The notes beneath the pieces are model-generated. The model ran no database searches. It was not told the origin of the DNA and saw only the letters and a list, made by a program, of their open reading frames with translations. Shown here one piece after another: positions 1 to 64,000 of a DNA stretch of 64,000 bases; within the stretch, counting starts at the first letter, position 1, and each line of letters begins with the position of its first letter. Source of the DNA: Escherichia phage PBM-3; the sequence record PV053165; one strand, written 5' to 3'. Position numbers and translations under genes: made by a program.

Positions 1-615
1 AACACAGCTTCTCGCAGGATAGTTTACAACGGAAATGAACATCTGTTTCAGGGTGCTGATGTTAAGCCTTATAACGATAACGTCATTGCGCTTGGTGGAC
101 CAAGAAACCGTTTCACCACTGCATACCTCGGAAGTAACCCTATTGTTACTTCTAACGGGGAGAAGAAAACAGAGCCGGTAGTTTTTGATGATGCTTTCCT
201 GGATGCCTGGGGTGACGTTCACTACATCATGTACCAGTGGTTAGATGCTGTTCAACTGAAAGGTAATGATGCTCGTATTCACTTCGGGGTTATTGCTCAA
301 CAAATTCGTGATGTATTCATTGCACATGGTCTGATGGATGAAAACAGTACGAATTGTCGTTATGCTGTTCTGTGCTATGACAAGTATCCACGGATGACCG
401 ATACGGTATTTTCACACAATGAAATCGTTGAACATACTGACGAGGAGGGTAATGTCACTACTACGGAAGAACCTGTATACACCGAGGTGGTTATTCATGA
501 AGAGGGTGAGGAGTGGGGTGTTCGGCCTGACGGAATTTTCTTTGCTGAAGCCGCTTATCAGAGAAGAAAACTGGAAAGAATCGAAGCCAGACTTTCTGCT
601 CTTGAACAGAAGTAA
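1..615 (+). CDS. Tail fibre/tailspike protein, C-terminal fragment (5' end outside window)
   Basis: Frame 1 is open from nt 1 to stop at 613-615. The C-terminal ~130 aa (DAWGDV...HFGVIAQQIRD...AEAAYQRRKLERIEARL) are clearly homologous to the C-terminus of the next ORF; this resembles an intramolecular-chaperone (peptidase S74-like) fibre domain. Confidence 0.5.
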   Translation, partial: NTASRRIVYNGNEHLFQGADVKPYNDNVIALGGPRNRFTTAYLGSNPIVTSNGEKKTEPVVFDDAFLDAWGDVHYIMYQWLDAVQLKGNDARIHFGVIAQQIRDVFIAHGLMDENSTNCRYAVLCYDKYPRMTDTVFSHNEIVEHTDEEGNVTTTEEPVYTEVVIHEEGEEWGVRPDGIFFAEAAYQRRKLERIEARLSALEQK

Positions 616-799
616 TAAACAAAACCATTTTGCCATTAAGTTGGTGGAGGGGTGGATACGGTATTAGTTATGAGAAATCTCCCGTACTTAAGTGTGCATT
701 TCTTCGTCGGCAATTGGAAAAATTTAAATAATCTTCCAATGTGTACATAAGGATATATTCGGCAAGGACGCCATTAACCAGAAAAACAAAGAGGTTCTT

Positions 800-3478
800 A
801 TGAACGAAATGTTCTCACAAGGTGGTAAAGGCTCCACTGGTATTCTTACCAACAAACAAGCCATTGCCCGTAAGTTTGGTGTTAAGCAGAATGAGGTTGT
901 TTACTTCTCAGTTGGTGCATTACTCGATGGCTACAAAGTTATTTATGACAAGGTAACTCAGCGAGCATATTCCTTACCAGCTAACCTTGGTTCTGAGGTT
1001 ACTGCTGTAAGTCTTAGTACTGCTGGGGTATTGGTCCACTCTGCTGGTAATGTGGACTTAGGTGCATTGGCTGTTACTCGTGAAGAGTATGTGACCTTGC
1101 CTGGTTCATTTGATACCGGTGTAACAGTTAATACTAAGAATGAATTAGTTGTCTTTACCGATGGTAAGTATCGCTGGGATGGCGAGCTGCCTAAAGTAGT
1201 GCCCGCTGGTTCAACTCCAGACAGCACGGGTGAGGTTAAATTAGGAGCGTGGGTTAGTGTTGGTGATGCGTCATTGCGCGCCGATATTGCAAAACCAACC
1301 GGAACAAATTTAATTGGCGCAAAAAACGGGGAAACACTGTCTACAGTCCTGGGTAGTCGTTGGGCTAATTCGGGCGCAGATAAAAAAGAAATTCGTTTTG
1401 ACCTGCCATTACTATTCCCAGATTACGATGCGATTCTGGCGGCACACCCTGACTGGACGTTTATTTATCCAGGGTCATTCTGTATCGGGGATGATGGCAA
1501 AATCTATATTGCATACGGCCCAAGTAATAACGCAGCGACGGAACGTTTCGTTGTAGTTTACTCAGGGGAAGGTGAATACTTAGGGTATCTCCAGACTAAT
1601 AATGGAGGCACTGGGGTAAATGGTTCTGCGGTATCCGAAGGGATTATCGTAACCAATTACTATGGTTCACTTAAGTTATTCCTGGGGTCTTACGATGGTA
1701 ACTTAGCTGAGTTTGATATCTCAGCGGTGACCTACGGCACCACGATTAGCTATACAGCCTTGCATCAGGTAGGTCTGTATAACCAGTTCTCCTTCCACAA
1801 TGGAATGTGGGCAGTTGAACAGGCCATCCCAGCGTTGGGCATTAACCGCCAACGTAATGCTATTGCGTACTTCAACTCCGCATTTGCATTAACTGGCTTC
1901 ACGGAATTTTCTCCGTATGACGCTGGATACATCACGGCAACTACTACTGATTATGGGTCACTTCAAACTAAGCGACAAGCAATCTGTTTAGCTCCTGGTG
2001 TTTTGATTATGGCATTCGGTGGTGTGTACATTACAGGAACAACTGTAGAAGCGCCTACTAATTATCAGGGGGTAAAAGCGTTCAGCACCGATGGGCACAA
2101 AATGGTAGAGGCAGTAATTCCTCCTACTGGTTTTATTAGTGTCCTGGATGCTAAAGGCTTAACGACTTCTCGTATAGAGAATGAGGGCATCTGCTATTCA
2201 AATGGTGAAGTGTTCACCTTATGGATCTATAACGACCGAACCACCTCGAATGCGTATACGCATGGAATCCTAATTACCAAAGAGTATTCCAATTTCCCGG
2301 ACTTGGATTTTTCTGCGGTGACAACGGTATCCCCAGGTTACGATACCATTCGGATGGCTTCTGGGGTTTATCCACGAATACTCGCAGGCGACGTACTCTA
2401 TAACCCTCTGACCGGTATTGCCATGACTTCATTGTCAGCAGTATTGGACTTTATGCGGTTGTCCGGGCAGAAGGCAGTTACTATCTATACATCAAGCACC
2501 GGTCTTACAGACCTGGCTGGAGTTGCCTACCCAATCGGGATAGAGCTTCATATTAGCAACCTGAATAACCAGAGCTTCTCTATAGATCAGACCGGGCCAA
2601 CTACCCGTAAAACTGTTCGTGTTACTTATGACACCTCCGGTTACACAGTAGTTACTGCGGCTACTGGTTTGGAGACTTACCGTTTAACTTTAAACAATAC
2701 TGACTCTGGGTCTTTAACTCAGGGGCGTATCGCTGCCAGAGCTTTCGGTAACACAACTTTAACCGAAGCAGAACAGATTCTTGTCCTCGATCAACAAAGT
2801 TCCGCATCTGCACATTCTCTTATTTTAGGTGGCGGCTCTTCATTATTTAAGAGTGCTACGACTATTAGTTTTGCTACTAATCCGTCGCCCGCAACCCTAG
2901 GTGGCACTATTCGATGGCGTTTAGATGATACATCTCTACGTCCATACACAGATAATGCTTACAATTTAGGTAATCCATCATTACGTGTGGCTCAAGTATT
3001 CGCGGCAATTGGTACTATTAATACGTCTGATTCCCGTGAAAAAACTGATCCTTCTGAAATATCGGATGATATCCTTGATGCCTGGGGCGATGTACAGGTG
3101 ATCACTTATAAGTGGTTAGCTTCTATCGCATCTAAAGGGGAGGACTCTGCTCGTTGGCATTTTGGGGTAATTGCCCAACAGGTTCGTGACACGTTCATCA
3201 AGCATGGATTGGATGGTACTGCCTTTGGCCTGCTTTGTTACGACGAGTGGGAAGATGAATATGAACCTGAGTTCGTTGATGAGATTGTTACTGTTAATAT
3301 TGATGGTGTCGATACCGAAGTTACCCGTCAAGTGGAAACCGGTAATACCCTACTTACTAGAGCTGCCGGTAATCGCTGGGGCATTCGTCCCGATCAGTGT
3401 TTCTGGTTGGAGGCCGCTTATCAGCGACGCCGCTGTGATCGTATTGAAGAGCGATTAAAAAAACTGGAGGCTAAGTAA
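800..3478 (+). CDS. Tail fibre/tailspike protein (892 aa) with C-terminal chaperone-like domain
   Basis: RBS AAAGAGG upstream of ATG at 800. Large Gly/Thr/Ser-rich body; C-terminus has an SDSREKTD...DAWGDV...HFGVIAQQVRD...EAAYQRRRCDRIEERL module shared with the upstream ORF. Position in the late operon. Confidence 0.6.
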   Translation: MNEMFSQGGKGSTGILTNKQAIARKFGVKQNEVVYFSVGALLDGYKVIYDKVTQRAYSLPANLGSEVTAVSLSTAGVLVHSAGNVDLGALAVTREEYVTLPGSFDTGVTVNTKNELVVFTDGKYRWDGELPKVVPAGSTPDSTGEVKLGAWVSVGDASLRADIAKPTGTNLIGAKNGETLSTVLGSRWANSGADKKEIRFDLPLLFPDYDAILAAHPDWTFIYPGSFCIGDDGKIYIAYGPSNNAATERFVVVYSGEGEYLGYLQTNNGGTGVNGSAVSEGIIVTNYYGSLKLFLGSYDGNLAEFDISAVTYGTTISYTALHQVGLYNQFSFHNGMWAVEQAIPALGINRQRNAIAYFNSAFALTGFTEFSPYDAGYITATTTDYGSLQTKRQAICLAPGVLIMAFGGVYITGTTVEAPTNYQGVKAFSTDGHKMVEAVIPPTGFISVLDAKGLTTSRIENEGICYSNGEVFTLWIYNDRTTSNAYTHGILITKEYSNFPDLDFSAVTTVSPGYDTIRMASGVYPRILAGDVLYNPLTGIAMTSLSAVLDFMRLSGQKAVTIYTSSTGLTDLAGVAYPIGIELHISNLNNQSFSIDQTGPTTRKTVRVTYDTSGYTVVTAATGLETYRLTLNNTDSGSLTQGRIAARAFGNTTLTEAEQILVLDQQSSASAHSLILGGGSSLFKSATTISFATNPSPATLGGTIRWRLDDTSLRPYTDNAYNLGNPSLRVAQVFAAIGTINTSDSREKTDPSEISDDILDAWGDVQVITYKWLASIASKGEDSARWHFGVIAQQVRDTFIKHGLDGTAFGLLCYDEWEDEYEPEFVDEIVTVNIDGVDTEVTRQVETGNTLLTRAAGNRWGIRPDQCFWLEAAYQRRRCDRIEERLKKLEAK

Positions 3479-3706
3479 TGCATGATTTTCCCCATTATTA
3501 CATGCGGGGGCCGCTGTCATTATCCAAAGCGGAATTGGCATTGTGTTAGGTATGTGGGGTGCAGGAGGCGCGCCAATATACCTTGGTGGGGTGGATTCGA
3601 CTGGCGAGCATGGGACTTACCTAGTCTATTGGATTAGTTAGTACCAGTGTTAGCATATACTGTAGTTTGGGTTATTACGGCTTATATTTCCTAACAATAA
3701 TCACTA

Positions 3707-3734
3707 AACCCCGCTTCGGCGGGGTTAGTTTTAT
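3707..3734 (+). terminator. Rho-independent terminator-like hairpin after the tail fibre gene
   Basis: AACCCCGC-TTCG-GCGGGGTT stem-loop followed by AGTTTTAT. Confidence 0.55.
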
Positions 3735-3915
3735 CATCAAAACGGAATATCGTCATCGAAGTCCATCGGAGGCTCATTACCTCCTTGTGGGTTTTGAGGA
3801 TTTGGTAGGACTACATTCTATACCTGGATGCCTTTAATTATATTAAGTATTATCTAATGGTCATCTTATGATATGACCCTATTGGGGTTCCTAACTACAT
3901 AACTACGGTAATCTT

Positions 3916-4245
3916 ATGAATGAATCGGGTGAACTGCTTCTAGTCAGACTGGAGGAACGATTGAAGACTCTGTTTGAGAACCAGACAAGGGACAGACAGG
4001 ACCGTGAGAAACTGGAGGAAACTCTGGGAGAACTACGGGATTCAATCAATGACATAGGTAATAGACTGAAAAATGTGGAGGATAGCTTAGCTAAGAATGA
4101 ACCTACTATTGAAGAGTTCATCACCATTAAGCATAAAGTCGTTGGTGCTGGAATTTTTGGTAAGTGGGTGTGGGCTGGGGCAGGTGCAATTATTGGTGTA
4201 TTGGCTGCTGCAAGACGGGAGATATTCGCATGGTTCGCAGGCTAA
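3916..4245 (+). CDS. Coiled-coil protein with C-terminal transmembrane segment (lysis-associated candidate)
   Basis: N-terminal charged coiled-coil region, then hydrophobic Gly/Ala-rich C-terminus (VVGAGIFGKWVWAGAGAIIGVLAAA). Lies just upstream of the holin/endolysin genes. Confidence 0.3.
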   Translation: MNESGELLLVRLEERLKTLFENQTRDRQDREKLEETLGELRDSINDIGNRLKNVEDSLAKNEPTIEEFITIKHKVVGAGIFGKWVWAGAGAIIGVLAAARREIFAWFAG

Positions 4246-4490
4246 AAAGAAAAGTAGAGTTAGTACCTAACTGGAAAAGATGTTGGAAGTGGGCATCCAT
4301 TCAGATTAGTACACTTGGTTTAGTTTTATTTTCCGCTATAGATGTTATCCAACCAATGATGACAGGGTTACCTCGTCACATCCTGGAAGATATTCCACAT
4401 GGTTCCAATATTGCAATCGTACTGTTTGCCTTAAATATCATAGGCAGGTTAGTACGATTCCGTCCAAAGGAAAATTCTCATGAAAGCTAA
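4230..4490 (+). CDS. Putative holin (two predicted TM helices)
   Basis: ATG at 4230 preceded by GGGAGA. Basic N-terminus, two hydrophobic helices (ISTLGLVLFSAIDVI; IAIVLFALNIIGRLV). Overlaps the start of the endolysin gene. Confidence 0.4.
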   Translation: MVRRLKRKVELVPNWKRCWKWASIQISTLGLVLFSAIDVIQPMMTGLPRHILEDIPHGSNIAIVLFALNIIGRLVRFRPKENSHES

Positions 4491-5115
4491 ACAGAAACTT
4501 GCTGCGAAAGGTGGTGCAGTGGGAGGGGTTGTCGCTGCTATTCTGGGGGCAGTGTTCTATATGGAAGGGGGTTACGTAAACAATCCTCGTGACCCAGGTG
4601 GGGAAACTAATCATGGTATTACCCAATCAGTAGCTAAGACTCATAAAGAAGTTCTGGCTACTGAGTATGGTTGGGATGGTTCTATGAAGGGTTTATCTAA
4701 AGAGATGGCTGCTGAGATATACATTGATGACTATGTACTTAAACCTAACTTCGTAGCCTTCGCTGATATATCTCCTGCTGTAACGCATAAGCTAGTAGAT
4801 GCTGGTGTTAATACTGGTGTAACCCGTCCTGCTAAGTGGTTGCAGATGTCTCTTAATGAAATGTCACGTAATGGCAAAGACTACCCTAAAATACAGGTTG
4901 ATGGTAAAGTCGGTACAAGTACTGTTAATGCATATAAAGCATTACAGAAAAAACGGGGCAAAGTTGCAGCATGTCAGGTAATGATTAAGCTGCTTGATGC
5001 TAAACAACTGAACCACTATACCTCATTAAACATGCCAGACTTTACGTATGGTTGGGTAGCTAACCGAATAGGCAATGTGCCACTGGAGGCATGTAATGAA
5101 GATGCTAATCTCTAA
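4480..5115 (+). CDS. Endolysin, GH108-type muramidase with C-terminal peptidoglycan-binding domain; possible SAR-type N-terminus
   Basis: EGGYVNNPRDPGGETNHGIT matches the GH108 signature. N-terminus has a weakly hydrophobic Gly/Ala-rich segment (AAKGGAVGGVVAAILGAVF). RBS AAGGAAA before ATG. Confidence 0.75.
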   Translation: MKAKQKLAAKGGAVGGVVAAILGAVFYMEGGYVNNPRDPGGETNHGITQSVAKTHKEVLATEYGWDGSMKGLSKEMAAEIYIDDYVLKPNFVAFADISPAVTHKLVDAGVNTGVTRPAKWLQMSLNEMSRNGKDYPKIQVDGKVGTSTVNAYKALQKKRGKVAACQVMIKLLDAKQLNHYTSLNMPDFTYGWVANRIGNVPLEACNEDANL

Positions 5116-5602
5116 AGGTTGGCCTTATCTTCTGGTGGTGGTCCTTGGGGCCACCATTTACTTTTGGGGCAATTCCAATGGGCAGTCTACTGTTCAAAAG
5201 AAATGGGATGCCCAAAAGGTCGAAGACCAAAAGGCAACGCAAAAATTACAGGACAAATACAATGCTCTCCAAAGAAACCATAGTTATGAAGTCGGGTTAC
5301 TCACTTCCCGGTTGCAGACGGCTGAGAGTAATTACGCAAGCGAGCTTGCTCGCGTTAGCAGTGATTACGACAGCCGGATGCAACAGTCTGAAAGACGAGC
5401 ATCGGTATATAAACGTCAAGCCGAAGCCGGAACCCTTGAGTGCAGAAGTCTTGCAAGCCATGCAGCCAGACTCGACAATAGTCTTGAAGAAGGCAGACGT
5501 TTGGTTGAAGAACTCCGGGCAACTGTTAGACTCCGTGACAGCCAACTAATTGAGTTGGGTAAACAGATTCAGGCTGACCGTAAACTTTTTGAACAGGAAT
5601 AA
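5096..5602 (+). CDS. i-spanin (Rz-like)
   Basis: GGAGG 7 nt upstream of ATG at 5096. N-terminal TM ([16 protein letters not shown]) followed by a long charged coiled-coil; immediately after the endolysin. Confidence 0.6.
5262..5549 (+). CDS. o-spanin (Rz1-like), embedded in the +1 frame of the i-spanin gene
   Basis: Lipoprotein-type signal ending in lipobox-like TTAGC ([12 protein letters not shown]) and a Pro-containing mature part; lies entirely inside the Rz-like ORF in another frame. Confidence 0.55.
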   Translation: MLSKETIVMKSGYSLPGCRRLRVITQASLLALAVITTAGCNSLKDEHRYINVKPKPEPLSAEVLQAMQPDSTIVLKKADVWLKNSGQLLDSVTAN

Positions 5603-5604
5603 CT

Positions 5605-5874
5605 ATGGAACACCAAGACACTTTTAAGCCTTTACCAGACCCGGCTCAATCAGAGAAGTTAACGGACTGGAAGAAGGAACCAAGTATCCAATTACTGAAG
5701 GGTGATTTGGAATCTGCTAAACCTGCTCACGATGCAATCATGGCACAGATTCGTGAGTGGAATGATTTAATGGAAGTAAAGGGTAAGGCTAAACCCCCAA
5801 AGGTTAAGGGACGCTCGCAAGTCCAGCCTAGACTGGTTCGGTCAGGCAGAGTGGCGTTATGCTCCATTGTCTGA
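5605..5874 (+). CDS. Short ORF, probably the N-terminal part of the portal gene separated by a frameshift
   Basis: ATG at 5605 with AGGAA RBS directly after the spanin stop. Its 3' end overlaps the frame-2 portal ORF, which is open from 5780 but has no ATG/GTG start of its own before the TTG at 5867. Confidence 0.35.
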
Positions 5875-7873
5875 ACCATTCCTCTCGTCTAACAAACTAT
5901 TTAAGGTAACTCCGGTTACTTTTGAAGATGAGTTAGCTGCACGCCAGAATGAGCTAGTTCTTAACTACCAATTCCGTACTCAGCTTAATAAAGTAAAACT
6001 GGTAGATGATTACGTGCATAGTGTCGTAGATGACGGTACTGGTATTGCTCGTATCGGTTGGGAACGTAAGACTATTAAGATTAAAACAGAAACTCCAGTC
6101 TTCCAGTTGTATCCAATTGAGAACCAGGAACAAGCAGATGTTCTCCAACAGGCTTTGCAGCTTCAGGCAGAGAATCCCCGTGAGTATGACGAAACAATGC
6201 CAGAAGATATCAAAGAAGCTGTTAACTACTTCAATGAAACTGGAGAAGCTACTTATGCAATTCAGACAGGGGTCACTGAAGTAGAAGTAGAAAAAGCACT
6301 GGTTAACAGACCTACCGTTGAAATGCTTAATCCTAATAACGTAGTTATTGACCCGAGCTGCAATGGTGATTTGGATAAGGCTCTGTATGCAGTCATTTCC
6401 TTTGAGACTTGCAAAGCAGACCTTATGAAAAACAAAGACCGTTATCACAACCTAGATAAAATTGACTGGGAGAGTTCCAGCCCCATTACTGACCCAGACC
6501 ATGAAAGTAAAACCCCTAGCGATTTCCAGTTTAAGGATGCACTTCGTAAGAAGGTAGTTGCTTATGAGTACTGGGGATTCTACGACATCAATGATGATGG
6601 TTCACTGGAACCAATTGTTGCTACCTGGATTGGTTCTACTCTTATTCGTATGGAGAAGAACCCATTCCCAGATGGTAAGTTACCATTGGTAGTTGTTCCT
6701 TATATGCCTCGTAAACGTGAACTCTATGGTGAAGCTGATGCTGAATTGCTAGGAGATAACCAAGCAATTCTTGGTGCAACCATGCGTGGGATGATTGACC
6801 TGTTGGGCCGAAGTGCAAATGGTCAACGTGGTTATCCTAAAGGGATGTTAGATACCTTGAACCGTCGTCGATACGATGATGGACAAGACTACGAATATAA
6901 CCCAATGCAGGGCAATCCTAGTCAGGCCATTATGGAACACAAGTTCCCTGAGTTACCCCAGTCGGCAATAGTAATGACTCAGATGCAAAACCAGGAAGCA
7001 GAAGCACTAACGGGTGTTAAAGCATTCTCGGGTGGTGTAACTGGTGAAGCTTACGGAGATGTAGCTGCTGGTATTCGTGGTGTACTAGATGCAGCATCCA
7101 AACGTGAGATGGCAATCCTTCGTCGATTAGCTAAGGGTATGGCAGACATTGGTACTAAGATTTGTGCAATGAATGCTGTGTTCTTATCTGAGAAAGAAGT
7201 AGTACGTATTACTAACGAGCAGTACGTAGAGATTAACCGTGAAGACCTTAAAGGTAATTTCGACATTGAAGTTGATATTAATACTGCTGAGATTGATAAC
7301 CAGAAATCCCAGGACTTGAGCTTCATGGTTCAAACGTTAGGTAATACGGTTGACCAGACTATTACGTTATCTCTTGTAGCTAAGATTGCAGAACTTAAAC
7401 GTATGCCAGACCTTGCTCATGAGTTACGTACATGGCAACCACAACCAGACCCTATGGAAGAACAGCTTAAGCAATTGGCAATTCAGAAAGCACAGCTTGA
7501 GAACGAAGAGCTGCAAAGTAAGATTGCACTCAATATGGCTAAGGCTAAAGAGGCTGCTTCTAGTGGTGACCTTAAAGATCTGGATTATCTGGAACAGGAA
7601 TCTGGTACTAAACATGCTCGTGACATGGAAAAACAAAAAGCACAATCTCAAGGAAACCAGAATCTTCAGATAACTAAGGCGTTGACAACACCTACTAAAG
7701 AAGGTGAAACTACCCCCAACATATCTGCTGCTGTTGGATATAACGCTTTGACTAATGGGAACTCTATACCAGAACGTGACTTAGCTGCACAACAAGACCC
7801 AGCTTATTCACTTAGTTCCCAATTCTATGACCCTAGCCAAGACCCAGCATCGGCTCTTGGCATGAACTTGTAA
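5867..7873 (+). CDS. Portal protein (main body)
   Basis: 668-aa ORF between the lysis module and the scaffold/capsid genes, with an acidic C-terminus. Assigned as portal from size and position in an N4-like late operon. Confidence 0.55.
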
Positions 7874-7886
7874 GGCAGACCTTCAC

Positions 7887-8231
7887 ATGAGTAAAGAATC
7901 AACAATCGCAGGACTGGAACATCGACTGGAAGCTGCTAAAGGTGCAGTTGCACACGCAGAAGATGTACGTAAACTTTTGGAGTATCCACTGTTCCGTAAA
8001 GTAATTCTTCGTCAGTTCTGTGTGGAAGATTGTGCACGTTACGTGCAGGAGTCTGGTGACCCACTGCTTGAACCTAATAACCGTGCAGATGCATTGAACA
8101 TGGCTCAAGCTGCTGGTCACTTACGTCGTTGGCTCGACCTCGCCATTCGTATGGGCGAAAACGAAGCTGACGTTATTCTTCAGGTAGAAGAAGAACTCGA
8201 TGCAGTTCGTGCTGAACCTGAAGATGAATAA
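7887..8231 (+). CDS. Hypothetical head-assembly protein
   Basis: 114-aa ORF between portal and putative scaffold; no recognisable motif. Confidence 0.4.
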   Translation: MSKESTIAGLEHRLEAAKGAVAHAEDVRKLLEYPLFRKVILRQFCVEDCARYVQESGDPLLEPNNRADALNMAQAAGHLRRWLDLAIRMGENEADVILQVEEELDAVRAEPEDE

Positions 8232-8250
8232 TTAACCGGAGATATTTCCT

Positions 8251-9471
8251 ATGACTACGGAAGCTGCAACCACAGCTTCCGACATTCTCGCAATGTCGGA
8301 TGATGAGATTCTGAATATGGAAGCCCCAGCAGTTATCGCTGAGGAAGATACTTCCACTCAGAACAACCCAGAAACCAACGGCGTACAGACTCCTGATGAA
8401 GAAGTTGACACCTCTGCTGTTGAAGACCTACCAACCGAAGAAACCTCCCCTGAAACCGAACCAGTTGAAGAAGATGCAGCAAATTCTTTAACTTCTGATA
8501 AAGTTGATGATAAAGTTGTTGACACAGAAGTTGATAGTAACGGTAAGCCGATTACTAAAGCTGAACCTTCTACTGCTGAACCCGGCCAGGAACAGAAAGA
8601 AGAAGGCAAACAGTCTGAAGGTCTGCCTGCTGACTTCAACTATAAGGAAGGTTACGAGAAGTTGATGGCTCCTTTTAAAGCTAACGGCAAAATGATTACT
8701 CCCCGTTCACCGGAGGAGGCCATTAGCCTGATGCAGATGGGTGCTAACTATACTCGCAAAATGCAAGAACTACAGCCATACCGTAAGGTAATGCTGATGT
8801 TACAGAACAACGGTTTAATGGATGAGGACAAACTCTCTTTCCTGATTGACCTGGATAAGAAGAATCCTGAGGCCATTAAGAAGTTGCTCAAAGACTCTGG
8901 TACAGACCCTCTGGACTTTAACCCAGATGAGGAAATTAACTACCAGGGTGGCAATCACCGTGTTACCGACACCGAAGCAGATTTTGCAACCGAAATTGAC
9001 GACTTAAAGTCTACTCAAGAAGGACAAGCTACATTAGGTGTTATTGGCTCGACATGGGATGCTGCCAGTAAAGATGCTCTTTATCAGAATCGTGGCTTAC
9101 TCCATACGATTCACGAACAGCGTGAGAATGGTATTTATGACACCATTGCTAACGAAGTGAATCGTCTTCAGATGTTAGGTCAGATTCCGGTAGGTACTCC
9201 GTTCATTCAGGCTTATAACTACGTTGGCAACCTCCTTGCACAACAGGGAGCATTTAACCAAGTAGCTAAGCCTGAGCCGGTACAAGCAGTTAAACCAGCA
9301 GTTCAGCCGGTAGTGCGTGTAGCACAACCTAAGCAGACTCTGGCTAACAGTGAGCAAGCTAAAGCAGCTTCCCTTAATCGGGCTGCTACACGCAAAGCAA
9401 CACCTATTGTAAACCCACTCGCTATGAGTGATGAAGATTTCGCTAAACTCCCAGTACCGGGTAGTCTTTAA
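8251..9471 (+). CDS. Putative scaffolding protein (acidic, low complexity)
   Basis: Strongly acidic Glu/Asp/Thr-rich N-terminal half; lies immediately upstream of the major capsid gene. RBS GGAGA. Confidence 0.35.
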   Translation: MTTEAATTASDILAMSDDEILNMEAPAVIAEEDTSTQNNPETNGVQTPDEEVDTSAVEDLPTEETSPETEPVEEDAANSLTSDKVDDKVVDTEVDSNGKPITKAEPSTAEPGQEQKEEGKQSEGLPADFNYKEGYEKLMAPFKANGKMITPRSPEEAISLMQMGANYTRKMQELQPYRKVMLMLQNNGLMDEDKLSFLIDLDKKNPEAIKKLLKDSGTDPLDFNPDEEINYQGGNHRVTDTEADFATEIDDLKSTQEGQATLGVIGSTWDAASKDALYQNRGLLHTIHEQRENGIYDTIANEVNRLQMLGQIPVGTPFIQAYNYVGNLLAQQGAFNQVAKPEPVQAVKPAVQPVVRVAQPKQTLANSEQAKAASLNRAATRKATPIVNPLAMSDEDFAKLPVPGSL

Positions 9472-9487
9472 ACAGGAATAATACGAT

Positions 9488-10690
9488 ATGTTAAACTATA
9501 ACGCTCCAATTGACGGTCAGAAATCTAGCATTGATGGTGCTGGTTCCGATCAGATGAATACCTTTTACTGGCTGAAGAAAGCTATTATTCAGTCTCGTAA
9601 AGACCAGTACTTCATGCCACTGGCTAACACCATTAACATGCCTAAGAACTATGGTAAGACTGTTAAGGTGTATGAGTACGTTCCACTGCTCGACGATAAG
9701 AACATTAACGACCAGGGCATTGATGCTAATGGTGCTACCATTGTTAATGGGAACCTGTATGGTTCTTCTAAAGACGTAGGTAACATCACTTCCAAACTGC
9801 CTCTGCTGACAGAGAATGGTGGTCGTGTTAACCGTGTAGGCTTTACCCGTCTGTCTCGTGAAGGCTCCATCCATAAGTTCGGTTTCTTCTATGAATTTAC
9901 TCAAGAGTCTCTGGACTTTGATTCTGATGACCAGCTGAAAGAACACCTGTCTCGTGAACTGATGAACGGTGCTGTACAGTTGACTGAAGCTGTTCTCCAG
10001 AAAGACCTGCTTGCTGCTGCTGGTACTGTATTGTATGCAGGTGCTGCTACTTCTGATGCTACCATCACCGGTGATGGTTCTACTCCGTCTGTAGTTTCTT
10101 ATAAGAACCTGATGCGTCTTGACCAGATTCTTACTGAGAACCGTACCCCGACTCAGACTACTATTATCACTGGTTCTAAACTGACTGATACCAAAGTACT
10201 TGGTGGTACTCGTGTAATGTACGTTGGTTCTGAATTGGTTCCAGAACTGAAAGCGATGAAAGATCTGTTCGGTAACAAAGCATTCATCGAAATTCAGCAC
10301 TATGCTGATGCCGGTACTCTGATGAATGGTGAAGTTGGTTGTATCGACAAGTTCCGTATTATCCAGGTTCCTGAGATGCTGCATTGGGCAGGTGCTGGTG
10401 CTCAGGCTACTTCTAACCCAGGCTATCGTTCTACTATGGTTGGTGGTCAGGAACACTACGACGTATTCCCGATGCTGGTAGTTGGTGATGACTCCTTCTC
10501 TACCATTGGCTTCCAGACTGATGGTAAGTCTGTTAAGTTCTCCATCATGACTAAGATGCCTGGTAAAGAAACTGCTGACCGTAATGACCCGTATGGTGAA
10601 ACTGGCTTCAGTTCTATCAAGTGGTACTACGGTATCCTGGTTAAACGCCCAGAACGTCTGGCTATGATTAAGACTGTTGCTCCTCTGTAA
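9488..10690 (+). CDS. Major capsid protein
   Basis: 400-aa ORF with codon usage typical of a highly expressed gene, followed by a GC-rich hairpin. Size and position fit an N4-like major capsid protein. Confidence 0.65.
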
Positions 10691-10707
10691 TAGTCCGAAA
10701 TAAAACA

Positions 10708-10727
10708 AGGGGGACTAATGTCCCCCT
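10708..10727 (+). terminator. Hairpin after the capsid gene (terminator/attenuator-like)
   Basis: AGGGGGAC-TAAT-GTCCCCCT perfect 8-bp stem-loop; the downstream U-tract is weak. Confidence 0.45.
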
Positions 10728-10757
10728 CTTAATAAAACTGAATGAACCACAGGAAAT

Positions 10758-11399
10758 ATGAACATGAGCATTAACGATAAACCGACCACTGACGTAGAAG
10801 TGAACGTACAGGGCAACGAAGATACCGTTAACGATATTGCAATGCCTAGCGAACTTGAAGTTCTTAAGCAACGTGCAACGTTGATGAATATCAAGTTCTC
10901 TAACAACATTTCCGTTGAAAAGCTTCGTGAGAAGATTGAAGCTGCACAAGTAAAAGATGAACCAGTAGTAGAAGAAGCTGCCGTTAATCCGCTGGGTGAA
11001 AAACAGGAAGCTGGTGTTAAGAAGATGACTCTTGGTCAAAAGATTCGTGCAGAACAGACTCGACTGATTCGTGTACGTATCCAGAACCTTGACCCTAAGA
11101 AGAAAGACCTGCCAGGTGAGATTATCACCGTAGCTAACGAATATATGGGTACTGTGCGTAAGTTTGTTCCATTCGGTGAAGTAACCGACAATGGTTATCA
11201 CATTCCGTATTGTATCTACGAGTTCCTTAAAGAGCGTAAGTTCATCAACATTACGACCCGTAAAGGTAAGAATGGCTTACCGGATATTCGTGCAACTGAA
11301 GCACGAGAGTTCTCCATTGAGGTACTGCCTCCGTTGACTGAAGCTGAATTAGCTCAACTAGCTCAGGCACAGATTGCTGCTGGTAGCCTGAACGATTAA
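10758..11399 (+). CDS. Hypothetical virion protein
   Basis: 213-aa ORF in the structural operon; ATG at 10758. Confidence 0.4.
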   Translation: MNMSINDKPTTDVEVNVQGNEDTVNDIAMPSELEVLKQRATLMNIKFSNNISVEKLREKIEAAQVKDEPVVEEAAVNPLGEKQEAGVKKMTLGQKIRAEQTRLIRVRIQNLDPKKKDLPGEIITVANEYMGTVRKFVPFGEVTDNGYHIPYCIYEFLKERKFINITTRKGKNGLPDIRATEAREFSIEVLPPLTEAELAQLAQAQIAAGSLND

Positions 11400-11469
11400 C
11401 GTATAAGCTACAGTTCAACACGGCTCACTGGGGTAACTCCGTGGGCCGTTTCTTTTTGAACCAAGAGGA

Positions 11470-12312
11470 ATGATTATGTCTTGTTCTGCTGAGGTAGAAG
11501 CTAACCGACTCCTAGAAGAGTTAACTAAGGGTGATGACTTTACCCTTCCTGATGTTGATATGACTGGCCCCGAATGGGATATCCCTGGTGGGGATGCTTC
11601 CCCAATCTTTGGTGCTATTGATAAAATATCCAATGAATCACTCACTACCCGTGAAGTTGGTGGTAGTGGTACGTTTGATGCATTAATGGAATCTGCACAC
11701 AATCATCTGAAAGCTGAGTTTAAAGCTAACCGTATTACCGGTGGTGAATATACCAAAGCATACATTGCTATGATGGAATCTTGCATGAGCAATGCTGTTC
11801 AGTTCTTACTTGGTCGTGACCAGGCATACTGGGCTGCTGCTATGGCACAGATTCAGGCAGTTACTGCTCGTGTTCAACTGGCAACGTCTAAAGCACAGTT
11901 TGTGCTGGCTAAGATTCAGGCACTGTCTGCTAAGAGTGAGTATGCTCTTACTAAGATGAAGATTGCTACTGAGTCTGAAACATACTGTGCTGCATTGTTT
12001 AATGTTAGTCAGATGTTACCTCAACAGCTTAAATTGCTTACTGAGCAGACTGAAGCACAACGTGCACAGACACTTGATACCCGTAGTGATGGAGCTACTG
12101 TTACTGGTTCTGTAGGTAAACAGAAAGAGTTGTACTCACAACAGATTACTTCTTATCAACGTGATGCAGAGGTTAAAGCATCTAAGCTGTTTACTGATGC
12201 ATGGATTACTCAGAAGACTATTGATGAAGGCTTGAATCCACCAAATGGTTTCACTAACGCAAGTATTGACACCATTCTGACCAAGCTGAAGTCTAACAAC
12301 GGGCTGAACTAA
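11470..12312 (+). CDS. Hypothetical virion structural protein
   Basis: 280-aa ORF with AGAGGA RBS, in the structural operon. Confidence 0.4.
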
Positions 12313-12313
12313 T

Positions 12314-14968
12314 ATGGGCTTATTCAGTGGGAAGACCAAAGTATACGTAGCATCCTCTGTCTATAACATGGCAGGGGATATACATAAACGCCCTAACTAT
12401 ATGAAGACTGTAGTTATAGGTAATATTGTTTCCAATACAGGATTCACTATGGCAGATACTATCTCTGATAGTTATCTGAATGGGCCAGGTATTCGTATGC
12501 GACTGTTCTCCAGCTGGAGTAAGAACCACTATGATTCAGTAGTTGGTATGGCTGGTTCTTCATTGGGTGTATTGGCTAAGATTGACCCTACCGTTATAGA
12601 GGGTCAAATTACACCCCCTGCTGGTGAATCAGTCTATGTTCAGGCAGCAGAGATTGGCTTTGCTGACTTTGAGCAATGGTGTGACCAGTATCTTTATGAG
12701 AATGCTCCAAGTCGAATCATGGAACGATTCGACATAGATATTGATGAAGATACTAATGAAATCACTATGACCTCCTTAGATGGGGGCTCTACTATTACAT
12801 TCACACCTACTAACTTTGAACCAGGTGCTTTATATCTCTATGCTGATTACTCATTCTATAAGTCCCCTTCTACTAATCCTCCGGTAGTAGGACCGACTAC
12901 TGTCTATGATGATGAGGATGACTTACCTTCCACTTTGTTATGGACTACCGTCTCAAGTGATACGACGGCTAACACAACCAATCTTACTAAGACTATACAT
13001 ACTCATTCTGTTTACTCTGATGGCAGACCGGATGAAGACAGTACTGTCACAGAACCAAGTGTGGATAACTGGAACTCTTACGTTAAAGTTTATCGTAGAG
13101 GATTCACTGAGAAACCTGATGATGTGACTGTAGTTGTATCTGACAGGGTAATGACTCATACAAAATTTGGTGAGATTCAATCCAGTACTTCTGTAACTAC
13201 TAATGTGGTTGATATAGGTGGAGGTGTTACTCGTACAGATACAATCACTACAACCACAGAGACACTGGTTCGTAAGTACTCATCCCAGACTACCCGTACT
13301 GATACCGAGATGACTGCTGTTAGTACACCTAAAATGCTTATTTATAAGCAGAACTCCGGTAACGTTGCACTGGATTCTTTGTTCGAGACTGAAGCTACTG
13401 ATAACCGATTCTACCCATTCATTCCAATCAGAAATGATAAGCAATGGGTAGAGAATGACCCAATCTACCCACACTGTAAGAAAGCCCTTTATAAAGCTAC
13501 TGGTGGAAAAATTGATAAAGTAGTCACAGAGCTTAAGAAGAATGATGACATAGGTGATATTCAGTACATCTATGGTTCATTTGGTGTATCCCTTAATACC
13601 CCCGAGGATAGTGCTAAGGAATACATCTATCGTTTCTTTCAGATGGCTACTGAAGCATTCCCACCTGACCCAACCTACCCAACACTGGAAGCAGTGATTG
13701 CAGGCTATCAGGCAGCAAATGATGCAGTTGACGCATATGTGGAATGGTGGAACAGGACTGAAGGGCATATTATTGGAACACCTCCACCACTGCCAGAATA
13801 CCCAGTTATACCTAAGCGAGAGTTTAGGGTGCATAGTAATAAGCAGTACAAGTACGACATGACTATTGGCTGGAACTATGTATCTGAAACTACCCATTCA
13901 GGTCAAGCATGGTCTGGTGCTAAGCAGGGGCAACTTCGAGCCAGGTATGCAGGAGATATAACCCTTACTCGTAAGAACATAAGGACAGCTTCCAACTCCG
14001 GTTCTGCTAAGAAACTTGAGGTAACATACACATTCTATTCAATGCAGGAATACGAGTTGCTTTGGCAGGATGGTAATAATACCTATCGTAAACTTAGGGT
14101 ACTGGGTCTAAATCACAACAACAGGGTATATAAAAATAAGTCAGTGCACATTGATGTTGCCGAAGCAATGGGTGATGCAGAGGAGAGTGGATTCATTATT
14201 CCACTGCACACCAATATCTACCGTTCAATGTCACTGGTTCGTAGCACTCAGTTATCCACTGCCTGCTCCTACTTAGTGATGAACTCATATAAGAAGGTTA
14301 AGCAGAAGTGGTATCAGACTGGGGCATTTAAAATTGTTGTTGTAGTGGTAGCTGTAGTTGTCTCTGTATTTACAGCAGGTGCTGGTGGTGCAGGTATACT
14401 TGGGGCATACGGTGCAGTCGGTGCATCACTTGGTTTTGTTGGATTAGCTGCTGTAATAGTTGGTGCTGTAGCAAACGCCATAGCTGCAATGATTCTGGTA
14501 TCCATTATTACTAAAGTATCTACTTCACTGTTCGGTGATAAGCTAGGTTTTATCATTGCTGCTATTGCCTCAATGGTAGCCATGAACGTTGGTACTGCTT
14601 TGTCTACTGGTACATCCTTATCCTCTTTAGCTGGTGAAATGATGAATGCTCAAAACATCATGCAACTTACCAGTTCAGTGGGTAATGGCATTAGTCAGTA
14701 TATTAATGCATCCACGGCTGCTACTATTCAGAAAGCAGAGAGTGTAATGCAGCAGTACAATACTGATATGATGGCAATCAATAAGCAGTATGAAGAGATG
14801 TTCGGTACTGCTGGACAGGGTGTGATTGACCCCATGCAATTCGTGTCAATGGAGTCGTTGGATTCATTCTTGTCACGTACTCTCATGACTGGTTCAGATA
14901 TAGCTGACTTGTCTTTAGACATGGTTGGCAACTACTCTGATATGACTCTTAATACTGACCTTGTTTAA
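12314..14968 (+). CDS. Large virion protein (884 aa) with C-terminal Gly/Ala-rich hydrophobic region
   Basis: Long ORF overlapping the upstream stop (ATGA-type junction). C-terminal segment FKIVVVVVAVVVSVFTAGAGGAGILGAYGAVGASLGFVGLAAVIVGAVANAIAAMILV is predicted membrane-inserting. Confidence 0.45.
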   Translation: MGLFSGKTKVYVASSVYNMAGDIHKRPNYMKTVVIGNIVSNTGFTMADTISDSYLNGPGIRMRLFSSWSKNHYDSVVGMAGSSLGVLAKIDPTVIEGQITPPAGESVYVQAAEIGFADFEQWCDQYLYENAPSRIMERFDIDIDEDTNEITMTSLDGGSTITFTPTNFEPGALYLYADYSFYKSPSTNPPVVGPTTVYDDEDDLPSTLLWTTVSSDTTANTTNLTKTIHTHSVYSDGRPDEDSTVTEPSVDNWNSYVKVYRRGFTEKPDDVTVVVSDRVMTHTKFGEIQSSTSVTTNVVDIGGGVTRTDTITTTTETLVRKYSSQTTRTDTEMTAVSTPKMLIYKQNSGNVALDSLFETEATDNRFYPFIPIRNDKQWVENDPIYPHCKKALYKATGGKIDKVVTELKKNDDIGDIQYIYGSFGVSLNTPEDSAKEYIYRFFQMATEAFPPDPTYPTLEAVIAGYQAANDAVDAYVEWWNRTEGHIIGTPPPLPEYPVIPKREFRVHSNKQYKYDMTIGWNYVSETTHSGQAWSGAKQGQLRARYAGDITLTRKNIRTASNSGSAKKLEVTYTFYSMQEYELLWQDGNNTYRKLRVLGLNHNNRVYKNKSVHIDVAEAMGDAEESGFIIPLHTNIYRSMSLVRSTQLSTACSYLVMNSYKKVKQKWYQTGAFKIVVVVVAVVVSVFTAGAGGAGILGAYGAVGASLGFVGLAAVIVGAVANAIAAMILVSIITKVSTSLFGDKLGFIIAAIASMVAMNVGTALSTGTSLSSLAGEMMNAQNIMQLTSSVGNGISQYINASTAATIQKAESVMQQYNTDMMAINKQYEEMFGTAGQGVIDPMQFVSMESLDSFLSRTLMTGSDIADLSLDMVGNYSDMTLNTDLV

Positions 14969-14981
14969 CAGGAGAATCCCC

Positions 14982-15425
14982 ATGGATTTGTCATTCTTAA
15001 CAGGCAACCCAACTCCACAGCCAGCTGCTATGTCTTGGATGTCTAATAACAATCAGAACTTTAATACCCCGGCTATGAACTATAACCCAGGTGCAACTAT
15101 TGGTATGGGGGCAAATACAGGAGTAGCCTCCCCTACTTCTTTCCTGTCTGGTTCAGCTGATCAGTTGGGATTGAATGTACCTACCTTCCAATTAGGACTG
15201 GGTGCACTTGGTTCATTAGCTAATATCTACAGTGGTTTCCAGGCTAATAAGTTAGCCAAAGACCAGTTGAACTTTACTAAGAGTGTTACTAACACTAACC
15301 TGAATAACCAGATTAAGTCTTATAACACTGCACTGGAAGATCGTGCTCGTAGTCGTGCTACAGCAGAGAACCGTGACCAGTCTACTGCTGATGCTTATAT
15401 TGCAGCTAATAAATTAACCCGTTAA
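14982..15425 (+). CDS. Hypothetical virion protein
   Basis: ATG at 14982 preceded by GGAGA (the ORF track extends to 14961). Asn/Gln/Ser-rich. Confidence 0.35.
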   Translation: MDLSFLTGNPTPQPAAMSWMSNNNQNFNTPAMNYNPGATIGMGANTGVASPTSFLSGSADQLGLNVPTFQLGLGALGSLANIYSGFQANKLAKDQLNFTKSVTNTNLNNQIKSYNTALEDRARSRATAENRDQSTADAYIAANKLTR

Positions 15426-15437
15426 TAGGAAACCATC

Positions 15438-17402
15438 ATGGCTCAAATTACATGGCGTAATGTTGATGCACCTAACTTCTCTGGAGTAGGTGACAGCATT
15501 CGCACATTTGGCAACATGATTGGTAACGCCACCTCTGGCTTAAGTGATGCACTGGGTAATTTCCAGAACGCTGCCAAGCAGGAGGCTGGCAATGCCGTCA
15601 TGATGAATGCTATGCAGTATCAAGATCCTACTGAGTACCGTAATGCTTTGGCATCAGGTGCACTGTTTCAGGGGGTTGACCCTTCATTGGTAAACCAGCG
15701 TACTCTCCAGAATCTGGATGAGCGAGCAGGTACACTGCTGACTCAACAAGGACAGCAGGGAACCAATGACTACATTGCATATCGCTTTGGTCGCTTAAAG
15801 GATATTAACTCAGCACTAGATAATGCTTCTCCGGCTATTCGTTTATTGTCTGAGGCTTATCAGTCTGGTGACCAGAATCGTATTAATACTGCATTGGGTC
15901 AGACTCGTGAGGCATTATCTACGCTCCCAGCTGACCAACAGTTAGAATTGTTAGGTAGTTTACAAGGACAGGGTAGTGCTGCTATTAATCAGGCGAGCAA
16001 TCGTTTTGATTTGGGTGTTGCTCAACGTAATGATGCCGATAGTCAGGCAGCTATGGGTGTAATGGCACAGATTACCCGTGGTGCTGAGAACCCTAATGAT
16101 GCCCGTCTGTTGGCAGAAGCATACAGTAAGAACCTGTCTCCAGTTGCACAGGCACGCTTGCAGGGATTACTGGCTAATGCTTACCCGGGTGTTTACGGTA
16201 ATGGTGTAGGTGCTACGTCTGCTCCTGGTACTGCTGGTACTCGTCAGGGTTCACCTTACGATGTTACTTATCAGTTTGCTGGTACATCTACTCCTATTAC
16301 TCAAATGAGTATTGGTGATGTAATTAAACACCAGGATGGTATGAAATCGAACCAGGGTGCTTCCCCTGTTGGTGCATTTCAGATTAACCAAGCTACCTTG
16401 AAAGACTTTGCCCCCAAAGTTCTTGGTTCAGATTGGCAGAACCAACCTCTTTCCCCTGAGAACCAGGAGAAGATTGGTAAGGCTATTTTTGAGGCTCGTA
16501 AGAATGGTAACCTTAAAGATACCTGGGCTGCTTTACCTAACTCTACCCCAGGTGCTTATAAGGATATGACTTGGGAACAGATTAAACCTGTTATTGCCCA
16601 AGCTGAAGTAGGGGCTGACCCATTCTCTCTGCTTCAGAATAATCAGGGAAATCAGGCAGTATCTACCTTGGCTCAGGGTATGATTGGTACTCGCTCTATG
16701 CAGGATAATACCGGTAGCCTTAATACCGATTTCCTGGGTACTGTCACCGATAATACTCCAGTAGGTGAGATTGCTAATCGTCTACTGGATGGTGACTTTA
16801 AGGGTGCTGACCGTAACTGGGTACTTAACCGATTAACTGATATTTCTCAACGTGGGAATATGTCTCCAGCTATGGCTGCTGCTGTTATGCAACGTGCACA
16901 GACTGGTGTACCTGAAGGTTACATTAGCCGTGCTATTGATGCGGTTAACCCATTCATTACCAATGAAGCTGGTAATGGTATGCGTCTTAATGACCGTCTG
17001 GTAGATCAGTTAATTGAGGGTGTACAACGTGGTGAACCACTGGAAGGCAGTGTGCGTAACCTTGGTCGTGCTCAAGCCATGCAGAATATTCAGGCAGCAC
17101 AGACTGCTTATGATGCTGCTGTAGCTGCACTGACAAATACCCAGAACAAGATTAACACCGGACAAACAGGACTTACTGCATTGTTGCCTGCTCGTCAGGA
17201 AGCTGTTACTAAAGCTGCTGCAATGCTACAAGCTGCTCAAGCACAAGTTCAAGCAGACCCATCTAACCTGGCTCCAAGAGGTTTCCGGTCACAGGCTAGT
17301 ATGGACAGAGCACGAGCCAAGGAAGATGAAGAACGTGCTGCACGGTATTTACGTCAGGCACAGGGTTTGCCTGAGTATATGCAACCAAGACAAAATCGGT
17401 AA
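15438..17402 (+). CDS. Virion protein (654 aa), function unknown
   Basis: Long Gln/Ala/Asn-rich ORF immediately upstream of the virion RNA polymerase gene. Confidence 0.4.
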   Translation: MAQITWRNVDAPNFSGVGDSIRTFGNMIGNATSGLSDALGNFQNAAKQEAGNAVMMNAMQYQDPTEYRNALASGALFQGVDPSLVNQRTLQNLDERAGTLLTQQGQQGTNDYIAYRFGRLKDINSALDNASPAIRLLSEAYQSGDQNRINTALGQTREALSTLPADQQLELLGSLQGQGSAAINQASNRFDLGVAQRNDADSQAAMGVMAQITRGAENPNDARLLAEAYSKNLSPVAQARLQGLLANAYPGVYGNGVGATSAPGTAGTRQGSPYDVTYQFAGTSTPITQMSIGDVIKHQDGMKSNQGASPVGAFQINQATLKDFAPKVLGSDWQNQPLSPENQEKIGKAIFEARKNGNLKDTWAALPNSTPGAYKDMTWEQIKPVIAQAEVGADPFSLLQNNQGNQAVSTLAQGMIGTRSMQDNTGSLNTDFLGTVTDNTPVGEIANRLLDGDFKGADRNWVLNRLTDISQRGNMSPAMAAAVMQRAQTGVPEGYISRAIDAVNPFITNEAGNGMRLNDRLVDQLIEGVQRGEPLEGSVRNLGRAQAMQNIQAAQTAYDAAVAALTNTQNKINTGQTGLTALLPARQEAVTKAAAMLQAAQAQVQADPSNLAPRGFRSQASMDRARAKEDEERAARYLRQAQGLPEYMQPRQNR

Positions 17403-17410
17403 TACTAACA

Positions 17411-17434
17411 AAAGCCCTTCGGGGCTTTTTTCTT
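17411..17434 (+). terminator. Rho-independent terminator
   Basis: AAAGCCC-TTCG-GGGCTTT followed by TTTTCTT. Confidence 0.65.
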
Positions 17435-17478
17435 ACACTGGCTTACTGTAGAGTAAGCTTTCTATATACGATATAAGT

Positions 17479-20400
17479 TTGAACAGGAAACATGCTATGT
17501 CAACATTTGACCGTCTGGCAGGTTTCGCAGACAGCATCACTAATGCTAAGCAAGTCGATGTCTCTACTGCAACCTCTCAGAAGCAAGCTGCACAAGGGCA
17601 AAGCCCTTTCCAATTAACCCCAGAGAATGCTTACAATCTCCAAACTGGTCGTGTAGGTAATCTTGGAATCGGTGCATTCGAACCAGGTTCACTTCAGGCA
17701 GATTTCACTCAAGCCTCCCCATTAGAAATTCTTAATAAATACGGTAATGAGCAAGGTCTACAGATTCTTAATAGCCGAGCTAATGCTGCTGATGTTGTAC
17801 GTCAGGACTTATCTAAGCAACGTACTAACGCAGAAGCATTTGGTGATACTCTTTCTGGTGTTGGTCTTGGTGTTGCTAATACCCTTGGGGGCATTGCTGC
17901 TCTTGGTACGGGTTTGGTCAATGATAATGCCGGGGCATCCATTGCTTCCGGGATGGATTGGCTGAATGAAGGGGTACACAATCTACAGTCTGACGCACTG
18001 AATGCTACCCGTAAGGTTGTTCAGAATCAGAACCAGATTTCTGCACAAAAGAACCAGAAACTCTACGAAGAAGACATTAAAAATGGAGAGAGCAGTTTGG
18101 TTGCCTCTCTGTCTCGTATTGGTCGTGATGCTTTTGATTCTGTTGCTAATACGCTTGATAATGGTATGGCTGCTACTGATGGGCTGAGTGAAGGTGTTGG
18201 TTCTCTCTTTACCGGTGGTCCATTAATTCGTGGTGTATCTGCACTCGGTAAAGTAATGGTAGGTGGTGATAAAGCTGTTAAGGGTATTACCTTAGCTGCT
18301 GAGTTAGGTTCACGTCCTGCACAGGTTGCATTGTCTGCTGGTCGTGTTGCTGCACCTGCTATTGCAATTGGTGGTATGGAAGCTGGTGGTGCATACCAAC
18401 AGACTGCTTCCGAAATCATGAAGATGTCCCATCAAGAATTGGCAAGTAAGTCTCCTGTTTATCAACAGCATATCGCTGATGGTTTATCTCCTGATGAAGC
18501 ACGTCGCCAAACTGCATCTGAAACGGGTATCATTGCTGCTGGCTTAACTGCTCCGGTTGCTGCTGCTACTGGTCCTCTGGTATCCAAATTTGAACTTAAC
18601 CCACTTAAGGTAGGTTCGCTGGCTGGTGCTGGTTCTAACATGCTACGTGAAACAGTAGAAGAAGGTATTCAGTCTGGTACAAGTCAGTTTGCACAGAACA
18701 AGGCAATTCAGGGTAATGTAGATGCTAAGCGTGATTTGCTTAAAGGTGTCGGTGAGCAAGCAGGTCTTGGTGCACTCTACGGCTTCGGTAGTGCTGGTGT
18801 TGCTCAGGCTCCAGGTACAACTGTTAAAGCTGTTGGTGCTTCTGCTGGGCCTGCTTTACGTACTACTCTGGCTGGTGCTTCTCTGGTTGGTAGTGCATTA
18901 GCAAAAGCTGCCTCTCCTATTACTAACATCCTGGTTCAGCGTGGCGAAGAAGTTGCTAAGCGTAATGAGCAAGCATCCCCTGTATCAGATGCTACGGTTA
19001 ATGCTGCTGCACAAGAAGCTACTGCTCAAGCAGAACAAGCACAAGCAACTGTACAGGAAGCAGTAGATGCAATGGACATTTCTCCTGAAGAGAAAGCTGC
19101 TGCTACTCAGTATGCTGCTGACTTAACTCAGGCAATGAAGTTTGACCCAGTAGAACTGGAGCAAGCTAGTCCTACAATCCGTGAAGCTGTTTCTGGTTCC
19201 ACTAACCGTGTGGAAGCTATTCAGAAGATGGCAGACCTGGTTAATACTACTGAAGACCCTAACGTTCAAATGGAAGCTGCAATCCAGATGTATGACAACA
19301 TCATGTCTATGGATAGCTTCATTAACCGTGATCCTGGTGCTTTAGCTAATCTGGAACAGGGTTCTCCTGCTGCTAATATTGTTGACCAGTTCTCCGGCCT
19401 GATGGCTAACGTTCAGAATACACCAAAGGTACTTCGTGCATTCCGTGCCATCCATTCTATGATTCAGGAACAGGCTGAAGCAGGTAAACTGAAAGCTACC
19501 GAAGAAGCTAACCAAGCCCAAGCAAACAACATTGCTATGGCTGCTGATATGTCTCCAGAAGTACTGGATGCAGACTCAGTGAACATGGTTCTGAAACATG
19601 CAAGTGAAGGTAAGATTACACTGGGGAATCGTCAGCGTGCTGCCCTGCAATCTGCTGCTGCTCTATTGCAAGGAGCACGAGAATTTGACGCTAAAGCAGA
19701 AGAACTAGGCTTACGTCCTCAAGACATTGTTAGTAAACAGATTAAAACCGACGAGTCTCGTTCTAATGAAGGTCAGTACTCTGCGTTGCAACATGCTAAA
19801 CGCATTCGTTCTGCGTACAACTCTGGTAACTTCGATTTGGCTTCCGCTTACCTCGACGACTTTATGAAGTTCGCCCAGCACATGCAGAATAAGGTCGGAG
19901 CGTTGAATGAGCATCTGATTTCTGGGAATGCGGATAAGAATAAGTCTGTCCATTATCAGGCTCTTACTCCCTCCCGTGAATGGGTACGTAGTCGTACTGG
20001 TCTTGGTGTCAATCCGTATGATACCAAGTCGGTTAAGTTTGCCCAGCAAGTAGGACTGGAGGCCAAAACCGTAGCTGATATTGCTAACGCACTTGCTACG
20101 GCTTACCCGGAGCTTAATGTTTCTCATGTGAAGGTTACTCCATTAGATTCACGTCTGGACAAGCCTGCTGCCCAGGTAGTTAAAGAGTTCCGTCAAGGTG
20201 GTCTTGATGCCACTCAGTCTCAACAGACCAATGAACCAGTGAATCAGGTTGATGAAACTCCTGCACCAGCGCAAGAGACTACTACTACTACTGTACAGCC
20301 TAAAGCTAAACCAGTGGTAGAAAATAAGACTGTTCCTGTTAAAGAGGCTAGTTCAAAAGCAGAAGAAGTCTCTACTACTAAGTCTGAAACAGTAGATGCT

Positions 20401-23400
20401 ACCCTCACCAATGAGGATACCACTCAAAAAGTAGCTGAAACTAAAACGGAAATGGAAACAGTTTTCCCTGTCTATAACAATGACAAGACACCGAACCAGT
20501 TCCTGAAATCATTTACCCTGCCGGAAGAACCTAAGTCTCGCACCATTGGTTCTGAATCCCCTTTGACTGATATTAAGCAAGCACTGTCTTCTACTGCACG
20601 CTTTGAAGCATTCACTCAAAAAGAAAATAACGCTCTCACAAGTGATGTGATTAAGCGTTATCAGGACTTAATGGGCTTTGGTGAAACTCTGAAGACTACT
20701 CTGTCTGATCGTCTGGCTAAGTTTCTTGCTAATAAGAACGTTGGTAAACGCTTTGCAGAAGGCACAGAGGCTAACCGTTGGGTAGGTGGTAAGTTACTTA
20801 ATATCGTAGAGAAAGACGGAGACACCTTTAAGTTCAATGACCAGTTGTTAGAGACTGCTGTACTTGCTGGTCTGCAATGGCGACTGACTGCTACACAGAA
20901 TGCTGCTGTTAAAGACATGAAAGATGTAGCTGCTATTACTGGAGTAGAAGCATCCTTGTTACCTGAAGGTATCCTGGCTGAATTTGAGAATGCTCAGACT
21001 CTGGTTGAAGCTACTAACTCACTGGCTCAAAAGATTGAATCTTACTGGGGATTGAATCGTAATCCTAATGCACCACTGGGTTATACCAAAGGTATTCCAA
21101 TGGCAATGGCTACAGAGATTCTGTCTTCTCTCATTGAGATGGGTGAAGTTAAAGAGTCTATGCTTGATGTGTCTGAGATTGACCCAGACTCTAATAAGAC
21201 CGTCGGTCTGTATACCATTGAGAAGCTGGATGATAACGATGCCATTAACAAGTTCCCTACTGCTATCGAGGAAGCTGTTCTCGTAGAACCAGAAGAGAAA
21301 ATGTACTTTGGTGATGATATTCCTTCCGTGGCTCAAACTCAGTTACGTAACCCTGCTGTTAAGAATACCCCAGAGCAGAAAGCTGCTCTTAAAGCAGAAC
21401 AGGCTACCGAGTTCCGTGTACACATGCCGATGGTTAACTTCTATGAAGCATTAGGTCGTGACAACATTCTGGAACTGATGGGTGCTGGTACTCTTAATCC
21501 TGAACTGCTGAACGTGAACACTGCTAAGTCACTGGAGGGTAAAAACCTGTCAGTGTCTATGGCATATGATTCCCTGTTCGGTGTAATCAACCAGTTACAG
21601 GAACAGGAGAATGGTCTGGATACGCCTATTCACTATGGTTACAACATGACCCGTGTAGGTCGTATGCAGATGTTAGGTAAGAACAACCCACAATCCAGTA
21701 AACTGGTTCGTGAAGCAATTCTGCCAACCTTCTCTACTATTGACTTGAGTAATGAAAACAGCCAAACATTCTCTGACTTCCAGCTAGGACTGGCTCAGGC
21801 ATTGGGTATCAAGGTACATAATATGTCCCGTGAAGCTATGTCTGAAAAGCTGACCAAAGCTCTGGAAGGTAATCTGAAACCTGCTGTTGATATGATGGTT
21901 GAGTTTGATAAGTCTGGCCACTTACCAGCTGATGCAGTAGATATTCTGAAGACTTCTTTGGGTGGCGATAAATCATTCGTAGCTCTCATGGCTCTTATGG
22001 AATATGCCCGTTACCTGAACAGTGATGACCGTGCCAACTTTAATACCCCACTGTACGTTGAAGCCGATGGTGTAACCAACGGACCAATCAACGCAATGAT
22101 ATTAATGACAGGTGGTAAGTTCACTTCAGACTGGATTAAGAATACTGCTAAAGGTGGTCTGTTCTTCGGTAAAGCTGGTAAGACTATGAATGAGCATCGT
22201 TCACAGGATGACAGTGTTGACCTGTATGAAGCATCTACCAATGGTCTGCAACAAGCACTTAATGAGTTACGTACTACTTACCGTAACAACGTTCCGGTTA
22301 TGAACCAAATGAATCATCTTCAGAAGTTAATGGACCTGTTTATTAAAGACTTTAACCTGAATGAAGACGGTACTCTGGACCTAAAACGTGGTATCGCTAA
22401 AAACCCACTGACCATTACCATCTATGGTTCAGGTGCTCGTGGTATTGCTGGCAAGATGGTTAGTGCAATTACTGATACCATCTATGAACGCTTCAGTGAT
22501 GTTCTGCAAGCTCGTGCTGCTGACCCTAGTATTTCCCCAGCTATGGCAATGTTTGGTAAGGAGGCTGCGTCTGAGGCTGATGCTCAGGCTATGCTGGATA
22601 CTTTCCTTACTTCTATGGAAGCACTGACTGGTAATGTTCCAGTTATGCGTAAAGGTGAATTGTCTATTCAACAGGTAGAAGGTGCTCTGACTGGTAAGTT
22701 AGACCCTCAGAAGTTTACCGTATCGGGTAATGCCCTGAAGAACTTACAAGAGAACATGCTTCACCTGTTCGTTGAACCAATGCGTACTGGTATCCGGAAT
22801 ACTGTTGGGGAAGGTCTGATGCATTCTACTGAGAACTTGCAGAAGGCTACCCAGATTCAGTCTTTGGTTCTACAAGACATGTTCCAACAAGCAGTACAGG
22901 CTAAGCTGGCAGAAAAAGAAAAAGACCCAACCTGGAAGAAGGGTGATTTCTTAACACAGAAAGAACTGAATGAAATTCAGGAATCATTGTCTCCACTGGC
23001 TCCAATGATTGAGACTGGTTCACAGACTTTCTATATTGCTGGTAGTGAGAATACTGATGTTGCTAACCAGGTACTGGCTACCAACTTAGATGACCGTATG
23101 CGTGTGCCAATGAGCATCTATGCTCCTTCTCAGGCAGGCGTTGCAGGTATTCCATTTATGACCATTGGCACTGGTGATGGCATGATGATGCAGACCCTTT
23201 CTACTATGAAAGGTGCTCCGAAGAATACCCTGAAAATCTTTGATGGTATGAACATTGGTATCGACAACATCACTGATGCAAGTCGTAAAGCTAACGAGGC
23301 TGTATACACTTCCTGGCAGGGTAACCCTATCAAGAATGTTTATGAGTCTTTTACTAAGTTCATGAAGAACGTAGACTTCAGCAAACTATCTGATGAAACC

Positions 23401-26400
23401 AAACAGGCTATCGCTAAATCTGCTCTGGAATATGACCAGCGTGAAGGTGCTACCGATGACCTGTTACGTGTTGGTGCTGAACAGATTGAACGTAACCTGC
23501 GTAATATTGCTCTGGGTGTAGATATTCGTCACAAAGTAATGAACCAGGTACAGACTACTGTTGACCAGATGGCTGCTGTTGGTGCTCCTTATGTGAACAA
23601 CGGTAAAATCTCTCTGGAAGGTCTGACCGTAGACCAACAAGTAGCTAAGCTAAATGAACTGTTCGATGCTGAATTAAACAAACGTCGTGATGCAGTACGT
23701 GCTGCTAAAGTAGAACCAGTGAAAGAAGTGCCAGCAATGGAACAGGTTGGTCGTGTACTGAAGTCTGGTGTACGCCTACTGTCTAATACTGCTATCTCTA
23801 AGCTGGCTAAAGAGATGTCTCCGGAACAGCAAGCAGTACTGAAAGAAGTACAGAAATCCCTTGCTGCTAAAGATTATAAGGTTGTTTACGGTACACCTTC
23901 CCAACTGGATGCTTATGCTATTGAGAAGAATATTACTCGCCCAGCACCAGAAGATATTGAAGCTGCTGAAGCTGGTAATGCGTATGGTTGGACTAACTTT
24001 GAAGATAAGACCATCTACTTAGTTACCCCTTCCTTAGAGACTCTGGTTCATGAATTGGTGCATGCTTCTACTTTTGAATCTGTACTGGCTCACTATGAGG
24101 GTACTCCTAATGAAGCGGTCCAGAACATTGAAGACCTGATGAACCAGTTCCGTGCTCTGGATGTTAAGGATGAATCCCCGGCAGTTCGGGAAGCATATGC
24201 AGATGCTCTTAATACTATTAACGGTCATCTATCTAATGGCTTCATTGAGCCAGCAATGGCTAAAGCTGCTGCACTGAATGAGTACATGGCATGGGGTTTA
24301 ACTAACCGTGAACTGATTAGTAAGCAGAAGAAAACCACTGCACTGAAGACTATGGTTCAGGCTGTATATGAAGCAATCAAGCGTCTGGTATTTGGGCGTA
24401 AGAAAGCACCAGCTAATGCAGATGATATGTTCTCTGGCTTACTGTTTAACTCGTCCGTAGTTATGCGTGGGCAAGCTCCTACTGCTGCTGTAGCCAAAGA
24501 TACTACTCTGTTCCATAACAAAACGTATGGTGACAATACTCGTCTGGAAGAGCTAGGGAAAACCTTCGATAAACTGATTACTGACTACATTGGTTCTGAA
24601 CCAGTACAGCAAGTAATTCGTAAAGGTAAGTTCTCTGATGCAGTGGTTAATGCGACTAAAGTAACTCGTGATGTTCAGGCTCATGGCTTCACTATGAATA
24701 TGCAGGAACAACGTCTCTTTACTAACATTGTTGCTGCACTGGCTACTGAAGCTGCTATTAATCCTGCTGCTCTGGCTCGTGCACAGGAATACTACACACA
24801 TGTTACTAAGAACCTGACCGTTGAGTCATTCATGGCTGACCCAGATAGTACTAACCCTGCTGACCGTTACTATGCACAGCAGAAGTTCGATACCATCATG
24901 GGTGCTAACAACATTGAGTTTGATGCACAAGGCCGTTCTTCCTTACTGCCTACCTTTGTTGGTCTGGCAATGGTAAGTGAAGAAGTGCGTAAAGTACTGG
25001 CTGACATTCCTGTTATGAAAGTAGACAAGAAATCTGGCAATACCGCTGATGCAATGCTGACTAACATCGGTACTGCTGCAATGGCTAGTCTGAATGCTCG
25101 TGTAGCAGGAGATACTAAAGCTACCAACGTACAGGAAGGTATGGATGCACTGGCTCAGACAATCATGCAGACGAGTCTCAATGCGCAGTCCTTCTATGAT
25201 TCCATTGCTACTCCTAGTGGTAATGCTATCGACCGTGCTAACCAGTATCTGGTGGATTCTATTGATGTACTGTCTACCCGTGCTTTAGAGGGTGCTCGTG
25301 AAGTTGCAGCTAATACCAAGAACCCGTTGGTTAAAGGTGCTGCTCATGCTGCACAACTAATAGCTGCTATTGCTACAGAGAAAAATGGTGCAATCGTAGC
25401 TGAGGGTGTTATGGCTGCAATGAACCAGGGTAAGGTATGGCAACCTTTCCATGACCTGGTTAATGACTTAACTGGTCGTACTAAGAGCAATGCTTCTGTA
25501 TATGATTTGATTAAAGCAGTGCGTGCACAGGTACAGGCTGACCGTCAGCAGTTCCGTGAACATTTGCCTACCACTATTGCATCTAAGTTCAGCCGTAAGC
25601 TTACTAATGATGAGTGGAAAGCAATGCATACCGGTATGGGTAAAACCGACTTAGCTGTTCTGCGTGACACTATGTCTCTGGGTGAAATTCGTGACTTGCT
25701 GACTGACCAAAAGATTGTTGACCGTGAAGTGAATAAGCTGGAAGCAGATTTGCAGAAACAAGCAGGACGTAACTGGCCTTTGATTAGCCGTAAATCTAAG
25801 CAACTGGCTCAGTACATGATTAATGGCACAGTTGGTAATAACTTGCTGCGTAATGCTACTGCAATCTCTCGTATGCTGGGTGAACGACAGGCTGCACGTT
25901 CTACTGTAGATGTAGCTCAACTGGATAAACTGATTACTCTGTATGCACTGGAAGCAATGAGTAAGACTGACCGTGAGATGTTATCTTCACTGGCTCAGAC
26001 AGAGATTGAAGGCATGGACTTCGCTACTTCTTATCTGGTTGGTCAGCGTAAAGATGAAATGGCTAAAGCCAAATCTGATACTCGTGCAACTCTGAACCAG
26101 TACAAAGGGTATATTCCTGGTGAGACTAAACAGGGTGTTAACTTGATTGTTGCTGAAGATAGTCAGTTTGCTGATTTGATTGAGAAGTCCTATGTACGTC
26201 TGGGTACTTATCAGGGTAGCTCTGCTAATCGTGGTCCAGCACGTAGCTACTACTTTGCACCGGTACAGGCACAGGCTCCATTCTCGCAAGGTATCTTACA
26301 GAACGTTCGCAATACTGCTGGTGGTGTAGACCTTGGTACAGGCTTTACGATGGGTACAATGGTAGCTGGTCGTATCACTGACAAGCCTTCTGTAGACCGT

Positions 26401-27852
26401 ATCACTAAAGCACTGGCTCGCGGTGAACGTGGTAATGAACCACTGCTGCCTGTATATGATGATAAAGGCAATGTGGTTGCTTATGAGCAATCTATTGACC
26501 CTAACATGCTGAAGCACATTGAGGGTGAGAACCATCTCGCTCGTGCAATCGGTGTATGGCGTGGTCGTCAGGTAGAGGAAGCTAAGGCTCAGCGTTTTAA
26601 CGATATGCTGATTGAGAACCTGCATAGCATGTATGAAAACGACATTAAAATGTCTGCCTCTAACAAGTCACAGTACGTTAACCTTCTTGGTTCTAAACTG
26701 GACCCAGTAACTGCTGATGCCCTTAAGCTGATGAACAGTGAAACTCGTCAGAAAGCAGAAAGTCTGTTTGGTCCTGGTGAGTTGTGGGTACGTCGTGACA
26801 TGCTGAATGATGCACTGGGCTATCGTGCAGCTTCCGTAGGTGATGCCTGGTCTGGCAATTCTCGTTGGTCACCAGAAACACTGGATACCTTCAAGAAAGC
26901 TATGTTGGGTGTATTCGGCAACCGTGCTTATAAGTATGTAATGGGTGGTGAGAACCTGGTTCAAAACTTAGTTAAAGAAGCTAAGACTCTGATTGTAGTT
27001 AAATCAGTAGTTGTTCCTGCTGTTAACTTCCTGGCTAACCTTTACCAGATGGTTGGTCGTGGTGTACCTGTTAAGAACATTGCTAAGAGCATTCCACAGA
27101 AGACTGCTGAGATTAACCAGTACCTGAAATCTCGTCTGCGTCAGGTAGATGCAGAAGCAGAATTACGTGCAGCTACTAACCCGAACCAGATTCGTAAGCT
27201 TAAGGCTGAAATTCAGTCCATCACTGATAGTCATAAGCGTATGAGTATCTGGCCTCTGTTAGAAGCTGGTGAGTTTTCTTCAATTGCAGATGCTGGTATT
27301 GGACGAGATGACATCCTGATTACTGAAGGTAAACTTCACGAATACATGGATAAACTGGCTGATAAGTTACCTAAGTCTGTACGTAATGCTGGACGTTATG
27401 CCCTTATCACCAAGGATACTGCTTTATTCCAGGGTATCCAGAAGACGGTTGAGTACTCTGACTTTATTGCTAAAGCAATCATCTATGATGATTTGACTCA
27501 GCGTAAAGGTAAGACTCGTGAAGAAGCACTTGGACGTGTAACGGAAGAGTTCATTAACTATGACCGTCTGCCTGGTCGCTTCCGTGGGTATATGGAAAGT
27601 GTTGGTCTTATGTGGTTCTATAATTTTAAGATTCGTTCTGCAAAAATTGCAGTATCCATGATTCGTAACAACCCGGTACACGCAGCTATGGCTATGTTGG
27701 CTCCAACTCCTACCATGTTTGGTAATGTTGGTTTACCTATTCAGGACAACATCTTCAGTATTGCTGCACAAGGCAATCTCGGTTACTCCTGGGGCTTCGG
27801 TCAGGGACTTCGTGCCCATAACCTTAACCCTTGGCTCAATCTAGCTAACTAA
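17479..27852 (+). CDS. Virion-encapsidated RNA polymerase (giant, 3457 aa)
   Basis: Single ~10.4 kb ORF. Central region has single-subunit RNAP motifs: PLYVEADGVTNG (motif A-like), RGIAKNPLTITIYGSG (exact Rx3Kx7YG motif B), KIFDGMNIG (motif C-like). Size and position match N4-type vRNAP. Confidence 0.8.
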   Translation: MNRKHAMSTFDRLAGFADSITNAKQVDVSTATSQKQAAQGQSPFQLTPENAYNLQTGRVGNLGIGAFEPGSLQADFTQASPLEILNKYGNEQGLQILNSRANAADVVRQDLSKQRTNAEAFGDTLSGVGLGVANTLGGIAALGTGLVNDNAGASIASGMDWLNEGVHNLQSDALNATRKVVQNQNQISAQKNQKLYEEDIKNGESSLVASLSRIGRDAFDSVANTLDNGMAATDGLSEGVGSLFTGGPLIRGVSALGKVMVGGDKAVKGITLAAELGSRPAQVALSAGRVAAPAIAIGGMEAGGAYQQTASEIMKMSHQELASKSPVYQQHIADGLSPDEARRQTASETGIIAAGLTAPVAAATGPLVSKFELNPLKVGSLAGAGSNMLRETVEEGIQSGTSQFAQNKAIQGNVDAKRDLLKGVGEQAGLGALYGFGSAGVAQAPGTTVKAVGASAGPALRTTLAGASLVGSALAKAASPITNILVQRGEEVAKRNEQASPVSDATVNAAAQEATAQAEQAQATVQEAVDAMDISPEEKAAATQYAADLTQAMKFDPVELEQASPTIREAVSGSTNRVEAIQKMADLVNTTEDPNVQMEAAIQMYDNIMSMDSFINRDPGALANLEQGSPAANIVDQFSGLMANVQNTPKVLRAFRAIHSMIQEQAEAGKLKATEEANQAQANNIAMAADMSPEVLDADSVNMVLKHASEGKITLGNRQRAALQSAAALLQGAREFDAKAEELGLRPQDIVSKQIKTDESRSNEGQYSALQHAKRIRSAYNSGNFDLASAYLDDFMKFAQHMQNKVGALNEHLISGNADKNKSVHYQALTPSREWVRSRTGLGVNPYDTKSVKFAQQVGLEAKTVADIANALATAYPELNVSHVKVTPLDSRLDKPAAQVVKEFRQGGLDATQSQQTNEPVNQVDETPAPAQETTTTTVQPKAKPVVENKTVPVKEASSKAEEVSTTKSETVDATLTNEDTTQKVAETKTEMETVFPVYNNDKTPNQFLKSFTLPEEPKSRTIGSESPLTDIKQALSSTARFEAFTQKENNALTSDVIKRYQDLMGFGETLKTTLSDRLAKFLANKNVGKRFAEGTEANRWVGGKLLNIVEKDGDTFKFNDQLLETAVLAGLQWRLTATQNAAVKDMKDVAAITGVEASLLPEGILAEFENAQTLVEATNSLAQKIESYWGLNRNPNAPLGYTKGIPMAMATEILSSLIEMGEVKESMLDVSEIDPDSNKTVGLYTIEKLDDNDAINKFPTAIEEAVLVEPEEKMYFGDDIPSVAQTQLRNPAVKNTPEQKAALKAEQATEFRVHMPMVNFYEALGRDNILELMGAGTLNPELLNVNTAKSLEGKNLSVSMAYDSLFGVINQLQEQENGLDTPIHYGYNMTRVGRMQMLGKNNPQSSKLVREAILPTFSTIDLSNENSQTFSDFQLGLAQALGIKVHNMSREAMSEKLTKALEGNLKPAVDMMVEFDKSGHLPADAVDILKTSLGGDKSFVALMALMEYARYLNSDDRANFNTPLYVEADGVTNGPINAMILMTGGKFTSDWIKNTAKGGLFFGKAGKTMNEHRSQDDSVDLYEASTNGLQQALNELRTTYRNNVPVMNQMNHLQKLMDLFIKDFNLNEDGTLDLKRGIAKNPLTITIYGSGARGIAGKMVSAITDTIYERFSDVLQARAADPSISPAMAMFGKEAASEADAQAMLDTFLTSMEALTGNVPVMRKGELSIQQVEGALTGKLDPQKFTVSGNALKNLQENMLHLFVEPMRTGIRNTVGEGLMHSTENLQKATQIQSLVLQDMFQQAVQAKLAEKEKDPTWKKGDFLTQKELNEIQESLSPLAPMIETGSQTFYIAGSENTDVANQVLATNLDDRMRVPMSIYAPSQAGVAGIPFMTIGTGDGMMMQTLSTMKGAPKNTLKIFDGMNIGIDNITDASRKANEAVYTSWQGNPIKNVYESFTKFMKNVDFSKLSDETKQAIAKSALEYDQREGATDDLLRVGAEQIERNLRNIALGVDIRHKVMNQVQTTVDQMAAVGAPYVNNGKISLEGLTVDQQVAKLNELFDAELNKRRDAVRAAKVEPVKEVPAMEQVGRVLKSGVRLLSNTAISKLAKEMSPEQQAVLKEVQKSLAAKDYKVVYGTPSQLDAYAIEKNITRPAPEDIEAAEAGNAYGWTNFEDKTIYLVTPSLETLVHELVHASTFESVLAHYEGTPNEAVQNIEDLMNQFRALDVKDESPAVREAYADALNTINGHLSNGFIEPAMAKAAALNEYMAWGLTNRELISKQKKTTALKTMVQAVYEAIKRLVFGRKKAPANADDMFSGLLFNSSVVMRGQAPTAAVAKDTTLFHNKTYGDNTRLEELGKTFDKLITDYIGSEPVQQVIRKGKFSDAVVNATKVTRDVQAHGFTMNMQEQRLFTNIVAALATEAAINPAALARAQEYYTHVTKNLTVESFMADPDSTNPADRYYAQQKFDTIMGANNIEFDAQGRSSLLPTFVGLAMVSEEVRKVLADIPVMKVDKKSGNTADAMLTNIGTAAMASLNARVAGDTKATNVQEGMDALAQTIMQTSLNAQSFYDSIATPSGNAIDRANQYLVDSIDVLSTRALEGAREVAANTKNPLVKGAAHAAQLIAAIATEKNGAIVAEGVMAAMNQGKVWQPFHDLVNDLTGRTKSNASVYDLIKAVRAQVQADRQQFREHLPTTIASKFSRKLTNDEWKAMHTGMGKTDLAVLRDTMSLGEIRDLLTDQKIVDREVNKLEADLQKQAGRNWPLISRKSKQLAQYMINGTVGNNLLRNATAISRMLGERQAARSTVDVAQLDKLITLYALEAMSKTDREMLSSLAQTEIEGMDFATSYLVGQRKDEMAKAKSDTRATLNQYKGYIPGETKQGVNLIVAEDSQFADLIEKSYVRLGTYQGSSANRGPARSYYFAPVQAQAPFSQGILQNVRNTAGGVDLGTGFTMGTMVAGRITDKPSVDRITKALARGERGNEPLLPVYDDKGNVVAYEQSIDPNMLKHIEGENHLARAIGVWRGRQVEEAKAQRFNDMLIENLHSMYENDIKMSASNKSQYVNLLGSKLDPVTADALKLMNSETRQKAESLFGPGELWVRRDMLNDALGYRAASVGDAWSGNSRWSPETLDTFKKAMLGVFGNRAYKYVMGGENLVQNLVKEAKTLIVVKSVVVPAVNFLANLYQMVGRGVPVKNIAKSIPQKTAEINQYLKSRLRQVDAEAELRAATNPNQIRKLKAEIQSITDSHKRMSIWPLLEAGEFSSIADAGIGRDDILITEGKLHEYMDKLADKLPKSVRNAGRYALITKDTALFQGIQKTVEYSDFIAKAIIYDDLTQRKGKTREEALGRVTEEFINYDRLPGRFRGYMESVGLMWFYNFKIRSAKIAVSMIRNNPVHAAMAMLAPTPTMFGNVGLPIQDNIFSIAAQGNLGYSWGFGQGLRAHNLNPWLNLAN

Positions 27853-27857
27853 ATGAA

Positions 27858-27888
27858 AAAGCCCCTCATTAGAGGGGCTTTAATTTTT
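27858..27888. terminator. Bidirectional terminator between the convergent arms
   Basis: AAGCCCCTC-ATTA-GAGGGGCTT hairpin flanked by A-run on one side and T-run on the other; lies between the + vRNAP stop and a - strand gene stop. Confidence 0.6.
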
Positions 27889-27889
27889 A

Positions 27890-28390
27890 CTAAACTAACA
27901 CCCAGTCTTCAGCTAATATATCTGATTGGGATGGGACCCAAGGCATAAACTGGTCATCAACAGTTTTGATTCCTAACCATGGACGAGGTTTCAATTCATC
28001 AGCAAGTCCTGGACGCTCTAAGCTACTGCTATTCCATTCTTGAGCAGCAACGTACTCAATGTACATTCCTTTACCATTCCAGCCTTTACGGGCTAGTTTG
28101 AAGCCGGATTTGAGAAGCTCTACTGCATGACCAAAGGTGCAACCTTTTTCTACGTCATGGTACGCAGTTTCAAATGCAGATTTAGGTGACCAGCTAATAT
28201 AGCCACGGAACTGAGGATGGTTAGACTTAGAGTCTGGGTACTCTACTAAGTAACCTTCTTCTAATGGGTCTTCATTAGCAGGTACATCCCAGCCACGAAG
28301 TTTGCAGTATGTTTCTTTGTTCATTCGGAAACCATTTACACACTTGGTTCCGATATAATTGGTAAAATGGACTTTAATTTCTTCTGACAT
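27890..28390 (-). CDS. DUF2829-like protein (Tad2-like candidate) with N-terminal extension
   Basis: C-terminal half FGHAVELLKSGFKLARKGWNGKGMYIEY...PWVPSQSDILAEDWVLV matches the DUF2829 pattern as recalled. Start placed at MSEEIK (GAGGT RBS upstream). Confidence 0.4.
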   Translation of the reverse strand: MSEEIKVHFTNYIGTKCVNGFRMNKETYCKLRGWDVPANEDPLEEGYLVEYPDSKSNHPQFRGYISWSPKSAFETAYHDVEKGCTFGHAVELLKSGFKLARKGWNGKGMYIEYVAAQEWNSSSLERPGLADELKPRPWLGIKTVDDQFMPWVPSQSDILAEDWVLV

Positions 28391-28408
28391 AACTACCTCA
28401 AATGAGAA

Positions 28409-28431
28409 AGCCCTCACTAGGAGGGCTTGTT
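28409..28431 (-). terminator. Intergenic hairpin (terminator/attenuator-like)
   Basis: AAGCCCTC-ACTA-GGAGGGCTT with T-rich flanks, just upstream of the 27890..28390 gene. Confidence 0.35.
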
Positions 28432-28508
28432 TTGTTTTGGCTTCATGAGCCTTACCACATGTCGGGTAGTTCAGTACCTTTCGGTAAAAACTACCTTACA
28501 CTTTTGAA

Positions 28509-28901
28509 TCAGATTGTACAACCACCACCATCACAGGTGTTGTTTTCTGCAAAGGAAGCCAGAGCTTTAGCAGTCTCTTCTTTCTCATGCAGTGCCTGAC
28601 GTAGCAGGTAACCTTCTAATTCCCAAATCTTATTGAATGCATTTTCATATGCATACTGACGGCCTTTTTGCTCATCATAGATAGCTGGGTCAACACAGGC
28701 AGATACACCTTCAACTTTGAAGCCATTTTCCAAGATGATAATGCAATAGGTTATCAGACCCAGGTTAGCCAAATCATCTGCCGGGAGTGCAGATGGATCA
28801 ACAAATGCAGACTTCACTGCATCAGCTCCATTAAAATAGTAGACGCTCTTAATCTTAGCTTCGATTGCTTCTTTACTTACTGTTGCCATTATTAGCCTCA
28901 T
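28509..28901 (-). CDS. Hypothetical protein
   Basis: 130-aa ORF with C-terminal Cys/Gly cluster (NNTCDGGGCTI). Confidence 0.4.
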   Translation of the reverse strand: MRLIMATVSKEAIEAKIKSVYYFNGADAVKSAFVDPSALPADDLANLGLITYCIIILENGFKVEGVSACVDPAIYDEQKGRQYAYENAFNKIWELEGYLLRQALHEKEETAKALASFAENNTCDGGGCTI

Positions 28902-29058
28902 AGAGTGGTTTGAGTTTGTACTTAAACATGACTGCGTTGTTATAGGCTACGCTACCTGCAAACACCAAAGACTTGCGTCCTCGATTATCCGTTACCTCAT
29001 AGGCATACGGGGTTGAGATTAGGTCAATCATATTGATTATCCAATTATTAATACTCAA
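28873..29058 (-). CDS. Hypothetical small protein
   Basis: 61-aa ORF overlapping the downstream gene start. Confidence 0.3.
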   Translation of the reverse strand: MSINNWIINMIDLISTPYAYEVTDNRGRKSLVFAGSVAYNNAVMFKYKLKPLYEANNGNSK

Positions 29059-29069
29059 ATAAAAAAGTC

Positions 29070-29098
29070 CCCCAGAGTGACGGCTCCAGGGGACTTAG
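29070..29098 (-). terminator. Terminator-like hairpin downstream of the tRNA cluster
   Basis: On the - strand: AAGTCCCC...GGGGGACTT stem followed by TTTTTTATTT. Confidence 0.45.
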
Positions 29099-29340
29099 TA
29101 CTATTTACCCATAGCTGGGAGGCTTTTGGTTCTTACCACGAAGACAGTCCACGCTGACCAGGCTTGGGATTGATAGTCCCGTTCCTGTGGTAATTACTCA
29201 GGCTAGGATTTAAGGAGTTCCTATTCTCCAGCGAAATTCCCGTCGAAGGGAATAACAATACAATAGCAGCCACTGGACTGTCTTACCAGTGTTGTCTTTA
29301 GAGTGCGATGCAATCAGGACTATGTTACTGCTAAATGGGT

Positions 29341-29413
29341 GTCCACTACTGGATTTGAACCAGTGACTTTCCGATTATTAGTCGGTTGCTTTCCCAGTCT
29401 AAGCTAAGCGGAC
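29341..29413 (-). tRNA. tRNA gene (isotype uncertain; apparent anticodon AAT)
   Basis: Reverse complement folds as a cloverleaf: 7-bp acceptor GTCCGCT/AGTGGAC, D-stem GCTT/AAGC, T-arm ACTGG-TTCAAAT-CCAGT, anticodon stem CCGA/TCGG with loop CTAATAA. Confidence 0.6.
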
Positions 29414-29419
29414 ATAATA

Positions 29420-29495
29420 TGGTTACCCGGACAGGATTCGAACCTGCGTCCTAGTTGGTTTACTAGTGGGGCTTTACCACTAAGCCTACCGGGTA
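29420..29495 (-). tRNA. tRNA gene with encoded CCA and non-canonical anticodon arm
   Basis: Reverse complement: acceptor TACCCGG/CCGGGTA, discriminator A plus CCA, D-stem GGCT/AGCC, T-arm GCAGG-TTCGAAT-CCTGT. The anticodon arm only pairs as CTAGT/ACTAG with a 6-nt (or 8-nt) loop. Confidence 0.6.
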
Positions 29496-29941
29496 TTAAT
29501 AGGTGAGTCATGCCAGACTCTAACTGGCTCCTTCTTCGCAATCCTTACATACCCCTACATAATTATTGCGTTAAGCTTTTTTGTTTAAGTTTAAGTGAAG
29601 GCGTTCTTGCTGACTCATAATTGGGTTGGGCGTTTGACGAATGACTAGTTCGTTACTACCCGTTTGCCATAAGTACCTGGCGACTTTGGTTTGAGGTGGG
29701 AGTCCGAGTCCTGTACAGCCTTACCGTTCACACATTGGCAGCGTATCTAGAATTGCACTTCCGGCAACTGGATTTAACTGTTACACCTCAAATATGGTAG
29801 GGGCGTCCAGAAGTCTCATCTGGTACTTACGCCGTCGTATGGTTACGACTTACCCCCATAATTCTTCCAATTTAGAGTAGCACTGTCACGGTGGGTGCTT
29901 TAAATGCCGGGAAACATTTAAATATACAATGCTACTTTGAA

Positions 29942-30017
29942 TTGGTTATCAGTGAAGGATTCGAACCTCCGGTTGGAGTCTATAGCTTACCGCAGCAGCC
30001 CTCCAATCTAGCGGTGT
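29942..30017 (-). tRNA. tRNA-like element (T-arm and acceptor 3' strand present; 5' half not foldable by hand)
   Basis: Reverse complement ends GGAGG-TTCGAAT-CCTTC-ACTGATA-A-CCA, but no matching 5' acceptor strand at canonical distance. The 5' boundary is uncertain. Confidence 0.3.
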
Positions 30018-30068
30018 CACACTTAGTCCAAACTTGAACATGTCAAGCCATCTCGTGCAACTGATAAT

Positions 30069-30134
30069 TGGTTCCGGCGTCTGGACTCGAACCAGAACAC
30101 TCATGCCGTGCACGACACTAGTACCTACACCGGA
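30069..30134 (-). tRNA. Short tRNA-like element (~66 nt; D-arm apparently missing)
   Basis: Reverse complement: acceptor TCCGGTG/CGCCGGA (one G-U), T-arm TCTGG-TTCGAGT-CCAGA, discriminator A, CCA encoded. Too short for a canonical cloverleaf. Confidence 0.3.
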
Positions 30135-30197
30135 ATTAATTGCCAGGGATTCCACCTGGCTCCATCTGTTTTTATAGTCACTCAGATATCGTCTGGA

Positions 30198-30280
30198 CTG
30201 TAGGCATGGGTGGGAATCGAACCCACAAACCATTCAGCACTGTAGCCTCACGCTCTACCTATTTGAGCTATCACATACCA
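30198..30280 (-). tRNA. tRNA-like element (T-arm GTGGG-TTCGATT-CCCAC; imperfect acceptor)
   Basis: T-arm and a GCTC/GAGC D-like hairpin are present on the - strand, but acceptor pairing is imperfect (6 of 7) and the spacing is non-canonical. Confidence 0.3.
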
Positions 30281-30540
30281 TTGATTAACTCCCCGTTTCT
30301 AATACATGGACGGGGACACTCCACGGTCGTTTGATAATCAGGACGACTCACTCCTGACTGACGCTTGGCTTATTAGGCTGCCATCAGAACAACATCATCG
30401 TTTGCATTTATGTTATTGGTTCGTTTCTAAAAAACCGCATAATCGCTTACGAAAACTATCAAAGAGTACACTAGCTCTGGGCCACGCTTGTGGACATCGG
30501 CCTACCTTCCACAGCTAATCAACTAATGCACTCACTGATA

Positions 30541-30876
30541 GCCCATAATAGGGGGGAGGGGACGAATCCTCCCTTTATACCCTATATTGCATGTAAGATC
30601 TAACAGTTCGATGTTGTAGGTAGCTAGGCTATCCGACATTTAACCCAGCCCATATAGGGGCTTATGTGATTAGAATGCTCAACATTGAGCGGTTAGTTTG
30701 ATAAGGGATCTGAAGCCTTATCCTAAAGATACTAACCTTTGGGATATAGCCTAAGATTCAGAAATGGCCCCTATAGGGAGAGGCCATTGATTAACCCGAA
30801 TGTTGCTTTACATTTGCTGTGATAACCAATTCTTAAAATAGTCTGTCTGACGGATGGGGGTCCACCCCTAGCGTCA
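30541..30876. repeat. Array of spaced GC-rich palindromes in an AT-rich non-coding region
   Basis: Related palindromic motifs GCCCATAATAGGGGGG (30541), AGCCCATATAGGGGCT (30647) and GGCCCCTATAGGGAGAGGCC (30766), ~107-118 bp apart, plus GGGGTCCACCCC (~30865). No ORF of 60 aa or more. Confidence 0.35.
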
Positions 30877-30959
30877 GTGCCATACGGCAAAGATTAAGTT
30901 AAGAAAGGTTATGATAGGAGTTCCTATCTCAAAGGATTCTAACAGAACCCTTCACGATA

Positions 30960-31130
30960 TTAACTACTCTTTTTTAATGCCTTTACTTCACCATCTTTAT
31001 ACCAAGCATATGGTATTAAGATTTTGCAACCTTCTGAATCAATGTGGAATGCTTTGTTCCCTTCAACAGGTTCTCCACCCACGAAAGAACTAACCTTTCC
31101 ATTGAGCCAGTGAATAGTAAATTTGTTCAT
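30960..31130 (-). CDS. Small hypothetical protein (56 aa, below the ORF-track cutoff)
   Basis: ATG at 31130 preceded by GAGG RBS; encodes MNKFTIHWLNGKVSSFVGGEPVEGNKAFHIDSEGCKILIPYAWYKDGEVKALKKSS. Confidence 0.35.
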   Translation of the reverse strand: MNKFTIHWLNGKVSSFVGGEPVEGNKAFHIDSEGCKILIPYAWYKDGEVKALKKSS

Positions 31131-31361
31131 GTTAACCTCGTTTGAACCAATCCCCTTCGGAGAGTATTAAAGGGGACTGGTTCGGTTGTTGTTACTCTGG
31201 CGGCTTGTCACCACCGTGTTTACCACTGCATTTCCACAGGATAATGACAGTGATGATAAAAGCTATGTATGGAGCCGACACGTCTATAATCCTGACCAGT
31301 AGTAGCATCAGGACTATAAACACTACCACACCTAGCAGCAGCTTCTGAGCCACCTACCAGA

Positions 31362-31805
31362 TTAACTACGTTTAAGGCCAGCGAACAGTGAAGGCTTAGT
31401 AGCAGGTTTCTCTGCTGGTTCTTCAGCCTTAACCTCTTCCTGCACAACTTCTTCTTGTGCTTCTGGTTCAGCTACTGCTTCTTCTTCAGGTTCCGGCGTA
31501 GAACTCTCGTTCTGTCCACCAGTAGAGGTCTGGGTTTCTTCTTCCTTTACCTCTTCAACCACTTCTTCCGGTTCCGGTTCTACCGGACGGTGTTTAGCTT
31601 CCTGAGGGTTCTTACGAGAACGACGCGTCTTCTTCTCTACCAAGGGTGGAGTATCATCGTTATGACTTACCTCTTCGTTGATACCAACGGAGGCTGTACC
31701 ATCTGCATTGATGACAATATTAATGTCACCAGCAAGATTGATTTGATCATCGACATAAGCTTGTACAGCAGCTTCTACTTCGGACTGGTTCAAAATGATT
31801 TGCAT
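31362..31805 (-). CDS. Hypothetical protein with acidic Glu/Pro-rich C-terminal tail
   Basis: 147-aa ORF; the C-terminal half is low-complexity EEVVEEVKEEE/PEPEEE. Confidence 0.4.
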   Translation of the reverse strand: MQIILNQSEVEAAVQAYVDDQINLAGDINIVINADGTASVGINEEVSHNDDTPPLVEKKTRRSRKNPQEAKHRPVEPEPEEVVEEVKEEETQTSTGGQNESSTPEPEEEAVAEPEAQEEVVQEEVKAEEPAEKPATKPSLFAGLKRS

Positions 31806-31806
31806 A

Positions 31807-32361
31807 TTATGCCTTTATTAATTTAATGAGGTTCTGGAAAGCTGGTAGATTTACTCCAGCGTGGATTGCACCGATTGCATCTGCTAAGTGCTCATTCTTA
31901 TTCAGAAGTTTGCCTTTCTTATCTGTGAGCCAGTTGGCTTCGGGATAGATGGCATGAGCAGCACGAATCATCGTGTCTTTAGATGCAGTTTTATCGCCGA
32001 CCAGTGCAAGTTTGTTTTCAATTGGGGATACTTCAAAGATTGGACAACCCAATGCACGAAATGCACCAATTAATCCTACGCATACGCCATAGGATTTCAT
32101 ACCGTTAGCAGACTGAGAGCCTACTGGTACTTCTACGAATACTGCTTTAGCAGACCGTAACCATTCTTCACAACCAAGAAACAAATCGTGAGCGGCTTGT
32201 ATATCTTTGGAGTTGGTTCGAACTTGTTTGTTGTGGTCAACTTCAGTTTGAACCAGTTTAAGTTCGACCTGCTCGAAGACGCCGGACTCAATGTCCAGCA
32301 TCCCACGAGCTAAACCCCAATTGCGGAGACTAATGTCTGCACCAACAATTGGGATTTTCAT
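31807..32361 (-). CDS. Putative RuvC-like Holliday junction resolvase
   Basis: N-terminal MKIPIVGADISLRNWG and C-terminal NEHLADAIGAIHAGV resemble RuvC-fold catalytic segments. Adjacent to replication/recombination genes. Confidence 0.35.
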   Translation of the reverse strand: MKIPIVGADISLRNWGLARGMLDIESGVFEQVELKLVQTEVDHNKQVRTNSKDIQAAHDLFLGCEEWLRSAKAVFVEVPVGSQSANGMKSYGVCVGLIGAFRALGCPIFEVSPIENKLALVGDKTASKDTMIRAAHAIYPEANWLTDKKGKLLNKNEHLADAIGAIHAGVNLPAFQNLIKLIKA

Positions 32362-33158
32362 TAACGTTTACCGAACAGTGATTTACCACCAGCAGGAGCA
32401 GTACCCGTGCCAGCACTTGGTTTAGGAGGCAAGCCACCTTTGCCATTACCACCAGCAGAACCCTTGGTCTTATCACGGGTTTTACCCTTGTTCTTTTCTA
32501 ACCATGCTGCATAAAATACAGCCAGTTCTGGGGTCAGTTCTTTCTCAGCCTTCTCTGCTTCCTGAGCCTCGACGACTGTGACCAGCAGTTCCGGGTGAAA
32601 CACTTTCTGAATCTCGTTTACTTCACGGGTTTCACCGGAATCAACGTAACCGTTGTCACCCTTAACCTGCTTGGATTCCAGAACTTTTTCCAGAGCAAAG
32701 GTAACAGTCTGACCAACCAGGTCAACTGGAACCATGACAGATTTATTAACTTCTGCTTTAGCATCGAAGTCATAGACTTTAACAATCTTCTCTTCGAAGT
32801 CAGCTTCAGGCAGTTCTGTACCGGTAGCCATCAGCATCATGTCATTGATGACGGTATAACCTGGCAGGAAGTATTCTTTACCATTCTTCTCGTAAGTAGG
32901 CTTATTGCCTTTAGAATTACCAGAAGTGAAGTACACCTGTGAACGGAACTCGCCAGCATCATTACCATCAGAACCTTTCAGGTTTTCAATGATTAACTGC
33001 ATCCAGTCTGCACCAGAGTCAGCTTTACCTACGTAAGCTACTTTTACAGTACCGGTGTAGATATCTGACTCCTTTGCACCGAAGCCACCACCACCAAGGG
33101 AGTCTTTTACAGCTTCAACGTTTTTGGTTTTTTCTTTCAAGTTACTGAACAGTGACAT
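32361..33158 (-). CDS. Single-stranded DNA-binding protein (N4 SSB-like)
   Basis: 265-aa ORF with Gly-rich low-complexity C-terminal tail, in the replication module next to a RecA-like ATPase. Length and position match N4 SSB as recalled. Confidence 0.45.
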   Translation of the reverse strand: MSLFSNLKEKTKNVEAVKDSLGGGGFGAKESDIYTGTVKVAYVGKADSGADWMQLIIENLKGSDGNDAGEFRSQVYFTSGNSKGNKPTYEKNGKEYFLPGYTVINDMMLMATGTELPEADFEEKIVKVYDFDAKAEVNKSVMVPVDLVGQTVTFALEKVLESKQVKGDNGYVDSGETREVNEIQKVFHPELLVTVVEAQEAEKAEKELTPELAVFYAAWLEKNKGKTRDKTKGSAGGNGKGGLPPKPSAGTGTAPAGGKSLFGKR

Positions 33159-33198
33159 AATATTTTTCCTAATAAGTGATTAACAACCAGGCAAACGC

Positions 33199-33951
33199 TT
33201 AAGCGTAGTATTCAGCCAGATGGTCTAAGAGTTTCTGGGCATCATTATCAATGTAAGTCTCAGACTTATCGAACATACCCATTGGGGAACGTAGACGTTT
33301 ACCAACAGACTTCTTGGTTGGGCGAGTCTGGAATACGTGCTTATAACCTAAGTCACGTTCTTCTTCGGTAATTTCAAGCATCTTGTTGCCATACTTCTCC
33401 AGCTCTTTAATGTCTACACGCTCTGCGTAAACCACTGTAGAGAAGTAAGCCTCAAGACCATTGTTCTTCAGAGAACCTTTCACTGGGATGAATGTTTTAA
33501 TCACACCAGCAGCTTCGTCGAGTTCATCTTTGGCATGGGCAGTAATAATTACTGGCTTACCAAATTTAACAACTTTCTGTTGCAGCAGTATTTTAAAGAA
33601 CTGTGCAAAATCTCCCCATGCCTTCTGAGTATTAGCAGATGGCAGTACATACTGAGATTCCAGCATATCCATCATGAAGGTAGCAGAGTCGATAATGATT
33701 CCATCAACATCGTCTGCCATTTCACCACCTGGGGATGCAACATCAAATGCTTCCCAAATCTGATATGGGTCTTCAATGTTGTAGGTATTAAACTTGTTAC
33801 GGAAAGGTAGACGTTTACCTGCTTCAGTATTCAGATAGAGCCAGCGTTCCTGGTTCCTGATGTTACGCAGTGATGCTGATTTACCACTCGCTGAGAATCC
33901 TGCAATCAGGATTAGCTGAGTGTTCATATCATTGGAGATTTCTTCGGACAT
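33199..33951 (-). CDS. RecA-like/AAA ATPase (Sak4-like recombination or replication ATPase)
   Basis: Walker A GFSASGKS and Walker B-like IIIDSATF; ~250 aa, typical of phage AAA_24-type ATPases. Confidence 0.5.
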   Translation of the reverse strand: MSEEISNDMNTQLILIAGFSASGKSASLRNIRNQERWLYLNTEAGKRLPFRNKFNTYNIEDPYQIWEAFDVASPGGEMADDVDGIIIDSATFMMDMLESQYVLPSANTQKAWGDFAQFFKILLQQKVVKFGKPVIITAHAKDELDEAAGVIKTFIPVKGSLKNNGLEAYFSTVVYAERVDIKELEKYGNKMLEITEEERDLGYKHVFQTRPTKKSVGKRLRSPMGMFDKSETYIDNDAQKLLDHLAEYYA

Positions 33952-34007
33952 TATTTTTCCTCGTTTAATTTAGGAGTCCTTCAAACCAAAGAAAGACTCC
34001 TGTTTAC

Positions 34008-36161
34008 TTATTTGCCAGCGTAGCGTTTAGCCACGGTGACCATTACGGTTGCATTCAATTCATCATCTGGTAATGGATTAGCCAGTTTCTTATTGAATGT
34101 GTGGACGGCTTGCTGTACTTGAGCAAAGTCCCAACCACTGTCAACCAATGCCAGTGCGTACTTAATCATTTGATTATTACGATTACCGGAGGCAATACGA
34201 CTAGCGAACCAACGCTCCAGATTATCCAACGACTGTACTTCCTTCATCTGGTTCTGGAACTGCTCGTTCTTACTAGTACGAGGAATAAAGTCACGCACAT
34301 CTAACAGATTCGCATCAAGATTGTAATGATAGGAACCAGTCTCACAGGACATCCACTTCTTGGCTCGTTGGTTAGCAGACTCATCTGTTTCAAATGGTAG
34401 CCAAGCCATAACGTTATTCATGAACTCTTTGTATTCCTCAGTGTCGAGGTGTAACTCATAGTTCATTGGAATAATCAGACGGAAGCGGTTCTCTTCATCA
34501 GTATGACGCTTGGTGGTATAGGTCATGAACTTATATTCCTTCATTAGTTCATGGCACGTATGCAGGGGTACTCCACCATCACAGTCAATAACAATCATGT
34601 TAAATCCTGGGATAACATTTTCTTCAGAACGATGCCCATTCTTCATGTGATGGTTTACCCAGTGCATACCGGGAGCTTGGGTTAATACATGCAACTGGTC
34701 GAACGGTACACGTTCACCAATGTAGTCATAAGCAAAGCTATCACTATACGCCACAATCATCTCATTGATGTCTGTCTCTTTAAGAGTTTCACCACGGAAG
34801 AACTCAATACCTTCATTGAAGGTCTTCTTAATGATGATGTGCTGCTTGTAACCCCATGCTGTAGCAAGAGTCATCATCTCATTACGAGCTGCATTACCAC
34901 TCTTATAGAATGGTAAAGACTCCACCAAATCAGCATGGGTTACTTCTTTACCTACAGAAGCAATGTACTTAGCCAGCTTCACATAAGCCTTCTCACGATT
35001 GAGGATTGTCTGAAATGCTGCTCCAGATTCTTCTACAAGCAGAATTGCTTGTTTAAGGTGGGTCATCTCAATGAATGAACTTTGGTCAACAAACGCCAGT
35101 GCACCTGCCAGCTTAAGTGCTTTGAAATAACGGTGAGAAATTTCAGCTTTACGAATATCTTCATGGTCAGCCATAGCTTCTGCTTGCTTCTCACAATCAA
35201 TTTTGTAAGCAATCAGAGCAATACCCACGGCATCTTCTACAACCATCTTAAAACCAAACAGGTTTGGGTCAGCCAGACTATGGAAATGGTTAGCCCACTT
35301 ACCAAGAGTCTGTACGTTATCTTGTTTAATCAGGTTACGGTAGATTTCTTCCGGGGTTAGTGTTGCATGTGCTCTCTTGTCTAAGTGACCAGTAGCAAAC
35401 AGACAGCGACGTGCATACCCTATATCGAGAAAGCCATAGAACTGGTCTTCAGTCTGACCACCATCCAGCAGCTTACTCGGAGTACCGAACAGCAGCAGGT
35501 TAGTTGGAGTTTTTCCATCCAATTCTTCACCACGAACGCTTTCAGCAGTATTCTTGGTTAGCTTCTGTTTTACTTTTCCCTGGTCATATAACTCCAGGAA
35601 TAGGGTTAGTACATCCATGTTAGCCAACAGGTTCGAACCAATTTCATCAATCTGAAGATTGATTGAACCACACCCAGCCATTAACAGCTTATGCCGTAGC
35701 TGTTTAACTGCTGGTGGAGTACCAGAGTCAAACGTAAACGGATATGCCCCGGCACGTTTATACTCTGCTTCAACTTTATCAAACTCTTCCTGCTGGTCAG
35801 TACCCTGACGAGCAGAACGTTCGTTAGCAATCTTCCATAGACGATCATTTGCAATGACGGGCATGGTGTCTTCCATAAAGCGTTTACGGAAGCCAGACAT
35901 GAACCCGTCTTCAATGATATTTACTGAGTGACCTTTACCGAAACCAGATGTAGCCAACGCTATAGCGTAGATGTTTACCGGCAGGTCACCACGGTCTTTA
36001 GTTACAATGGTTGCACCCATGCAGGATGCCATTTTAGCCAAGAAGTAGGCTACTTCGACACGGAAGAATCCCCGGTCATTATTCTGGGTTTTATTGCAGA
36101 GCACATCTACGATTTCTTCAATCGCTGGATGGTGACTGATGCCAGTAAGGTCGATACTCAT
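34008..36161 (-). CDS. Putative DNA primase (primase-polymerase-like)
   Basis: 717-aa ORF in the replication module. C-terminal region has an AEP-like acidic motif NMIVIDCDGG followed by a conserved His and a primase C-terminal-like tail. Confidence 0.4.
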   Translation of the reverse strand: MSIDLTGISHHPAIEEIVDVLCNKTQNNDRGFFRVEVAYFLAKMASCMGATIVTKDRGDLPVNIYAIALATSGFGKGHSVNIIEDGFMSGFRKRFMEDTMPVIANDRLWKIANERSARQGTDQQEEFDKVEAEYKRAGAYPFTFDSGTPPAVKQLRHKLLMAGCGSINLQIDEIGSNLLANMDVLTLFLELYDQGKVKQKLTKNTAESVRGEELDGKTPTNLLLFGTPSKLLDGGQTEDQFYGFLDIGYARRCLFATGHLDKRAHATLTPEEIYRNLIKQDNVQTLGKWANHFHSLADPNLFGFKMVVEDAVGIALIAYKIDCEKQAEAMADHEDIRKAEISHRYFKALKLAGALAFVDQSSFIEMTHLKQAILLVEESGAAFQTILNREKAYVKLAKYIASVGKEVTHADLVESLPFYKSGNAARNEMMTLATAWGYKQHIIIKKTFNEGIEFFRGETLKETDINEMIVAYSDSFAYDYIGERVPFDQLHVLTQAPGMHWVNHHMKNGHRSEENVIPGFNMIVIDCDGGVPLHTCHELMKEYKFMTYTTKRHTDEENRFRLIIPMNYELHLDTEEYKEFMNNVMAWLPFETDESANQRAKKWMSCETGSYHYNLDANLLDVRDFIPRTSKNEQFQNQMKEVQSLDNLERWFASRIASGNRNNQMIKYALALVDSGWDFAQVQQAVHTFNKKLANPLPDDELNATVMVTVAKRYAGK

Positions 36162-36673
36162 TTGATTAATCCTATGCTCTTATTAGTGACGGCATATTCT
36201 CCGAAGTATTTTACGGCAGCTAAGTCGTATACTTTGGCAGCTTCAATTGCTTCCAGGAATACACCTAAATGAATTGATTTACGGTTTACTTTGATTTTGG
36301 CTAAGTAGTTACCCCTGAACTTAGTAACACCCATAAAACCACTGGTGTTGTTTTTATTCAGTCCACGGTTAGCACCATTGGTGCTTTTATCCGCTTCCCT
36401 TAGATTGTCTATCCAGTTGTGGTGACGTATGGTGTCTTTATGGTCTATTAAACCAGTAGGCCACATACCGTACACGTACAACCAAGCTAACCTATGGGCA
36501 GCTTCCCGTTTGGCATCAACTGTTATGTAGAGATAACCGTCACTGTTATTGAGCGACCCAGCAACACTACCGACAGGTGTTCGGTTACTGAGGGAGATGC
36601 GGCGAGTAAATATCCCAGTAAGTGGGTCATAATGCAGCAACTCTTTTAGCCGTTGCTGAGTCAGCTTAATCAT
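36158..36673 (-). CDS. HNH homing endonuclease with AP2-type DNA-binding domain
   Basis: HNH core GYLYITVDAKREAAHRLAWLYVYG...DHKDTIRHHNWIDNLREADKSTNGANRG followed by AP2-like SGFMGVTKFRGNYLAKIKVNRKSIHLGVFLEAIEAAKVYDLAAVKYFG. 4-nt overlaps with both neighbours. Confidence 0.75.
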   Translation of the reverse strand: MIKLTQQRLKELLHYDPLTGIFTRRISLSNRTPVGSVAGSLNNSDGYLYITVDAKREAAHRLAWLYVYGMWPTGLIDHKDTIRHHNWIDNLREADKSTNGANRGLNKNNTSGFMGVTKFRGNYLAKIKVNRKSIHLGVFLEAIEAAKVYDLAAVKYFGEYAVTNKSIGLIK

Positions 36674-37650
36674 GATGGAAAATATCTCTCTCTTTGTTTG
36701 CAAATGGTTGCGACAGGGCAGTATAAGCAACGCTTAACCTGCCCCTCCACGACCTTGATAGCACCCTTGCCACCTTTTTCAGCCATGAAGATACGGGCAG
36801 ATGCCATATCGTCAAAGTTTTTGGTACTTCTGGCTCCAGGCATATCTACCTTAGAAGCATCAGAGAAGTATTTGAACTGTGGCTCTGTTCGCCACAACTC
36901 CTCGTCAGTACATTCAGGAATTTCCTCTTCAGGAGCATCCCAGTACTTTTCGATGAGATGTATCTTCTCTTCTACCCAACGTTCAGTCTTATCGACAGAT
37001 AACAACGGAATATCCTTATGCATAATACGATTAGCAGGATAGTTCGGATTGCTATTAGCCATGTGTTTCATGAAGTCAGTGAAGATGTAGTTAATACGGA
37101 TTACATCCTCGGTAATGATGTCGTTGTGAATCCAACGGTACAAGCTACCTTGCATCTTGTGTTCATCATCACGGGAACCAGCAACCCAGGAATAGGTTGA
37201 GGTAGACTTAAAGTCTTGCAATAGACCTTCTGTTACGATGTCGAACTTACCTCCGATAGTCCAACCCTTAACTACCCTGGTTCCACGTTGTTCAATGTAG
37301 ATTGGGATAAGGTCAGGGTTAGCATCAAAGTCTGCTTTGGTTGGGTTAATGACTACTGCATCAATTACTCGCTGAGGATAACCCAACTTTTTCAATGCAG
37401 TCTTATGGCCTAACTTCCAGGCTTTCTCAATAGAATCGTGTAAGCCAGTACCCATTGATGTGGAGACAAAATCCATAACATCAATTGACTGGTCACTGAG
37501 GTCTACACGATGCTTCATGACGATTTGCTTAAGTGGCTTAAGCAGTGTGGTTACAGACAGATACTTAGGATTGTCTACATAATCATACTCGTCATGTAAT
37601 AGCCATACAGCCAGGGCCAGCGAGACATCATGGTTGTTGGTTATCTTCAT
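36670..37650 (-). CDS. PD-(D/E)xK exonuclease (RecB/Cas4-like) with C-terminal Cys cluster
   Basis: GGKFDIVTE ... EHKMQGSLY fits the D...E.K nuclease core; C-terminal RCLYCPVATICK Cys motif. Confidence 0.5.
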   Translation of the reverse strand: MKITNNHDVSLALAVWLLHDEYDYVDNPKYLSVTTLLKPLKQIVMKHRVDLSDQSIDVMDFVSTSMGTGLHDSIEKAWKLGHKTALKKLGYPQRVIDAVVINPTKADFDANPDLIPIYIEQRGTRVVKGWTIGGKFDIVTEGLLQDFKSTSTYSWVAGSRDDEHKMQGSLYRWIHNDIITEDVIRINYIFTDFMKHMANSNPNYPANRIMHKDIPLLSVDKTERWVEEKIHLIEKYWDAPEEEIPECTDEELWRTEPQFKYFSDASKVDMPGARSTKNFDDMASARIFMAEKGGKGAIKVVEGQVKRCLYCPVATICKQRERYFPS

Positions 37651-38117
37651 CAGTAAGTAATCCTGTATCTATGCACCTGGTTCCAACGAATACTCTCTAC
37701 CTCATCGAAGCTATAGCTGACTATGTTATCTAGTTCACCTTTGTACGCTACCTCAATGAACTGAAAGTTCACTGTTAGATAAGGATTTCCATTCCCCGGG
37801 TAATGCCAGCATCTCCCAGTAGCAGTGATATCTGTGGCAGGTAATTCATCTACTAACTTCTCTTTAGTAAGAATACGATTAGCGTAATGAACCAATTTCT
37901 CACAGTCATAAACTGAAGTGTTTCCAGGTTTACCATTACCCATACGGGCAGCAGCATTTCGCCATAGAGCTTTAAAGGCACAACCTTCATCGAAGGTCAT
38001 GCCTAGTGCTTGGATAATATCCTCACACTCTGCTTGGTATGGCTCTTGCTCTTTCCGTTGGGGATTCTTAATTGTAACTACATAGTAGTTATTAAGACCA
38101 CCGGAGAGCTTAGTCAT
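37650..38117 (-). CDS. DUF3310-like protein
   Basis: Segment CAFKALWRNAAARMGNGKPGNTSVYDCEKLVHYANRI matches the DUF3310 pattern as recalled. Confidence 0.4.
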   Translation of the reverse strand: MTKLSGGLNNYYVVTIKNPQRKEQEPYQAECEDIIQALGMTFDEGCAFKALWRNAAARMGNGKPGNTSVYDCEKLVHYANRILTKEKLVDELPATDITATGRCWHYPGNGNPYLTVNFQFIEVAYKGELDNIVSYSFDEVESIRWNQVHRYRITY

Positions 38118-38422
38118 TATTCCCCCTTGGGAATCATGTTTGCCTGGAACTCTGGTTCAGACATCAGGCCCAGGTTGTTAATAGATAGATAAACGATGTC
38201 TTTCAAGTCAACCGAGGTATCAAAACGCTGGTCCAGACTAATCTTCAGTGAGTGATTGGCACGAGCCAAATCTTTATAGGTCACATGAGGTTCGTCAGTG
38301 AGCAGCATTGTGTTCATGGTAAGCAGGGAGCCATCATCAGCTTTAGGAAGCTGGAAGATTACCTGTGCTGCCACCATCCAATGATACTTTTTGACTACAG
38401 TTTCTTTAGTACTTTTGGTCAT
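38117..38422 (-). CDS. Hypothetical protein
   Basis: 101-aa ORF translationally coupled between the DNA polymerase and the DUF3310-like gene. Confidence 0.35.
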   Translation of the reverse strand: MTKSTKETVVKKYHWMVAAQVIFQLPKADDGSLLTMNTMLLTDEPHVTYKDLARANHSLKISLDQRFDTSVDLKDIVYLSINNLGLMSEPEFQANMIPKGE

Positions 38423-40998
38423 GCGAATGCCTTTTGAATTATTTGATGAACTTCTTCTGGGGTAGCGTGATTTGGAATTTCAATCTCGTTAGCCCACGTT
38501 GGGTAAAACAAGGATAGTTCCCCACCCAAACCAACTTCTGGATGAGCAATATCAGGATGATCCTGCCAGTTAACGGCTTCAACCAAGTGCTTGTTCGTAT
38601 ACTGCAAGGTGTCCATGTTATCGCGAATCATGAAGTATTGGGCATCATGAATGTGAATACAAGGGCGTATATCTAACCTGAACTCACTGGTTCTGACTTT
38701 ACGCATAAACTCTGAGCCAGCACGGTTATTCAGTAGACACCAGCTTTGACCTAATGCGTTACCAGCAGTTCTGCCTTCTGCTTCTGCTTCATATGGAGTC
38801 TTACATGTCCCACGTAATACCTGAGCCAGTAAAGGAGTACGCACTCTCAAACCAAATGCAGCAGTTACATAACCAGTCTTAGCAGCTTCATCTAGCTTAG
38901 CCTGAACCCACATATCACTAACTACATAGAGATCGTGATAACGTTTCTCTGTAGTCTTAGCCTTCTCTTCGGAGAAGCCACAGTTTTTCATTAAGCCCAT
39001 ATAAGTACCACCATAGGTAAGTAAGAAGGTTGGAGCCTTCGAGTCACTACGCAATGATTTGTACTTATGCTGAATGGAGTTAATGGATTCTACTGTGTCT
39101 TCAATGTCTGGCATCTGCTCACCAAAATAAGCATATGCGCGAAGACTATGACCGTCATAACCATCGGTATATACCTTAAGCTTCTGTGGGTCTTTAGTCG
39201 TCAGTGCAGAGATTCTGTCTTCCAGCGAGGCGAAATCCAAGCCGCAAAATATCCAGCCTGGAGGAGCTTCGAAGCATTTCTTAATCTTCTTGGCATATTT
39301 AGAGCCGGATGGAATTGTTTGTAGATTTGGCTCTGAAGCCGATAACCTACCGGAGACTGTGCCTCCCAGATTGAGGTTACCGAACAGGTAGTGCCAGCCA
39401 TCTGGTCCCGGTTGGGCATTCCTGAAAGCTGGTATAAAGCTAGTGATAATCTTATCCACGAGCTTATAGTCGATAAGTGCATTGAGCAGTTCCTTAACAT
39501 CTTCACTCTGCGTATGTGTACGCAGTGCTTTAATAGTGTCACCGTCAGTAGCAGGTTGCTTGCTCTTAGTAAGACCAAGAACCGGTAAGCCGATATAATC
39601 AAATAACAACTTCTGTAGTTGTGGACCAGAGTTAGGATTAAACTCGATGTCACAATCAGCCAGTGTTACCTGTTTCTTTTTCAACTTAGCATTCTTATCG
39701 TCTACCCATTCCTGACGAAGCATCAGGGTAAAGTTCTTCATGAGGTTAGACTCACGAATAGTTTTCAGTGCCTGGTTCCTGTCAGTTTCCATTTCTTCAG
39801 CTACCTGGTTAACGGTTTCCATATTCATGGGCATACCGGTTAACTGCATCTGAATGATGTCTTCGCAAGCTGGCTTAAAGATGTTGTTGTAAACATCTAA
39901 TTGGTCATCAGCAATGAGAGTATCCCAGTGCTTCTCATAGGTGTACCAAGTACACAAGCCATCTATGAGGTTGTAGCGTAACAGCTGCTCATTAGGAATA
40001 AGGCGAATGTCTTTAATATCATCCTGAGCATAGTTACCAGCATACTCCTGAGCCTGCTCTTTTAGGCTAAGATGATTGCCAGCACAACTGTTAGTAGCCA
40101 GGTAAGTAATTAATTTAGTACAGTCCCAGTTACGCAGCATGATGTCCATGCCATGCAGTAGTCCTTCTGTATCAATCAGGTTACCCATGAACAGCTGATA
40201 GATAAGCACATACACGTCATAGCTAATGTTGTGATACATCTGCCGTTGGGTGTACTTAATGAAGAACTCGCGCAGAAGATTTCGAACAATATCATTTCTG
40301 TTGATACGTCCATAAGGTGCTTCAGTAGCCCCCTCAATTGGCTCGTAGTCCACATTAAAGGCTATGCCCTGTGTCTTACTCCAACAGAATGTAATTGTTC
40401 CTATACCGGCGTTATAGTGCTTTAAACCGAATGCTTCGATGTCTATAGCCAAAGGCTTATTCATCTCAAGCAACTGGTCTAACCAGGCTTTAATCTTCTC
40501 AGGAGTATCTGGATAGGCTTCAAACTCAATGATTCCCTGACCTGGTTCAGCATACTGCCCACGTATATGGTTGAGTAATGCATCCATACCCTGAGCAATC
40601 TTGGATTTCACTACAGGTGGGTCATAAAATACCTGTCTGTAACTAGGCGTATAGATAACCTTCTGCTTACCCCATACTGAATCACAAACATAGCCGAGGT
40701 TAGCCTCTGCTTTAGCTTCCTTAGTCAGTATTTTAAAGTAGTCAGAATCGGTACAGATAATGTATTGAGTTTCCGCATCATCCAGTACTTGTTGCAGTTC
40801 CTGCTGTATGAACTCCTTAATCTCCCTTGCAGGAGTCTTCTTCTTGCCTGGAGCAGAATGAAGTTCAATGAAGATGAAGTCTTCCATGCTTAGGTCATAA
40901 GGCAGCAGGTAGGTTTTAATCATCTCCTCCCTTCGGATTTGATGACCGAGGATAGCAATAGGATACTTACCAGTATCTTGAGAGGTGATGTAACGCAT
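38419..40998 (-). CDS. DNA polymerase, family A, with 3'-5' exonuclease domain
   Basis: Exo I-like AIDIEAFGL; motif A GLDFASLEDRI; motif B RSDSKAPTFLLTYGG; motif C IHIHDAQ. Confidence 0.9.
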   Translation of the reverse strand: MRYITSQDTGKYPIAILGHQIRREEMIKTYLLPYDLSMEDFIFIELHSAPGKKKTPAREIKEFIQQELQQVLDDAETQYIICTDSDYFKILTKEAKAEANLGYVCDSVWGKQKVIYTPSYRQVFYDPPVVKSKIAQGMDALLNHIRGQYAEPGQGIIEFEAYPDTPEKIKAWLDQLLEMNKPLAIDIEAFGLKHYNAGIGTITFCWSKTQGIAFNVDYEPIEGATEAPYGRINRNDIVRNLLREFFIKYTQRQMYHNISYDVYVLIYQLFMGNLIDTEGLLHGMDIMLRNWDCTKLITYLATNSCAGNHLSLKEQAQEYAGNYAQDDIKDIRLIPNEQLLRYNLIDGLCTWYTYEKHWDTLIADDQLDVYNNIFKPACEDIIQMQLTGMPMNMETVNQVAEEMETDRNQALKTIRESNLMKNFTLMLRQEWVDDKNAKLKKKQVTLADCDIEFNPNSGPQLQKLLFDYIGLPVLGLTKSKQPATDGDTIKALRTHTQSEDVKELLNALIDYKLVDKIITSFIPAFRNAQPGPDGWHYLFGNLNLGGTVSGRLSASEPNLQTIPSGSKYAKKIKKCFEAPPGWIFCGLDFASLEDRISALTTKDPQKLKVYTDGYDGHSLRAYAYFGEQMPDIEDTVESINSIQHKYKSLRSDSKAPTFLLTYGGTYMGLMKNCGFSEEKAKTTEKRYHDLYVVSDMWVQAKLDEAAKTGYVTAAFGLRVRTPLLAQVLRGTCKTPYEAEAEGRTAGNALGQSWCLLNNRAGSEFMRKVRTSEFRLDIRPCIHIHDAQYFMIRDNMDTLQYTNKHLVEAVNWQDHPDIAHPEVGLGGELSLFYPTWANEIEIPNHATPEEVHQIIQKAFA

Positions 40999-41007
40999 AG
41001 CTTTACC

Positions 41008-41538
41008 TTAGAAAATCAGATGGGAAGCTGCATAATACTCAATAGAGGGCAGAATCTTCTCATACTGCTTGATTGCCATAGCATCACCAGCAAGTGTCCA
41101 GGCTGCTTCACGATTACGAGGCAGACCTTTGTACTGACCCGTCTGGTCTTGTGCTACCAGACACTCAGGCAGAGCATCACGTACATCCTGATAGGACATA
41201 CAACCGCGAACCAGACGATATACAGTCTGGTTCACAAGGTGTACTTCCATAATCAAACGACTGGAGGCTTTCAGATACTTGTCCATTGAAGGCCATAGTT
41301 CTGGATTAAGCGTTAATCGCTCACCGTAGGTGGGAGGTCTGGTAGCATTAGAACGCTGATAGAACTCTCCCTGGTGAAGGAATCCAGCCGATACATCTAC
41401 ACCGTTAATACGGTCATTCTTATCAATAATACTGTTTAACACACCATCAAGACGAACCAGTTCTGCTAAGAACAGATGCTTGACCATCTCGCTACTATTG
41501 GCAACCTGACCAATAGTCGCTGAACCAATCTGAGGCAT
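41008..41538 (-). CDS. Hypothetical protein
   Basis: 176-aa ORF between helicase and polymerase. Confidence 0.4.
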   Translation of the reverse strand: MPQIGSATIGQVANSSEMVKHLFLAELVRLDGVLNSIIDKNDRINGVDVSAGFLHQGEFYQRSNATRPPTYGERLTLNPELWPSMDKYLKASSRLIMEVHLVNQTVYRLVRGCMSYQDVRDALPECLVAQDQTGQYKGLPRNREAAWTLAGDAMAIKQYEKILPSIEYYAASHLIF

Positions 41539-41548
41539 ATATCCTCCC

Positions 41549-42859
41549 TTAGAAAGTTAGACCACCGTACTTACTGGCAAGATTGCCATAGAACACTACT
41601 CGCTTACGGGCACGAGACACAGCGACGTAAAGCAGACGGGCAACCATATCTGGTTGGCGACAGCTTGAGAGGTCATTTGCATCAATGAAGATTGTGTCGT
41701 AAGTAGAGCCTTGTGATTTATGGACAGTACATGCATGAGTAGCACGCAGGTCTGGAATGGTTTCTTTAAGACGGAAGTAAGGTTCCCAGTTCTTCTCCTT
41801 ACCTAACCACTTAACCAAACGGTTGAAGTAGTCTGGGTCAGTAGGTACTGGAACTTCACTTACAATGCCACCATAGCCTAGGTCAAGAGTACTATCACGA
41901 ACTTCCAGTTCCAGGTCACCTGTAACCTTAATCATGCGAGTACTACTATCCTGGTCAATGAGTTTTACGTCCTGTTCAATAGATAAACGATTATCCACAC
42001 CCAAGCGAACAGCAGAGTTAGAAACTAACTGTTCACCGATGGAGTATTCACCCACATAACCGTTAGCTTCACGAATGTAGTTATTGTAATTAATAACCTG
42101 GTCATTTGTGTAAGCAACAATACGGCTGTTGGTAGGTTGAGTGAAGTGACTGAGAACCAATTTCTCCATCTCTTCCTCCTGTACCCAGTCAATGATACCT
42201 GGGATACATTTAATTGGCAGGAAGCCTGTCTTACCTTCCACCGTATCACGCAATTGCTGGTGCAATGCTTTAAGTTCCGGTGCATCAGTACGCATCTGTT
42301 CAGTCAGATAGTGTGTTGGGATATTACCTGCGTATACCGGAGACTTATTCTCTTTAACAGGCAAAAGCTGAGAAGCATCACCTACAAATACCAGTTTGCA
42401 CTGGTGAGTACCTTCACGAGCATACTTAAGTAACTGACGGTCAATCATGGATGCTTCGTCTACGAAGATGATTTTGTTCTTCTTAATATTGAATGATTTA
42501 GATGGTACGACATTAGCCTCGCCAGTCTTAAAATCATTCTTAACAATCAGACCCTGGAAGGAGTGATAGGTAGATGTTGGACGTCCTGTAGCTTGAGCCA
42601 GAACTTCAGCAGCTTTGTTCGTGGTCGCAGTCATGACGACTTCGTTATACAGGGGCTTGGTTCCCATGAGAGAACAAGTTTCCATGTATGCAGGCATAGT
42701 GTCATCAATGAGGTGCGACATCAGGAATGTCTTACCAGTTCCCCCTGGGCCACTAATATTGAATTCGGTAGCATTAGGGTCGAGCAGGAAGTCGAAGAAC
42801 TCCTTCGCAACCGCTTCTTGCCCCTGGTTCAGTGGGGCTTTGGTAGGTTTGGAAAACAT
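41549..42859 (-). CDS. SF1 helicase, Dda/RecD-like
   Basis: Walker A GPGGTGKT, Walker B IIFVDEASMI, and C-terminal ATHACTVHKSQGSTYD and LLYVAVSRARK motifs. Confidence 0.85.
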   Translation of the reverse strand: MFSKPTKAPLNQGQEAVAKEFFDFLLDPNATEFNISGPGGTGKTFLMSHLIDDTMPAYMETCSLMGTKPLYNEVVMTATTNKAAEVLAQATGRPTSTYHSFQGLIVKNDFKTGEANVVPSKSFNIKKNKIIFVDEASMIDRQLLKYAREGTHQCKLVFVGDASQLLPVKENKSPVYAGNIPTHYLTEQMRTDAPELKALHQQLRDTVEGKTGFLPIKCIPGIIDWVQEEEMEKLVLSHFTQPTNSRIVAYTNDQVINYNNYIREANGYVGEYSIGEQLVSNSAVRLGVDNRLSIEQDVKLIDQDSSTRMIKVTGDLELEVRDSTLDLGYGGIVSEVPVPTDPDYFNRLVKWLGKEKNWEPYFRLKETIPDLRATHACTVHKSQGSTYDTIFIDANDLSSCRQPDMVARLLYVAVSRARKRVVFYGNLASKYGGLTF

Positions 42860-42892
42860 TTAAATCTCCAGTAAAAAACCCTCTGTAGAGGG

Positions 42893-43360
42893 TTAGATGT
42901 ATGGGGTTAAATCCGGGGGAGTGTAGTCTTTCCCTTTCATAACTTTCTTATTCTCATTGAAGACAGGTTCCCCATCTTCAAACTTAGAATAGTTAGAGCG
43001 ATTGACTTCATTCAATGCTCCAGGGACATTCATCCCAAGGAAAGTACCGACGCCGGTTGCTGTAACAATCTGGTCAGCAAGACTATCAAGGATAGCTAAA
43101 CGATGGCTGTTCGGTGCATATACCTCTTTGTCATCTTTTTTCATTAAATCAGACAATTCGGTTAATGCTGCAATGGCATTGTGAAGAATATCGTAAGCAT
43201 CTTCTGAGTTAGCGTATAACTCGTCTAGCATCTCTACTACTTCTTCCAGATGACAACCAATCTGGGTACTAATATTCTTACTCGTCGGATTTGGTACTGC
43301 TTTCCGGAACCAGGCTTCCGTATTTGCCAGCGTACAAACGGATGAACTTGTCATGCTCAC
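42893..43360 (-). CDS. Putative MazG-like nucleotide pyrophosphohydrolase
   Basis: All-alpha ~150-aa protein with an EEVVEMLDEL acidic motif. The 5' end overlaps the upstream HTH ORF, so the start is uncertain. Confidence 0.3.
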   Translation of the reverse strand: MSMTSSSVCTLANTEAWFRKAVPNPTSKNISTQIGCHLEEVVEMLDELYANSEDAYDILHNAIAALTELSDLMKKDDKEVYAPNSHRLAILDSLADQIVTATGVGTFLGMNVPGALNEVNRSNYSKFEDGEPVFNENKKVMKGKDYTPPDLTPYI

Positions 43361-43703
43361 TCTCTTGGTTAAGGTGGCGATTATTATATGCCTCCAGAAT
43401 CAAGTCCCTTACATATGAACGAATTTCATAAGCAGGACCAACTTGTTCTGATAGCCAATCAGCCACATGGGTTGGTAAAGGACGTAATACGTTTTCCATG
43501 AACGTCCGACGTGTGTCGGCTGGTTCAATGTTTAAAGAACGCAATCGCAAAGTAACCGTAGTGGGGTGAACCCCCAACGTCTTAGCGATAGTTGCGAGGG
43601 ATAGCCCAACAGCATTCATACGAATGATGTCTTCATCAGTTGCTTTGCGATTACTTCTGAATACTTTACTCATAGTACAATTCCTCTTCAAATTTACCCT
43701 CAC
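43278..43703 (-). CDS. Helix-turn-helix DNA-binding protein (putative transcriptional regulator)
   Basis: HTH-like segment DEDIIRMNAVGLSLATIAKTLGVHPTTVTLRL. Confidence 0.45.
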   Translation of the reverse strand: MRVNLKRNCTMSKVFRSNRKATDEDIIRMNAVGLSLATIAKTLGVHPTTVTLRLRSLNIEPADTRRTFMENVLRPLPTHVADWLSEQVGPAYEIRSYVRDLILEAYNNRHLNQESEHDKFIRLYAGKYGSLVPESSTKSDE

Positions 43704-43735
43704 TTTATTACAAGTGAGGGCATTTGAACAGGCTA

Positions 43736-45796
43736 TTACTTAACTGCTTTAACCAGCTTGGTAGCTAATTTAGCTTCTTCTTCAGTCAGACCCATTGCAG
43801 TGAATGACTTCTTAGCATGACGTTTATAGTCTTGCAGAGCATGGCCTTTCTGATAGTCAGAATATGACGTATCGTTCAGGATGCTACGCAGATTATCAAC
43901 GTGTTTACCAGAAGGAGCTACTTTAGAAGCAGCAGCAGAACGTGTAGGTTTAACTGTCTTATCCTGCTTAACAGCTTTAGGTTTACCAATAGGCTTAATT
44001 GTATAGGTAGCACGTACATCAGCAATCTTAGCTACCACGTCACTACCTACATCAAATGCAGCCCAAGGCTTACGAGCTTTGGAACGCAGTTCTACCAGAA
44101 GGTCAGCAGCAGCTAACTTATCTTCTGGTGTTGTTGCATTAAGGAACTCTTTAACCAGTTCCTGGATTTGTTCTTTCACAGTAGGAGCCTTCTTAATAAC
44201 GGGTTTAAGGTCAGTAGCCTTCACTGGTTCAGCAGCTACAGCTTCATTCAGTGACTCTTCCATGTCCAGTGCTTCTTTGCTAGCAACTGTACGGAATTGT
44301 TCTACAGAACCAGATGTGAGATTGGTGTATTTGAGGTTAGTACCACGATGTCCACCAACCATAATAAGTGTGGTAGGTGAACTATGGTTCCCAACGATGG
44401 CATCATTAAGTAGTTTCTTACCTACTTCAGTTTTAGACAAATAGATACCACTGTTAACGTTATTACGTTCCTCTTCCGGCAGTTCAGCAATAATGTGATA
44501 CGCAGATACACGCATCTTATTAGTGCTGTACTGAGGAACAGCAAATACATCTTCTGGTGCTACTTTACCAAGGATAGTTACGTTACCACCGAAGCTACGA
44601 ATATAGCTCATGGATGCTACATGCAGACCGTTAGAACAGTCCTGACGACGGTCAGGATCTACCAGGTCTTCCCGTACCTGCACTTTACAGCCTACCCACT
44701 GTTTGATGTTACCTGAGTGACAGTCAACGAATACACGTTTACCATCTTCTTTCCCTTTATACTGAAGGCGTTTAAGGAACAGGATTGAACCATCATCAGC
44801 GATAGGCAATTCAGCAGTTTCCATGAACTTCATCAGGTCTTCTACTGAGTGCAGACGGTCTTTAATAACCGGAGCCAGACGCTCAAGGAACTTAGTGAAG
44901 CCCTTGTAGTCTTTCAACTTGGCAGACTGACGTAAGTGACGTTGCAGGTTCTCAACTCCAGGGATAACCCCATCGTTGGTAACAGCAACAACCACTTCAT
45001 CTTCCTTCACATCAGTGTGAAAGTTAGCGTTATCAGTACTAATAGCACCTAATGCAGCTAATTTCTCGGATGCAGCAGCCAGCTTATCCTGGTTCGTAGT
45101 TTTAGCTACTTCAATGTAAGGTGGTGGGGTATGTTTACGGCTGGTAAATACAATATGTACACCTTTGATGTGCTTGGCTTGTTTAGCAAACTCACCCATT
45201 TCATCATCGGATACTGCACGAACTGCAACAGGCCATTCCTGTCTGAGCATGGTGTTGGTTTGTTCATACCCCCAACCCATTACGTCGTTAATAAAACGAA
45301 CCAGTGCAGGATAGTTATAGTCCTTATCCCAGCCAGTAATCCACATCAGATTGTCACGTCTGTCGTAGCAACCATCTGATACTGTTACTTCTGGTTCATT
45401 AGCTTGTACAGCCAGGAATGTATCCATAGCTTTAGATACTAATGTCTTGGTGGGATTGCCTAGCTTAATATCAGAAACGGCTTGGGTAGGTTGAACATCT
45501 GTACCATCCTGGAAGAACTCTTTGAGTTTAGCTTTAGCTACCTTGAAGAAACGGACGAATCCATTAGTGTTCTTCTCTGCTTCCAGATACTCATTACGCA
45601 GTGATACTTCTGGTGCAATGTTTACTTCTATCAGGTCTTTGGTAATTCCCAAGCCTTTGGTTTGTGCTTCAGATACGATACGAGCAACCCGTGGGTCGCT
45701 CTGTGGATATACAATTGTGGAGCCATCAGGCTTCCACAATGTTAAGTTTCGACTGTCAACTGCCAGTGCGATGATAGAAATCAGTTCGATTTTCAT
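43736..45796 (-). CDS. rIIB: rIIB-like protein
   Basis: 686-aa ORF immediately downstream of, and translationally coupled to, the rIIA-like gene. Assignment is by synteny only. Confidence 0.4.
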   Translation of the reverse strand: MKIELISIIALAVDSRNLTLWKPDGSTIVYPQSDPRVARIVSEAQTKGLGITKDLIEVNIAPEVSLRNEYLEAEKNTNGFVRFFKVAKAKLKEFFQDGTDVQPTQAVSDIKLGNPTKTLVSKAMDTFLAVQANEPEVTVSDGCYDRRDNLMWITGWDKDYNYPALVRFINDVMGWGYEQTNTMLRQEWPVAVRAVSDDEMGEFAKQAKHIKGVHIVFTSRKHTPPPYIEVAKTTNQDKLAAASEKLAALGAISTDNANFHTDVKEDEVVVAVTNDGVIPGVENLQRHLRQSAKLKDYKGFTKFLERLAPVIKDRLHSVEDLMKFMETAELPIADDGSILFLKRLQYKGKEDGKRVFVDCHSGNIKQWVGCKVQVREDLVDPDRRQDCSNGLHVASMSYIRSFGGNVTILGKVAPEDVFAVPQYSTNKMRVSAYHIIAELPEEERNNVNSGIYLSKTEVGKKLLNDAIVGNHSSPTTLIMVGGHRGTNLKYTNLTSGSVEQFRTVASKEALDMEESLNEAVAAEPVKATDLKPVIKKAPTVKEQIQELVKEFLNATTPEDKLAAADLLVELRSKARKPWAAFDVGSDVVAKIADVRATYTIKPIGKPKAVKQDKTVKPTRSAAASKVAPSGKHVDNLRSILNDTSYSDYQKGHALQDYKRHAKKSFTAMGLTEEEAKLATKLVKAVK

Positions 45797-45800
45797 CAGA

Positions 45801-48368
45801 TTAGTTACCTTTCAGTTTATTTAGACGATTACGGTAGAGGGACTTAAACCCAGGAATATCCTCTGGATTTTTCTTGAGGTGTTTAACTAAACTCCCCAAG
45901 TCCAGACTCTGTAGTATGTCACCAGCACTCAAGCTATAGCTGAATAACCCCTTGTACTGATTAAGTATTTCAAAGTACTTATGATTACGCGGATTAACCA
46001 TCATTGTATATGGCTCTAAGTCATCAACTGACTTAATACAACCCATTTCAACAAGTTTTTCTTTGTTGTTATGTGGTCGATTCCGTAGAAAGTCATATGC
46101 CCATTCATACTCTGGTTTAAAAATCAGATTCTGTAATGGTTTGAATGTTAGACCAAGAATATCGAGGATTTCCCAGTATTCCCTGTCATCTAATCCTACA
46201 TATTCCAGAATACCAATACGGTGTTCAGTAACATATTTCTTGAAGCCTTTGCTGGTAATAACTGGCATCAGCTCCATAAAACGAACGTCATCAATGTGAA
46301 TAGCACCACGTCGTTTAGCTTTGTTAGCTTCAATTTGATTGCGACAGACAACAGTCTCTGCTTTCATCTCGTCAGATAACTCATACCATTTCCACATGGT
46401 TCCAATCCGAGCAGTTACAGGACTACCAGAACTAACCTGATTGGCTAGTACGTAGTACTTAGGCTGTTCCACTTCAACGAAACCGTACTTCTCATGGAAG
46501 CTTGGGTCAGTAAAATCCTTGTCAATGTACGGCTTAGAATCCCAATCCCCACTTTTATTTCGTACAGAAGTAGTACCGAGAACTGCATTCAACGAAATCA
46601 GAGCATTAGTTTTACCCCCTGCTTTGGTTTTATTGGCAGCTATCGTCTTAGCTCGTTTCTCAGCAGCTATCTTAGCTTGTTCTCTGCGGTAGTTAGTTGG
46701 TTTGTCCCACTCATTATATTGAGTGAGGTCAATTACCCGATAACCCATAGCAGTGAACTTAGCTACAGCTTCTTCTGCTGCACCCTTTTTAGGACTAACG
46801 ACGTGAACAAAAGCTGTACGTTCCAGGTCACCACGATTGTACTCTGGGAAATATGAGAAAGAGTCTGCACAATCAGATAAACGTCGGGTAATTACAACAT
46901 TTTTAGTAGTGAATATGCCAATACTCTGATGGGAGTTATAGAATATCCTAAAGTAGTCAGTAAGTTTACCTTTCACCAGGTCAACATGGTTACCCTGGTT
47001 CATTATGTAACCAGACCACTTAATACCAGAGGTTTTTAAAGCAGCGAGTTGTGGTAAGTGCAGATGGCGATATACTAATTCCTGAAATGGAGAGTATGCA
47101 CCTTCTTCACGAGTATCTTTAAGAGCACGCATAGCCTTACCATACAACTTCTTAAGACCAGCATATTCTGGCCGGGCTAATAATGCCTTATTAGATAAGT
47201 TACGCCAGTGCTTGATGTGATGTTTACGTTGCTTAGCCCACAAACTAGAGGACATATAGCGTTGAACAATAGGGTCTGTGACAGCAATCAAGAAAGATGG
47301 ATAGGTCCAGAAGCGGGTAGATGCTTTAGCGGCATATTCTTCAATCTGCTTAATAGCTTCAGGAATTTTAGCCCTAATCTCTTTCTCCATACGGTCTACT
47401 AAATCTACACACAGAGTAGTAATACCATCGTCAGTTAACTTCTGGTTAGACAGTGTTTCTCGACTAGGAGAAATAGCTAGAGTATCAGGTGCAGCCTGAA
47501 CCACCAGATTAGAAGCACCAATGATATTCATAAAGTTGAGGATAAGACCTACAGCCTCTTCACTAGCTGGGCTGGATACAATTGGGTACATTACGTTACC
47601 GTAACGAACGAATATGTTACTGTTACCCATATAGCCTTGATACCATCTATCAGACATATCGTATGAACCAGGTTCAAATGACATTCCTAGTGTATTCAGT
47701 AGAGTGTAGTCACCTTGCTGAATACTATTACCTTCTTCTGTTTTAACGAGTTTAGGGATACTAAGTTCAGCTTTAATCTCACCGTTAAATACTATTGATG
47801 TGATGTAATGTACAAAGGTATTTAAATCATGCTTGCCTAACTGGAATTTAACTTCCAGCCCAGATTCCTCAGTAGGAATATTAGTAACAATAGGAACAAT
47901 GCCTGGTTTACCGTCATTCTCAATCGCAGCTTTAGCTACGTTATATACCGACATCTTTCCCTGGTTCCATGAAGTAACCTGGAAGCTATCTGTATAAGCG
48001 AACGGGGATTTACATCCCAGACCAAAACCACCAGTAACACTACTGTTGGCTTTCTTAGTAGATGCACCATAGACACCATAAATGGAACCAATGAGTTCAT
48101 CGGGGATGCCATTACCAAAGTCACGGAAGGTAATAAAGTTGTCTGTATCAATAGTGATACGAATAGGGGTATCAGTCTTACCTGCTTCAATATGAGCATC
48201 CCAACTGTTACAGATAGTCTCACGGACTACTGCCAGAGTGGGGTTGTTGTACAGGGAAGTACTTAATACGTGAAAGAATGTCGGGTCATCAGAGATGCCA
48301 AAGGCAATCGTTTCTTTGCCACCCAGTGTCGCTGAGGTAGCTACTTCATTGGTATCTGCAACTAACAT
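45801..48368 (-). CDS. rIIA: rIIA-like protein with N-terminal GHKL-type ATPase domain
   Basis: GHKL motifs ETICNSWDAHIEAG (N box), FRDFGNGIP (G1) and TGGFGLGCKS (G2); ~855 aa as in rIIA proteins. Confidence 0.7.
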   Translation of the reverse strand: MLVADTNEVATSATLGGKETIAFGISDDPTFFHVLSTSLYNNPTLAVVRETICNSWDAHIEAGKTDTPIRITIDTDNFITFRDFGNGIPDELIGSIYGVYGASTKKANSSVTGGFGLGCKSPFAYTDSFQVTSWNQGKMSVYNVAKAAIENDGKPGIVPIVTNIPTEESGLEVKFQLGKHDLNTFVHYITSIVFNGEIKAELSIPKLVKTEEGNSIQQGDYTLLNTLGMSFEPGSYDMSDRWYQGYMGNSNIFVRYGNVMYPIVSSPASEEAVGLILNFMNIIGASNLVVQAAPDTLAISPSRETLSNQKLTDDGITTLCVDLVDRMEKEIRAKIPEAIKQIEEYAAKASTRFWTYPSFLIAVTDPIVQRYMSSSLWAKQRKHHIKHWRNLSNKALLARPEYAGLKKLYGKAMRALKDTREEGAYSPFQELVYRHLHLPQLAALKTSGIKWSGYIMNQGNHVDLVKGKLTDYFRIFYNSHQSIGIFTTKNVVITRRLSDCADSFSYFPEYNRGDLERTAFVHVVSPKKGAAEEAVAKFTAMGYRVIDLTQYNEWDKPTNYRREQAKIAAEKRAKTIAANKTKAGGKTNALISLNAVLGTTSVRNKSGDWDSKPYIDKDFTDPSFHEKYGFVEVEQPKYYVLANQVSSGSPVTARIGTMWKWYELSDEMKAETVVCRNQIEANKAKRRGAIHIDDVRFMELMPVITSKGFKKYVTEHRIGILEYVGLDDREYWEILDILGLTFKPLQNLIFKPEYEWAYDFLRNRPHNNKEKLVEMGCIKSVDDLEPYTMMVNPRNHKYFEILNQYKGLFSYSLSAGDILQSLDLGSLVKHLKKNPEDIPGFKSLYRNRLNKLKGN

Positions 48369-48395
48369 TTATTTACTCTCCAGTTTAAATGTTGC

Positions 48396-48587
48396 TTATA
48401 GTAGGACTTGTTTGCACTTATCAAAAATAGCTTTACGAAGTTCAGCTTCTTCCTGTGGTTCATCATTAGGATGGTGACCCACGGGACTATTTTGAAAAGC
48501 ATTCATTAGGAATAAGACCTGATACTCGGTTAATCCATTTATCTGAATGCTATACGTTTTCTCTGAGGCGATATTTACATTAGCCAT
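48396..48587 (-). CDS. Hypothetical small protein
   Basis: Internal ATG start chosen to give an 8-nt overlap with the upstream gene. Confidence 0.3.
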   Translation of the reverse strand: MANVNIASEKTYSIQINGLTEYQVLFLMNAFQNSPVGHHPNDEPQEEAELRKAIFDKCKQVLL

Positions 48588-48894
48588 TGCGTTTACCTGC
48601 CATTGCTTGAAGGATGAATACGACAGCATCTGATATTTGGTCATCAGTTGGTTCAACTAGTTGCCCATCCTCGTCATACATTTCTTTCAGAAGTGCATTC
48701 AGTTCAGACATGCCAGCCAGTACCATTTCCTTGCTTGGTTCCAACCATAACTTACGTTCCTCTGCCAGTGCAGCAATGCACATACATATAGAAGCGATGT
48801 TAGCTGGGCAAGCAGCAATATCACCAGTTACCGCAATTTCACTAAGAGGAACAGTTTTACCAGTTTTGCTATGAATTACTTCAGGGTTAATCAT
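48580..48894 (-). CDS. Hypothetical small protein
   Basis: ORF in a string of translationally coupled small genes. Confidence 0.3.
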   Translation of the reverse strand: MINPEVIHSKTGKTVPLSEIAVTGDIAACPANIASICMCIAALAEERKLWLEPSKEMVLAGMSELNALLKEMYDEDGQLVEPTDDQISDAVVFILQAMAGKRNG

Positions 48895-49099
48895 GGATTT
48901 GCTCCAGGTTATGGGCAGGAATAGGGAAGCATGGATAGTCACCGGTAGGGTCCAGTGTCACTGATACATGCAGTGTATTTGTCATCTGAGTTAGCATCAG
49001 AGCAGCATTGAAATCATCCTGGATACAGGCATATACAATGTCACCTTTCTCACCCTCACACATTACGGGTGTATCTTTGATACGGTATTTAGCAGGCAT
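48887..49099 (-). CDS. Hypothetical small protein
   Basis: 70-aa ORF with several Cys residues. Confidence 0.3.
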   Translation of the reverse strand: MPAKYRIKDTPVMCEGEKGDIVYACIQDDFNAALMLTQMTNTLHVSVTLDPTGDYPCFPIPAHNLEQIHD

Positions 49100-49126
49100 A
49101 TGCCCTCCTAAAAGAGTTAATTGAAA

Positions 49127-49160
49127 CCAAAAAAAGACCTCCCGGAGGAGGTCTTAGGTT
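49127..49160 (-). terminator. Rho-independent terminator
   Basis: On the - strand: AAGACCTCC-TCCG-GGAGGTCTT followed by TTTTTTTGG. Confidence 0.55.
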
Positions 49161-49396
49161 TACTTACGATTTCCTCCAAAGAAGCGTATCACACGCTCCT
49201 TTGCTTCATCCTGCTCTTTAATGGCTACATAATCTCGTGCATAGTAATATGCACACCATAGGCCAATAATACATGCAGAGAAACGGGCCACTACGAAGAA
49301 CATCTCTTCTAGGCTCTGAACATTGTGTAATGAAAATACAAATTCCAGAACCAGGATGATATTTATAATCATTGCCTGGATAGCTAGTTTTTTCAT
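49160..49396 (-). CDS. Small membrane protein
   Basis: Two hydrophobic helices (IINIILVLEFVFSL; ACIIGLWCAYYYA). Confidence 0.35.
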   Translation of the reverse strand: MKKLAIQAMIINIILVLEFVFSLHNVQSLEEMFFVVARFSACIIGLWCAYYYARDYVAIKEQDEAKERVIRFFGGNRK

Positions 49397-50337
49397 TCAG
49401 TAATTGTCTCACCTGGGATTAACTTACGGAATTGGATAAAGTGAAGCAGGTTACCTGAGTACAGGTTCCCTTCTTTATCCATGGATGTAACACCTTGTTC
49501 CCATGTAACTGGGTTCATGTTATTCACGTACTTCTCACCAAGATTCATAGGTGTAGCTTGATGCTCTGTTGGGGAAGCATGAATAGGTTGGTTTTCCACT
49601 AACTTAGCAAATAAGCTAAGGTCTTCCTCAATAGTAGAAGGACGTCCTTCAAAGTTGTTATAAGAAGCACGGGCACAGCGTGCAGCACTTACTTTGAGAA
49701 GTAGCCCATGCACTTCTGCATCACTTGGTTCATCGCGTGTAATTCGATTACGTTTGCAGAAATTATAAGCCCCAACACGGTCAATATGAGCAATATAAGG
49801 CAGATGCCATTGCCCATACGGTAGTGCTCTTGGTGTACTTTCTTCATGTGCCTTACGCATTGCTTGAGCCAGTTCACGAATCTCTGGTTGTGCATCTTTG
49901 TGGTCACGCAGTCCATAGAAATTAGCCCAGCTAGTTGAAGTTACCACTACACGAATATGCGTGAATGGTTCCAGGATACGGTTAACAATCTGCTTATGTA
50001 CTTGTCCACGTCGTAGCTGTTCAGCATACACAGCAGCAGCAGATGCAGCGTTATCCCAGATAAACTTAGCATCTTCAATCTCAGCAGGAGTGAGTTCTTC
50101 ATCTGCTTGCATACCTTTCTGGTTCTTGCCCCAGTGACTTGGCATCACTGGTTCATTACGAACCTGTTCAATTAACTTAGATGTAGGAATAGCACGACTG
50201 CTTGAAGCATTACGGTTAAATACACGGTGGGTCATAAACTCACTGTGAATGAATCGGGGATAAACCAATTCAAAGGTAGTAATACGAGTTCCTGTTTCTG
50301 GGTGAACGGAATCTGCAATGACAGTTGCCTTAATCAT
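49393..50337 (-). CDS. thyX: Flavin-dependent thymidylate synthase (ThyX)
   Basis: ThyX-type signature HR-x7-S-x-R in EFMTHRVFNRNASSSRAIP; ~310 aa. Confidence 0.7.
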   Translation of the reverse strand: MIKATVIADSVHPETGTRITTFELVYPRFIHSEFMTHRVFNRNASSSRAIPTSKLIEQVRNEPVMPSHWGKNQKGMQADEELTPAEIEDAKFIWDNAASAAAVYAEQLRRGQVHKQIVNRILEPFTHIRVVVTSTSWANFYGLRDHKDAQPEIRELAQAMRKAHEESTPRALPYGQWHLPYIAHIDRVGAYNFCKRNRITRDEPSDAEVHGLLLKVSAARCARASYNNFEGRPSTIEEDLSLFAKLVENQPIHASPTEHQATPMNLGEKYVNNMNPVTWEQGVTSMDKEGNLYSGNLLHFIQFRKLIPGETITE

Positions 50338-50780
50338 TAGAATGACCTTAGATAGTTGGTGATACCACTACGGTTTTCTGTAATTTTCTTAACCTGAACA
50401 TATACCAGCTTAAACTCACTACGGGGTAGCTCTTGCAATACTGCTATACCTTCAGTAAGGGCCACAGAACACGCTACAGCGGTTTCTTTTTTAAAGGAGT
50501 ATAAGTCTTCATACATGAGGGCTTCATACTCTTTACGGAGCATACAGAGAGCATCTCTTGCCTTATCACTTACTTCTTGTGAACCAGCAGACATAGCTAA
50601 GCTGTATATGATAAAGACTTGTTCAAAAACAAAGTCCAGTAATCTATCAGGATTGTTAGTCCCCATAAATAATTTTGTTGTGTAGGAACGAGCTTTACGG
50701 TTGAGTTCATACTCATCCTCTATGCCTTTATTGTAAAGAACAGGATTTCGTTCCCTTTTCCGTAGGAATGGGATACGCAT
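50337..50780 (-). CDS. Hypothetical protein
   Basis: 147-aa ORF, translationally coupled to neighbours. Confidence 0.4.
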   Translation of the reverse strand: MRIPFLRKRERNPVLYNKGIEDEYELNRKARSYTTKLFMGTNNPDRLLDFVFEQVFIIYSLAMSAGSQEVSDKARDALCMLRKEYEALMYEDLYSFKKETAVACSVALTEGIAVLQELPRSEFKLVYVQVKKITENRSGITNYLRSF

Positions 50781-51166
50781 TAGTATTTACTACCTCTTCT
50801 ATACCAGGGATAATGATGAGTAGTACTTTTACCTTTGAATACATCCTTAGTACGGGGATTCTTTTGTATTTGAGCCAAGTAAAGATGCATTTCGTCATAA
50901 CACGGACTAAGCCAGAACTTGTCTATGATTCGGTCTACCTTAGATTTCAGATGGGGTTCCGGTGGAGTGTATGAAGTGGCATAAAATGGTCTGCTAGTAG
51001 TCCATCCTTTCTGAACAATAGCCTGCATTGCTGTGTAAAGATCTAATTCAATTTCATTATCTACTTGATCATGTACAGCTTTACCTAAAGCAAGCATTGC
51101 AGTTTGTTCCAGCTTACCGAAGTCCAGTCCTTGCAGGATAGACTTACCATTTCGTCTGTTTGACAT
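50780..51166 (-). CDS. Hypothetical protein
   Basis: 128-aa ORF. Confidence 0.4.
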   Translation of the reverse strand: MSNRRNGKSILQGLDFGKLEQTAMLALGKAVHDQVDNEIELDLYTAMQAIVQKGWTTSRPFYATSYTPPEPHLKSKVDRIIDKFWLSPCYDEMHLYLAQIQKNPRTKDVFKGKSTTHHYPWYRRGSKY

Positions 51167-51283
51167 AAGAGTACCTGTAAATAAAAAAGCCCACTGGTTA
51201 GGTGGGCTTGGGTTAGGAGATGGATAAGCAATGAGCTGGAAGTAACTTCCACAAGCACCACTATGTAATGATGCTTAGGTTAG

Positions 51284-51562
51284 TTACTCTGCTTTACTAC
51301 CGCCATTGGTTTGAACAACAGTTACGTTTGTAACTTGGCTTTGCCCTTTGTTGGACAGTGCCCAAATCAGTGCTACTACCCAGAATACCAGTGACCAGCC
51401 TAATACAATATTGAGTACACCAATACCCCACTTGGAGGCATGGCCTCGTGCAAAAGCAATGATAGTAGGGATGAGGTATACAGCTAGTATGAATAAGAAA
51501 ACAAGGATTGCTGCTAAAGATTCCATGATGGTTCCTATGTGGGGTTGAGTTAGTTTCTTCAC
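51284..51562 (-). CDS. Superinfection-immunity-like membrane protein (Imm-type)
   Basis: Two TM helices with LIPTIIAFARGH and VLGWSLVFWVVALIWAL, resembling the phage Imm superinfection immunity family. Confidence 0.5.
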   Translation of the reverse strand: MKKLTQPHIGTIMESLAAILVFLFILAVYLIPTIIAFARGHASKWGIGVLNIVLGWSLVFWVVALIWALSNKGQSQVTNVTVVQTNGGSKAE

Positions 51563-51599
51563 AAATAGCCCAACTATGCTGGGCTATTTAGGCAGCTAC

Positions 51600-51800
51600 T
51601 TACTCTGCGTCAGAGACAGCAGTTAAAGCTTTACGAACGTAACCACGCACAGAACGGTAACTTTCTTTTACAGATACTGTTCGCCCATCAATCAGATGAA
51701 TTACAGCACCGACTGATGTCTCATCTACATCTACTACGTTAGTTGCAACAATAGTTTTACGCACGGTACTGCCAACAGGAGTTACTTGAAATACTGACAT
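51600..51800 (-). CDS. Hypothetical small protein
   Basis: 66-aa ORF. Confidence 0.35.
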   Translation of the reverse strand: MSVFQVTPVGSTVRKTIVATNVVDVDETSVGAVIHLIDGRTVSVKESYRSVRGYVRKALTAVSDAE

Positions 51801-51830
51801 GTTGTTTCCTTAATTAAGCTGGATAGCCTT

Positions 51831-52337
51831 TTATTTTGAAGGTCTAGCAGCTACTGGTTGGTTTTCCTGGTTCTGATACTTGCCATTGTAATTAGCAGGT
51901 TCCTGAACCAGATGAAATAATACTTGAGCTATCCCAGCACCAGCCGGGATATGTAGTTTCTTACGACCATGATAGACCAGTTCAAGGGTAAGATACCCTT
52001 TCCAACCTGGCTCAATCACGGTATTGAACACTGATAATGCACGTCTTGCCCACGTAGACTTATCGTGAACGATAGCTACACAGGATGGAGACATGTTGAA
52101 CTTCTCAATTGCTGAAGCCAAGGTGAACTTACCGAGATGGCGTGATACTTGATTTCCATCAACGACTTTCACCATTGGAATCAACCCAAATAAGCGATAG
52201 AAGGTAATGTCTTGTTTGATACGAATATCATAACCAGCTTCACCTAATCCATAGCTTACACCATGCTCTGATATCTTACGGTCTGGGACATCCAGCAACT
52301 GAGATGAACGGTATAGAGAATTACCATTAACAACCAT
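51831..52337 (-). CDS. dCTP deaminase / dUTPase-fold enzyme
   Basis: GYDIR, VIEPGWKGYLTLEL and IPAGAGIAQVLF motifs typical of dCTP deaminase. Confidence 0.65.
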   Translation of the reverse strand: MVVNGNSLYRSSQLLDVPDRKISEHGVSYGLGEAGYDIRIKQDITFYRLFGLIPMVKVVDGNQVSRHLGKFTLASAIEKFNMSPSCVAIVHDKSTWARRALSVFNTVIEPGWKGYLTLELVYHGRKKLHIPAGAGIAQVLFHLVQEPANYNGKYQNQENQPVAARPSK

Positions 52338-53512
52338 TATTTCATTCCTTTAGGGATATGAACTACCTCCCCAAAAGGTACGGTAGCATTGGGATTATTC
52401 AGAACACACCAGATGATAGGAATATCAAATGGTAATTCTTCCATTGGATGAACATACATATCGGAGAATATGATTGCAGCAGTTGGCTTATTCTTAATAA
52501 TCCAATCTCGTACTGGCACAAGGCTTGTACCACCACGACCAGTAATCTTAATCTCTTCAAAAGTATCTTCTTCAGTGATGTCTATCTCTTCTTGGATAAT
52601 ATCGTCGAAGGTAATTAAGGACATCTTCTTAGGATTGAACTGGCTCTTGACATAGGCAACTTCTGAGTTAAATCGCAGAGAGTCAGCACTACTAATGGAA
52701 CCAGATACATCCTCAAAGTAGGCTAAGTGTCGTAGACGTCCTTCATCATCTTCCATGGAAGGTAGATAGATGTCAGTGTAACGACGGTTAGGTCTGGCCC
52801 ACGTATAATGAGTATCGTCAATGTCGGTAAAGAAGTTCATCAGAACTTCCTGCCATGGAACCACTGGTTTGAGGAATTGGGTAATAACCTCTTCCATACG
52901 ACCAGCACCCTTACCAGGCATTGTTCCACCAGCCATTTTCTGGCTCTGCATTGCACGTACTACGTTGTTGACAACAGCACCCTGGGACTGCCCCGAAGAG
53001 GGGGATTTCATGTCGCCAGCAAGACCTGCTCCAGCACCCCCTGACGGCTTCTGCCTTTTCTGAGGGTTCTTCATCAGGTCATCGTAGATGTCTTCTTCAA
53101 CCCATCCTTTATATTGAGGGTCTTTGCAAATACCTTCATCAATACCAGTGAACTTGTAACCATCTTCTTCTAACTGGAGGTTAATGAAGTGGTCACATGC
53201 CTGGTTCCAGATTTCTGGGTCACGGCTTCCACGACGGATGTCATGCAGATATGCTACATGCCAGAGTTCGTGCATTAACACTGTTTCTCTTGCGTCTGGA
53301 CACATCCAGATAAAGAAATCCGGGTTGAAGTGTAGTTCTATCCCATCAGTACATGCGGTGGGACAATCCTCACGTTTCCATGAGAACTTAAGGCTACATA
53401 GTAATGAACCAAAGAACGCAGCAGACTTGCCTAGGAAAGTCTGAGCCTGAATACGATCATATTCACGCATGAGTTGTTCATCACTAAGGGAGTGCTGAGG
53501 AAATTGGTTCAT
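52337..53512 (-). CDS. VWA-domain protein with N-terminal HExxH metallopeptidase-like domain (DUF2201-like)
   Basis: HELWH motif near the N-terminus, Gly-rich linker, C-terminal VWA-like region. Translationally coupled to the upstream MoxR-type ATPase. Confidence 0.55.
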   Translation of the reverse strand: MNQFPQHSLSDEQLMREYDRIQAQTFLGKSAAFFGSLLCSLKFSWKREDCPTACTDGIELHFNPDFFIWMCPDARETVLMHELWHVAYLHDIRRGSRDPEIWNQACDHFINLQLEEDGYKFTGIDEGICKDPQYKGWVEEDIYDDLMKNPQKRQKPSGGAGAGLAGDMKSPSSGQSQGAVVNNVVRAMQSQKMAGGTMPGKGAGRMEEVITQFLKPVVPWQEVLMNFFTDIDDTHYTWARPNRRYTDIYLPSMEDDEGRLRHLAYFEDVSGSISSADSLRFNSEVAYVKSQFNPKKMSLITFDDIIQEEIDITEEDTFEEIKITGRGGTSLVPVRDWIIKNKPTAAIIFSDMYVHPMEELPFDIPIIWCVLNNPNATVPFGEVVHIPKGMK

Positions 53513-53516
53513 TATT

Positions 53517-54569
53517 TTATCCGTGAAGGTAACGAGAGATATTAGCAGCAGCCTTACGCCATTCAGGGGTAGCCTGAAGTTCTGGTAATGCTCTGCCTAC
53601 TGTACGGAAGTACAGAATCTTATGGGTGAACGTTTTAAAGCGTTCGATGTACTGAAGAACATCAGCGAAGTTTTCCTCAGTGGTTTTGTTAGCCAGATGG
53701 TTAACGGTAGCCCAGCACAGGTTGTTATCTTCTGGTAGTGCACAGCCCAAAGGGTCTTTTACTACCTTCTCAATCGTAATCATACGATTGTATACCTGAG
53801 TAAACTGAACAAATTCTGTAGCCTTACCAGCAGTAACGTGTCCTGCATAGTAGATAGAATCTTCGTCAGGCAGAGCACCTTCAGGACGGTTCTTGAGGTC
53901 TTTATTAACAAAGTCCCAGGTACGAGGACAACAGAACGTTTTGTTCTTATGGGCTGGGTCAAAGTCATGCAGATAACCTGGATTAGCATGTAGGAATGCA
54001 ACCAGGCGTTCATCCCATTGTTGTGGAATCATTACGTCTTCAACAAAGATGTCGAAGTTAAGTTCCATTTCGAAGTGGACAACACGAGACTGCATTGCAG
54101 TACCCAGTGGGTTAACAATGGCACGGTCAGTAGCCTTGTTACCAGCGCAGATAATCATCACATTAGGATGGAGTTTTTTCTGACCAGTCATACGGTCTAG
54201 AATCAGTTTATATGCAGCAGCTATTACTTCTTTGCGAGCAGATGGGAACTCATCAAGGAACAAGAGCCAACCATTATATCCTTCTGGTATTTCATCCCCC
54301 TCAATAGGGAATAAATCAGCGAATGGGATAAACTCTGCACGGTCACCATTACGGAATGGTAAACCAGATAAGTCTTCCGGGGCAGAAGTAGACAGACGAT
54401 GGTCTATCAGCTTCATACCAAATTCTTCTGCAACAGAACGAATAATTGCAGATTTACCCATGCCTGGTGATGAAGTCAGGAATGGTACGTTACCTGCTTG
54501 CAGGGCACGAATAATAAAGTTACGGGCCTGACGTGTATTACATACGGTCAGTGAGTCAATGCTCGCCAT
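53517..54569 (-). CDS. MoxR-like AAA+ ATPase
   Basis: Walker A SSPGMGKS, Walker B LLFLDEF; ~350 aa; paired with a VWA protein. Confidence 0.65.
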   Translation of the reverse strand: MASIDSLTVCNTRQARNFIIRALQAGNVPFLTSSPGMGKSAIIRSVAEEFGMKLIDHRLSTSAPEDLSGLPFRNGDRAEFIPFADLFPIEGDEIPEGYNGWLLFLDEFPSARKEVIAAAYKLILDRMTGQKKLHPNVMIICAGNKATDRAIVNPLGTAMQSRVVHFEMELNFDIFVEDVMIPQQWDERLVAFLHANPGYLHDFDPAHKNKTFCCPRTWDFVNKDLKNRPEGALPDEDSIYYAGHVTAGKATEFVQFTQVYNRMITIEKVVKDPLGCALPEDNNLCWATVNHLANKTTEENFADVLQYIERFKTFTHKILYFRTVGRALPELQATPEWRKAAANISRYLHG

Positions 54570-54603
54570 TTACTTACTCTCCTAAAGTTAATGGAATTAC
54601 TAA

Positions 54604-54930
54604 TTAAGATTTAATACATGGGTAGGCTGTATCAATTGCCATTAGAACCATGTCTGATGGCACTTTTACTGCATTAACCTTTCGGTCGTACAGGATAATA
54701 GTGGCTACTTTGTCAAAGACATTTCCTAACTTCAAACTATCTGGTACGCAGTTCTTTCCCGCTTCTACACCCATAGTAACCATGCCCATGAAGTAACCCT
54801 GGTTCACAAAGTTTGCATTATTGGCTTTGTAATCAGCAGCAGCTTCCAACAAGGTTTCACGGCTGGATGCTTGAGCATTGAATGACAGAGCTGATAAAGC
54901 TACTACAGCAACAGCAATTAAAGTTTTCAT
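54604..54930 (-). CDS. Secreted/periplasmic small protein
   Basis: Sec-type signal peptide MKTLIAVAVVALSALSFNAQA. Confidence 0.45.
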   Translation of the reverse strand: MKTLIAVAVVALSALSFNAQASSRETLLEAAADYKANNANFVNQGYFMGMVTMGVEAGKNCVPDSLKLGNVFDKVATIILYDRKVNAVKVPSDMVLMAIDTAYPCIKS

Positions 54931-55116
54931 TTAGTTACCTTTTAATTCGTTGAGTTGAAGTACTCCGGTAGGGGTTAATGACCACCCAAGACCAGCATTA
55001 AACTGCACTAAGCCCAGCTTCTTAAGAGACTGTGCGGTTTTGTTATTACGGTTACTGGTGGCAGAACCACCTTGAACCATACGAAGGAAGATTGCTTGGG
55101 ACTGAGTAAGTTTCAT
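54931..55116 (-). CDS. Hypothetical small protein
   Basis: 61-aa ORF, coupled to neighbours. Confidence 0.3.
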   Translation of the reverse strand: MKLTQSQAIFLRMVQGGSATSNRNNKTAQSLKKLGLVQFNAGLGWSLTPTGVLQLNELKGN

Positions 55117-55301
55117 TTCTTCTCCGGTACAAACTTCATTACACAGTTTTGATTGCGAGGGATATTCAATTCACATTCATGCTTGAGGGTTTGTGTTACA
55201 GAATTTGGAGTAGAACCAAAGTAGGTATTAGAAATAGCTACAAATCCTGCACCTATTAAACCACCCAGTAAGAACGAGAAGAATGCAATCTCTTTATACA
55301 T
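55113..55301 (-). CDS. Small membrane protein
   Basis: Single TM helix FFSFLLGGLIGAGFVAI. Confidence 0.35.
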   Translation of the reverse strand: MYKEIAFFSFLLGGLIGAGFVAISNTYFGSTPNSVTQTLKHECELNIPRNQNCVMKFVPEKK

Positions 55302-55326
55302 TTCCTGGCTCCAGAATGTTTAAGTC

Positions 55327-55358
55327 AAAAAAAGACCTCCCTTCAATAGGGAGGTCAA
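55327..55358 (-). terminator. Rho-independent terminator
   Basis: On the - strand: GACCTCCC-TATTGAA-GGGAGGTC followed by TTTTTTTGAC. Confidence 0.55.
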
Positions 55359-55406
55359 ACTTGAGGGTTTCATTTCAGGGTTTATGACCCCAAACAAAGA
55401 ATACCC

Positions 55407-56240
55407 TTATTCTGCAACAGTAATAGCGATGGTTACATCGACCGTACCGTTGGTAACTACTACAGAAGTAGCTTCACCAGCAGCTACAGGTTTAACTGTC
55501 AGTACGTTACCAGAAATGGTAGCTGTAGCACGGGCAGAATCCGGGGCAGTCTTAATAGACAAAGTACCAGCAGATGAACCAACAGGCATAGCAGCAATGG
55601 TTACAGTCTTACCGGCAGCAGTATCATCAGCAACAGACAGAGCCAGTGAATCAGGAGTAGCTACCAGTGAGCTTGCTTCATAGTAGCCTACTGCCAGCAA
55701 CGTCGTATCTTCTACAGTGGTTCCATTGGCATCAGTAACAATCACTTTATAAGTACCAGCAGAAGCAGCGGTTACGTTATTAAGAGTCAACGTTGCAGTA
55801 GCAGCAGATGCGTTATCACCAGAATCAATATCAGTGAATACTGCACCAGCGGTATCGGCTTTAAATTGCCATTTATAAGTAAACGGTGCTTTACCACCTG
55901 CTACATCAACATGCCAGTTAATATCTTCGCCTTCGATAGCAGAGATTACACGAGGCAGTTTGGTAGCAACAGTCAGTCGTGGAGTAGCTTTCATGTCAAT
56001 AGAGATGGCTTGCATATCCACGATGTTGTTAGGCCAGAAGCCTGCTTTACTAGGGTCTTTAGCAGAACGTTTATACAGCAGATCACGAACACCATGAAAA
56101 ATAACTAAACTATCTGGGTAAGTGGCATCCGGGTGTACAAAAGTACCTACTTCTACTGAACCACCCGGGATAGAACCACTCGCATCCAGTACAGTTGCGA
56201 CATTGGTGGTTTTGTTAAAACCTACTTTTAAAGTTGGCAT
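55407..56240 (-). CDS. Ig-like (BIG2-type) domain protein
   Basis: Start at MPTLKV (GAGGAAA RBS). C-terminal Thr/Ala/Val-rich beta-strand repeats (TATLTLNNVTAASAGTYKVIVTDANGTT; TVTIAAMPVGSSAGTLSIKT) typical of bacterial Ig-like domains. Confidence 0.45.
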   Translation of the reverse strand: MPTLKVGFNKTTNVATVLDASGSIPGGSVEVGTFVHPDATYPDSLVIFHGVRDLLYKRSAKDPSKAGFWPNNIVDMQAISIDMKATPRLTVATKLPRVISAIEGEDINWHVDVAGGKAPFTYKWQFKADTAGAVFTDIDSGDNASAATATLTLNNVTAASAGTYKVIVTDANGTTVEDTTLLAVGYYEASSLVATPDSLALSVADDTAAGKTVTIAAMPVGSSAGTLSIKTAPDSARATATISGNVLTVKPVAAGEATSVVVTNGTVDVTIAITVAE

Positions 56241-56289
56241 ATGAATTTCCTCATAAGTAAATAGCAGGATTAGTATACATGACATGTAA

Positions 56290-56325
56290 AAAAATAAACC
56301 CTCCGTTAAGAGGGTTAGTTGTTTA
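56290..56325 (-). terminator. Rho-independent terminator
   Basis: On the - strand: AACCCTC-TTAACG-GAGGGTT followed by TATTTTTTT. Confidence 0.5.
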
Positions 56326-56530
56326 CACAGTAGATAGCAAAAGCTATCCATCCTGCCATTACAAAGCAGCCAAGTGAGTATGCTCCATAGTAGTAATATG
56401 CAAACTTAGACTTATGAGCACTAACTATCGTAGACAGAACCAGTACAGATAAAACTATCAGTATTAACTGAAAGATTACTTCAAAGGGGATTAGCATAGT
56501 TGTTACCTCCAAGCAAAAAATAGGCCTCAC
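56315..56530 (-). CDS. Small membrane protein
   Basis: Two TM helices (LIPFEVIFQLILIVLSVLVL; YSLGCFVMAGWIAFAIY). Confidence 0.35.
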   Translation of the reverse strand: MRPIFCLEVTTMLIPFEVIFQLILIVLSVLVLSTIVSAHKSKFAYYYYGAYSLGCFVMAGWIAFAIYCVNN

Positions 56531-56554
56531 TCCCGAAGGAATGAGGCTAGTTTA

Positions 56555-57772
56555 TTAACTTAATGCATAATCCGTTTCAAGAATGTCCTGCCAGAGGCTG
56601 TCATCCAGCTTACCAGCAGAGAACTCTTGCCCCAGTACTTGAGACAGAATGAAGCCCAGTAAGTCACTCTTAGCAATGTCAGACAGAATCTGATTGTACT
56701 GACGACGCAGGTCATTACCATAGTTAGGGTGGCAACGGAAGCAATCATGTACAGTCATTACAGGGAATGGTTTCTTAGGCATAGTGTCGATCATATCTGC
56801 TACTACTTGACGGTCTACCAATGCAATAGTATTCGGGTCAAGGAAGTCTAGGATAGACAGCGACAGGAATCCTGACCTTTCATAATGATTCCAGATTTCC
56901 ATAGTCTTCTCTTGGTTCCCCTCAATAACGGGGTATTCACTTGGCCCGATATCGCACAGTTCCCGTACATAGGCAACCAGTTTAGGGTCGAAGTTACAAC
57001 GACGCAGCATCTCACGTACTACCATCCCATCAATAGAGTGAGTGATGTTAGCAGAGAGCATACGGGTCTTCTCTTCAGTACCCTGAACCATACGAGTGAT
57101 GTCAAATGGTTTACCCAAGAAGTTAACAGTCTGTACTTCAAGAACCATGACTTTAATGACAGCATGGAAGTTGTCAGGGAGTACCCATATGTAACGGTTA
57201 GCATCCGGGTTACCACATTGCAGTAAGAACTTGTTAAGTGCCCAAGGACCACTTGCAACTGTTTCCATTACATTTTCAAAAGTCTTGAGACGGATACCTT
57301 CCCCGAATACTTCTTTAGGTTTGGCTTCTGAACCGTAGAATGCAGTCATAACTGCCTGCTTGGTATCACTGCGTTTAATACGGGATGCTTCACCAAGGAT
57401 GTCCAGCATCTTGTGATATATAACTGTATAAGCATCACGTCGTAATGGCTTACCATTCTCTCCCATGTAATTAACTACGTTACACAGTTCAGCAGCAGAG
57501 CGGTCACCAGTCAGGCAGGCCAGTAACTGCAAGCCTGATGATGTAGCATCCAGGGCTACGGCATATCCGATAGGCTTACCAGCTTTCATATCTTTCCATG
57601 CGTTTACACCAGCATAGAACAGTGCAGATTCCTCAGCTTCATCTACCAGATTAAGCAAGTTAGCTTCATTCTCATCGAACCAAGCAATACGCTCATCCCA
57701 GGTCTTTTTATCCAGACCATAGTTATTGGCAATATCTACTTTCAGGTATTCACGAGCGGTTAACAGTTGCAT
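56555..57772 (-). CDS. Phage RNA polymerase II, catalytic (C-terminal-half) subunit, T7-like
   Basis: T7-RNAP-family palm motifs: ALDATSSGLQ (motif A), RSDTKQAVMTAFYGS (motif B, K-x7-YG), VMTVHDCF (motif C). 405 aa, matching the larger subunit of a split RNAP II. Confidence 0.8.
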   Translation of the reverse strand: MQLLTAREYLKVDIANNYGLDKKTWDERIAWFDENEANLLNLVDEAEESALFYAGVNAWKDMKAGKPIGYAVALDATSSGLQLLACLTGDRSAAELCNVVNYMGENGKPLRRDAYTVIYHKMLDILGEASRIKRSDTKQAVMTAFYGSEAKPKEVFGEGIRLKTFENVMETVASGPWALNKFLLQCGNPDANRYIWVLPDNFHAVIKVMVLEVQTVNFLGKPFDITRMVQGTEEKTRMLSANITHSIDGMVVREMLRRCNFDPKLVAYVRELCDIGPSEYPVIEGNQEKTMEIWNHYERSGFLSLSILDFLDPNTIALVDRQVVADMIDTMPKKPFPVMTVHDCFRCHPNYGNDLRRQYNQILSDIAKSDLLGFILSQVLGQEFSAGKLDDSLWQDILETDYALS

Positions 57773-57829
57773 TTTATGTTCCTTTTGCTTCTTGGCTCCT
57801 CACTATGAAGAGCCTGCTTATTGGATGGA

Positions 57830-58069
57830 TTAGCCAGCATTAAATGATGACAATACTATTCCTGGTTCCACACCTTCTGTGGCAATACCCAGGTACTCGA
57901 CGTGCACTTTATCTGGGGAAGAACACCAAGCGGAAGATAGATTCCATTCTCCGTCTGGATTAATAAGGCGAGCTTCTTCCTTAGTTGTAGTAGCTACCAC
58001 TGCGGAATCGTATGTATCCCATCCTGTATTCTCTTCCTGGCTAATGAGCCATAGTTTTAACCTACTCAT
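57830..58069 (-). CDS. Hypothetical small protein between the two RNAP II subunit genes
   Basis: 79-aa ORF. Confidence 0.3.
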   Translation of the reverse strand: MSRLKLWLISQEENTGWDTYDSAVVATTTKEEARLINPDGEWNLSSAWCSSPDKVHVEYLGIATEGVEPGIVLSSFNAG

Positions 58070-58880
58070 CGTTTACTAACTCCTTATCAGCGAACTCCAG
58101 TACAGCTTTGTTGTAGCTGGTTCCCTGATAGTTGATGTGATAGCCCTGAGCGTAAGTACGCCCACGTTTGTCATATTTGTGACCCAGTGAGAAGTTATTA
58201 CCTTCTTTGGTCACTAACTCCATTACTTCCTTAGCGGTACGGCTGTACTTCTCAAAGGCTTTAACACGTTTCTCGTATTCCTGACGGGTTTCACCCTCTT
58301 TGGGCTTATCCATATTAGGACGAGAGTCTTTTACATAGTTAGCAACGTCCCAGTTGATACTTAGACGCTGATTATTCATACGGTTGATGTGATCAAGACA
58401 GACATCCATCTCATGATGGTTCTTCTTGAGGATGATACTTCCCCTGCTCTCGTAGTAACCTGTATCACGGTTACACAGAACAGGCTTAGGAGCACTTACG
58501 ATAGGTAATGGATACTGGAATGCTTCCAGTTCCATCTGAACATCTTCACTAATCTCGTAGATAACACCGAACTTGTCGATGGTAGGGTCATAGTTGAAGC
58601 AGTCATTCTCTGCCATCTTATACAGACAGTCAGCGATGTACTGAGCATCATCTGAATGGCTCATAAGAGAGCCAATCATAGTCTGAAGGTCAGCACGTTT
58701 ATGTAGGGCAATCTGCACCATTGCATCAATGAGCAGCTTATAATCAATTTCCAAATAGGCAGCGAATGCCTTAAAGTCAATTTCTTCGGAGTCCTCAAAT
58801 TCCTTCCTCATGCGAGGGAGTAATTGATTTTTGTTGAAAAGAATTTCGAGTTGCTTCTGATGTTCAATGGATGAGTACAT
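58062..58880 (-). CDS. Phage RNA polymerase II, N-terminal-half subunit, T7-like
   Basis: 272 aa; contains YDKRGRTY resembling a T7-RNAP N-terminal motif; lies upstream of the catalytic subunit gene. Confidence 0.6.
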   Translation of the reverse strand: MYSSIEHQKQLEILFNKNQLLPRMRKEFEDSEEIDFKAFAAYLEIDYKLLIDAMVQIALHKRADLQTMIGSLMSHSDDAQYIADCLYKMAENDCFNYDPTIDKFGVIYEISEDVQMELEAFQYPLPIVSAPKPVLCNRDTGYYESRGSIILKKNHHEMDVCLDHINRMNNQRLSINWDVANYVKDSRPNMDKPKEGETRQEYEKRVKAFEKYSRTAKEVMELVTKEGNNFSLGHKYDKRGRTYAQGYHINYQGTSYNKAVLEFADKELVNDE

Positions 58881-58913
58881 CGCTTATTCTCCTAAATGTG
58901 ATTAATAACCAAA

Positions 58914-58928
58914 AGCTGCGGAGCAGCT
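58914..58928 (-). promoter_or_regulatory. Candidate virion-RNAP promoter hairpin (GC-GGA-GC core, 3-nt loop)
   Basis: + strand AGCTGC-GGA-GCAGCT, preceded by CCAAAA; sits ~35 nt upstream of the RNAP II subunit gene start. Confidence 0.5.
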
Positions 58929-58933
58929 ATTAC

Positions 58934-59194
58934 CTAACGTTTAGTCCAAAAGGTAATACGAATACTGTTCTCTTGACCAAGGTAGTCAATACGTACATAT
59001 AAACCATTACCACTAAACTCGTTATTTTTCTTCTGGTAAGGCCATACCAGACTACGCATAGGTATTTTAATTAAACCAGATATGTGACCTAGTTTAGTAC
59101 GATCCTTTAGTTCGTTTTGTAATGCACAATAGATATCATGCCGTGTAAGTGCTCTGGCTCTGACTTGAGCAGTCCACAGTTCTTCATAAGTCAT
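58934..59194 (-). CDS. Hypothetical protein
   Basis: 86-aa ORF. Confidence 0.35.
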   Translation of the reverse strand: MTYEELWTAQVRARALTRHDIYCALQNELKDRTKLGHISGLIKIPMRSLVWPYQKKNNEFSGNGLYVRIDYLGQENSIRITFWTKR

Positions 59195-59196
59195 TA

Positions 59197-59547
59197 TTAA
59201 CTCCAGTAGTTGTAAGCATCGCCTAAGTGTTTACGCCATGCTTCGGGTAACAGTACATTTCCGGTTACATTAATGAACTGGTATGGGTCCAGGTAGTCAT
59301 TACTCATGACTTTGAAATCCCATTGTGGATTGGCAGATGCATAAGCAATAAAGCCCTCAATGAAGCCATAGATAGCACCCTCTTTGATACGGTTACCATT
59401 GCCATCTCTTACTGGAATAGCAAAGCTATTACCATAATGACCATAGGCCATACCCCAACGAGCACCATGCTTCTTATAAGCTAACTTGGCAGAAGCATTG
59501 GTATGTTGTCCTAGTGTATTGGTAGTGAATACGAATATTTCTTTCAT
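59197..59547 (-). CDS. Hypothetical protein
   Basis: 116-aa ORF with Gly/His-rich segment GQHTNASAKLAYKKHGARWGMAYGHYGNSFAIP. Confidence 0.35.
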   Translation of the reverse strand: MKEIFVFTTNTLGQHTNASAKLAYKKHGARWGMAYGHYGNSFAIPVRDGNGNRIKEGAIYGFIEGFIAYASANPQWDFKVMSNDYLDPYQFINVTGNVLLPEAWRKHLGDAYNYWS

Positions 59548-59550
59548 TAG

Positions 59551-59931
59551 TTACCCCTTTGGATTCTCCACAAAGTAGTTATACATAGCTTTTACTAGCT
59601 TCTCTTTAATAACCTCACCATGACATGGTTTCGGATAACAGAAGCACTGTAAGGCCAACCCTTTCTCATCAATGGCTTTATTACCAAGACGATTAAGTTC
59701 ATCCAATACAGCTTGATTCTTCCTCATGATTTGTTCATTAAGCCATACTCGATATTTGGCTATAACCTGTTCTCTTGAACCGTCTTTACCAATAACGAAT
59801 GGATTTCCTAATGGTGAACCACGTCCGATATACTCACCGGATTTACCGTGATGTTTATTAACAATGATAATTGGACGTGCAGCTACACCCAGCAAAGCAT
59901 TGGTGTCGTCCCCTAATGTAATAGTCTTCAT
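59551..59931 (-). CDS. DUF4326-like protein
   Basis: YIGRGSPLGNPF ... VIAKYRVWL ... CFCYPKPCHGEV matches the DUF4326 pattern as recalled. Confidence 0.5.
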   Translation of the reverse strand: MKTITLGDDTNALLGVAARPIIIVNKHHGKSGEYIGRGSPLGNPFVIGKDGSREQVIAKYRVWLNEQIMRKNQAVLDELNRLGNKAIDEKGLALQCFCYPKPCHGEVIKEKLVKAMYNYFVENPKG

Positions 59932-60170
59932 GGTTTTAATGCCTCAATAGATGTACTTACTTTACATACAGTAGTTCCTTCTAATGCGTCTATTTTGTAA
60001 GCTAACCCTCTTGTTAACATTACCCCGTTCATTACTTTATTAACCTCTTCTAGGTTAGGTACAGAAAATGCTTCATTTAATACGGGAGTTGTATGCCAAT
60101 CTATATAATCATCCGGCATAGCTATAAAATCATCCCCCTTTTTGAATACATAATATTCTTCATAAATCAT
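59928..60170 (-). CDS. Hypothetical protein
   Basis: 80-aa ORF, coupled. Confidence 0.3.
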   Translation of the reverse strand: MIYEEYYVFKKGDDFIAMPDDYIDWHTTPVLNEAFSVPNLEEVNKVMNGVMLTRGLAYKIDALEGTTVCKVSTSIEALKP

Positions 60171-60481
60171 GGCTTAAGTACCTGGAATGCGAACACAGGA
60201 CGTTTACTACGCCACTGGTTCATAGCTAGTTCACTAGTTTCAGAACCATCATGTAAGTCATAAATGAATGAGATTACATAGTCTGGTTCTTCCGGGAAGT
60301 TCTCTGTAGAGAATGGTAGACCTGATTCTTTAAGGATAGGAACCAGTGGAGATTCAGCATTGCAGTAGAGGGTAAATTCTTCATTGAATGCCTGGCTTGT
60401 TTGAGATACATAATCAATATTACGCATCATTTTATCTACATCTGTAAATGTAGAATCATGAACTACTAGAATAGTTTTCAT
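60167..60481 (-). CDS. Hypothetical protein
   Basis: 104-aa ORF, coupled. Confidence 0.3.
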   Translation of the reverse strand: MKTILVVHDSTFTDVDKMMRNIDYVSQTSQAFNEEFTLYCNAESPLVPILKESGLPFSTENFPEEPDYVISFIYDLHDGSETSELAMNQWRSKRPVFAFQVLKP

Positions 60482-60732
60482 ACCTTTCTCAATGTCCCAT
60501 AGATGTTATTATCGACAATACTCAAATCACAAAAACCAATTTCTTCTTGTCTCCCAGAGGATACCCAGATATTGTTTTCTGTTAGCTTAGGCTTCTTAGA
60601 GAATCCTATTAATGAGGTATTAGCACTTTTATATTGACGTGGTAATAAAGCTATATACTTAACCCAGTGAGGTACTTGAATGGTGTGCTTCATATATTCC
60701 ACAGTCTTGCCTGTAGGATATGTAATAATCAT
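60478..60732 (-). CDS. Hypothetical protein
   Basis: 84-aa ORF, coupled. Confidence 0.3.
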   Translation of the reverse strand: MIITYPTGKTVEYMKHTIQVPHWVKYIALLPRQYKSANTSLIGFSKKPKLTENNIWVSSGRQEEIGFCDLSIVDNNIYGTLRKV

Positions 60733-61089
60733 TTAGTACCTCACAACGTATACGGGTTTATTAAGCCTATACATGATATCAATCATGTGCTTGGTTCCTT
60801 TGGAATTACCATCCCAGAAACATACAGCAGCATCTGCAAATTCACCCATTTCCAGGTTACGTTTATAACCAGCACATTTACCATGTTTATCCCAGTTTGC
60901 TGGGAAATTATGAATAGGCATTTTGTTATTAGCCCATAGACTATATGCAAGCATATCTGCTCCACGAGCCATACCACATACTAATTCCGGACATTCAGGT
61001 ATATTCCCTGAATTTACTAACTTCTGTAATTCCTCAATCATAAGATTGGTATTTACGAAGTCTCTTCCACCAGCTACGATTAGTCTCAT
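60733..61089 (-). CDS. SLOG-family protein (DUF2493/YspA-like)
   Basis: LIVAGGRDF ... CGMARGADMLAYSLW ... FPANWDKHGKCAGYKRNLEM ... FWDGNSKGTKHMIDI matches the DUF2493 SLOG pattern as recalled. Confidence 0.45.
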   Translation of the reverse strand: MRLIVAGGRDFVNTNLMIEELQKLVNSGNIPECPELVCGMARGADMLAYSLWANNKMPIHNFPANWDKHGKCAGYKRNLEMGEFADAAVCFWDGNSKGTKHMIDIMYRLNKPVYVVRY

Positions 61090-61307
61090 TTCTGATACCC
61101 CTGTATATAGTTAATACGGCGAATACGTTGAGTAGATGCCTTAACAGCCATCTGTTGATTTTCTTCTTTACGCTGGTTTTCCAACAGCTTATCCCATTCT
61201 TTCTGGTTCCGTTGTTTCTGTAATATACGACTACAACGCTTATGATTAGCAACTCCTTTACGTTTGTTACATACAGGGCAAACACCATAATCAGTTGAGT
61301 ACATCAT
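61086..61307 (-). CDS. Small zinc-ribbon-like protein
   Basis: CPVC...HKRC Cys/His cluster in a basic 73-aa protein. Confidence 0.35.
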   Translation of the reverse strand: MMYSTDYGVCPVCNKRKGVANHKRCSRILQKQRNQKEWDKLLENQRKEENQQMAVKASTQRIRRINYIQGYQK

Positions 61308-61308
61308 T

Positions 61309-61554
61309 TTAGTTGAATCCGTAATAGTTAAAGTAAGGAGCCTTTCTGTCTTCAGTTGATTTGATAATCACTGATTCATCTAGAAAGTACATCTCATTAT
61401 TAATACGTACTTCTCTGTAAGATAACTTACCAAAGTTACGTATATATACCTTTCTAACATATACCTTACGGGTATGCTTTAGCATGAACCAGGCATACCC
61501 TTTGGGATTTACTAATATTGTTTTATCTACGATGACATCACTAAGATTGTTCAC
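61309..61554 (-). CDS. Hypothetical protein
   Basis: 81-aa ORF. Confidence 0.3.
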   Translation of the reverse strand: MNNLSDVIVDKTILVNPKGYAWFMLKHTRKVYVRKVYIRNFGKLSYREVRINNEMYFLDESVIIKSTEDRKAPYFNYYGFN

Positions 61555-61855
61555 CGAGTGCCTCCATCAGTATTTTACGAATAACGTTAACATCAGATTC
61601 AGTACCAATTAAACCAACAGGTTTACCTGTACTATCAGTTACAAAGCCAGCAATCCTTTCCATCTCTGCTGTAATTAACTTGTCACCATTAATAAGACGA
61701 TTACGAAGGTAAGCTTCATAAGCTACCTCTATATCTTCTACTGTGGTTCTTTCATTACGAGCAAATGGATTACTTAATGGGAATGGTAAATGTACCCGTA
61801 TATTCCTGTCAGCTACTTTAGCTTGGTGAGGAAGTATACATACTATTTCATTCAA
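61541..61855 (-). CDS. Divergent DUF4326-like paralogue lacking the Cys/His motif
   Basis: HLPFPLSNPF ... TVEDIEVAYEAYL ... GKPVGLIG parallels the GNPF and Y..WL blocks of the 59551..59931 protein but lacks the C-x-C-x-P-x2-C-H block. Confidence 0.3.
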   Translation of the reverse strand: MNEIVCILPHQAKVADRNIRVHLPFPLSNPFARNERTTVEDIEVAYEAYLRNRLINGDKLITAEMERIAGFVTDSTGKPVGLIGTESDVNVIRKILMEALGEQS

Positions 61856-61892
61856 GATTATTTCTCCTATTTAAATACATATCTAACTATTC

Positions 61893-61930
61893 AAAAATAA
61901 AAAATAGGAGCCTCCTATTGGAGGACTCCT
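61893..61930 (-). terminator. Strong rho-independent terminator
   Basis: On the - strand: AGGAGTCCTCC-AATA-GGAGGCTCCT followed by ATTTTTTATTTTT. Confidence 0.6.
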
Positions 61931-61932
61931 TA

Positions 61933-62061
61933 CTATTTGATACATGGATGATTGTAAGTAACAATCTTACGTACTGGTTCAGATGTCTGTTGCTTAGCAG
62001 CCAGACGTTCCTTCATCTTCTGTACGTCAGCTTTGGTTCCCATGATTAATGACTTACGCAT
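61933..62061 (-). CDS. Small hypothetical protein (42 aa, below the ORF-track cutoff)
   Basis: ATG at 62061 with GGAG ~10 nt upstream; ends just before the terminator at 61930. Confidence 0.25.
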   Translation of the reverse strand: MRKSLIMGTKADVQKMKERLAAKQQTSEPVRKIVTYNHPCIK

Positions 62062-62226
62062 GTTTGGTACTCCACATAAAGTTAAAAGGCTTGTTGTTGT
62101 TACGTACAATTCTTACAACCATTTGATAGCCATTGAGTTGTACAACACCATAGTGTCGTTTCTGTACACCAGTGTGATATCTACGAAAGATACATTCTTC
62201 AATGGCATCCTCAATGTTAGTGAATA

Positions 62227-62445
62227 TCACTGGTTCCTCTTTGCAAACTCTTCTGCTTCTTTAGCCCAGAGTTGCTTACGTACCTCTTTAGCTATGATGG
62301 AAGCAAACAGACACTTAACGAATACAACTGGTAACTTACAAATAAGTACCAGCTTAGTTCTTACCCACTTGGCTCCATTGAGAATGTAACCACGTAGGCG
62401 ATACAGCACATAACAGAGTATTACAAACGCAATGAAGTCCAACAT
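62227..62445 (-). CDS. Small membrane protein
   Basis: N-terminal TM helix MLDFIAFVILCYVLY. Confidence 0.35.
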   Translation of the reverse strand: MLDFIAFVILCYVLYRLRGYILNGAKWVRTKLVLICKLPVVFVKCLFASIIAKEVRKQLWAKEAEEFAKRNQ

Positions 62446-62449
62446 AGTC

Positions 62450-62635
62450 TTACACCTTATGAAGTTTACGGATTTGTTTACGAGTAGGTTTAGCTACAAA
62501 GAAGTGGTCATAATGCTGACCATTCTTATCTTCTACAGATACCTGCCAACGAGCATTAAGAGACATCTTACTACCCCAAGGTTGTAACATAACAATCAAC
62601 TTTTGTGAGTTATAACGGTTACATACTGTACGCAT
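62450..62635 (-). CDS. Hypothetical small protein
   Basis: 61-aa basic ORF. Confidence 0.3.
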   Translation of the reverse strand: MRTVCNRYNSQKLIVMLQPWGSKMSLNARWQVSVEDKNGQHYDHFFVAKPTRKQIRKLHKV

Positions 62636-62741
62636 AATGGTTACTCCTTCATCTAATATAAATCTATATCTATCTGGTTACTGTTTCAGTACCCTTCGTC
62701 TAAAGATACTCAAAAAGTAGAAATAGATTATCGTCTAGTTA

Positions 62742-62772
62742 AAAATAAAAGACTCCCCGAAGGGAGTCTAGT
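62742..62772 (-). terminator. Rho-independent terminator
   Basis: On the - strand: AGACTCCC-TTCG-GGGAGTCT followed by TTTATTTTT. Confidence 0.6.
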
Positions 62773-62778
62773 GGTTGA

Positions 62779-63162
62779 TTAGAAAGTCAGTTTACGAGCA
62801 TATTTATTCTCGTCTGCTGGGATGTCAGCAGCCTCTGCTTTCACACGACGAAGTTGAACTTGCAGGTTAATGATACCTTCTTCACCTGGTTCCAGGTTCT
62901 GAGCATATTCAATTAACTGTTCCAACAGGTCGTTCTGTGCACAACGCATAGCACGGAAGTCAGCATTGCTGCTATTAGTAGGCAGCGGCTCCTGAGTATC
63001 CAAAGGAATACCAGTAGGCAATGAGATGAATTTCTCATCATCAGAGCCTTCATTAGCTACATAACCAATGTTCAGCCAGAACTGAGCTTTAGGCTTATCA
63101 GCTTTAGCAGTAGAAGTAGCAGCAGTGTTAGATTGACCGAAAGTGAATTTTTGAATAGACAT
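62779..63162 (-). CDS. Early protein, function unknown
   Basis: ATG at 63162 with GGAGAG RBS (ORF track extends to 63261). Directly downstream of a candidate hairpin promoter and followed by a terminator. Confidence 0.45.
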
Positions 63163-63274
63163 TTTGTACTCTCCAGATAAATGATTGTTTGATTTATGGG
63201 TTTGTCCGTCGGTGACTAAACCCAAGAAAAGACTTAAGATTTCAATGATTAGTGGATGCATTTAAATCATCCAT

Positions 63275-63291
63275 AAGACGCGGAGCGTCTT
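63275..63291 (-). promoter_or_regulatory. Candidate virion-RNAP promoter hairpin (GC-GGA-GC core, 3-nt loop)
   Basis: + strand AAGACGC-GGA-GCGTCTT with CCATAA immediately 5'; upstream of the 62779..63162 gene. Confidence 0.5.
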
Positions 63292-63295
63292 GGTT

Positions 63296-63499
63296 TTAAC
63301 TGTTATTAGGTCGGTGCTGTTTGATAGCTTTAAGCAAGGCTATCATGTCATCAATTTCTTTCTCGTTAAGTTTCCACAAGATGGAATCCCCATCAGGATA
63401 ACCCTTAGCGGAACCATGATTCACGAGAACTACTCCGTCTACAATTGCTCCAAATAGTTTTCCTCTTTGGATAGCAATCTTCTCTATGTTAAATGCCAT
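63296..63499 (-). CDS. Hypothetical small early protein
   Basis: 67-aa ORF. Confidence 0.35.
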   Translation of the reverse strand: MAFNIEKIAIQRGKLFGAIVDGVVLVNHGSAKGYPDGDSILWKLNEKEIDDMIALLKAIKQHRPNNS

Positions 63500-63548
63500 A
63501 AATAGGATTCTCTTAAAGTAGAATAACTATCTACTTTTGACTATCTAT

Positions 63549-63857
63549 CTAATGTTCAAAACAGGAGACTCCGAAGAGCCTCCTAGGTGCGTTTTCTTTA
63601 TCCTTACAGAATTCTTCAATACTTTTCTTACGCAGAGTCTCAGTCATAGCTGTCTCCTCTGCCAGTTTATTAACAAAGGTATGCATTTCTAATTTAGTAC
63701 GGATGGCTTGTTTCTCTGCCATAGTACTTACATATGAATTAAGCATACCTACTGCTTTAGTTGCTGTACCAAATGTATCTGCAACAGTAGTAGCAGCTGA
63801 GTTAACAGTACCAAGTAAAGTTCCTGCGGTCATACGTACAGTAGCGGTAGTAGTCAT
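63549..63857 (-). CDS. Hypothetical early protein
   Basis: 102-aa Thr/Ala-rich ORF; first gene downstream of the hairpin at 63900. Confidence 0.4.
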   Translation of the reverse strand: MTTTATVRMTAGTLLGTVNSAATTVADTFGTATKAVGMLNSYVSTMAEKQAIRTKLEMHTFVNKLAEETAMTETLRKKSIEEFCKDKENAPRRLFGVSCFEH

Positions 63858-63899
63858 GATGATAGCTCCAATAGTTGATGATAGGACGACATGTCCATA

Positions 63900-63914
63900 A
63901 CATGCGGAGCATGT
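63900..63914 (-). promoter_or_regulatory. Candidate virion-RNAP promoter hairpin (GC-GGA-GC core, 3-nt loop)
   Basis: + strand ACATGC-GGA-GCATGT with CCATAA immediately 5'; ~45 nt upstream of the 63549..63857 gene start. Confidence 0.5.
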
Positions 63915-64000
63915 GTAACGTGTAAGGTGGGGTAGGGTAGTGGCTACACCGTCAACATACCGGGGGGGATGGTTGAGTGTAAGGGTGTAGCCCCAGCCAC

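Follow-up and report, generated by a model that had tools for sequence, protein, structure and literature searches.

A private 2-bp deletion splits the portal gene in the sequence record of an N4-like coliphage

Positions 5605-7873 of the window (the whole 64,000-nucleotide stretch of DNA analysed here, from Escherichia phage PBM-3, record PV053165) are one gene, which encodes the portal protein of an N4-like (Schitoviridae, Gamaleyavirus) coliphage. It is a known gene that carries a private, frame-breaking deletion of 2 bp (CC, between 5840 and 5841), and neither a recoding site nor a separate small gene. We put at about three in four the probability that this deletion arose as an error in the record, whether during sequencing, assembly, consensus calling or editing. 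The real phage most likely encodes a normal portal of 756 aa.

Results

Two overlapping ORFs in the region of the portal gene

As written, the portal region is read as two overlapping ORFs on the plus strand. The first starts with an ATG at 5605, located 2 nt past the TAA of an upstream Rz-like spanin ORF (5075..5602) and preceded by a Shine-Dalgarno-like AGGA (5595..5598, +), which was read from the sequence and leaves a 6-nt spacer. This ORF, in frame 1, encodes 89 aa and runs from 5605 to 5874, its stop codon being the TGA at 5872-5874. The second ORF, in frame 2, is open from 5780, just past a TAA (5777-5779), and ends at 7873; it is listed with 668 aa from a TTG at 5867 (5867..7873). No ATG, GTG or TTG is present in frame 2 between 5780 and this TTG, and no Shine-Dalgarno-like sequence was found at a useful distance from it. 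The initial annotation had described the same layout, namely an 89-aa ORF behind a ribosome-binding site and a portal-sized frame without ATG or GTG, listed from a TTG that lacks a ribosome-binding site, and we recovered each of these elements in the sequence. The AAACCCCCAAAGG tract (A3C5A3; 5791..5803, +), to which it had drawn attention within the overlap, is also present and encodes Lys-Pro-Pro-Lys(-Val) of the portal. We found no site resembling a promoter or a terminator that would separate the 89-aa and 668-aa ORFs.

A 2-bp deletion at 5840/5841

Using megablast, we compared positions 5400-8000 with the GenBank phages. This search returned 88 records, for the most part from Gamaleyavirus (Schitoviridae, N4-like) coliphages, and in 83 of them 80% or more of the query was covered. 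The best match was Escherichia phage PBM-2, with 99.9% identity. The region spans 2603 nt in all of the 30 full-length relatives listed vs. 2601 nt in the window. With a 201-nt query centred on the deletion (5740-5940), the 35 matching records all had two more bases than the window (35/35).

The alignment with PBM-2, UE-S5b and Bp4 places the gap, of 2 nt and with no other in the region, between 5840 and 5841 (deletion junction 5840..5841, +). The relatives have GTTCGCCGTCAGG and the window has GTTCGGTCAGG; at the junction itself, GGTTCGCCGTCAGG in the relatives corresponds to GGTTCGGTCAGG in the window. CGCCGT has thus become CGGT, and CC, which is missing between two G residues, is the sole dinucleotide whose removal produces the observed string. 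Searching the flanks of the deletion for microhomology or direct repeats gave only short repeats at chance level. Codon 80 (Arg) is lost through the deletion, and the reading frame changes from there on; this arginine lies in the conserved motif LVR(R/K)QAEWRY.

We then mapped where the homology changes frame, a check that the initial annotation had proposed. In a tblastn search with the PBM-2 portal, residues 1-79 match 5605-5841 in frame 1 and residues 81-756 match 5843-7870 in frame 2, both with 100% identity, so that only Arg80 is lost between the two segments. From tblastn and the profiles described below, the gene can therefore be divided into portal codons 1-79 in frame 1 (5605..5841, +), which are the genuine portion of the 89-aa ORF, and portal codons 81-756 plus the stop codon in frame 2 (5843..7873, +). 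The remainder of the 89-aa ORF is an out-of-frame tail of 10 residues and the TGA (5842..5874, +), without homology. The size of about 755 aa initially predicted for the joined product fits the 756-aa portal of the relatives. In PBM-2, UE-S5b and Bp4, this portal is annotated as a single CDS of 2271 nt, with its ATG at the equivalent of 5605.

The A3C5A3 tract had been taken as a likely slippery or error-prone site, and we rejected it as the place of the frame break. PBM-2, UE-S5b and Bp4 all have this exact tract, and it is unchanged in eight of the nine relatives that were checked base by base, the ninth differing by the last base alone; the portal gene is intact in all nine. In addition, the frame-1 homology runs on for 38 nt, and the switch at 5841/5843 is located outside homopolymer runs, 37 nt past the end of the C5 tract. 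Of the suspected indel at C5, the indel itself stands (two bases are missing relative to all relatives) and its position does not, since the bases are missing at 5840/5841. A nearby homopolymer tract is thus an unreliable guide to the position of a frame break.

The variation among relatives also follows a single frame. In nine relatives, third positions of one continuous frame account for 23 of the 28 variable columns upstream of the junction and for 55 of the 68 downstream. In the zone equivalent to 5780-5874, this holds for 12 of 13 variable columns, and no stop codon was found in this zone in any of the nine relatives. The overlap between the two ORFs is a consequence of the 2-bp deletion within a single gene and is not due to chance.

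Both pieces belong to one portal protein

We searched the phage records with the 89-aa ORF (tblastn) and obtained matches in 255 of them. In all 60 records listed, residue 79 is the last one aligned, and the gene under the match is mostly annotated as a portal protein. The last 10 residues had no homolog in these phage records.

Profile searches assigned both pieces to the same families. The 89-aa piece matches positions 2-70 of phrog_1216 (E = 1e-21) and positions 2-53 of the Pfam family SU10_portal (PF23899), with 31.1 bits for a cut-off of 30. The 668-aa piece matches positions 79-683 of phrog_1216 (E = 5.9e-242) and positions 63-593 of PF23899, with 443 bits for the same cut-off of 30. Both pieces thus exceed the curated Pfam cut-off, and the intact PBM-2 protein covers positions 2-683 of phrog_1216 and 2-593 of SU10_portal. 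As written, the window lacks the uninterrupted ORF of about 756 aa and holds a frameshifted (pseudo)gene.

The solved schitovirus portals extend this observation. The PBM-2 ortholog aligns over residues 1-756 with residues 1-760 of the Moo19 portal (9D80), and over residues 3-754 with N4 gp59 (9LBZ). Four solved portals (N4 gp59, Moo19, B2 gp39 and DEV gp80) align across the junction, where they have in common the motif VQPxL(V/I)R(R/K)QAEWRY(A/S)xL(S/T)EPFLS, the most conserved of the N-terminal part. In the virion maps, the ordered, modelled portion comprises residues 19-693 of N4 gp59 (PMC13434306) and residues 17-675 of the Moo19 portal (PMC11654681). The 79 residues detached by the deletion, together with the lost residues 80-88, are therefore part of the folded portal and do not form a disposable tail. 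In the UE phages, which are close relatives, the portal was found in purified particles by LC-MS/MS (PMC11927229).

In the intact protein, the TTG at 5867 (5867..5869, +) encodes Leu89. Its position is an internal Leu codon in all relatives, and portal homologs starting at the equivalent of 5867, which the initial annotation had considered, were not encountered: the relatives examined start at the equivalent of 5605. This TTG is therefore without support as an initiation site, and its listing as a start is an artefact of the ORF listing.

Neighbouring genes and genome end

The position of the gene is conserved, the order Rz-like spanin (N4 gp60) - portal - gp58 homolog being found in PBM-2, Bp4 and UE-S5b; in the window, the neighbours of the portal are the ORFs 5075..5602 and 7887..8231. 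Within the Rz-like spanin gene (5075..5602), we observed a candidate embedded o-spanin of the Rz1 type in the +1 frame (5286-5549, +). It has an ATG at 5286, a hydrophobic leader, a T-A-G-C lipobox with the Cys codon at 5379, and a stop codon at 5547-5549. An o-spanin is annotated at this locus in some relatives.

Two labels in the PBM-2 record drew our attention. A gene of 10,356 nt (PV029541.1 35975-46330, corresponding to about 17500-27850 of the window) is annotated 'DNA polymerase'; we presume from its size and position that it is the giant virion RNA polymerase of N4-like phages. The homolog of gp57 is annotated 'tape measure protein' although the phage is a podophage. We take both labels to be likely annotation errors.

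Over positions 1-63415, the window aligns with PBM-2 (63828-412) with no mismatch and a single gap, the 2 nt of the portal deletion. At the end of the genome, 174 bp (window 63416-63589) are missing from PBM-2 (junction 411/412) and present in UE-S5b, and UE-S5b has 58 bp that are missing from the window at 63588/63589, just before GCGTTTTC. The 174-bp and 58-bp indels are nested and have one boundary in common, at a distance of 10 nt from the 401-bp terminal repeat. They may represent real deletion variants, or else the assemblies may have resolved the repeat boundary differently. A 67-aa ORF on the minus strand (63296..63499) is kept in the window through the 174 bp and lost in PBM-2, and the nested indels change the C-terminus of a 102-aa ORF (63549..63857). 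At positions 63600-64000, the window has a copy of the direct terminal repeat (401 bp) that PBM-2 and the UE phages carry; a terminal repeat of this size has been reported for the UE phages (PMC11927229). As base 64000 of the window corresponds to nucleotide 1 of PBM-2, the window ends at the physical end of the genome.

Discussion

Record error or real mutation

In the sequence as written, a ribosome starting at ATG 5605 would translate 79 correct codons and 10 wrong ones before stopping at 5872-5874. The remaining 676 portal codons would lie in the next frame and lack a start codon. Lytic phages require a portal. We favour an error of the record because a lytic phage without portal could not be propagated and because the otherwise identical genome is intact: the indel is private to one record, and PBM-2, nearly identical, does not have it. 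The products of 89 and 668 aa had no exact match in the public protein or gene collections. We found no literature on phage PBM-2.

Some observations argue against an error of the record. The missing CC is flanked by G residues and lies outside any long homopolymer, and it does not correspond to a classic homopolymer miscall. Consensus deletions of 2 bp are uncommon with Illumina sequencing. Illumina was the platform used for the UE phages, closely related isolates from the same country (PMC11927229). Moreover, the window comes from a record independent of PBM-2, with its additional 174 bp near the terminal repeat. A window that would be a corrupted copy of PBM-2 is ruled out by these 174 bp of genuine phage sequence, missing from PBM-2. 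As the two entries are independent, a genuine difference between two stocks is possible.

That the deletion is real and recent, with loss of function, nevertheless appears rather unlikely to us. The window would then represent either a defective portal-null variant that reached consensus level in a lysate, complemented by co-infecting wild type, or a subpopulation captured by the assembler. The separate origin of the record and its 174-bp difference from PBM-2 near the terminal repeat are in line with this explanation, and a mutation explains a site outside a homopolymer run no less well than a base-calling error does. However, the absence of any substitution in 63.4 kb relative to PBM-2 leaves hardly any time for the two to have evolved independently, the portal is essential, and the allele is absent from the collections that were scanned: an exact search for a 25-mer carrying the deletion gave no match in IMG/VR, the JGI metagenomes or the GTDB genomes. 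The intact 27-mer was present in 7 IMG/VR contigs. At best, a genome with this deletion would make a little N-terminally truncated portal, through re-initiation at TTG 5867 after the TGA at 5872. Coupling of termination and re-initiation is known at overlapping stop and start codons; the overlap of TTG 5867 with the stop codon of the 89-aa ORF (TTGTCTGA) may permit it here. Against this possibility, the TTG has no Shine-Dalgarno sequence and sits in the arm of a predicted hairpin, and both fragments would lack residues 80-88 (RQAEWRYAP), within the most conserved N-terminal motif.

We consider it very improbable that the deletion is real in a viable stock, with a near-native portal produced by an inefficient, unprogrammed +1 shift or by assembly of the two fragments. 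Such a shift would occur at the rare CGG codon (GUU CGG U/CAG) and give a product lacking only Arg80. If this were true, the portal, present in 12 copies per virion, would tolerate either being made in drastically reduced amounts or having its N-terminus split. Such tolerance of a portal lesion would be of modest interest, but we saw no sign of it.

Programmed frameshift and separate small gene

A programmed +1 frameshift joining the two ORFs, which was one of the readings initially proposed, has an equally slight chance in our judgement. The shift would occur at one of two sites, CCC-CCA in the C5 tract or the CGG codon at 5839-5841. CCC-C is a sequence known to be prone to +1 shifting, and in E. 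coli the Arg codon CGG is rare. In addition, an RNA hairpin is predicted at 5842-5874, starting right at the junction, with an 8-bp stem (UCAGGCAG / UUGUCUGA) whose 3' arm holds TTG 5867 and the TGA at 5872; with the whole 100 nt folded, it is modestly better than shuffled sequences (z = -2.1). This hairpin lies inside the portal coding sequence; it is, however, built of sequence common to the intact relatives and is incorrectly spaced. As relatives with an intact gene also have it, it is probably not tied to recoding. As to the proposed sites, 16 conserved residues would give way to unrelated ones after a shift in the C5 tract, and re-pairing of the P-site tRNA in the +1 frame is impossible at CGG-UCA. 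No slippery sequence is present at the frame switch, GTT CGG/TCA (5836-5844), and a Shine-Dalgarno-like element 3 nt upstream of the junction is absent. The two-frame layout occurs in no relative: all have one continuous ORF, and the two extra bases are found in 35/35 close relatives.

A genuine separate gene of 89 aa followed by a portal normally initiated at TTG 5867, another of the initial proposals, agrees with the ORF layout alone and is extremely improbable, since the ORF corresponds to residues 1-79 of the portal, with matches in 255 phage records and four solved structures, followed by 10 out-of-frame residues without homolog, since the portal profiles (phrog_1216, SU10_portal) span both pieces, and since TTG 5867 has no ribosome-binding site.

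Consequences for annotation

We therefore recommend the annotation of a single portal gene at 5605..7873 carrying a frameshift, the likely correction being the re-insertion of CC after 5840. Neither a small hypothetical protein followed by a TTG-initiated portal nor a recoding site should be annotated. The main value of this finding lies in quality control and annotation.

Comparison with known systems

The layout of the window resembles +1 frameshifting in prfB (RF2) in that an upstream ORF, closed by a stop codon, overlaps with a longer one in the +1 frame. This resemblance is only superficial. The prfB gene has the shift site CUU UGA C, a Shine-Dalgarno-like stimulator 3 nt upstream and a conserved two-frame layout, none of which is found in the window. 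The recoding elements of prfB are conserved among its homologs.

N4 gp59 (PDB 9LBZ, 9YF4, 9YF8) and the portal of Shigella phage Moo19 (9D80) are much closer systems. Both are collinear with the window gene from about residue 1-3 (E = 0), and both have in common with it the motif LVRRQAEWRY and membership in PF23899 and phrog_1216. These portals are single polypeptides of 760-763 aa (760 for Moo19, 763 for gp59), whereas the window gene needs a frame correction.

The closest system is the portal of PBM-2 (XQQ57251.1, PV029541.1 55954-58224), identical to the product of the window at residues 1-79 and 81-756. The two genes also have the same flanks, with the Rz-like spanin upstream and the gp58 homolog downstream, and the 63.4 kb around them are identical. 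In PBM-2, the CC is present and the ORF of 756 aa is uninterrupted, whereas in the window the same protein is split into ORFs of 89 and 668 aa.

Follow-up and report, generated by a model that had tools for sequence, protein, structure and literature searches.

tmRNA is regarded as one RNA that has to unite a chargeable tRNA-like domain (TLD) with a message. In tRNAs more generally, RNase P, 3'-end processing enzymes, and the CCA-adding enzyme recognize the acceptor/T-arm minihelix together with the D-arm. Small RNAs that are not tRNAs also occur beside phage tRNA genes: the stable RNAs C and D of phage T4 (species 1 and 2) are co-transcribed with the T4 tRNA cluster, and neither is known to carry a tag frame. 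Mycobacteriophage DS6A encodes a TLD-only tmRNA fragment for which inhibition of the host tmRNA has been reported (PMC4131195, PMC11915505). Phage tRNAs with altered anticodon loops, in turn, evade tRNA-targeting defenses (PMC10264068, PMC11555353, PMC11464382).

We analyzed a 64,000-nucleotide stretch of Escherichia phage PBM-3 (PV053165; hereafter the window), a G7C-like (Gamaleyavirus) phage of the N4 type whose sequence matches Escherichia phage PBM-2 at 100%. A non-coding stretch of ~1.5 kb runs on the minus strand from ~30573 to 29057 and has an intrinsic terminator at its 3' end; between 29058 and 30960 the record annotates no CDS and only tRNA features. The explanation we favor, with a probability of roughly 55%, is that this stretch constitutes a single protein-free RNA operon, a mosaic of modules that includes one decoder, five tRNA-like RNAs, and a tmRNA-like tag module. 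The RNA modules recur, differently combined, in unrelated enterobacterial phages. The features are as follows, with the basis of each assignment in parentheses where applicable.

29057-29096, minus strand: intrinsic terminator with a 13-bp stem and T-run, placed at 29096-29065 within this interval, closing the putative RNA operon
29340-29413, minus strand: el1, canonical tRNA-Ile(AAT) (ARAGORN default and Rfam)
29420-29495, minus strand: el2, tRNA-like, with a 6-nt anticodon loop and ACCA (ARAGORN and Rfam)
29697-29789, minus strand: module Z, conserved non-coding segment (conservation)
29795-29857, minus strand: elX, small tRNA-like unit with an ACCA 3' end (hand and alifold folds)
29943-30066, minus strand: el3, 124-nt tRNA-like RNA with ACCA (covariation among 8 homologs)
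30069-30135, minus strand: el4, 67-nt D-armless mini tRNA-like unit with ACCA (identity with N4, compensatory changes in KP8)
30136-30199, minus strand: module C, conserved spacer with a hairpin (identity with relatives)
30202-30279, minus strand: el5, tRNA-like with a replaced anticodon arm (relaxed ARAGORN, homolog covariation)
30290-30325, minus strand: PK3, H-type pseudoknot 3' of the tag
30326-30359, minus strand: PK2, H-type pseudoknot 3' of the tag
30358-30387, minus strand: hairpin with the tag stops in its loop
30370-30405, minus strand: tag reading frame (sub-threshold Rfam match, 129 homologs)
30406-30456, minus strand: PK1 region, pseudoknot directly 5' of the resume codon
30456-30541, minus strand: H0 helix region, in which 30527-30541 pairs with 30456-30470 (covariation)
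30554-30573, minus strand: conserved hairpin upstream of H0 (conservation)

Several of these features are neither tRNA-like nor part of the tag module. Module Z contains 89 nt that are 100% identical to phage N4 and ~96% identical in Gamaleyaviruses; neither a stable fold (z = +1.67) nor an Rfam match was found for it. Module C, with its hairpin GCCAGG-UGGAAUC-CCUGGC, precedes el4 in every case and is 93-100% identical in KKP3715, Bas96, ShWW44, N4, and KP8, with its 5' part (~30125-30200) matching further phage families (9NA, DS8, and Klebsiella phages). The hairpin at the upstream end (GGGAGG-AUUCGUCC-CCUCCC) is kept in N4-like relatives and in Kuravirus WFI101126. Canonical tRNAs occupy the same locus in N4 and KP8.

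The first-pass annotation had described five minus-strand elements with T-arms here, and all five are present; elX and the tmRNA-like module directly upstream of el5 were not on its list. The T-arm motif GGTTCRANTCC occurs six times in the 64-kb window, compared to 0.19 expected, a count reached by none of 100 shuffles. Five occurrences fall at 29351-30223 on the minus strand, a clustering ~30-fold above chance, and the sixth, at 1208, is coding sequence inside an 892-amino-acid ORF. At ARAGORN default settings and Rfam gathering thresholds, el1 and el2 alone pass as members of the tRNA family (RF00005). Relaxed ARAGORN alone picked up el3, el4, and el5, and neither these three nor elX matched RF00005 even at E ≤ 10. 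Software folding therefore did not render all five elements canonical, one of two outcomes that the earlier reading had named as evidence against itself. The other outcome, that only the first two are tRNA-like and the rest are chance T-loops, agrees with the default calls in its first half and is contradicted in its second by the clustering, conservation, and covariation. Rfam matches of el1 and el2 to YrlA and Plastid-ycf2 were discarded as artefacts of tRNA-likeness.

A defined anticodon in a 7-nt loop with U33 is found only in el1, in agreement with the earlier proposal of a single canonical cloverleaf reading AAT. It is called by default ARAGORN and scores 61.6 bits in Rfam; its loop (CUAAUAA) is identical in five lineages, its fold is more stable than shuffles (z = -2.36), and compensatory changes affect the anticodon stem (CCGA/TCGG to CTGA/TCAG) and the acceptor. 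It looks to be the sole array member able to decode, as tRNA-Ile(AAU). The second element, el2, combines normal acceptor, D-, and T-arms with a 5-bp anticodon stem and a 6-nt loop (AAACCA). ARAGORN assigns it a two-base "anticodon (ac)," Rfam passes over the anticodon arm in its 40.7-bit match, and its minimum free energy fold is a cloverleaf with the 6-nt loop (z = -2.30). Of the features first ascribed to el2, the encoded CCA and the 6-nt loop hold, and the alternative 8-nt loop appears in neither the ARAGORN nor the MFE structure. A frameshift-suppressor-like tRNA is not supported: the 6-nt loop lacks U33 and is retained in KKP3715 and ST4 (AAACTA), and the 8-nt alternative likewise has no U33. 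The encoded CCA of el2 is not conserved.

The remaining units depart further from the cloverleaf. elX consists of an acceptor-like GGGGG/CCCC(U) stem and two hairpins, the second with 5 bp and a 7-nt loop; it is 91-94% conserved in KKP3715, Bas96, and ST4 (z = -2.09), and the second hairpin shows a CU/AG to CC/GG change among relatives. As first noted, no 5' acceptor partner for el3 is found at the canonical distance; instead, TATCAGT farther upstream pairs with ACTGATA in a 7-bp acceptor, making an element of 124 nt that retains a T-arm and ACCA, holds an inserted hairpin in the D-region, and has an "anticodon" stem of 6+4 bp with a 9-nt loop. In eight homologs, 99.6% of el3 cells are paired (0/500 shuffles), five pairs are changed on both sides, three of them in the acceptor, and slipping the register lowers pairing to 27-48%. 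The description of el4 as ~66 nt long with CCA and no D-arm was essentially accurate: its 67 nt comprise an 8-bp acceptor (UUCCGGUG/CGCCGGAA), a 10-nt linker, a short hairpin with a 4-nt loop, a T-arm, and ACCA (z = -2.24). A 74-nt segment covering el4 is 100% identical in phage N4, a different genus, and KP8 carries compensatory changes in the hairpin and the T-stem (UCUGG/CCAGA to GUUGG/CCAAC). The imperfect acceptor reported for el5 corresponds to a conserved T.C mismatch in an 8-9-bp stem. Its D- and T-arms are canonical, and its anticodon arm is replaced by a stem with a GA/GA motif and a variable 5-6-nt loop. The el5 family spans N4-like phages, Jiaodavirus, Roskildevirus, and Alcyoneusvirus, with a divergent copy in Kevin; among homologs in KPN6, IT22, and K64-1, the acceptor and T-stem covary and the D-arm is invariant. 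Relaxed ARAGORN labels el5 as tRNA-Cys(aca), and the PBM-2 GenBank record as tRNA-Cys. Across the tRNA-like families, annotation labels are inconsistent, ranging over Cys, Gln, Thr, Val, Ala, Xle, OTHER, and nothing.

Conservation together with compensatory changes shows that el3, el4, and el5 are not the decaying pseudo-tRNAs that had been considered initially. Judged by sequence comparison, el2-el5 and elX are conserved tRNA-shaped RNAs, and the initial term "tRNA-derived regulatory elements" is broadly right in calling them tRNA-derived. All five retain the acceptor/T-arm "top half," often with a D-arm, and have non-decoding anticodon regions; four of them (el2, el3, el4, and elX) encode A-CCA. 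What they are for can be read in two ways. Under the operon explanation, they would act mainly as processing handles. Alternatively, they could serve as anti-defense decoys of, or substitutes for, the tRNAs attacked by host nucleases such as PrrC, retron effectors, and PARIS, a role suggested by the published defense-evading phage tRNAs, the preserved tRNA shape, the CCA on four units, and the spread of elements by horizontal exchange among phages sharing hosts. The published cases, however, are decoding tRNAs with 7-nt loops, whereas in this array the usual targets of such nucleases, the anticodon loops, are either missing or vary freely (TACAG, CCTGG, CATAG, or TTCGG in el5 homologs). We regard the decoy role as unlikely.

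Directly upstream of el5 lies the tmRNA-like message module (30290-30456), in which PK1 and an AUAAAU spacer are followed by a GCA resume codon, an ssrA-type tag of 10 codons, UAAUAA within a hairpin, and then PK2 and PK3. The frame reads GCA AAC GAU GAU GUU GUU CUG AUG GCA GCC UAA UAA, encoding ANDDVVLMAA followed by two stops. An in-frame UAG is located eight codons 5' of GCA, with no ATG, GTG, or TTG between them. As in tmRNA, the frame thus opens on Ala with no start codon and ends in a hydrophobic/Ala C-terminus before the stop, with PK1 directly preceding the resume codon and further pseudoknots following the tag. The match to the permuted tmRNA model RF04321 reaches 32.7 bits (E = 2.5e-4), below the gathering score of 47. 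In PK1, GUUUU/GAAAC is crossed by UUAUG/CAUAA. This pseudoknot is backed by conservation and by two stem classes (UUAUG/CAUAA versus CUUUG/CAAAG), although in the N4-like lineage the register of stem 2 is ambiguous. Among 93 unique homologs, helix parsing found 9, 5, 9, and 17 distinct complementary strand pairs for PK2a, PK2b, PK3a, and PK3b, respectively; the MAFFT alignment was not structure-consistent and was left out of these pair counts. Abutting PK1, the H0 helix encloses a 56-nt structured insert and covaries among KKP3715, Bas96, ST4, ShWW44, and KP8, and its region folds with z = -4.14 (0/200 shuffles). In most other phages, the tag module is bordered by a helix module related to H0.

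The module is widespread. Unannotated copies are present in phages of the N4-like, P1-like, Vi1-like, and sipho types and in 657 of 5,426 complete Escherichia coli genomes (12%), where the copies among the matches listed are annotated as "none" or "hypothetical protein." The same tag frame is found in Buchananvirus, Agtrevirus, P1-like phages (tag ANDDLMMVAA), Miltonvirus, and Roufvirus. In many phages the module lies within a tRNA cluster. A T-arm is nearby in 18 of 64 contexts, compared to 1.3 expected; the other 46 have none within ~300-450 nt, and roughly half of all contexts lack tRNAs altogether. An obligatory T-arm partner in the vicinity was rejected on these counts. A search of open-access text retrieved no tag peptide, "phage-encoded tmRNA," or tmRNA-like RNA for these phages.

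Each of the 129 tag-frame homologs has 10 codons, and together they specify 17 peptide variants. The 30 distinct tag sequences, every one 10 codons plus a stop, show 545 synonymous codon differences in the tag frame versus 60 and 210 in the other two frames, both of which contain stops. Three to four different Ala codons are used at each of the last two positions, and Kuttervirus encodes the initial A-N as GCT AAT, a synonymous change at codons 1-2. The constant length and synonymous excess would not be expected of a purely structural RNA, and this comparative pattern indicates that the tag frame is under protein-level selection. The same observations weigh against an untranslated module that mimics the tmRNA body and titrates the SmpB tail, S1, or RNase R, or that persists as a relic. 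The cis absence of a tRNA-like domain would suit such a sponge, and DS6A provides a precedent for fragmentary phage tmRNA mimics (PMC4131195, PMC11915505); given the coding signal, we consider it improbable.

Whether the tag module is itself a tmRNA hinges on the tRNA-like domain. A G3:U70 acceptor, T-arm, and 3' CCA are absent in cis from the window and from most homologs, default ARAGORN reports no tmRNA here or at five other loci, and the dedicated Rfam models stay below their gathering scores. With no recognizable tRNA-like domain, the module falls outside the tmRNA family. A search of the other 62 kb for a separate acceptor piece gave no tRNA- or tmRNA-like match at E ≤ 5. We rejected a permuted, two-piece tmRNA with H0 as P2 and the insert as TLD: T-arms, where present, adjoin the 3' strand of H0, which therefore behaves as an extended acceptor-like stem. 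In three loci (L038, L069, and L008), the upstream T-arm is only ~15-26 nt from PK1, and that strand pairs 5' of the insert. Circular permutation between promoter-type and prophage-type arrangements was set aside because many contigs have the helix module on both sides. Nor does a P2-like helix enclose the module: in the N4-likes the downstream strand is missing, and covariation is local. A G3:U70 minihelix in H0 was likewise discarded, the G.U alternating with A-U and being U.G or U-A in N4-likes. Duplex energies for base pairing with host tmRNA were inside the shuffled range, and recent capture of host ssrA was dismissed on an alignment score of 32 versus 25.8 ± 4.6 for shuffles, which is not significant.

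The module and el5 could in principle form one conventional, unpermuted tmRNA of ~287 nt (30488-30202). ARAGORN with -ps80 gives this as proposal #2, the 5' GCGUGG can be paired by hand with CCAUGC after the el5 T-arm with G.U at 3:70, and RF00023 matches that T-arm, at 15.5 bits versus a gathering score of 47. This pairing is rejected because it is not conserved: in Bas96 and KP8 the 5' strand is present, whereas the 3' elements differ and cannot pair with it. Moreover, el5 is self-contained, occurs in other phages without the tag module, and is not followed by CCA, and the strand before PK1 is already engaged in the covarying H0 helix. We find this architecture very hard to credit. Least probable of all is an ordinary tRNA cluster with two working genes and otherwise decaying pseudo-tRNAs or chance T-loops, which the default software calls and the el3 and el5 folds (no better than shuffled sequence, z = -0.17 and -0.67) would fit, but which the identity of el4 between genera, the compensatory pairs of el3, the covariation of el5 over four phage families, and the ~30-fold T-arm clustering all contradict.

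Under the favored operon explanation, host RNase P and 3' processing enzymes would cut the precursor at the tRNA-like units and thereby release stable small RNAs. In SmpB-dependent ribosome rescue, the tag module may offer an alternative template, such that stalled host or phage polypeptides would receive a phage-specified degron. More tentatively, and at clearly less than even odds, we propose that the module is a mobile phage RNA of a new class: a tmRNA "message cassette" that has no tRNA-like domain and either rewrites the degradation tag by hijacking the host SmpB/tmRNA rescue machinery in trans or supports pseudoknot-directed internal entry at GCA. Flanked by tRNA-like or hairpin processing handles, it would spread among unrelated phages, with el3, el4, and el5 as further undescribed RNA families. 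A conserved and evidently translated tag template without a tRNA-like domain would challenge the one-RNA view of tmRNA; if true, it would point either to a new route by which templates enter ribosome rescue or to a phage strategy for choosing the proteins degraded by the host during infection. The tRNA-like families, for their part, demonstrate that some members of phage "tRNA clusters" are conserved RNAs that do not decode.

Among known systems, phage tRNA clusters resemble the array in being clustered, co-oriented, and closely spaced, and el1 is a normal decoder of the kind they contain. They differ in that most array members cannot decode, having a 6-nt loop or stem-only or oversized anticodon regions, yet are conserved. 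RNAs C and D of T4 offer another parallel, as small stable non-tRNA RNAs of a phage tRNA operon that are matured by tRNA enzymes. The tag module most closely resembles tmRNA (ssrA; RF00023, permuted RF04321/RF01849-51), with which it shares a pseudoknot 5' of a start-codon-less frame opening on GCA, a double stop in a hairpin loop, and H-type pseudoknots downstream. AUA at positions -6 to -4 is common to the module and E. coli tmRNA, and the 10-residue module tags, AND...(L/M)x(A/V)A, resemble the E. coli tag ANDENYALAA. Unlike tmRNA, the module has no G3:U70 acceptor or 3' CCA, usually no nearby T-arm, and is phage-carried and flanked by the H0 hairpin module or tRNA-like units. Our comparison with known phage tmRNAs, which leaves out the 79 phage entries of the 2025 tmRNA database, identifies those of the Bxz1 group and Bacillus phage G as likewise phage-borne and tmRNA-related; they and DS6A infect mycobacteria or Bacillus, whereas the hosts here are enterobacteria. 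The DS6A RNA is matched by el4 in size and layout (67 nt; acceptor, linker, hairpin, T-arm, and ACCA), although C3-G70 in place of G3:U70 sets el4 outside that type. DS6A carries the TLD alone, and the tag module of the window is the complementary half, a message without a TLD.

The odd tRNA genes of this locus are conserved, non-decoding tRNA-like RNA families bordering a tmRNA-like tag module that is itself widespread and unannotated; the first-pass annotation had found something real and undersold it. The window matches the Gamaleyavirus Escherichia phage PBM-2 (a G7C-like, N4-type podovirus) at 100% identity. The flagged interval falls within a stretch free of annotated CDSs, bounded by the nearest minus-strand gene upstream, an ORF that ends at 30960, and by an intrinsic terminator. 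The only GenBank features in this stretch are tRNA-Ile, tRNA-OTHER, and tRNA-Cys.

29096-29065, minus strand: intrinsic terminator, 13-bp stem and T-run
29340-29413, minus strand: el1, tRNA-Ile, anticodon AAT, 61.6 bits
29420-29495, minus strand: el2, two-base anticodon in ARAGORN, equivalent to a 6-nt loop; Rfam 40.7 bits, obtained only with the anticodon arm skipped
29795-29857, minus strand: elX, sixth tRNA-like unit, ACCA end
30290-30456, minus strand: tag module, comprising PK1, resume codon, tag, stop hairpin, and two H-type pseudoknots
30456-30541, minus strand: H0 (helix with structured insert), N4-like version; covaries; fold z = -4.1

The 64 kb contain six copies of the T-arm motif GGTTCRANTCC versus 0.19 expected, and 0 of 100 shuffles contained as many. 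Five of them are clustered on the minus strand (29351-30223), and the sixth is coding sequence inside an 892-aa ORF. Two genes, el1 and el2, were called by default ARAGORN and at the Rfam gathering score. The remaining elements required relaxed ARAGORN, which rendered el3 as 'Ser' or as 'Thr' with an intron, el4 again with a 6-nt loop, and el5 as tRNA-Cys(aca). The hand-folded descriptions of the five elements were each accurate, and all five members of the proposed cluster stand; elX had been overlooked. Elsewhere in the window, no tRNA- or tmRNA-like match was found at E <= 5. GenBank records of related phages label the same elements inconsistently (tRNA-Cys, Thr, Val, Ala, Xle, OTHER, Pseudo-GCT) or leave them unlabelled. 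Outside the locus, a 3,457-aa ORF (17479-27852, plus strand) corresponds to a PBM-2 CDS labelled 'DNA polymerase'; in N4-like phages, a protein of ~3,500 aa is the virion RNA polymerase, so this label is probably wrong. A weak fluoride-riboswitch-like Rfam match at 49750-49823 (minus strand; 21.1 bits, short of the gathering score, 34; E = 0.2) is probably due to chance.

The suggestion that the deviant elements are decaying pseudo-tRNAs fails, as el3, el4, and el5 are conserved with compensatory or covarying changes in homologs. Across eight distinct homologs, 99.6% of cells in the el3 tRNA-like fold are paired, with acceptor strands 106 nt apart. Five pairs are altered on both sides, three of them in the acceptor (TATCAGT/ACTGATA, TACCAGT/ACTGGTA, TACTGGT/ACCAGTA); 0 of 500 shuffles reached the covariation score, and a slipped register reduced pairing to 27-48%. 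For the 67-nt, D-armless mini-tRNA el4, which ends in ACCA, identity to phage N4, a member of a different genus, is 100% over 74 nt, and Klebsiella phage KP8 has compensatory changes in the hairpin and T-stem. Homologs of el5 occur in a Jiaodavirus, a Roskildevirus, and a jumbo Alcyoneusvirus, with covarying acceptor and T-stems and an invariant D-arm; Serratia phage Kevin carries a more divergent copy. Its 'anticodon' pentamer is free (TACAG, CCTGG, CATAG, TTCGG) between conserved GA...GA flanks, which is why software calls el5 Cys in PBM-2 and Gln in KPN6. The el1 loop CUAAUAA is kept in five lineages with compensatory stem changes, and the 6-nt loop of el2 is kept in KKP3715 and ST4 and is therefore not a sequencing error. 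Fold z-scores are approximately -2.1 to -2.4 for el1, el2, el4, and elX; those of el3 and el5 are unremarkable, and the support for these two elements is comparative. These units are thus conserved, structured RNAs with one decoder among them. What the deviant members share is a retained acceptor/T-arm top half, often together with the D-arm, and the loss of a decoding anticodon loop. As a rival role, such tRNA-like RNAs could act as decoys against tRNA-targeting defenses.

N4-like phages carry the same modules in shuffled combinations, including module C (a conserved spacer 5' of el4) and module Z (a non-coding segment).

PBM-2: H0, tag, el5, C, el4, el3, ..., elX, Z, el2, el1
KKP3715 and Bas96: a different tRNA-like element in the el5 slot
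ST4 and KP8: el3 immediately after the tag module
N4: tag module absent; C with el4, module Z, and canonical tRNAs retained

ACCAAT(T) appears repeatedly at module junctions, e.g., at 30066-30072 and 29940-29946 (minus strand), and could be a scar of module-shuffling recombination or a processing site. Example junctions are el4-ACCAATT-el3-ACCAATTC and, in ST4, PK3-GGGGGACCAATT-el3. Module Z (29697-29789, minus strand; 93 nt, non-coding) is 100% identical over 89 nt in phage N4 and ~96% identical in Gamaleyaviruses; a stable fold is not predicted for it (z = +1.67), and it has no Rfam match. For the locus of Escherichia phage Bas96 (500-2500), the record places approximately ten short CDSs labelled 'hypothetical protein' over the homologous RNA operon, several of them on the other strand; these are probably over-calls on structured RNA. 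In Vi1-like phages (Ackermannviridae), the tag module is surrounded by a ~2-kb region nearly devoid of annotated genes (loci of Salmonella phage ST-W77, ~640-2980, and Shigella phage Ag3, ~530-2385) and dense with long hairpins and additional mini tRNA-like units that carry T-arms; one such unit has a C-CCA end and G.A at 3:70.

The tag module emerged from a permissive Rfam scan as a sub-threshold 'permuted tmRNA' match (30373-30475, minus strand; 32.7 bits, E = 2.5e-4). The sequence there, AUAAAU GCA AAC GAU GAU GUU GUU CUG AUG GCA GCC UAA UAA, encodes ANDDVVLMAA followed by two stops. The verified E. coli ssrA tag is ANDENYALAA, likewise followed by UAAUAA. BLAST located the segment in unrelated phages, where it nearly always lacks annotation: Buchananvirus, Agtrevirus, P1-like RCS47, Miltonvirus, and an Aeromonas Roufvirus. 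Their tags are ANDDVVLMAA, ANDDLMMVAA, ANDNAFLMAA, and ANEEMYLAVA. A gapped-pattern search of IMG/VR matched >120 contigs, which together with GenBank loci and the window gave 129 instances. The frame is 10 codons long in all 129, with 17 peptide variants and the consensus AN[DE][DEN]xx[LM]x[AV][AP]. Outside the search pattern, Kuttervirus ST-W77 encodes ANDSEVLMAA with synonymous first two codons (GCT AAT...). Among 30 distinct tag sequences, synonymous codon differences number 545 in frame; the two alternative frames give 60 and 210 and are interrupted by stops in 30/30 and 24/30 sequences. Ala at the last two positions is encoded by four and three different codons. These patterns show peptide-level selection on the frame. 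An in-frame UAG lies eight codons upstream of GCA, and no ATG, GTG, or TTG intervenes in the window sequence. Given the synonymous excess and this lack of a start codon, the frame looks translated, though not via ordinary initiation. The rival reading is a tmRNA mimic that is not translated.

The module is also found in bacterial genomes, with seven matches among species representatives (mostly Enterobacterales) and presence in 657 of 5,426 complete E. coli genomes (555 copies on plasmids, 150 on chromosomes). Among the matches listed, E. coli copies are annotated as 'none' or 'hypothetical protein', and carrier plasmids are roughly 90-120 kb, a size typical of P1-like phage-plasmids.

The tag module has no tRNA-like domain of its own. 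ARAGORN at default detected no tmRNA in the window locus or five other loci. Of 64 representative contexts, about half have no tRNA within -400 to +900 nt, none has a neighboring G3:U70 acceptor (the pair expected in tmRNA), and only 18 have a perfect T-arm within ~300-450 nt (1.3 expected), an enriched but not obligatory feature. A relaxed ARAGORN proposal joining the module to el5 with G3.U70 was rejected, since relatives keep the 5' strand and carry other 3' elements. Siphophages carry a conserved sigma-70 promoter (TTGACA, 17 nt, TAGATT) that puts the predicted RNA 5' end directly at PK1, and in P1-like elements a terminator hairpin adjoins PK1. Other contexts have H0, a conserved helix module, on one or both sides of the tag module (strands 5' ...GGTAAGRGCATTG... 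and 3' ...CAGTGCTCTTTCC...), with variable inserts that sometimes include a T-arm. Several interpretations of H0, as the P2 helix of a tmRNA or an alanine minihelix, were tested and rejected, and no special complementarity of the module to host tmRNA was found. Upstream of H0, the hairpin GGGAGG-AUUCGUCC-CCUCCC (30554-30573, minus strand), conserved in N4-like relatives and Kuravirus WFI101126, could be a promoter element, terminator element, or T-arm remnant. WFI101126 has a CDS downstream of H0 and its insert, and no tag module intervenes.

We favor a translated tag. The operon would be transcribed as one precursor, which host RNase P and enzymes acting on 3' ends would cut at the tRNA-like units in the manner of any tRNA operon; such cutting may release and stabilize the RNA pieces. 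The tag module would then serve as a template in ribosome rescue, appending a C-terminal degron chosen by the phage; the module might reach the ribosome through host SmpB/tmRNA in trans, an unrecognized partner, or pseudoknot-directed internal entry.

We found no description of the module or its tag in the open-access literature. The 2025 tmRNA database (79 phage entries) uses a pipeline built on ARAGORN and Rfam/Infernal, both of which miss these loci here. Known phage tmRNAs comprise mycobacteriophage genes, a Bacillus phage G gene, and a form in DS6A consisting only of the tRNA-like domain (PMC4131195, PMC11915505). Nucleotide similarity to E. coli ssrA is confined to GCAAACGA and TAATAACCTG; the overall alignment is not significant (score 32 versus 25.8 +/- 4.6), which rules out recent capture of host ssrA. 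Like E. coli tmRNA, the module has AUA at -6 to -4 of the resume codon. A 5' pseudoknot lies a few nucleotides before that codon (GUUUU/GAAAC crossed by CUUUG/CAAAG; UUAUG/CAUAA in N4-like phages), and the stop codons sit in a hairpin loop. All four stems of the two downstream H-type pseudoknots covary, with 9, 5, 9, and 17 distinct complementary strand pairs in 65 parsed unique sequences. Because it has no tRNA-like domain, the module falls outside tmRNA proper; its layout is that of the tmRNA body plan between the halves of that domain.

Follow-up and report, generated by a model that had tools for sequence, protein, structure and literature searches.

Gene organization at the exonuclease-primase junction

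The window, which is the whole stretch of 64,000 nucleotides analysed from Escherichia phage PBM-3 (PV053165), represents in this segment a Gamaleyavirus (G7C-like, N4-related coliphage) and is identical here to Escherichia phage PBM-2. An open reading frame of 171 amino acids, with an ATG start and a TGA stop, is located at 36158-36673 on the minus strand and is referred to below as the putative homing endonuclease gene (HEG). Its upstream neighbour (36670-37650, minus strand) encodes a PD-(D/E)XK exonuclease similar to N4 gp42 (phrog_2139, 1.3e-151), and its downstream neighbour (34008-36161, minus strand), the presumed target gene, encodes an N4 gp43-like primase (PriCT_1; phrog_2135, score 1237) whose N-terminal motif DLTGVxHHPAIEE is conserved across N4-like phages. 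As read from the sequence, the HEG start codon (36673-36671) overlaps the exonuclease TGA (36672-36670), and the HEG TGA (36160-36158) overlaps the primase ATG (36161-36159); the two resulting ATGA overlaps (36670-36673 and 36158-36161, minus strand) form a 4-nt direct repeat bounding an insert of 512 nt. The first-pass annotation had described a gene wedged between primase-like and exonuclease genes with 4-nt overlaps on both sides, and its reading frame, coordinates, neighbours and overlaps were all borne out.

HEG falls into the free-standing class, being a self-contained nuclease ORF between an intact exonuclease and an intact primase, with no intron or intein, while the empty allele joins the two neighbours directly. 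A longer TTG-initiated form (from 36730, 190 aa), which is annotated in phage PhAPEC5, is not supported, the homologues beginning at the ATG position. When the family HMM was run against all six-frame ORFs of the window, only HEG was matched, and no second copy of the family was found. No promoter or terminator signal beside HEG exceeded the shuffled expectation, and its composition (GC 41-45%, similar to the flanks) gave no signal of foreign origin.

The sequence GAGAGAGA at 36685-36692 is the putative ribosome-binding region upstream of HEG, which HEG would take over from the primase that uses it in HEG-less phages; the sequence upstream of HEG is identical to that found before the primase ATG in all empty-site genomes. 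An AGGA Shine-Dalgarno-like motif (36170-36173, minus strand) lies 8 nt before the primase ATG within the last HEG codons, and other alleles residing at this junction have AGG(A) or GAGG motifs similarly placed in their final codons. The AGGA motif presumably functions as the primase ribosome-binding site, replacing the one displaced by the insert, and the final HEG codons, Gly-Leu, seem to double as the primase Shine-Dalgarno sequence.

Domain architecture of the HEG protein

The first-pass annotation had considered both the HNH and the AP2 motif to be clear, which stood for the former and only in part for the latter. An I-HmuI-like HNH (His-Me finger) nuclease domain spans approximately residues 32-105 (36359-36580, minus strand), as suggested by the profile alignment to I-HmuI, the invariant residues and the predicted model, and includes H60-R61, D77-H78, N86, N90 and N99. 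The Pfam family HNH_3 (PF13392) matched residues 58-100 with 41.5 bits (cut-off 24.8; E=1.1e-10), and the whole protein matched PHROG 99, 'HNH endonuclease' (1.5e-64). When the HEG family profile was compared with I-HmuI (PDB 1u3e), residues 24-114 of the latter were aligned (E=1.2e-6), including its HRL, DHKD, N..NLR and N elements; D77-H78 is aligned with the DH of DHKD, and N86/N90 as well as N99 also find their counterparts. Four of these residues (H60, H78, N86 and N99) are invariant across 49 homologues. Based on what is known of I-HmuI, we take the HEG residues to comprise an Asp-His general-base pair, a structural Asn and a metal-ligand Asn.

The AlphaFold model of the HEG protein (pLDDT 93.7) places a strand at 75-78, a second strand at 91-94 and a helix at 96-101 in the nuclease half, which corresponds to the beta-beta-alpha order. 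A Foldseek search against the PDB returned no significant HNH structure for this half, with I-PpoI reaching an E-value of only 0.13; I-HmuI was not retrieved, and AP2 domains alone were significant. The link to I-HmuI therefore comes from the profile-sequence comparison.

The C-terminal part, approximately residues 112-164 (36182-36340, minus strand), is assigned to an AP2/ERF-type DNA-binding domain. The Pfam AP2 model reached only 13.4 bits against a gathering cut-off of 33.3 (E=0.1), and this only with the C-terminal 70 aa scanned alone, while a precomputed PF00847 match is present in about half of the homologues. According to the sequence matches in the PDB, the single sequence recovered the plant AP2/ERF domains of WRI1 (7wq5, 6e-8) and TEM1 (7et4, 1.3e-3) by phmmer, and the family profile recovered WRI1 (2e-12), TEM1 (5e-8), ERF096 (3e-4) and AtERF1 (2.5e-3). 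The model contains three strands (116-119, 122-129, 132-139) and a helix (142-160) within residues 116-160, which is the AP2 arrangement of an antiparallel three-stranded sheet packed against a single helix. Superposition of this part on the AP2 domain of TEM1 gave an rmsd of 1.1 A (53 residues), and that on AtERF1 (1gcc) one of 1.2 A (56 residues); taken together, TEM1 (7et4/7et5) and AtERF1 gave a range of 1.0-1.2 A over 53-56 residues. These matches and the predicted fold confirm the C-terminal domain as AP2 despite its failing the Pfam cut-off.

Distribution, divergence and the primase patch

HEG is carried by phages PBM-2, UE-M6, PhAPEC5 and ZQ2, whereas primase and exonuclease overlap directly in the HEG-less phages UE-S5a, UE-M3, UE-S5b, G7C, Bp4, IME11 and others. 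In UE-S5a and UE-M3, whose identity to the window is 99.3% in this region, precisely 512 nt are missing, and the two neighbouring genes overlap by ATGA. Among 57 phage-collection records whose alignment covers 80% or more of the 4.5-kb segment, the allele occurs in only six (four Gamaleyavirus phages). Variable presence among close relatives, as the first-pass annotation had expected, is thus what the comparison of junctions revealed, and the gene is not universal at this position.

A similar picture was obtained from 80 N4-like IMG/VR loci picked by their exonuclease, where the junction is empty in 69, occupied by an HNH relative at 33-98% identity in eight, and occupied by unrelated spacers in three. 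The unusual spacers of 146 nt and 271 nt at this junction in L075, L085 and L087 were considered as decayed HEG remnants and rejected, since comparison with the family gave no match even when filtering was switched off. Across N4-like phages, relatives at 33-81% identity sit sporadically at this junction, and those at 62-81% identity are found there in other genera, which could also reflect long vertical residence and repeated loss. Gamaleyavirus itself has at least three deeply diverged alleles at the junction (100%, 47% and 33% identity to the window protein), each associated with a different form of primase codons 2-9.

The divergence of HEG disagrees with that of its flanks. Between PBM-2 and PhAPEC5, dS is 0.018 for HEG, 0.34 for the primase and 0.26 for the exonuclease; between PBM-2 and ZQ2, the corresponding values are 0.054, 0.43 and 0.25, meaning that HEG is 5-19 times less diverged than the flanks in these two comparisons. 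The tract of low divergence is centred on HEG and includes about 360 nt of the primase and about 30 nt of the exonuclease. The opposite pattern was found in two metagenomic relatives (L011 and L012), where dS is 1.27 for HEG and 0.23-0.38 for the flanks. Every HEG copy is full length, and dN/dS between diverged alleles is 0.10-0.13, showing that HEG is under purifying selection.

The primase end adjoining the insert was compared between PBM-2 and the HEG-less UE-S5a, and no difference was found over 2287 nt of the primase, followed by 11 substitutions within the 28 nt abutting the junction (primase nt 9-36; 36126-36153, minus strand), as also seen in the haplotype table. A fixed-difference scan of 3134 flanking columns found only three that separate the six carriers from the ten non-carriers, namely primase nt 21, 22 and 26 (positions 36141, 36140 and 36136), which change Gly-Val-Val/Thr to Gly-Ile-Ser and hold on two different flanking haplotypes. 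Over the 980 nt of the exonuclease side, the same scan detected no carrier-diagnostic column that would point to a target there, and the last 35 nt of the exonuclease are invariant in nearly all Gamaleyavirus-level loci. In N4-like IMG/VR contigs, a 20-mer of the patch occurs only together with HEG, in a small sample with PhAPEC5 as the sole such match. Scanning IMG/VR for the carrier-type 20-mer also retrieved one contig that matches no HNH, primase or exonuclease query, which is likely a chance match.

In empty alleles the patch is likely to be what the enzyme recognises or cleaves, and in carriers the determinant of self-immunity, as predicted from these alignments; the carrier-diagnostic substitutions are consistent with self-immunity. 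Tight linkage of nt 21-26 to HEG would also arise via simple hitchhiking. Codons 8-9 still read Val-Thr in two other HEG lineages at this junction (L017 and the EC1-UPM type), and the target prediction is therefore limited to the HEG lineage of the window. The position of the three carrier-diagnostic nucleotides within the 28-nt patch of 11 substitutions is the new detail here. The homing endonuclease interpretation itself is not new, because the GenBank records already name an 'HNH homing endonuclease' in PBM-2 and UE-M6 and an HNH (homing) endonuclease in PhAPEC5 and ZQ2.

Relation to known homing systems and proposed function

The nuclease domain of HEG is homologous to that of I-HmuI, an HNH homing endonuclease encoded by an intron of Bacillus phage SPO1 (PDB 1u3e). 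I-HmuI is a strand-specific nickase, and since enzymes of this type are nickases, a double-strand break by the HEG protein is not assured. I-HmuI resides inside a group I intron and has C-terminal modules of the NUMOD/helix-turn-helix type, whereas HEG is free-standing and carries an AP2 domain. Both belong to group 2 of the His-Me finger nucleases (zf-His_Me_endon/HNH_3), a group described as homing endonucleases whose DNA-binding domains are modular and include AP2 (PMC5714182).

The N-terminal HNH and C-terminal AP2 arrangement is also that of the 'IPA-HNH' genes of vibriophage ICP1 (Barth et al. 2023, PMC10448857), and HNH-AP2 is a recognised family of homing endonucleases (PMC10448857; PMC5714182). 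The ICP1 genes are located near or within essential phage genes and are regarded as boundaries of genetic exchange; their HNH domains are too diverged for Pfam HNH_3 (PMC10448857), whereas the HEG protein passes this model. Relatives of HEG were found in 619 phage records at E<=1e-20, and 201 structural matches to its protein were found in BFVD. In the literature, we found no mapped cleavage site for any HNH-AP2 member, and membership in this family therefore rests on architecture together with population-genetic behaviour. An HNH-AP2 homing endonuclease family was reportedly described by Magnani et al. in 2004.

The 'intronless homing' endonucleases of phage T4 (the HNH enzymes MobA-MobE, and the Seg endonucleases) are likewise free-standing nuclease genes, variably present between essential genes (PMC2988022; PMC2790892). 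Such genes spread by break repair with co-conversion, and localised marker exclusion is possible (PMC2988022; PMC2790892). The T4 enzymes have other DNA-binding modules and frequently cleave at sites hundreds to thousands of bp away from the gene that encodes them (PMC2988022), whereas the predicted determinant of HEG is located 21-26 nt from the insertion point; because of this T4 precedent, the true cleavage site of HEG could lie elsewhere. Mobility was demonstrated experimentally for the T4 genes, while that of HEG is read from sequence comparison. Also comparable is the G7C gp41.1-type HNH endonuclease of Gamaleyavirus, a paralogue of similar size (50-51% aa identity), which is also free-standing and variably present in the replication module. 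It is located on the other side of the exonuclease, at the exonuclease-gp41 junction, which is empty in the window (37650), while EC1-UPM has homing endonuclease genes at both exonuclease junctions.

Taken together, the ORF is most probably (about 0.8) a member of the HNH(I-HmuI-like)-AP2 family of homing endonuclease genes, free-standing at the exonuclease-primase junction of a Gamaleyavirus coliphage and homing by the mechanism proposed here. This agrees with the first-pass annotation, which had read the gene as a free-standing homing endonuclease in a phage replication module, and finds support in the HNH and AP2 architecture, the ATGA junctions, the variable presence and the divergence discordant with the flanks. 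Mobility is supported because the divergence disagrees with the flanks, the gene is under purifying selection, and carrier-specific substitutions lie beside the insertion point; the homing reading appears well supported, if indirectly. Enzymatic activity, the kind of cut (nick or double-strand break) and the exact target are inferred. In the literature, no cleavage or biased-inheritance test was found for the HEG protein or any close homologue.

According to the proposed mechanism, when a carrier and a phage with an empty junction infect the same cell, the HEG protein would be translated off the replication-gene mRNA, coupled to the exonuclease stop. In the empty allele, its AP2 domain would bind and its HNH domain would nick or cut somewhere in the ~36 nt that open the primase gene, around 5'-ACCGGAGTM-3' (primase codons 6-9). 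With the carrier genome as template, phage recombination functions would then repair the break, and the recipient would acquire the 512-nt gene along with a little flanking sequence. The carrier itself would be protected by its changes at primase nt 21, 22 and 26, where Val-Val/Thr has become Ile-Ser. The insert would be harmless to the phage; it would take the old ribosome-binding site of the primase and give the primase a new AGGA in its own last codons.

HEG could instead be a passive accessory gene ('moron') that moves by ordinary homologous recombination of its flanks, without site-specific homing, and is perhaps useful in attacking competitor or host DNA. Mosaicism is general in these phages: many module swaps have been described in G7C-like phages (bioRxiv 10.1101/542787), several short clusters of SNPs that have nothing to do with HEG distinguish PBM-2 from UE-S5a, and gene boundaries may be the sole places that tolerate insertions. 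However, HNH-AP2 relatives at 33-47% identity share the exact junction while 69 of the 80 related junctions are empty, the sole flank positions diagnostic of carriers are no more than 26 nt from the insert and persist on two flank haplotypes, and HNH-AP2 is a recognised homing family (PMC10448857), which makes passive movement improbable. Another rival is a catalytically dead or domesticated derivative acting as an AP2-mediated DNA-binding regulator of the replication module, as plant AP2 factors derive from such nucleases. The intact, family-wide invariant catalytic residues of the I-HmuI type (D77-H78, N86, N99 and H60), the near-isogenic phages living without HEG, and a sporadic distribution with flank-discordant divergence typical of a selfish element render this very unlikely, even though AP2 domains are bona fide transcription-factor modules, co-option of homing endonuclease DNA-binding domains is documented (PMC10448857), and a dN/dS of ~0.1 indicates selection on the protein. 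An HNH cofactor of terminase in DNA packaging, of the HK97 gp74 type, has as its sole support an HNH motif in a tailed phage and was rejected as practically negligible, given the location in the replication module away from terminase and portal genes, the assignment to HNH_3/I-HmuI group 2, outside the packaging-associated group (PMC5714182), and a dispensability evident from viable HEG-less close relatives, which effectively refute it.

Returning to the homing reading, HEG alone is of little importance, being an ordinary member of a very common phage family with an already annotated function. The near-isogenic natural pairs, namely carriers PBM-2 and UE-M6 against non-carriers UE-S5a and UE-M3, together with the predicted 28-nt patch, offer a ready system for testing homing by an HNH-AP2 enzyme. 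As a recombination boundary within the replication module, HEG also helps to interpret genome mosaicism in Schitoviridae, and carrier status could skew how mixed infections turn out when G7C-like phages are combined in cocktails. We tentatively suggest, as a possibility on the doubtful side, that one old HNH-AP2 lineage tracks the exonuclease-primase junction across several N4-like genera by recognising the DNA for the near-universal primase motif DLTGV(T)HHP, and that the Gamaleyavirus alleles represent a natural allelic series in which pairs of nuclease specificity and target immunity compete for a single site. If this were true, carriers would exclude primase-proximal markers of their non-carrier relatives in mixed infections, therapeutic cocktails included.

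Occupied and empty exonuclease/primase junctions

The predicted homing endonuclease gene (HEG) is located on the minus strand at 36158..36673 (ATG 36673, TGA 36158) and encodes 171 aa. It lies between a PD-(D/E)XK exonuclease gene (N4 gp42-like, 36670-37650, phrog_2139) and a primase gene (N4 gp43-like, 34008-36161, PriCT_1, phrog_2135). Direct reading of the DNA showed an ATGA overlap at each end, the HEG start (36673-36671) with the exonuclease stop (36672-36670) and the HEG stop (36160-36158) with the primase start (36161-36159). The ORF, both neighbours and the 4-nt overlaps claimed in the first-pass annotation are confirmed by ORF calling, translation, domain assignment and the DNA sequence itself. 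An upstream TTG at 36730, the annotated start in phage PhAPEC5, would extend the product to 190 aa, while the ATG is the better start because the N-termini of 48 aligned homologues match its position.

Over window bases 34000-38500, identity is 100% to Escherichia phage PBM-2 and 99.7% to UE-M6; both phages are classified in Schitoviridae, Enquatrovirinae, as members of the genus Gamaleyavirus, which comprises G7C-like coliphages related to N4. Phages UE-S5a and UE-M3, with 99.3% identity to the window over the HEG segment, have a direct ATGA overlap of the primase and exonuclease genes, and PBM-2 minus 512 nt is exactly colinear with their locus. Among 57 phage-collection records whose alignments cover 80% or more of the 4.5-kb segment, the HEG allele was found in six only, representing four phages (PBM-2, UE-M6, PhAPEC5, and ZQ2) with 98-100% nucleotide identity. 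Shigella virus Moo19, of another genus (Moovirus), carries, in the same position, an allele with a nucleotide identity of 79.6%.

An HNH-independent survey, in which 80 N4-like IMG/VR loci were retrieved via the exonuclease, revealed 69 empty junctions (gap -17 to +63 nt), including that of the 70,153-bp contig L029, eight occupied by an HNH relative of the HEG (33-98% identity), and three holding unrelated spacers (146 or 271 nt). No HNH-AP2 family similarity was found in these spacers (146 nt in L075, 271 nt in both L085 and L087), each of which may be a different small gene or a remnant too decayed to recognise. The predicted variable presence among close relatives holds, and relatives without the gene show that it is not universally present. 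Metagenomic homologues looked up independently (81%, 70%, 62%, and 47% identity) all lie between exonuclease-like and primase-like genes on N4-like contigs. According to the survey occupancy and these independently located homologues, the exonuclease/primase junction is a recurrent, sporadically occupied home of the HNH-AP2 family.

Gamaleyavirus holds at least three diverged junction alleles, namely the PBM-2 type, the L017 type (47%), and the EC1-UPM type (33%). The deeply diverged alleles with 47% and 33% identity to the HEG protein are located in the retrieved loci L017 (4001-4516), L007 (3652-4140), and L025-L027, from other Gamaleyavirus-like genomes. Each has its own linked variant of primase codons 2-7, synonymous or near-synonymous (e.g., GTC GAT TTA or ACA/ACT GGG), which suggests separate specificities.

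Neighbouring loci

The exonuclease/gp41-like junction (window 37650), at the opposite end of the exonuclease gene, is a second HEG insertion site in the genus. It is occupied by a paralogue of 50-51% identity in G7C (gp41.1), Bp4, ECBP1, PD38, and EC1-UPM (loci L005, which is Bp4, 4635-5132; L006 4636-5133; L007 5111-5503) and is empty in the window, where the exonuclease and gp41-like genes share 1 nt. Endonuclease genes flank the exonuclease on both sides in EC1-UPM, which resembles the 'HEG islands' of Barth et al. 2023 (PMC10448857). The window DNA polymerase gene (38419-40998) is one uninterrupted ORF of 859 aa; in PhAPEC5 (L004 5920-7437), the annotation places within it a 672-bp intron encoding another HNH endonuclease, and in Bp4 (L005 5982-7563) it is annotated in two pieces. 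Phage UE-S5b (L008 4309-5172) has an extra ~412 nt resembling a tandem duplication, which spans the 5' part of the exonuclease and the gp41-like gene and could be either genuine or an artefact of assembly; its exonuclease is annotated in two pieces, one as 'UvrD/REP helicase'.

Two adjacent tRNA-like genes are present at 29336-29495 on the minus strand, one being tRNA-Ile (anticodon AAT) and the other assigned no anticodon by ARAGORN; the corresponding region of UE-M6 is annotated as tRNA-Ile, 'tRNA-OTHER', and tRNA-Cys. UE-M6 also contains a 10.3-kb ORF (L098 17450-27802, ~3450 aa) annotated as 'DNA polymerase'. This label in the public record is probably wrong, because size and position point to the giant virion RNA polymerase that N4-like phages typically encode.

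Evidence for horizontal spread and a predicted target

Between PBM-2 and PhAPEC5, dS was 0.018 for the HEG, 0.34 for the primase, and 0.26 for the exonuclease; between PBM-2 and ZQ2, the values were 0.054, 0.43, and 0.25. Between PBM-2 and the metagenomic Gamaleyavirus contigs L011 and L012, dS was 1.27 for the HEG, 0.38 (L011) for the primase, and 0.23-0.24 for the exonuclease. By these estimates, the HEG is much younger than its flanks relative to PhAPEC5 and ZQ2 and much older relative to L011/L012. PBM-2 shows near-zero differences from PhAPEC5 or ZQ2 over the HEG, ~360 nt of primase, and ~30 nt of exonuclease, and 5-28 differences per 100 nt beyond this tract, which looks like a conversion tract with the HEG at its centre. 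All copies are full length and dN/dS between diverged alleles is 0.10-0.13, indicating that the protein has been kept functional.

The PBM-2 and UE-S5a primase genes show no difference over 2287 nt and then 11 differences in the 28 nt adjoining the insert (primase nt 9-36, window 36126-36153). On the exonuclease side, no more than three differences, all scattered, fall within 125 nt. At primase codons 7-9, the carriers of this lineage (PBM-2, PhAPEC5, ZQ2, Moo19, L011, and L012) have GGC/GGT ATC/ATA AGT/AGC (Gly-Ile-Ser), and each of the ten empty-site genomes has GGA GTA GTG (Gly-Val-Val) or GGA GTC ACT (Gly-Val-Thr). When exonuclease (980 nt) and primase (2154 nt) sequences were scanned for columns with no base in common between these six carriers and ten non-carriers, only primase nt 21, 22, and 26 (window 36141, 36140, and 36136) were recovered. 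The carrier changes occur on two different haplotypes, G7C-like (PBM-2, PhAPEC5) and ECBP1-like (L011, L012, Moo19), which argues for maintained linkage over a single hitchhiking event. A passive accessory gene moved by general recombination alone is a less likely reading, which leaves unexplained both the repeated landing of very diverged relatives in the same junction and the confinement of diagnostic flank changes to the edge of the insert.

As an active homing endonuclease, the enzyme would recognise and cut or nick the empty allele around ACCGGAGTM, and the Ile-Ser variant would shield carriers from their own enzyme. The patch encodes the start of the DLTGVxHHPAIEE motif conserved across N4-like primases, and homing enzymes favour conserved sequence. 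AP2 domains reportedly prefer GC-rich sites, as quoted from Magnani 2004 in PMC10448857. We infer this target and protection as predictions, because some of the pattern could stem from hitchhiking, the cleavage sites of free-standing T4 enzymes are often distant from the gene for the enzyme (PMC2988022), and two other junction alleles lack the Ile-Ser change.

The encoded protein and its expression

Pfam HNH_3 covers residues 58-100 (E=1.1e-10, above threshold), PHROG 99 'HNH endonuclease' matches at 1.5e-64, and a 49-homologue profile matches I-HmuI (1u3e), an HNH homing endonuclease with a solved structure, at E=1.2e-6, with the HRL, DHKD, N..NLR, and N motifs aligned. A nuclease-dead regulator is unlikely, since the catalytic residues are intact and invariant; H60, H78, N86, and N99 are invariant in the homologue alignment. 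The HNH motif was as clear as first described, whereas AP2 fell below the Pfam cut-off (13.4 bits vs 33.3) and was recovered through matches to known structures and the predicted fold. Plant AP2/ERF structures were matched by the HEG sequence alone (WRI1 6e-8, TEM1 1.3e-3) and by the family profile (WRI1 2e-12, TEM1 5e-8, ERF096 3e-4, AtERF1 2.5e-3). In a confident AlphaFold2 model (pLDDT 93.7, pTM 0.79), three strands and a helix at the C-terminus fit the AP2 domain of TEM1 with an rmsd of 1.0-1.2 A (53 residues, 38% identity) and AtERF1 with one of 1.2 A (56 residues).

Because both halves are matched, the predicted architecture is an I-HmuI-like HNH nuclease with AP2, a combination described as a homing endonuclease family (PMC5714182; PMC10448857). 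The protein belongs to the HNH_3/I-HmuI group by sequence and fold, with an AP2 module, and behaves similarly to the free-standing T4 Mob and Seg endonucleases ('intronless homing'). HNH-AP2 relatives are very common in phages (619 phage records, E<=1e-20), and BFVD yielded 201 structural matches. A terminase-cofactor HNH was ruled out by the position, subfamily, and dispensability of the gene.

In empty genomes, GAGAGAGA-N11 precedes the primase ATG inside the exonuclease 3' end, and in carriers the HEG ATG occupies that place. The last HEG codons (…AGC ATA GGA TTA ATC AAA TGA) provide AGGA (36170-36173) 8 nt before the primase ATG, and the final codons of other alleles at the junction include similar AGG(A) or GAGG motifs. 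The HEG showed neither a promoter or terminator signal of its own nor a compositional anomaly; its expression presumably relies on the replication-module transcript and translational coupling.

The first-pass interpretation is supported, and the HEG fits a known kind throughout; public databases already contain the identical sequence with this function predicted for it, and the ORF carries the annotation 'HNH homing endonuclease' in both the PBM-2 and UE-M6 records. What is added here is a precise empty-site comparison, evidence of horizontal spread, and a testable prediction of a 28-nt target and immunity region.

Follow-up and report, generated by a model that had tools for sequence, protein, structure and literature searches.

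Why would an N4-like phage encode, side by side, a MoxR-type AAA+ ATPase and a protein joining a metallopeptidase-like domain to a VWA domain, and on what might such a pair act? The locus lies in a stretch of 64,000 nucleotides of Escherichia phage PBM-3 (record PV053165), hereafter referred to as the window. Escherichia phage PBM-2, a Gamaleyavirus of the Schitoviridae, matches the window with 100% identity; the source of the window is a G7C-like, 73-kb podovirus of this N4-like family.

Organization of the Locus

The coordinates and strand that an earlier sequence-only reading gave for the two genes coincide exactly with the two ORFs of Table 1. That reading also called the genes translationally coupled, of which only the close packing stands: the TAA stop codon of the ATPase gene (53519–53517) and the ATG of the partner gene (53512–53510) are 4 nt apart and do not overlap. 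Such tight packing is compatible with translational coupling, while falling short of proof. At its other end, the partner gene shares one base of its stop codon with the start codon of a dCTP deaminase gene (TAATG at 52337). Terminator-like hairpins at 55356–55334 and 51209–51187 flank one unit, in which the genes for the ATPase, the partner and dCTP deaminase are found together with one for superinfection immunity; rIIA/rIIB and a gene for a Tai4/Rap1a-like periplasmic protein are located nearby as well. In N4-like phages, the pair is situated in the middle-gene block, with RNAPII subunit genes on one side and dCTP deaminase, thymidylate synthase and rIIA/B on the other, far from the late structural module.

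Table 1. Features of the ATPase–partner locus, in coordinates of the window.
Feature	Coordinates	Strand	Residues	Details
ATPase ORF, predicted MoxR/midasin-class AAA+	53517..54569	-	350 aa	N4 gp24 orthologue
Walker A / P-loop, SSPGMGKS	54450..54473	-	aa 33–40	K39; identified in the sequence
Insertion of ~40 residues, strand 2 to Walker B strand	54273..54395	-	aa 59–99	
Walker B, LLFLDE	54249..54266	-	aa 102–107	D106 and E107 invariant
Spacer AATA, ATPase stop to partner ATG	53513..53516	-		4 nt, read from the sequence
Partner ORF, predicted zincin-like metallopeptidase + VWA fusion	52337..53512	-	391 aa	N4 gp25 orthologue
DUF2201_N domain	52754..53464	-	aa 17–253	Pfam E 4.4e-56
HELWH, putative zinc-binding/catalytic motif	53258..53272	-	aa 81–85	H81, E82, H85
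Compact VWA domain	52355..52726	-	aa 263–386	Pfam DUF2201 'VWA-like', E 4.7e-34, 117.6 bits

The ATPase Belongs to the MoxR/Midasin Class

In Pfam, only the generic AAA family scored above threshold with the window ATPase (E 1.2e-5); AAA_5 remained below it (16.9 bits, cut-off 22), the AAA_3 threshold was not reached either, and bpMoxR gave E 0.013. Among PHROGs, it matched PHROG 1297, labelled 'ATPase' (E 1.6e-133). When the AlphaFold2 model (pLDDT 87.6) was compared with the PDB by Foldseek, NorQ (9qh4/9qhg) came top, with E 1.5e-7 and a TM-score of 0.61–0.64 on the target, followed by CbbQ2 (6l1q, E 1e-6) and then by dynein and midasin. A profile built from 43 diverse members of the family also found midasin (E 1.3e-11). 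Among these 43 proteins, AAA_5 was matched by 26, AAA_3 by nine and bpMoxR at E<=0.01 by three, and relatives of the ATPase carry annotations such as 'N4 gp24-like protein' and 'MoxR ATPase'. Since the window protein on its own passes only generic AAA, its assignment to the MoxR/midasin class of AAA+ ATPases rests on the predicted fold and the family profile, which together support it. The MoxR-type label of the sequence-only reading is thus borne out, for a protein scoring below the AAA_5 gathering threshold.

Conservation within the same 43 members marks the catalytic residues. In Walker A, P35 and K39 never vary, whereas at least 90% of the members retain G38 and S40; D106/E107 of Walker B, N144 (sensor 1) and R162 (arginine finger) are invariant as well. 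In the model, strands 131–133 and 137–144 precede sensor 1 as a pre-sensor-1 beta-hairpin, while R162 is placed directly N-terminal to strand 5 (164–168); an arginine finger just before strand 5 is a described trait of MoxR ATPases (PMC7159879). R216 is the probable sensor 2. Judged by these motifs, the ATPase is equipped with every residue expected for ATP hydrolysis in a ring.

The insertion at aa 59–99 occupies the position of the MoxR-clade helix-2 insert and shows the densest conservation in the ATPase: T61, S62, P64, D66, G69, P71, A78, F80, P82, F83, F87, P88 and P95 are all invariant in close relatives. In the model, it contains short strands 72–73 and 77–78, between strands 52–58 and 100–106. 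As pLDDT is about 50–68 in the insertion and about 50 at residues 61–80, the geometry of a helix-2 hairpin is tentative.

The Partner Combines a Metallopeptidase-Like Domain with a VWA Domain

The N-terminal part of the partner matches DUF2201_N ('putative metallopeptidase') with 190.9 bits against a cut-off of 23.2, over profile positions 3–270 of 271; the matched region includes a glycine-rich linker of low confidence, at about aa 150–260. The AlphaFold2 model has a pLDDT of 79.6, with values below 50 at 158–163, 214–221, 234–240 and 246–258. The HELWH motif sits in predicted helix 72–87, and its residues H81, E82 and H85 are the same in every homologue aligned, of which 39 were close, 12 diverse and 47 very diverse. 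Helix 99–116 bears another invariant set, N103, A105 and D107. The last of these, 22 residues past H85, is, like the three HELWH residues, invariant down to 21% identity, and our guess is that it might provide the third zinc ligand. The 47 very diverse family members also gave recurrent weak matches to Peptidase_M48 (18/47, best E 3e-4), DUF5700 (17/47), PhageMetallopep (10/47), SprT-like (10/47) and M56 (four). Profile searches found no solved relative, a Foldseek search with the whole partner model yielded no match to the N-terminal domain among the 50 PDB matches listed, and in the literature we found no assay report for any DUF2201_N protein. Overall, the DUF2201_N match, the invariant H81/E82/H85 and the weak matches to zinc-peptidase families uphold the earlier claim of an HExxH metallopeptidase domain.

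The C-terminal VWA domain is clearer in structural terms, since VWA domains make up nearly the entire list of 50 Foldseek matches. The best of those listed has E 5.8e-4 and probability 1.00, and the leading ones are the ArnB paralogue VWA2, the VWA of CLCA1 and the MIDAS domain of MDN1. Together with the Pfam DUF2201 match, this agrees with the VWA assignment made before. The MIDAS motif is complete, being composed of DVSGS (268–272, with D268, S270 and S272), T329 and D351; in 47 homologues down to 21% identity, the four residues other than T329 are invariant and T329 is conserved in at least 90%. The invariance of both the HExxH and the MIDAS residues argues that both sites are probably functional. 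With about 125 residues, the VWA domain is unusually small, and an obvious long 'finger' of the NorD kind is absent from the model; thus, the docking mode of the partner may differ from that of NorD. The HMM annotation that the sequence-only reading had proposed as a check returned DUF2201_N and DUF2201 far beyond chance, and generic AAA only for the ATPase.

The Pair Occurs in Many Phages and in Some Archaea

The ATPase and its partner are the orthologues of N4 gp24 and gp25, and the labels 'N4 gp25-like' or 'N4 gp24-like' are used for homologues from LUZ7, RPP1 and EE36phi1 (the LUZ7 partner being an 'N4 gp25-like protein'). The core of the N4-like group comprises 14 genes, of which gp24 and gp25 are two with no known function (PMC4193335); the same paper gives them, through a secondary citation on N4, as middle transcripts. 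The conservation among N4-like phages that the sequence-only reading stated is therefore correct. The pair is not confined to them, being found also in rV5-like phages, S-TIM5, PA5oct and Poseidoniales. Overall, 730 and 823 phage records contain the two proteins, respectively; the phages belong to unrelated lineages, and the hosts span Proteobacteria, Bacillus and cyanobacteria.

Wherever an IMG/VR locus extended 1.1 kb or more upstream of the partner gene (76 of 76 cases), the ATPase gene was found there on the same strand, with gaps ranging from -1 to 2256 nt. The two genes are adjacent in cyanophage S-TIM5, jumbo phage Munch, PA5oct and CB7, whereas an rV5-like phage has them on divergent strands, separated by 3.6 kb. 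Chromosomal contigs of Poseidoniales archaea, up to 356 kb long, contain them as an operon. The archaeal ATPase passes Pfam AAA_5 (28.4 bits) and aligns with the phage ATPase family with an hhalign probability of 99.7% (E 5.7e-27).

A Proposed Chaperone-Like Machine Acting on a Middle-Phase Client

No functional study of the pair, nor any experiment on it, was found in the literature, which agrees with the earlier statement that its role in phages is not established. Starting from the domain identities, the conserved motifs, the pairing and order of the genes and their orthology, we infer complex formation, ATP coupling, proteolysis, timing and the type of client in the following scenario, to which we assign a probability of roughly 0.55. 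The two proteins would constitute a dedicated chaperone and co-chaperone, in which ATP-driven remodelling is coupled to cleavage of a middle-phase, non-virion client. The ring–VWA steps are modelled by analogy with NorQ-NorD, CbbQ-CbbO and midasin. The VWA partner would dock on the ATPase ring via the conserved helix-2-insert region, and its MIDAS site would then grip an acidic residue of the client. Hydrolysis of ATP would pull or twist the adaptor together with the client, so that the client might be exposed to the fused zincin domain for cleavage, or the zincin domain might be switched on. The location of the pair in the middle block, beside dCTP deaminase and with thymidylate synthase and rIIA/rIIB close at hand, leads us to think of an intracellular, non-virion client. 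It could be a complex of the phage or of the host whose action precedes or accompanies DNA replication. As several N4-like phages are candidates for therapy, finding the client would fill a gap in what is understood of their biology. Moreover, it would reveal whether a MoxR-VWA machine, no member of the class being known to do so, can couple to proteolysis.

The main alternative is that the pair serves virion assembly or maturation, chaperoning a structural component while the fused peptidase trims structural proteins. We consider this possible, if unlikely. It follows a published proposal for jumbo phages, modelled on Acidianus two-tailed virus (ATV), whose own MoxR-VWA system is needed for tail development (PMC7824862). 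The VWA protein of ATV, ORF892, is indeed a weak structural match to the partner model (E 3.8e-4), and in S-TIM5 the pair adjoins Hsp20 close to genes annotated as virion structural. However, the N4-like pair resides in the middle block, remote from the late structural module; thymidylate synthase is encoded within about 2 kb of the pair in three unrelated lineages; DNA polymerase I is near it in a Rhizobium phage; and the operon of Poseidoniales stands beside housekeeping genes in the chromosome. The PA5oct ATPase record bears an 'ESI-MS/MS' note that would fit a virion protein, but since RNase H carries the same note, it is not virion-specific. Overall, the surrounding genes speak for the middle, replication phase more than for virion assembly, and they make the sole published functional proposal less likely.

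A more specific version of our chaperone scenario is that of an ATP-dependent, site-specific protease with two components and of an uncharacterised kind. Its MoxR ring, VWA-MIDAS capture and zincin cut could be shared by many large virulent phages and by Poseidoniales, and its client would be a conserved one of the replication phase (for example, a replisome, nucleoid or nucleotide-metabolism complex), apart from virion maturation. So precise a picture is doubtful at present.

It might also be supposed that the machine serves host takeover or counter-defence, cleaving, at an early stage of infection, a host protein such as a factor for replication, transcription or immunity. The early/middle location would suit such a role, as would the neighboring superinfection-immunity gene, the Tai4/Rap1a-like periplasmic protein and rIIA/rIIB, and host proteins are the suggested targets of other jumbo-phage zincin peptidases (PMC7824862). 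Nevertheless, PADLOC defence-system models gave no match, and the pair persists as a strictly conserved core gene set in phages infecting Proteobacteria, Bacillus and cyanobacteria, besides being present in archaeal chromosomes. With such breadth, a conserved client is easier to reconcile than a host defence target that evolves fast, and we regard this explanation as improbable.

Still less credit is due to a chaperone for metal-cofactor insertion, working without proteolysis in the manner of NorQ-NorD, CoxD-CoxE or chelatases. Here, the pair would open a target, such as an enzyme of nucleotide metabolism encoded nearby, and HExxH would hold or deliver the metal. NorQ and CbbQ2 are the closest solved structures to the ATPase, nine of the 47 partner homologues weakly match VWA_CoxE, and genes for dCTP deaminase and thymidylate synthase recur near the pair. 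Against this, the catalytic glutamate E82 and both histidines of HExxH are invariant in 47/47 diverse homologues, as is characteristic of zincins that hydrolyse their substrates; family members repeatedly match the true peptidase families M48, M56 and SprT-like; and among the loci examined no metalloenzyme client co-varies with the pair.

Finally, there is practically no chance that the 391-aa partner is an HNH endonuclease, as GenBank labels it in this phage and many relatives: its best PHROG match, PHROG 1314 (E 9.5e-144), bears this name, repeated in PBM-2 and dozens of other records, but domain searches refute it, with no HNH family among the Pfam matches even at E<=1, the whole length accounted for by DUF2201_N and DUF2201, and a fold search that gives VWA domains. 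Genuine HNH homing endonucleases adjoin or interrupt the pair genes in some relatives; in phage U1G, an HNH-carrying insertion falls exactly between the L105 and D106 codons of the ATPase, within Walker B. Such neighbors probably seeded the wrong family label, and in practice the 'HNH endonuclease' annotation of the partner in many GenBank records is wrong.

Comparison with Known Systems

The nearest known counterpart of the pair is gp24/gp25 of N4, which shows the same gene order and position, with the RNAPII subunit genes preceding it and nucleotide-metabolism genes following. The copy in the window, from a G7C-like Gamaleyavirus, is about 60% identical to those of Bas69 AlfredRasser and vB_Eco_AL25, both of which we take to be Enquatrovirus, and there is otherwise no substantive difference from N4.

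Among solved folds, NorQ and CbbQ are the closest to the window ATPase, with 15–17% identity in the structural alignment. As in NorQ-NorD and CbbQ-CbbO, a MIDAS-bearing VWA partner is encoded next to the ATPase, and the helix-2-insert region, whose NorQ equivalent binds the partner, is conserved. In NorQ, the VWA partner docks on this region with a 'finger-in-pore' mode, for which the authors propose generality among AAA+/VWA systems (PMC13036017). There are also differences: some 80–100 additional residues form a helical region at the C-terminus of the window ATPase, the VWA domain of its partner is much smaller than in NorD/CbbO, with no evident finger, and NorD and CbbO lack the zincin domain. 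Moreover, NorQD and CbbQO insert metal or release an inhibitor, and client cleavage is not their mode of action. Midasin (Rea1/MDN1) is the best sequence-level relative among solved structures, found with the family profile mentioned above, and its MIDAS domain (MDN1) ranks near the top of the structural matches listed for the partner VWA. However, midasin has no peptidase and unites six AAA modules in one chain of ~4,900 residues, whereas the phage system is made of two small proteins.

ATV, like the window phage, encodes a MoxR-VWA pair, but its pair lacks a peptidase domain (PMC7824862), is very distant in sequence and belongs to an archaeal virus whose tail grows extracellularly. In group 2.2 jumbo phages, Iyer, Anantharaman, Krishnan, Burroughs and Aravind (2021) described a MoxR AAA+/vWA pair whose vWA protein begins with a metallopeptidase domain (PMC7824862). 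The architecture is identical and the protein families are the same, and both window proteins match the jumbo phages Munch, 121Q and TH47; hence, the architecture is already known and is not new here. In that work, the pair was viewed as a jumbo-phage feature with a proposed role in virion assembly, whereas we find it in a 73-kb podovirus, within a block of replication-phase genes. With 730 and 823 phage records for its two proteins, the pair is far more widespread than the jumbo-phage setting in which it was described.

Locus and close relatives

Both ORFs of the gene pair that the sequence-only reading placed at 52337-54569 on the - strand are present: one encodes a MoxR-type AAA+ ATPase, orthologous to N4 gp24, and the other its partner, a VWA protein with an N-terminal HExxH domain, orthologous to N4 gp25. 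As read from the sequence, a 4-nt gap separates the ATPase stop from the partner ATG (taaAATAatg), and the partner stop shares one base with the ATG of the dCTP deaminase gene (TAATG). Escherichia phage PBM-2 (PV029541.1), a Gamaleyavirus (G7C-like) of the Schitoviridae (N4-like), is 100% identical to the window, and about 50 further relatives show 92-95% identity. The pair lies in a middle-gene block, with RNAPII subunit genes before it, the dCTP deaminase gene abutting it, and thymidylate synthase and rIIA/B near. Three strong terminator-like hairpins, with stems of 8-10 bp and T-rich tails, split this middle-gene region into units, and two of the three flank an eight-gene unit that includes the pair; nine such sites were observed in the region against 4.0 expected from shuffles.

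Coordinates of the ATPase/partner locus in the window and of related features in fetched loci
Feature	Sequence	Coordinates	Strand	Remarks
ATPase ORF	Window	53517-54569	-	350 aa
Partner ORF	Window	52337-53512	-	391 aa
'Tai4 protein'	Window	54604-54930	-	108 aa
Imm_superinfect protein	Window	51284-51562	-	92 aa
Terminator-like hairpin	Window	55356-55334	-	Flanks eight-gene unit
Terminator-like hairpin	Window	51209-51187	-	Flanks eight-gene unit
Terminator-like hairpin	Window	56547-56524	-	
Interrupted ATPase gene	U1G (L027)	301-2235		
ATPase gene with intron match	pVco-7 (L028)	1798-3802		
'Anti-sigma factor' gene	rV5_ev147 (L021)	3334-4374		Adjoins partner gene
'Anti-sigma factor' gene	JeffSchatz (L017)	2424-3401		Adjoins partner gene
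Archaeal three-gene operon	L009	2723-7176		
Archaeal three-gene operon	L022-L026			

The protein directly upstream of the ATPase, named 'Tai4 protein' in GenBank, has an N-terminal signal peptide and a weak, sub-threshold Pfam match (E 0.002) to Rap1a, a type VI secretion amidase-effector immunity family. The Imm_superinfect protein (PF14373, E 9e-17) is a membrane protein and shares a putative transcription unit with the pair.

In some relatives, an insertion carrying an HNH homing endonuclease interrupts the ATPase gene. In Escherichia phage U1G, the insertion of about 890 nt, annotated 'Phage intron', sits precisely between the L105 and D106 codons, in the Walker B motif. Vibrio phage pVco-7 gives a sub-threshold Rfam match to a group I intron (28.5 bits, E 4e-4) just before the second exon, and similar two-piece ATPase matches were obtained for ZC03 and VCO139.

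The partner: a zincin-like domain joined to a VWA domain

Two Pfam domains together span the partner from end to end: DUF2201_N ('putative metallopeptidase'; residues 17-253, E 4.4e-56) and DUF2201 ('VWA-like'; residues 263-386, E 4.7e-34). The HExxH motif, HELWH, occupies residues 81-85, and DVSGS, the start of the MIDAS motif, residues 268-272. Three homologue alignments of rising diversity were built, the first from 39 close sequences, the second from 12 diverse ones and the third from 47 very diverse ones, reaching down to 21% identity. Represented in the latter two are Bacillus phage G, jumbo coliphages, rV5-like phages, cyanophage S-TIM5 and archaeal proteins. Across these alignments H81, E82, H85, N103, A105, D107, D268, S270, S272, E284, G328 and D351 are invariant, and T329 is conserved in at least 90%. 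Such a pattern of conservation indicates that the peptidase and MIDAS sites are both under selection.

In the AlphaFold2 model (pLDDT 79.6), a well-predicted N-terminal alpha/beta domain carries HELWH on helix 72-87 and is followed by a poorly predicted glycine-rich linker and then a compact alpha/beta domain. Nearly all Foldseek matches listed for the whole-partner model against the PDB are VWA structures: the ArnB paralogue VWA2, CLCA1, the MIDAS domain of MDN1 and integrin I domains. No solved relative of the N-terminal domain was found among these listed matches or by sequence and profile searches of the PDB; there the single partner sequence had no real match, and a profile of close homologues fared little better. 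However weakly, zinc-peptidase families recur among the matches of the 47 very diverse homologues (Peptidase_M48 in 18, DUF5700 in 17, PhageMetallopep and SprT-like in 10 each, M56 in four). Together with the two domains, the invariant motifs and the VWA folds, this makes a VWA protein with an N-terminal HExxH metallopeptidase domain, as first proposed, the correct reading. The label 'HNH endonuclease', which the partner bears in PBM-2 and dozens of related records, originates from PHROG 1314 and is backed by no domain search.

The ATPase belongs to the MoxR/midasin class

The HMM check that had been suggested for the pair returned DUF2201_N and DUF2201 for the partner; the window ATPase alone cleared only the generic Pfam AAA model, with AAA_5 and bpMoxR remaining sub-threshold. 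Neither protein had a match in the NCBIfam and PADLOC libraries. With 14,214 cluster representatives at E<=0.001, the ATPase has a large family; among 43 diverse members AAA_5 matches 26, AAA_3 nine and bpMoxR three. The profile of these 43 members (A3) matches midasin in the PDB at E 1.3e-11, and this clear match was obtained with A3 alone: the single sequence gave just a weak midasin match and profiles of close homologues were little better.

By Foldseek, the ATPase model (pLDDT 87.6) is nearest to NorQ (E 1.5e-7, TM 0.61-0.64 on the target) and CbbQ2, followed by dynein and midasin. NorQ and CbbQ2, the nearest solved folds, are MoxR ATPases with VWA partners. The model has a 40-residue insertion at the helix-2-insert position of the clade, and a hairpin precedes sensor 1. 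None of the 43 members departs from Walker A K39, Walker B D106/E107, sensor-1 N144 or R162. In the model R162 directly precedes strand 5, the position at which MoxR ATPases have their arginine finger (PMC7159879). Taken together, the fold, the profile and family matches, the helix-2 insert and R162 place the ATPase in the MoxR/midasin class, as the original assignment had it. The helix-2-insert region is the best-conserved part of the ATPase among close relatives, which fits the role of the corresponding NorQ region as partner-binding surface (PMC13036017).

Pairing across phages, viral contigs and archaea

Phage-collection records contain 730 partner and 823 ATPase homologues. When IMG/VR viral contigs were scanned with A4, a partner alignment less diverse than the most diverse one (A5), 80 loci with the partner gene were retrieved. 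In 76 of these the ATPase gene lay upstream of it on the same strand, at a distance ranging from -1 to 2256 nt; the remaining four have less than 700 bases of upstream DNA. The pairing of these genes is not chance. They are adjacent or nearby in cyanophage S-TIM5, jumbo phage Munch, PA5oct, Certrevirus CB7 and a Rhizobium phage, and lie on divergent strands 3.6 kb apart in an rV5-like phage. No ATPase of the family was found within 3.5 kb of the partner gene in phage G or KPP-1. The genes adjoining the partner gene in rV5-like, Mydovirus and phage G loci ('anti-sigma factor', a 303-aa protein, gp579) do not belong to the ATPase family (hhalign probability <1%); the JeffSchatz copy of the 'anti-sigma factor' has neither a Pfam match nor any relation to that family.

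Scanning a genome collection recovered mainly phage contigs binned into MAGs, and a Methylomonas match proved to be a remnant of 99 aa. Archaea have the pair as well: chromosomal contigs of Poseidoniales (marine group II), the longest of 356 kb, encode it as part of a three-gene operon. The operon begins with the gene for a conserved 590-640-aa protein without Pfam match, ahead of those for a family ATPase and a DUF2201 protein; this archaeal ATPase clears AAA_5, and hhalign links it to the phage family with a probability of 99.7%. Between the two genes, 25 of the 80 IMG/VR loci, all marine viral (L056-L108), encode a conserved acidic family of about 220 aa, and six loci have a second, unlike family there, with proteins of about 284 aa. 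The window holds a homologue of none of these three candidate third components.

A known but uncharacterised module

N4 gp24 and gp25 have been annotated as 'putative ATPase, AAA' and 'vWFA' since at least 2009 (PMC2784036). They are middle transcripts in N4 and both belong to the 14-gene core of N4-like phages, with function unknown (PMC4193335), which bears out the proposal that the pair is conserved in this group. Our literature search found no functional or experimental study of the pair, DUF2201/COG3864 or N4 gp24/gp25. Overall, the sequence-only reading correctly recognised a known, uncharacterised module: its observation is confirmed, its interpretation supported and the feature not new. 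The pair is a well-defined experimental target rather than a surprise.

Possible client and mechanism

Iyer et al., who described this architecture in jumbo phages, suggested that it serves virion assembly and processes proteins by proteolysis (PMC7824862); the S-TIM5 pair lies near Hsp20 and structural genes. In Munch and S-TIM5, too, a thymidylate synthase gene is located no more than about 2 kb from the pair, and the Rhizobium phage pair has DNA polymerase I in its vicinity. Given these neighbours, the middle-gene block, dCTP deaminase, rIIA/B and the eight-gene unit, we lean towards a replication-phase role over virion maturation, on circumstantial evidence.

By analogy with NorQ-NorD, CbbQ-CbbO and midasin, the ATPase would assemble as a ring, the VWA partner would dock onto its helix-2-insert face, and the MIDAS site of the partner would capture an acidic residue of the client. 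ATP hydrolysis might then pull or twist the VWA adaptor (PMC13036017). What sets the phage adaptor apart from those three systems is its zincin domain with an invariant catalytic glutamate, which suggests that remodelling may go hand in hand with client cleavage or with switching on of the peptidase.
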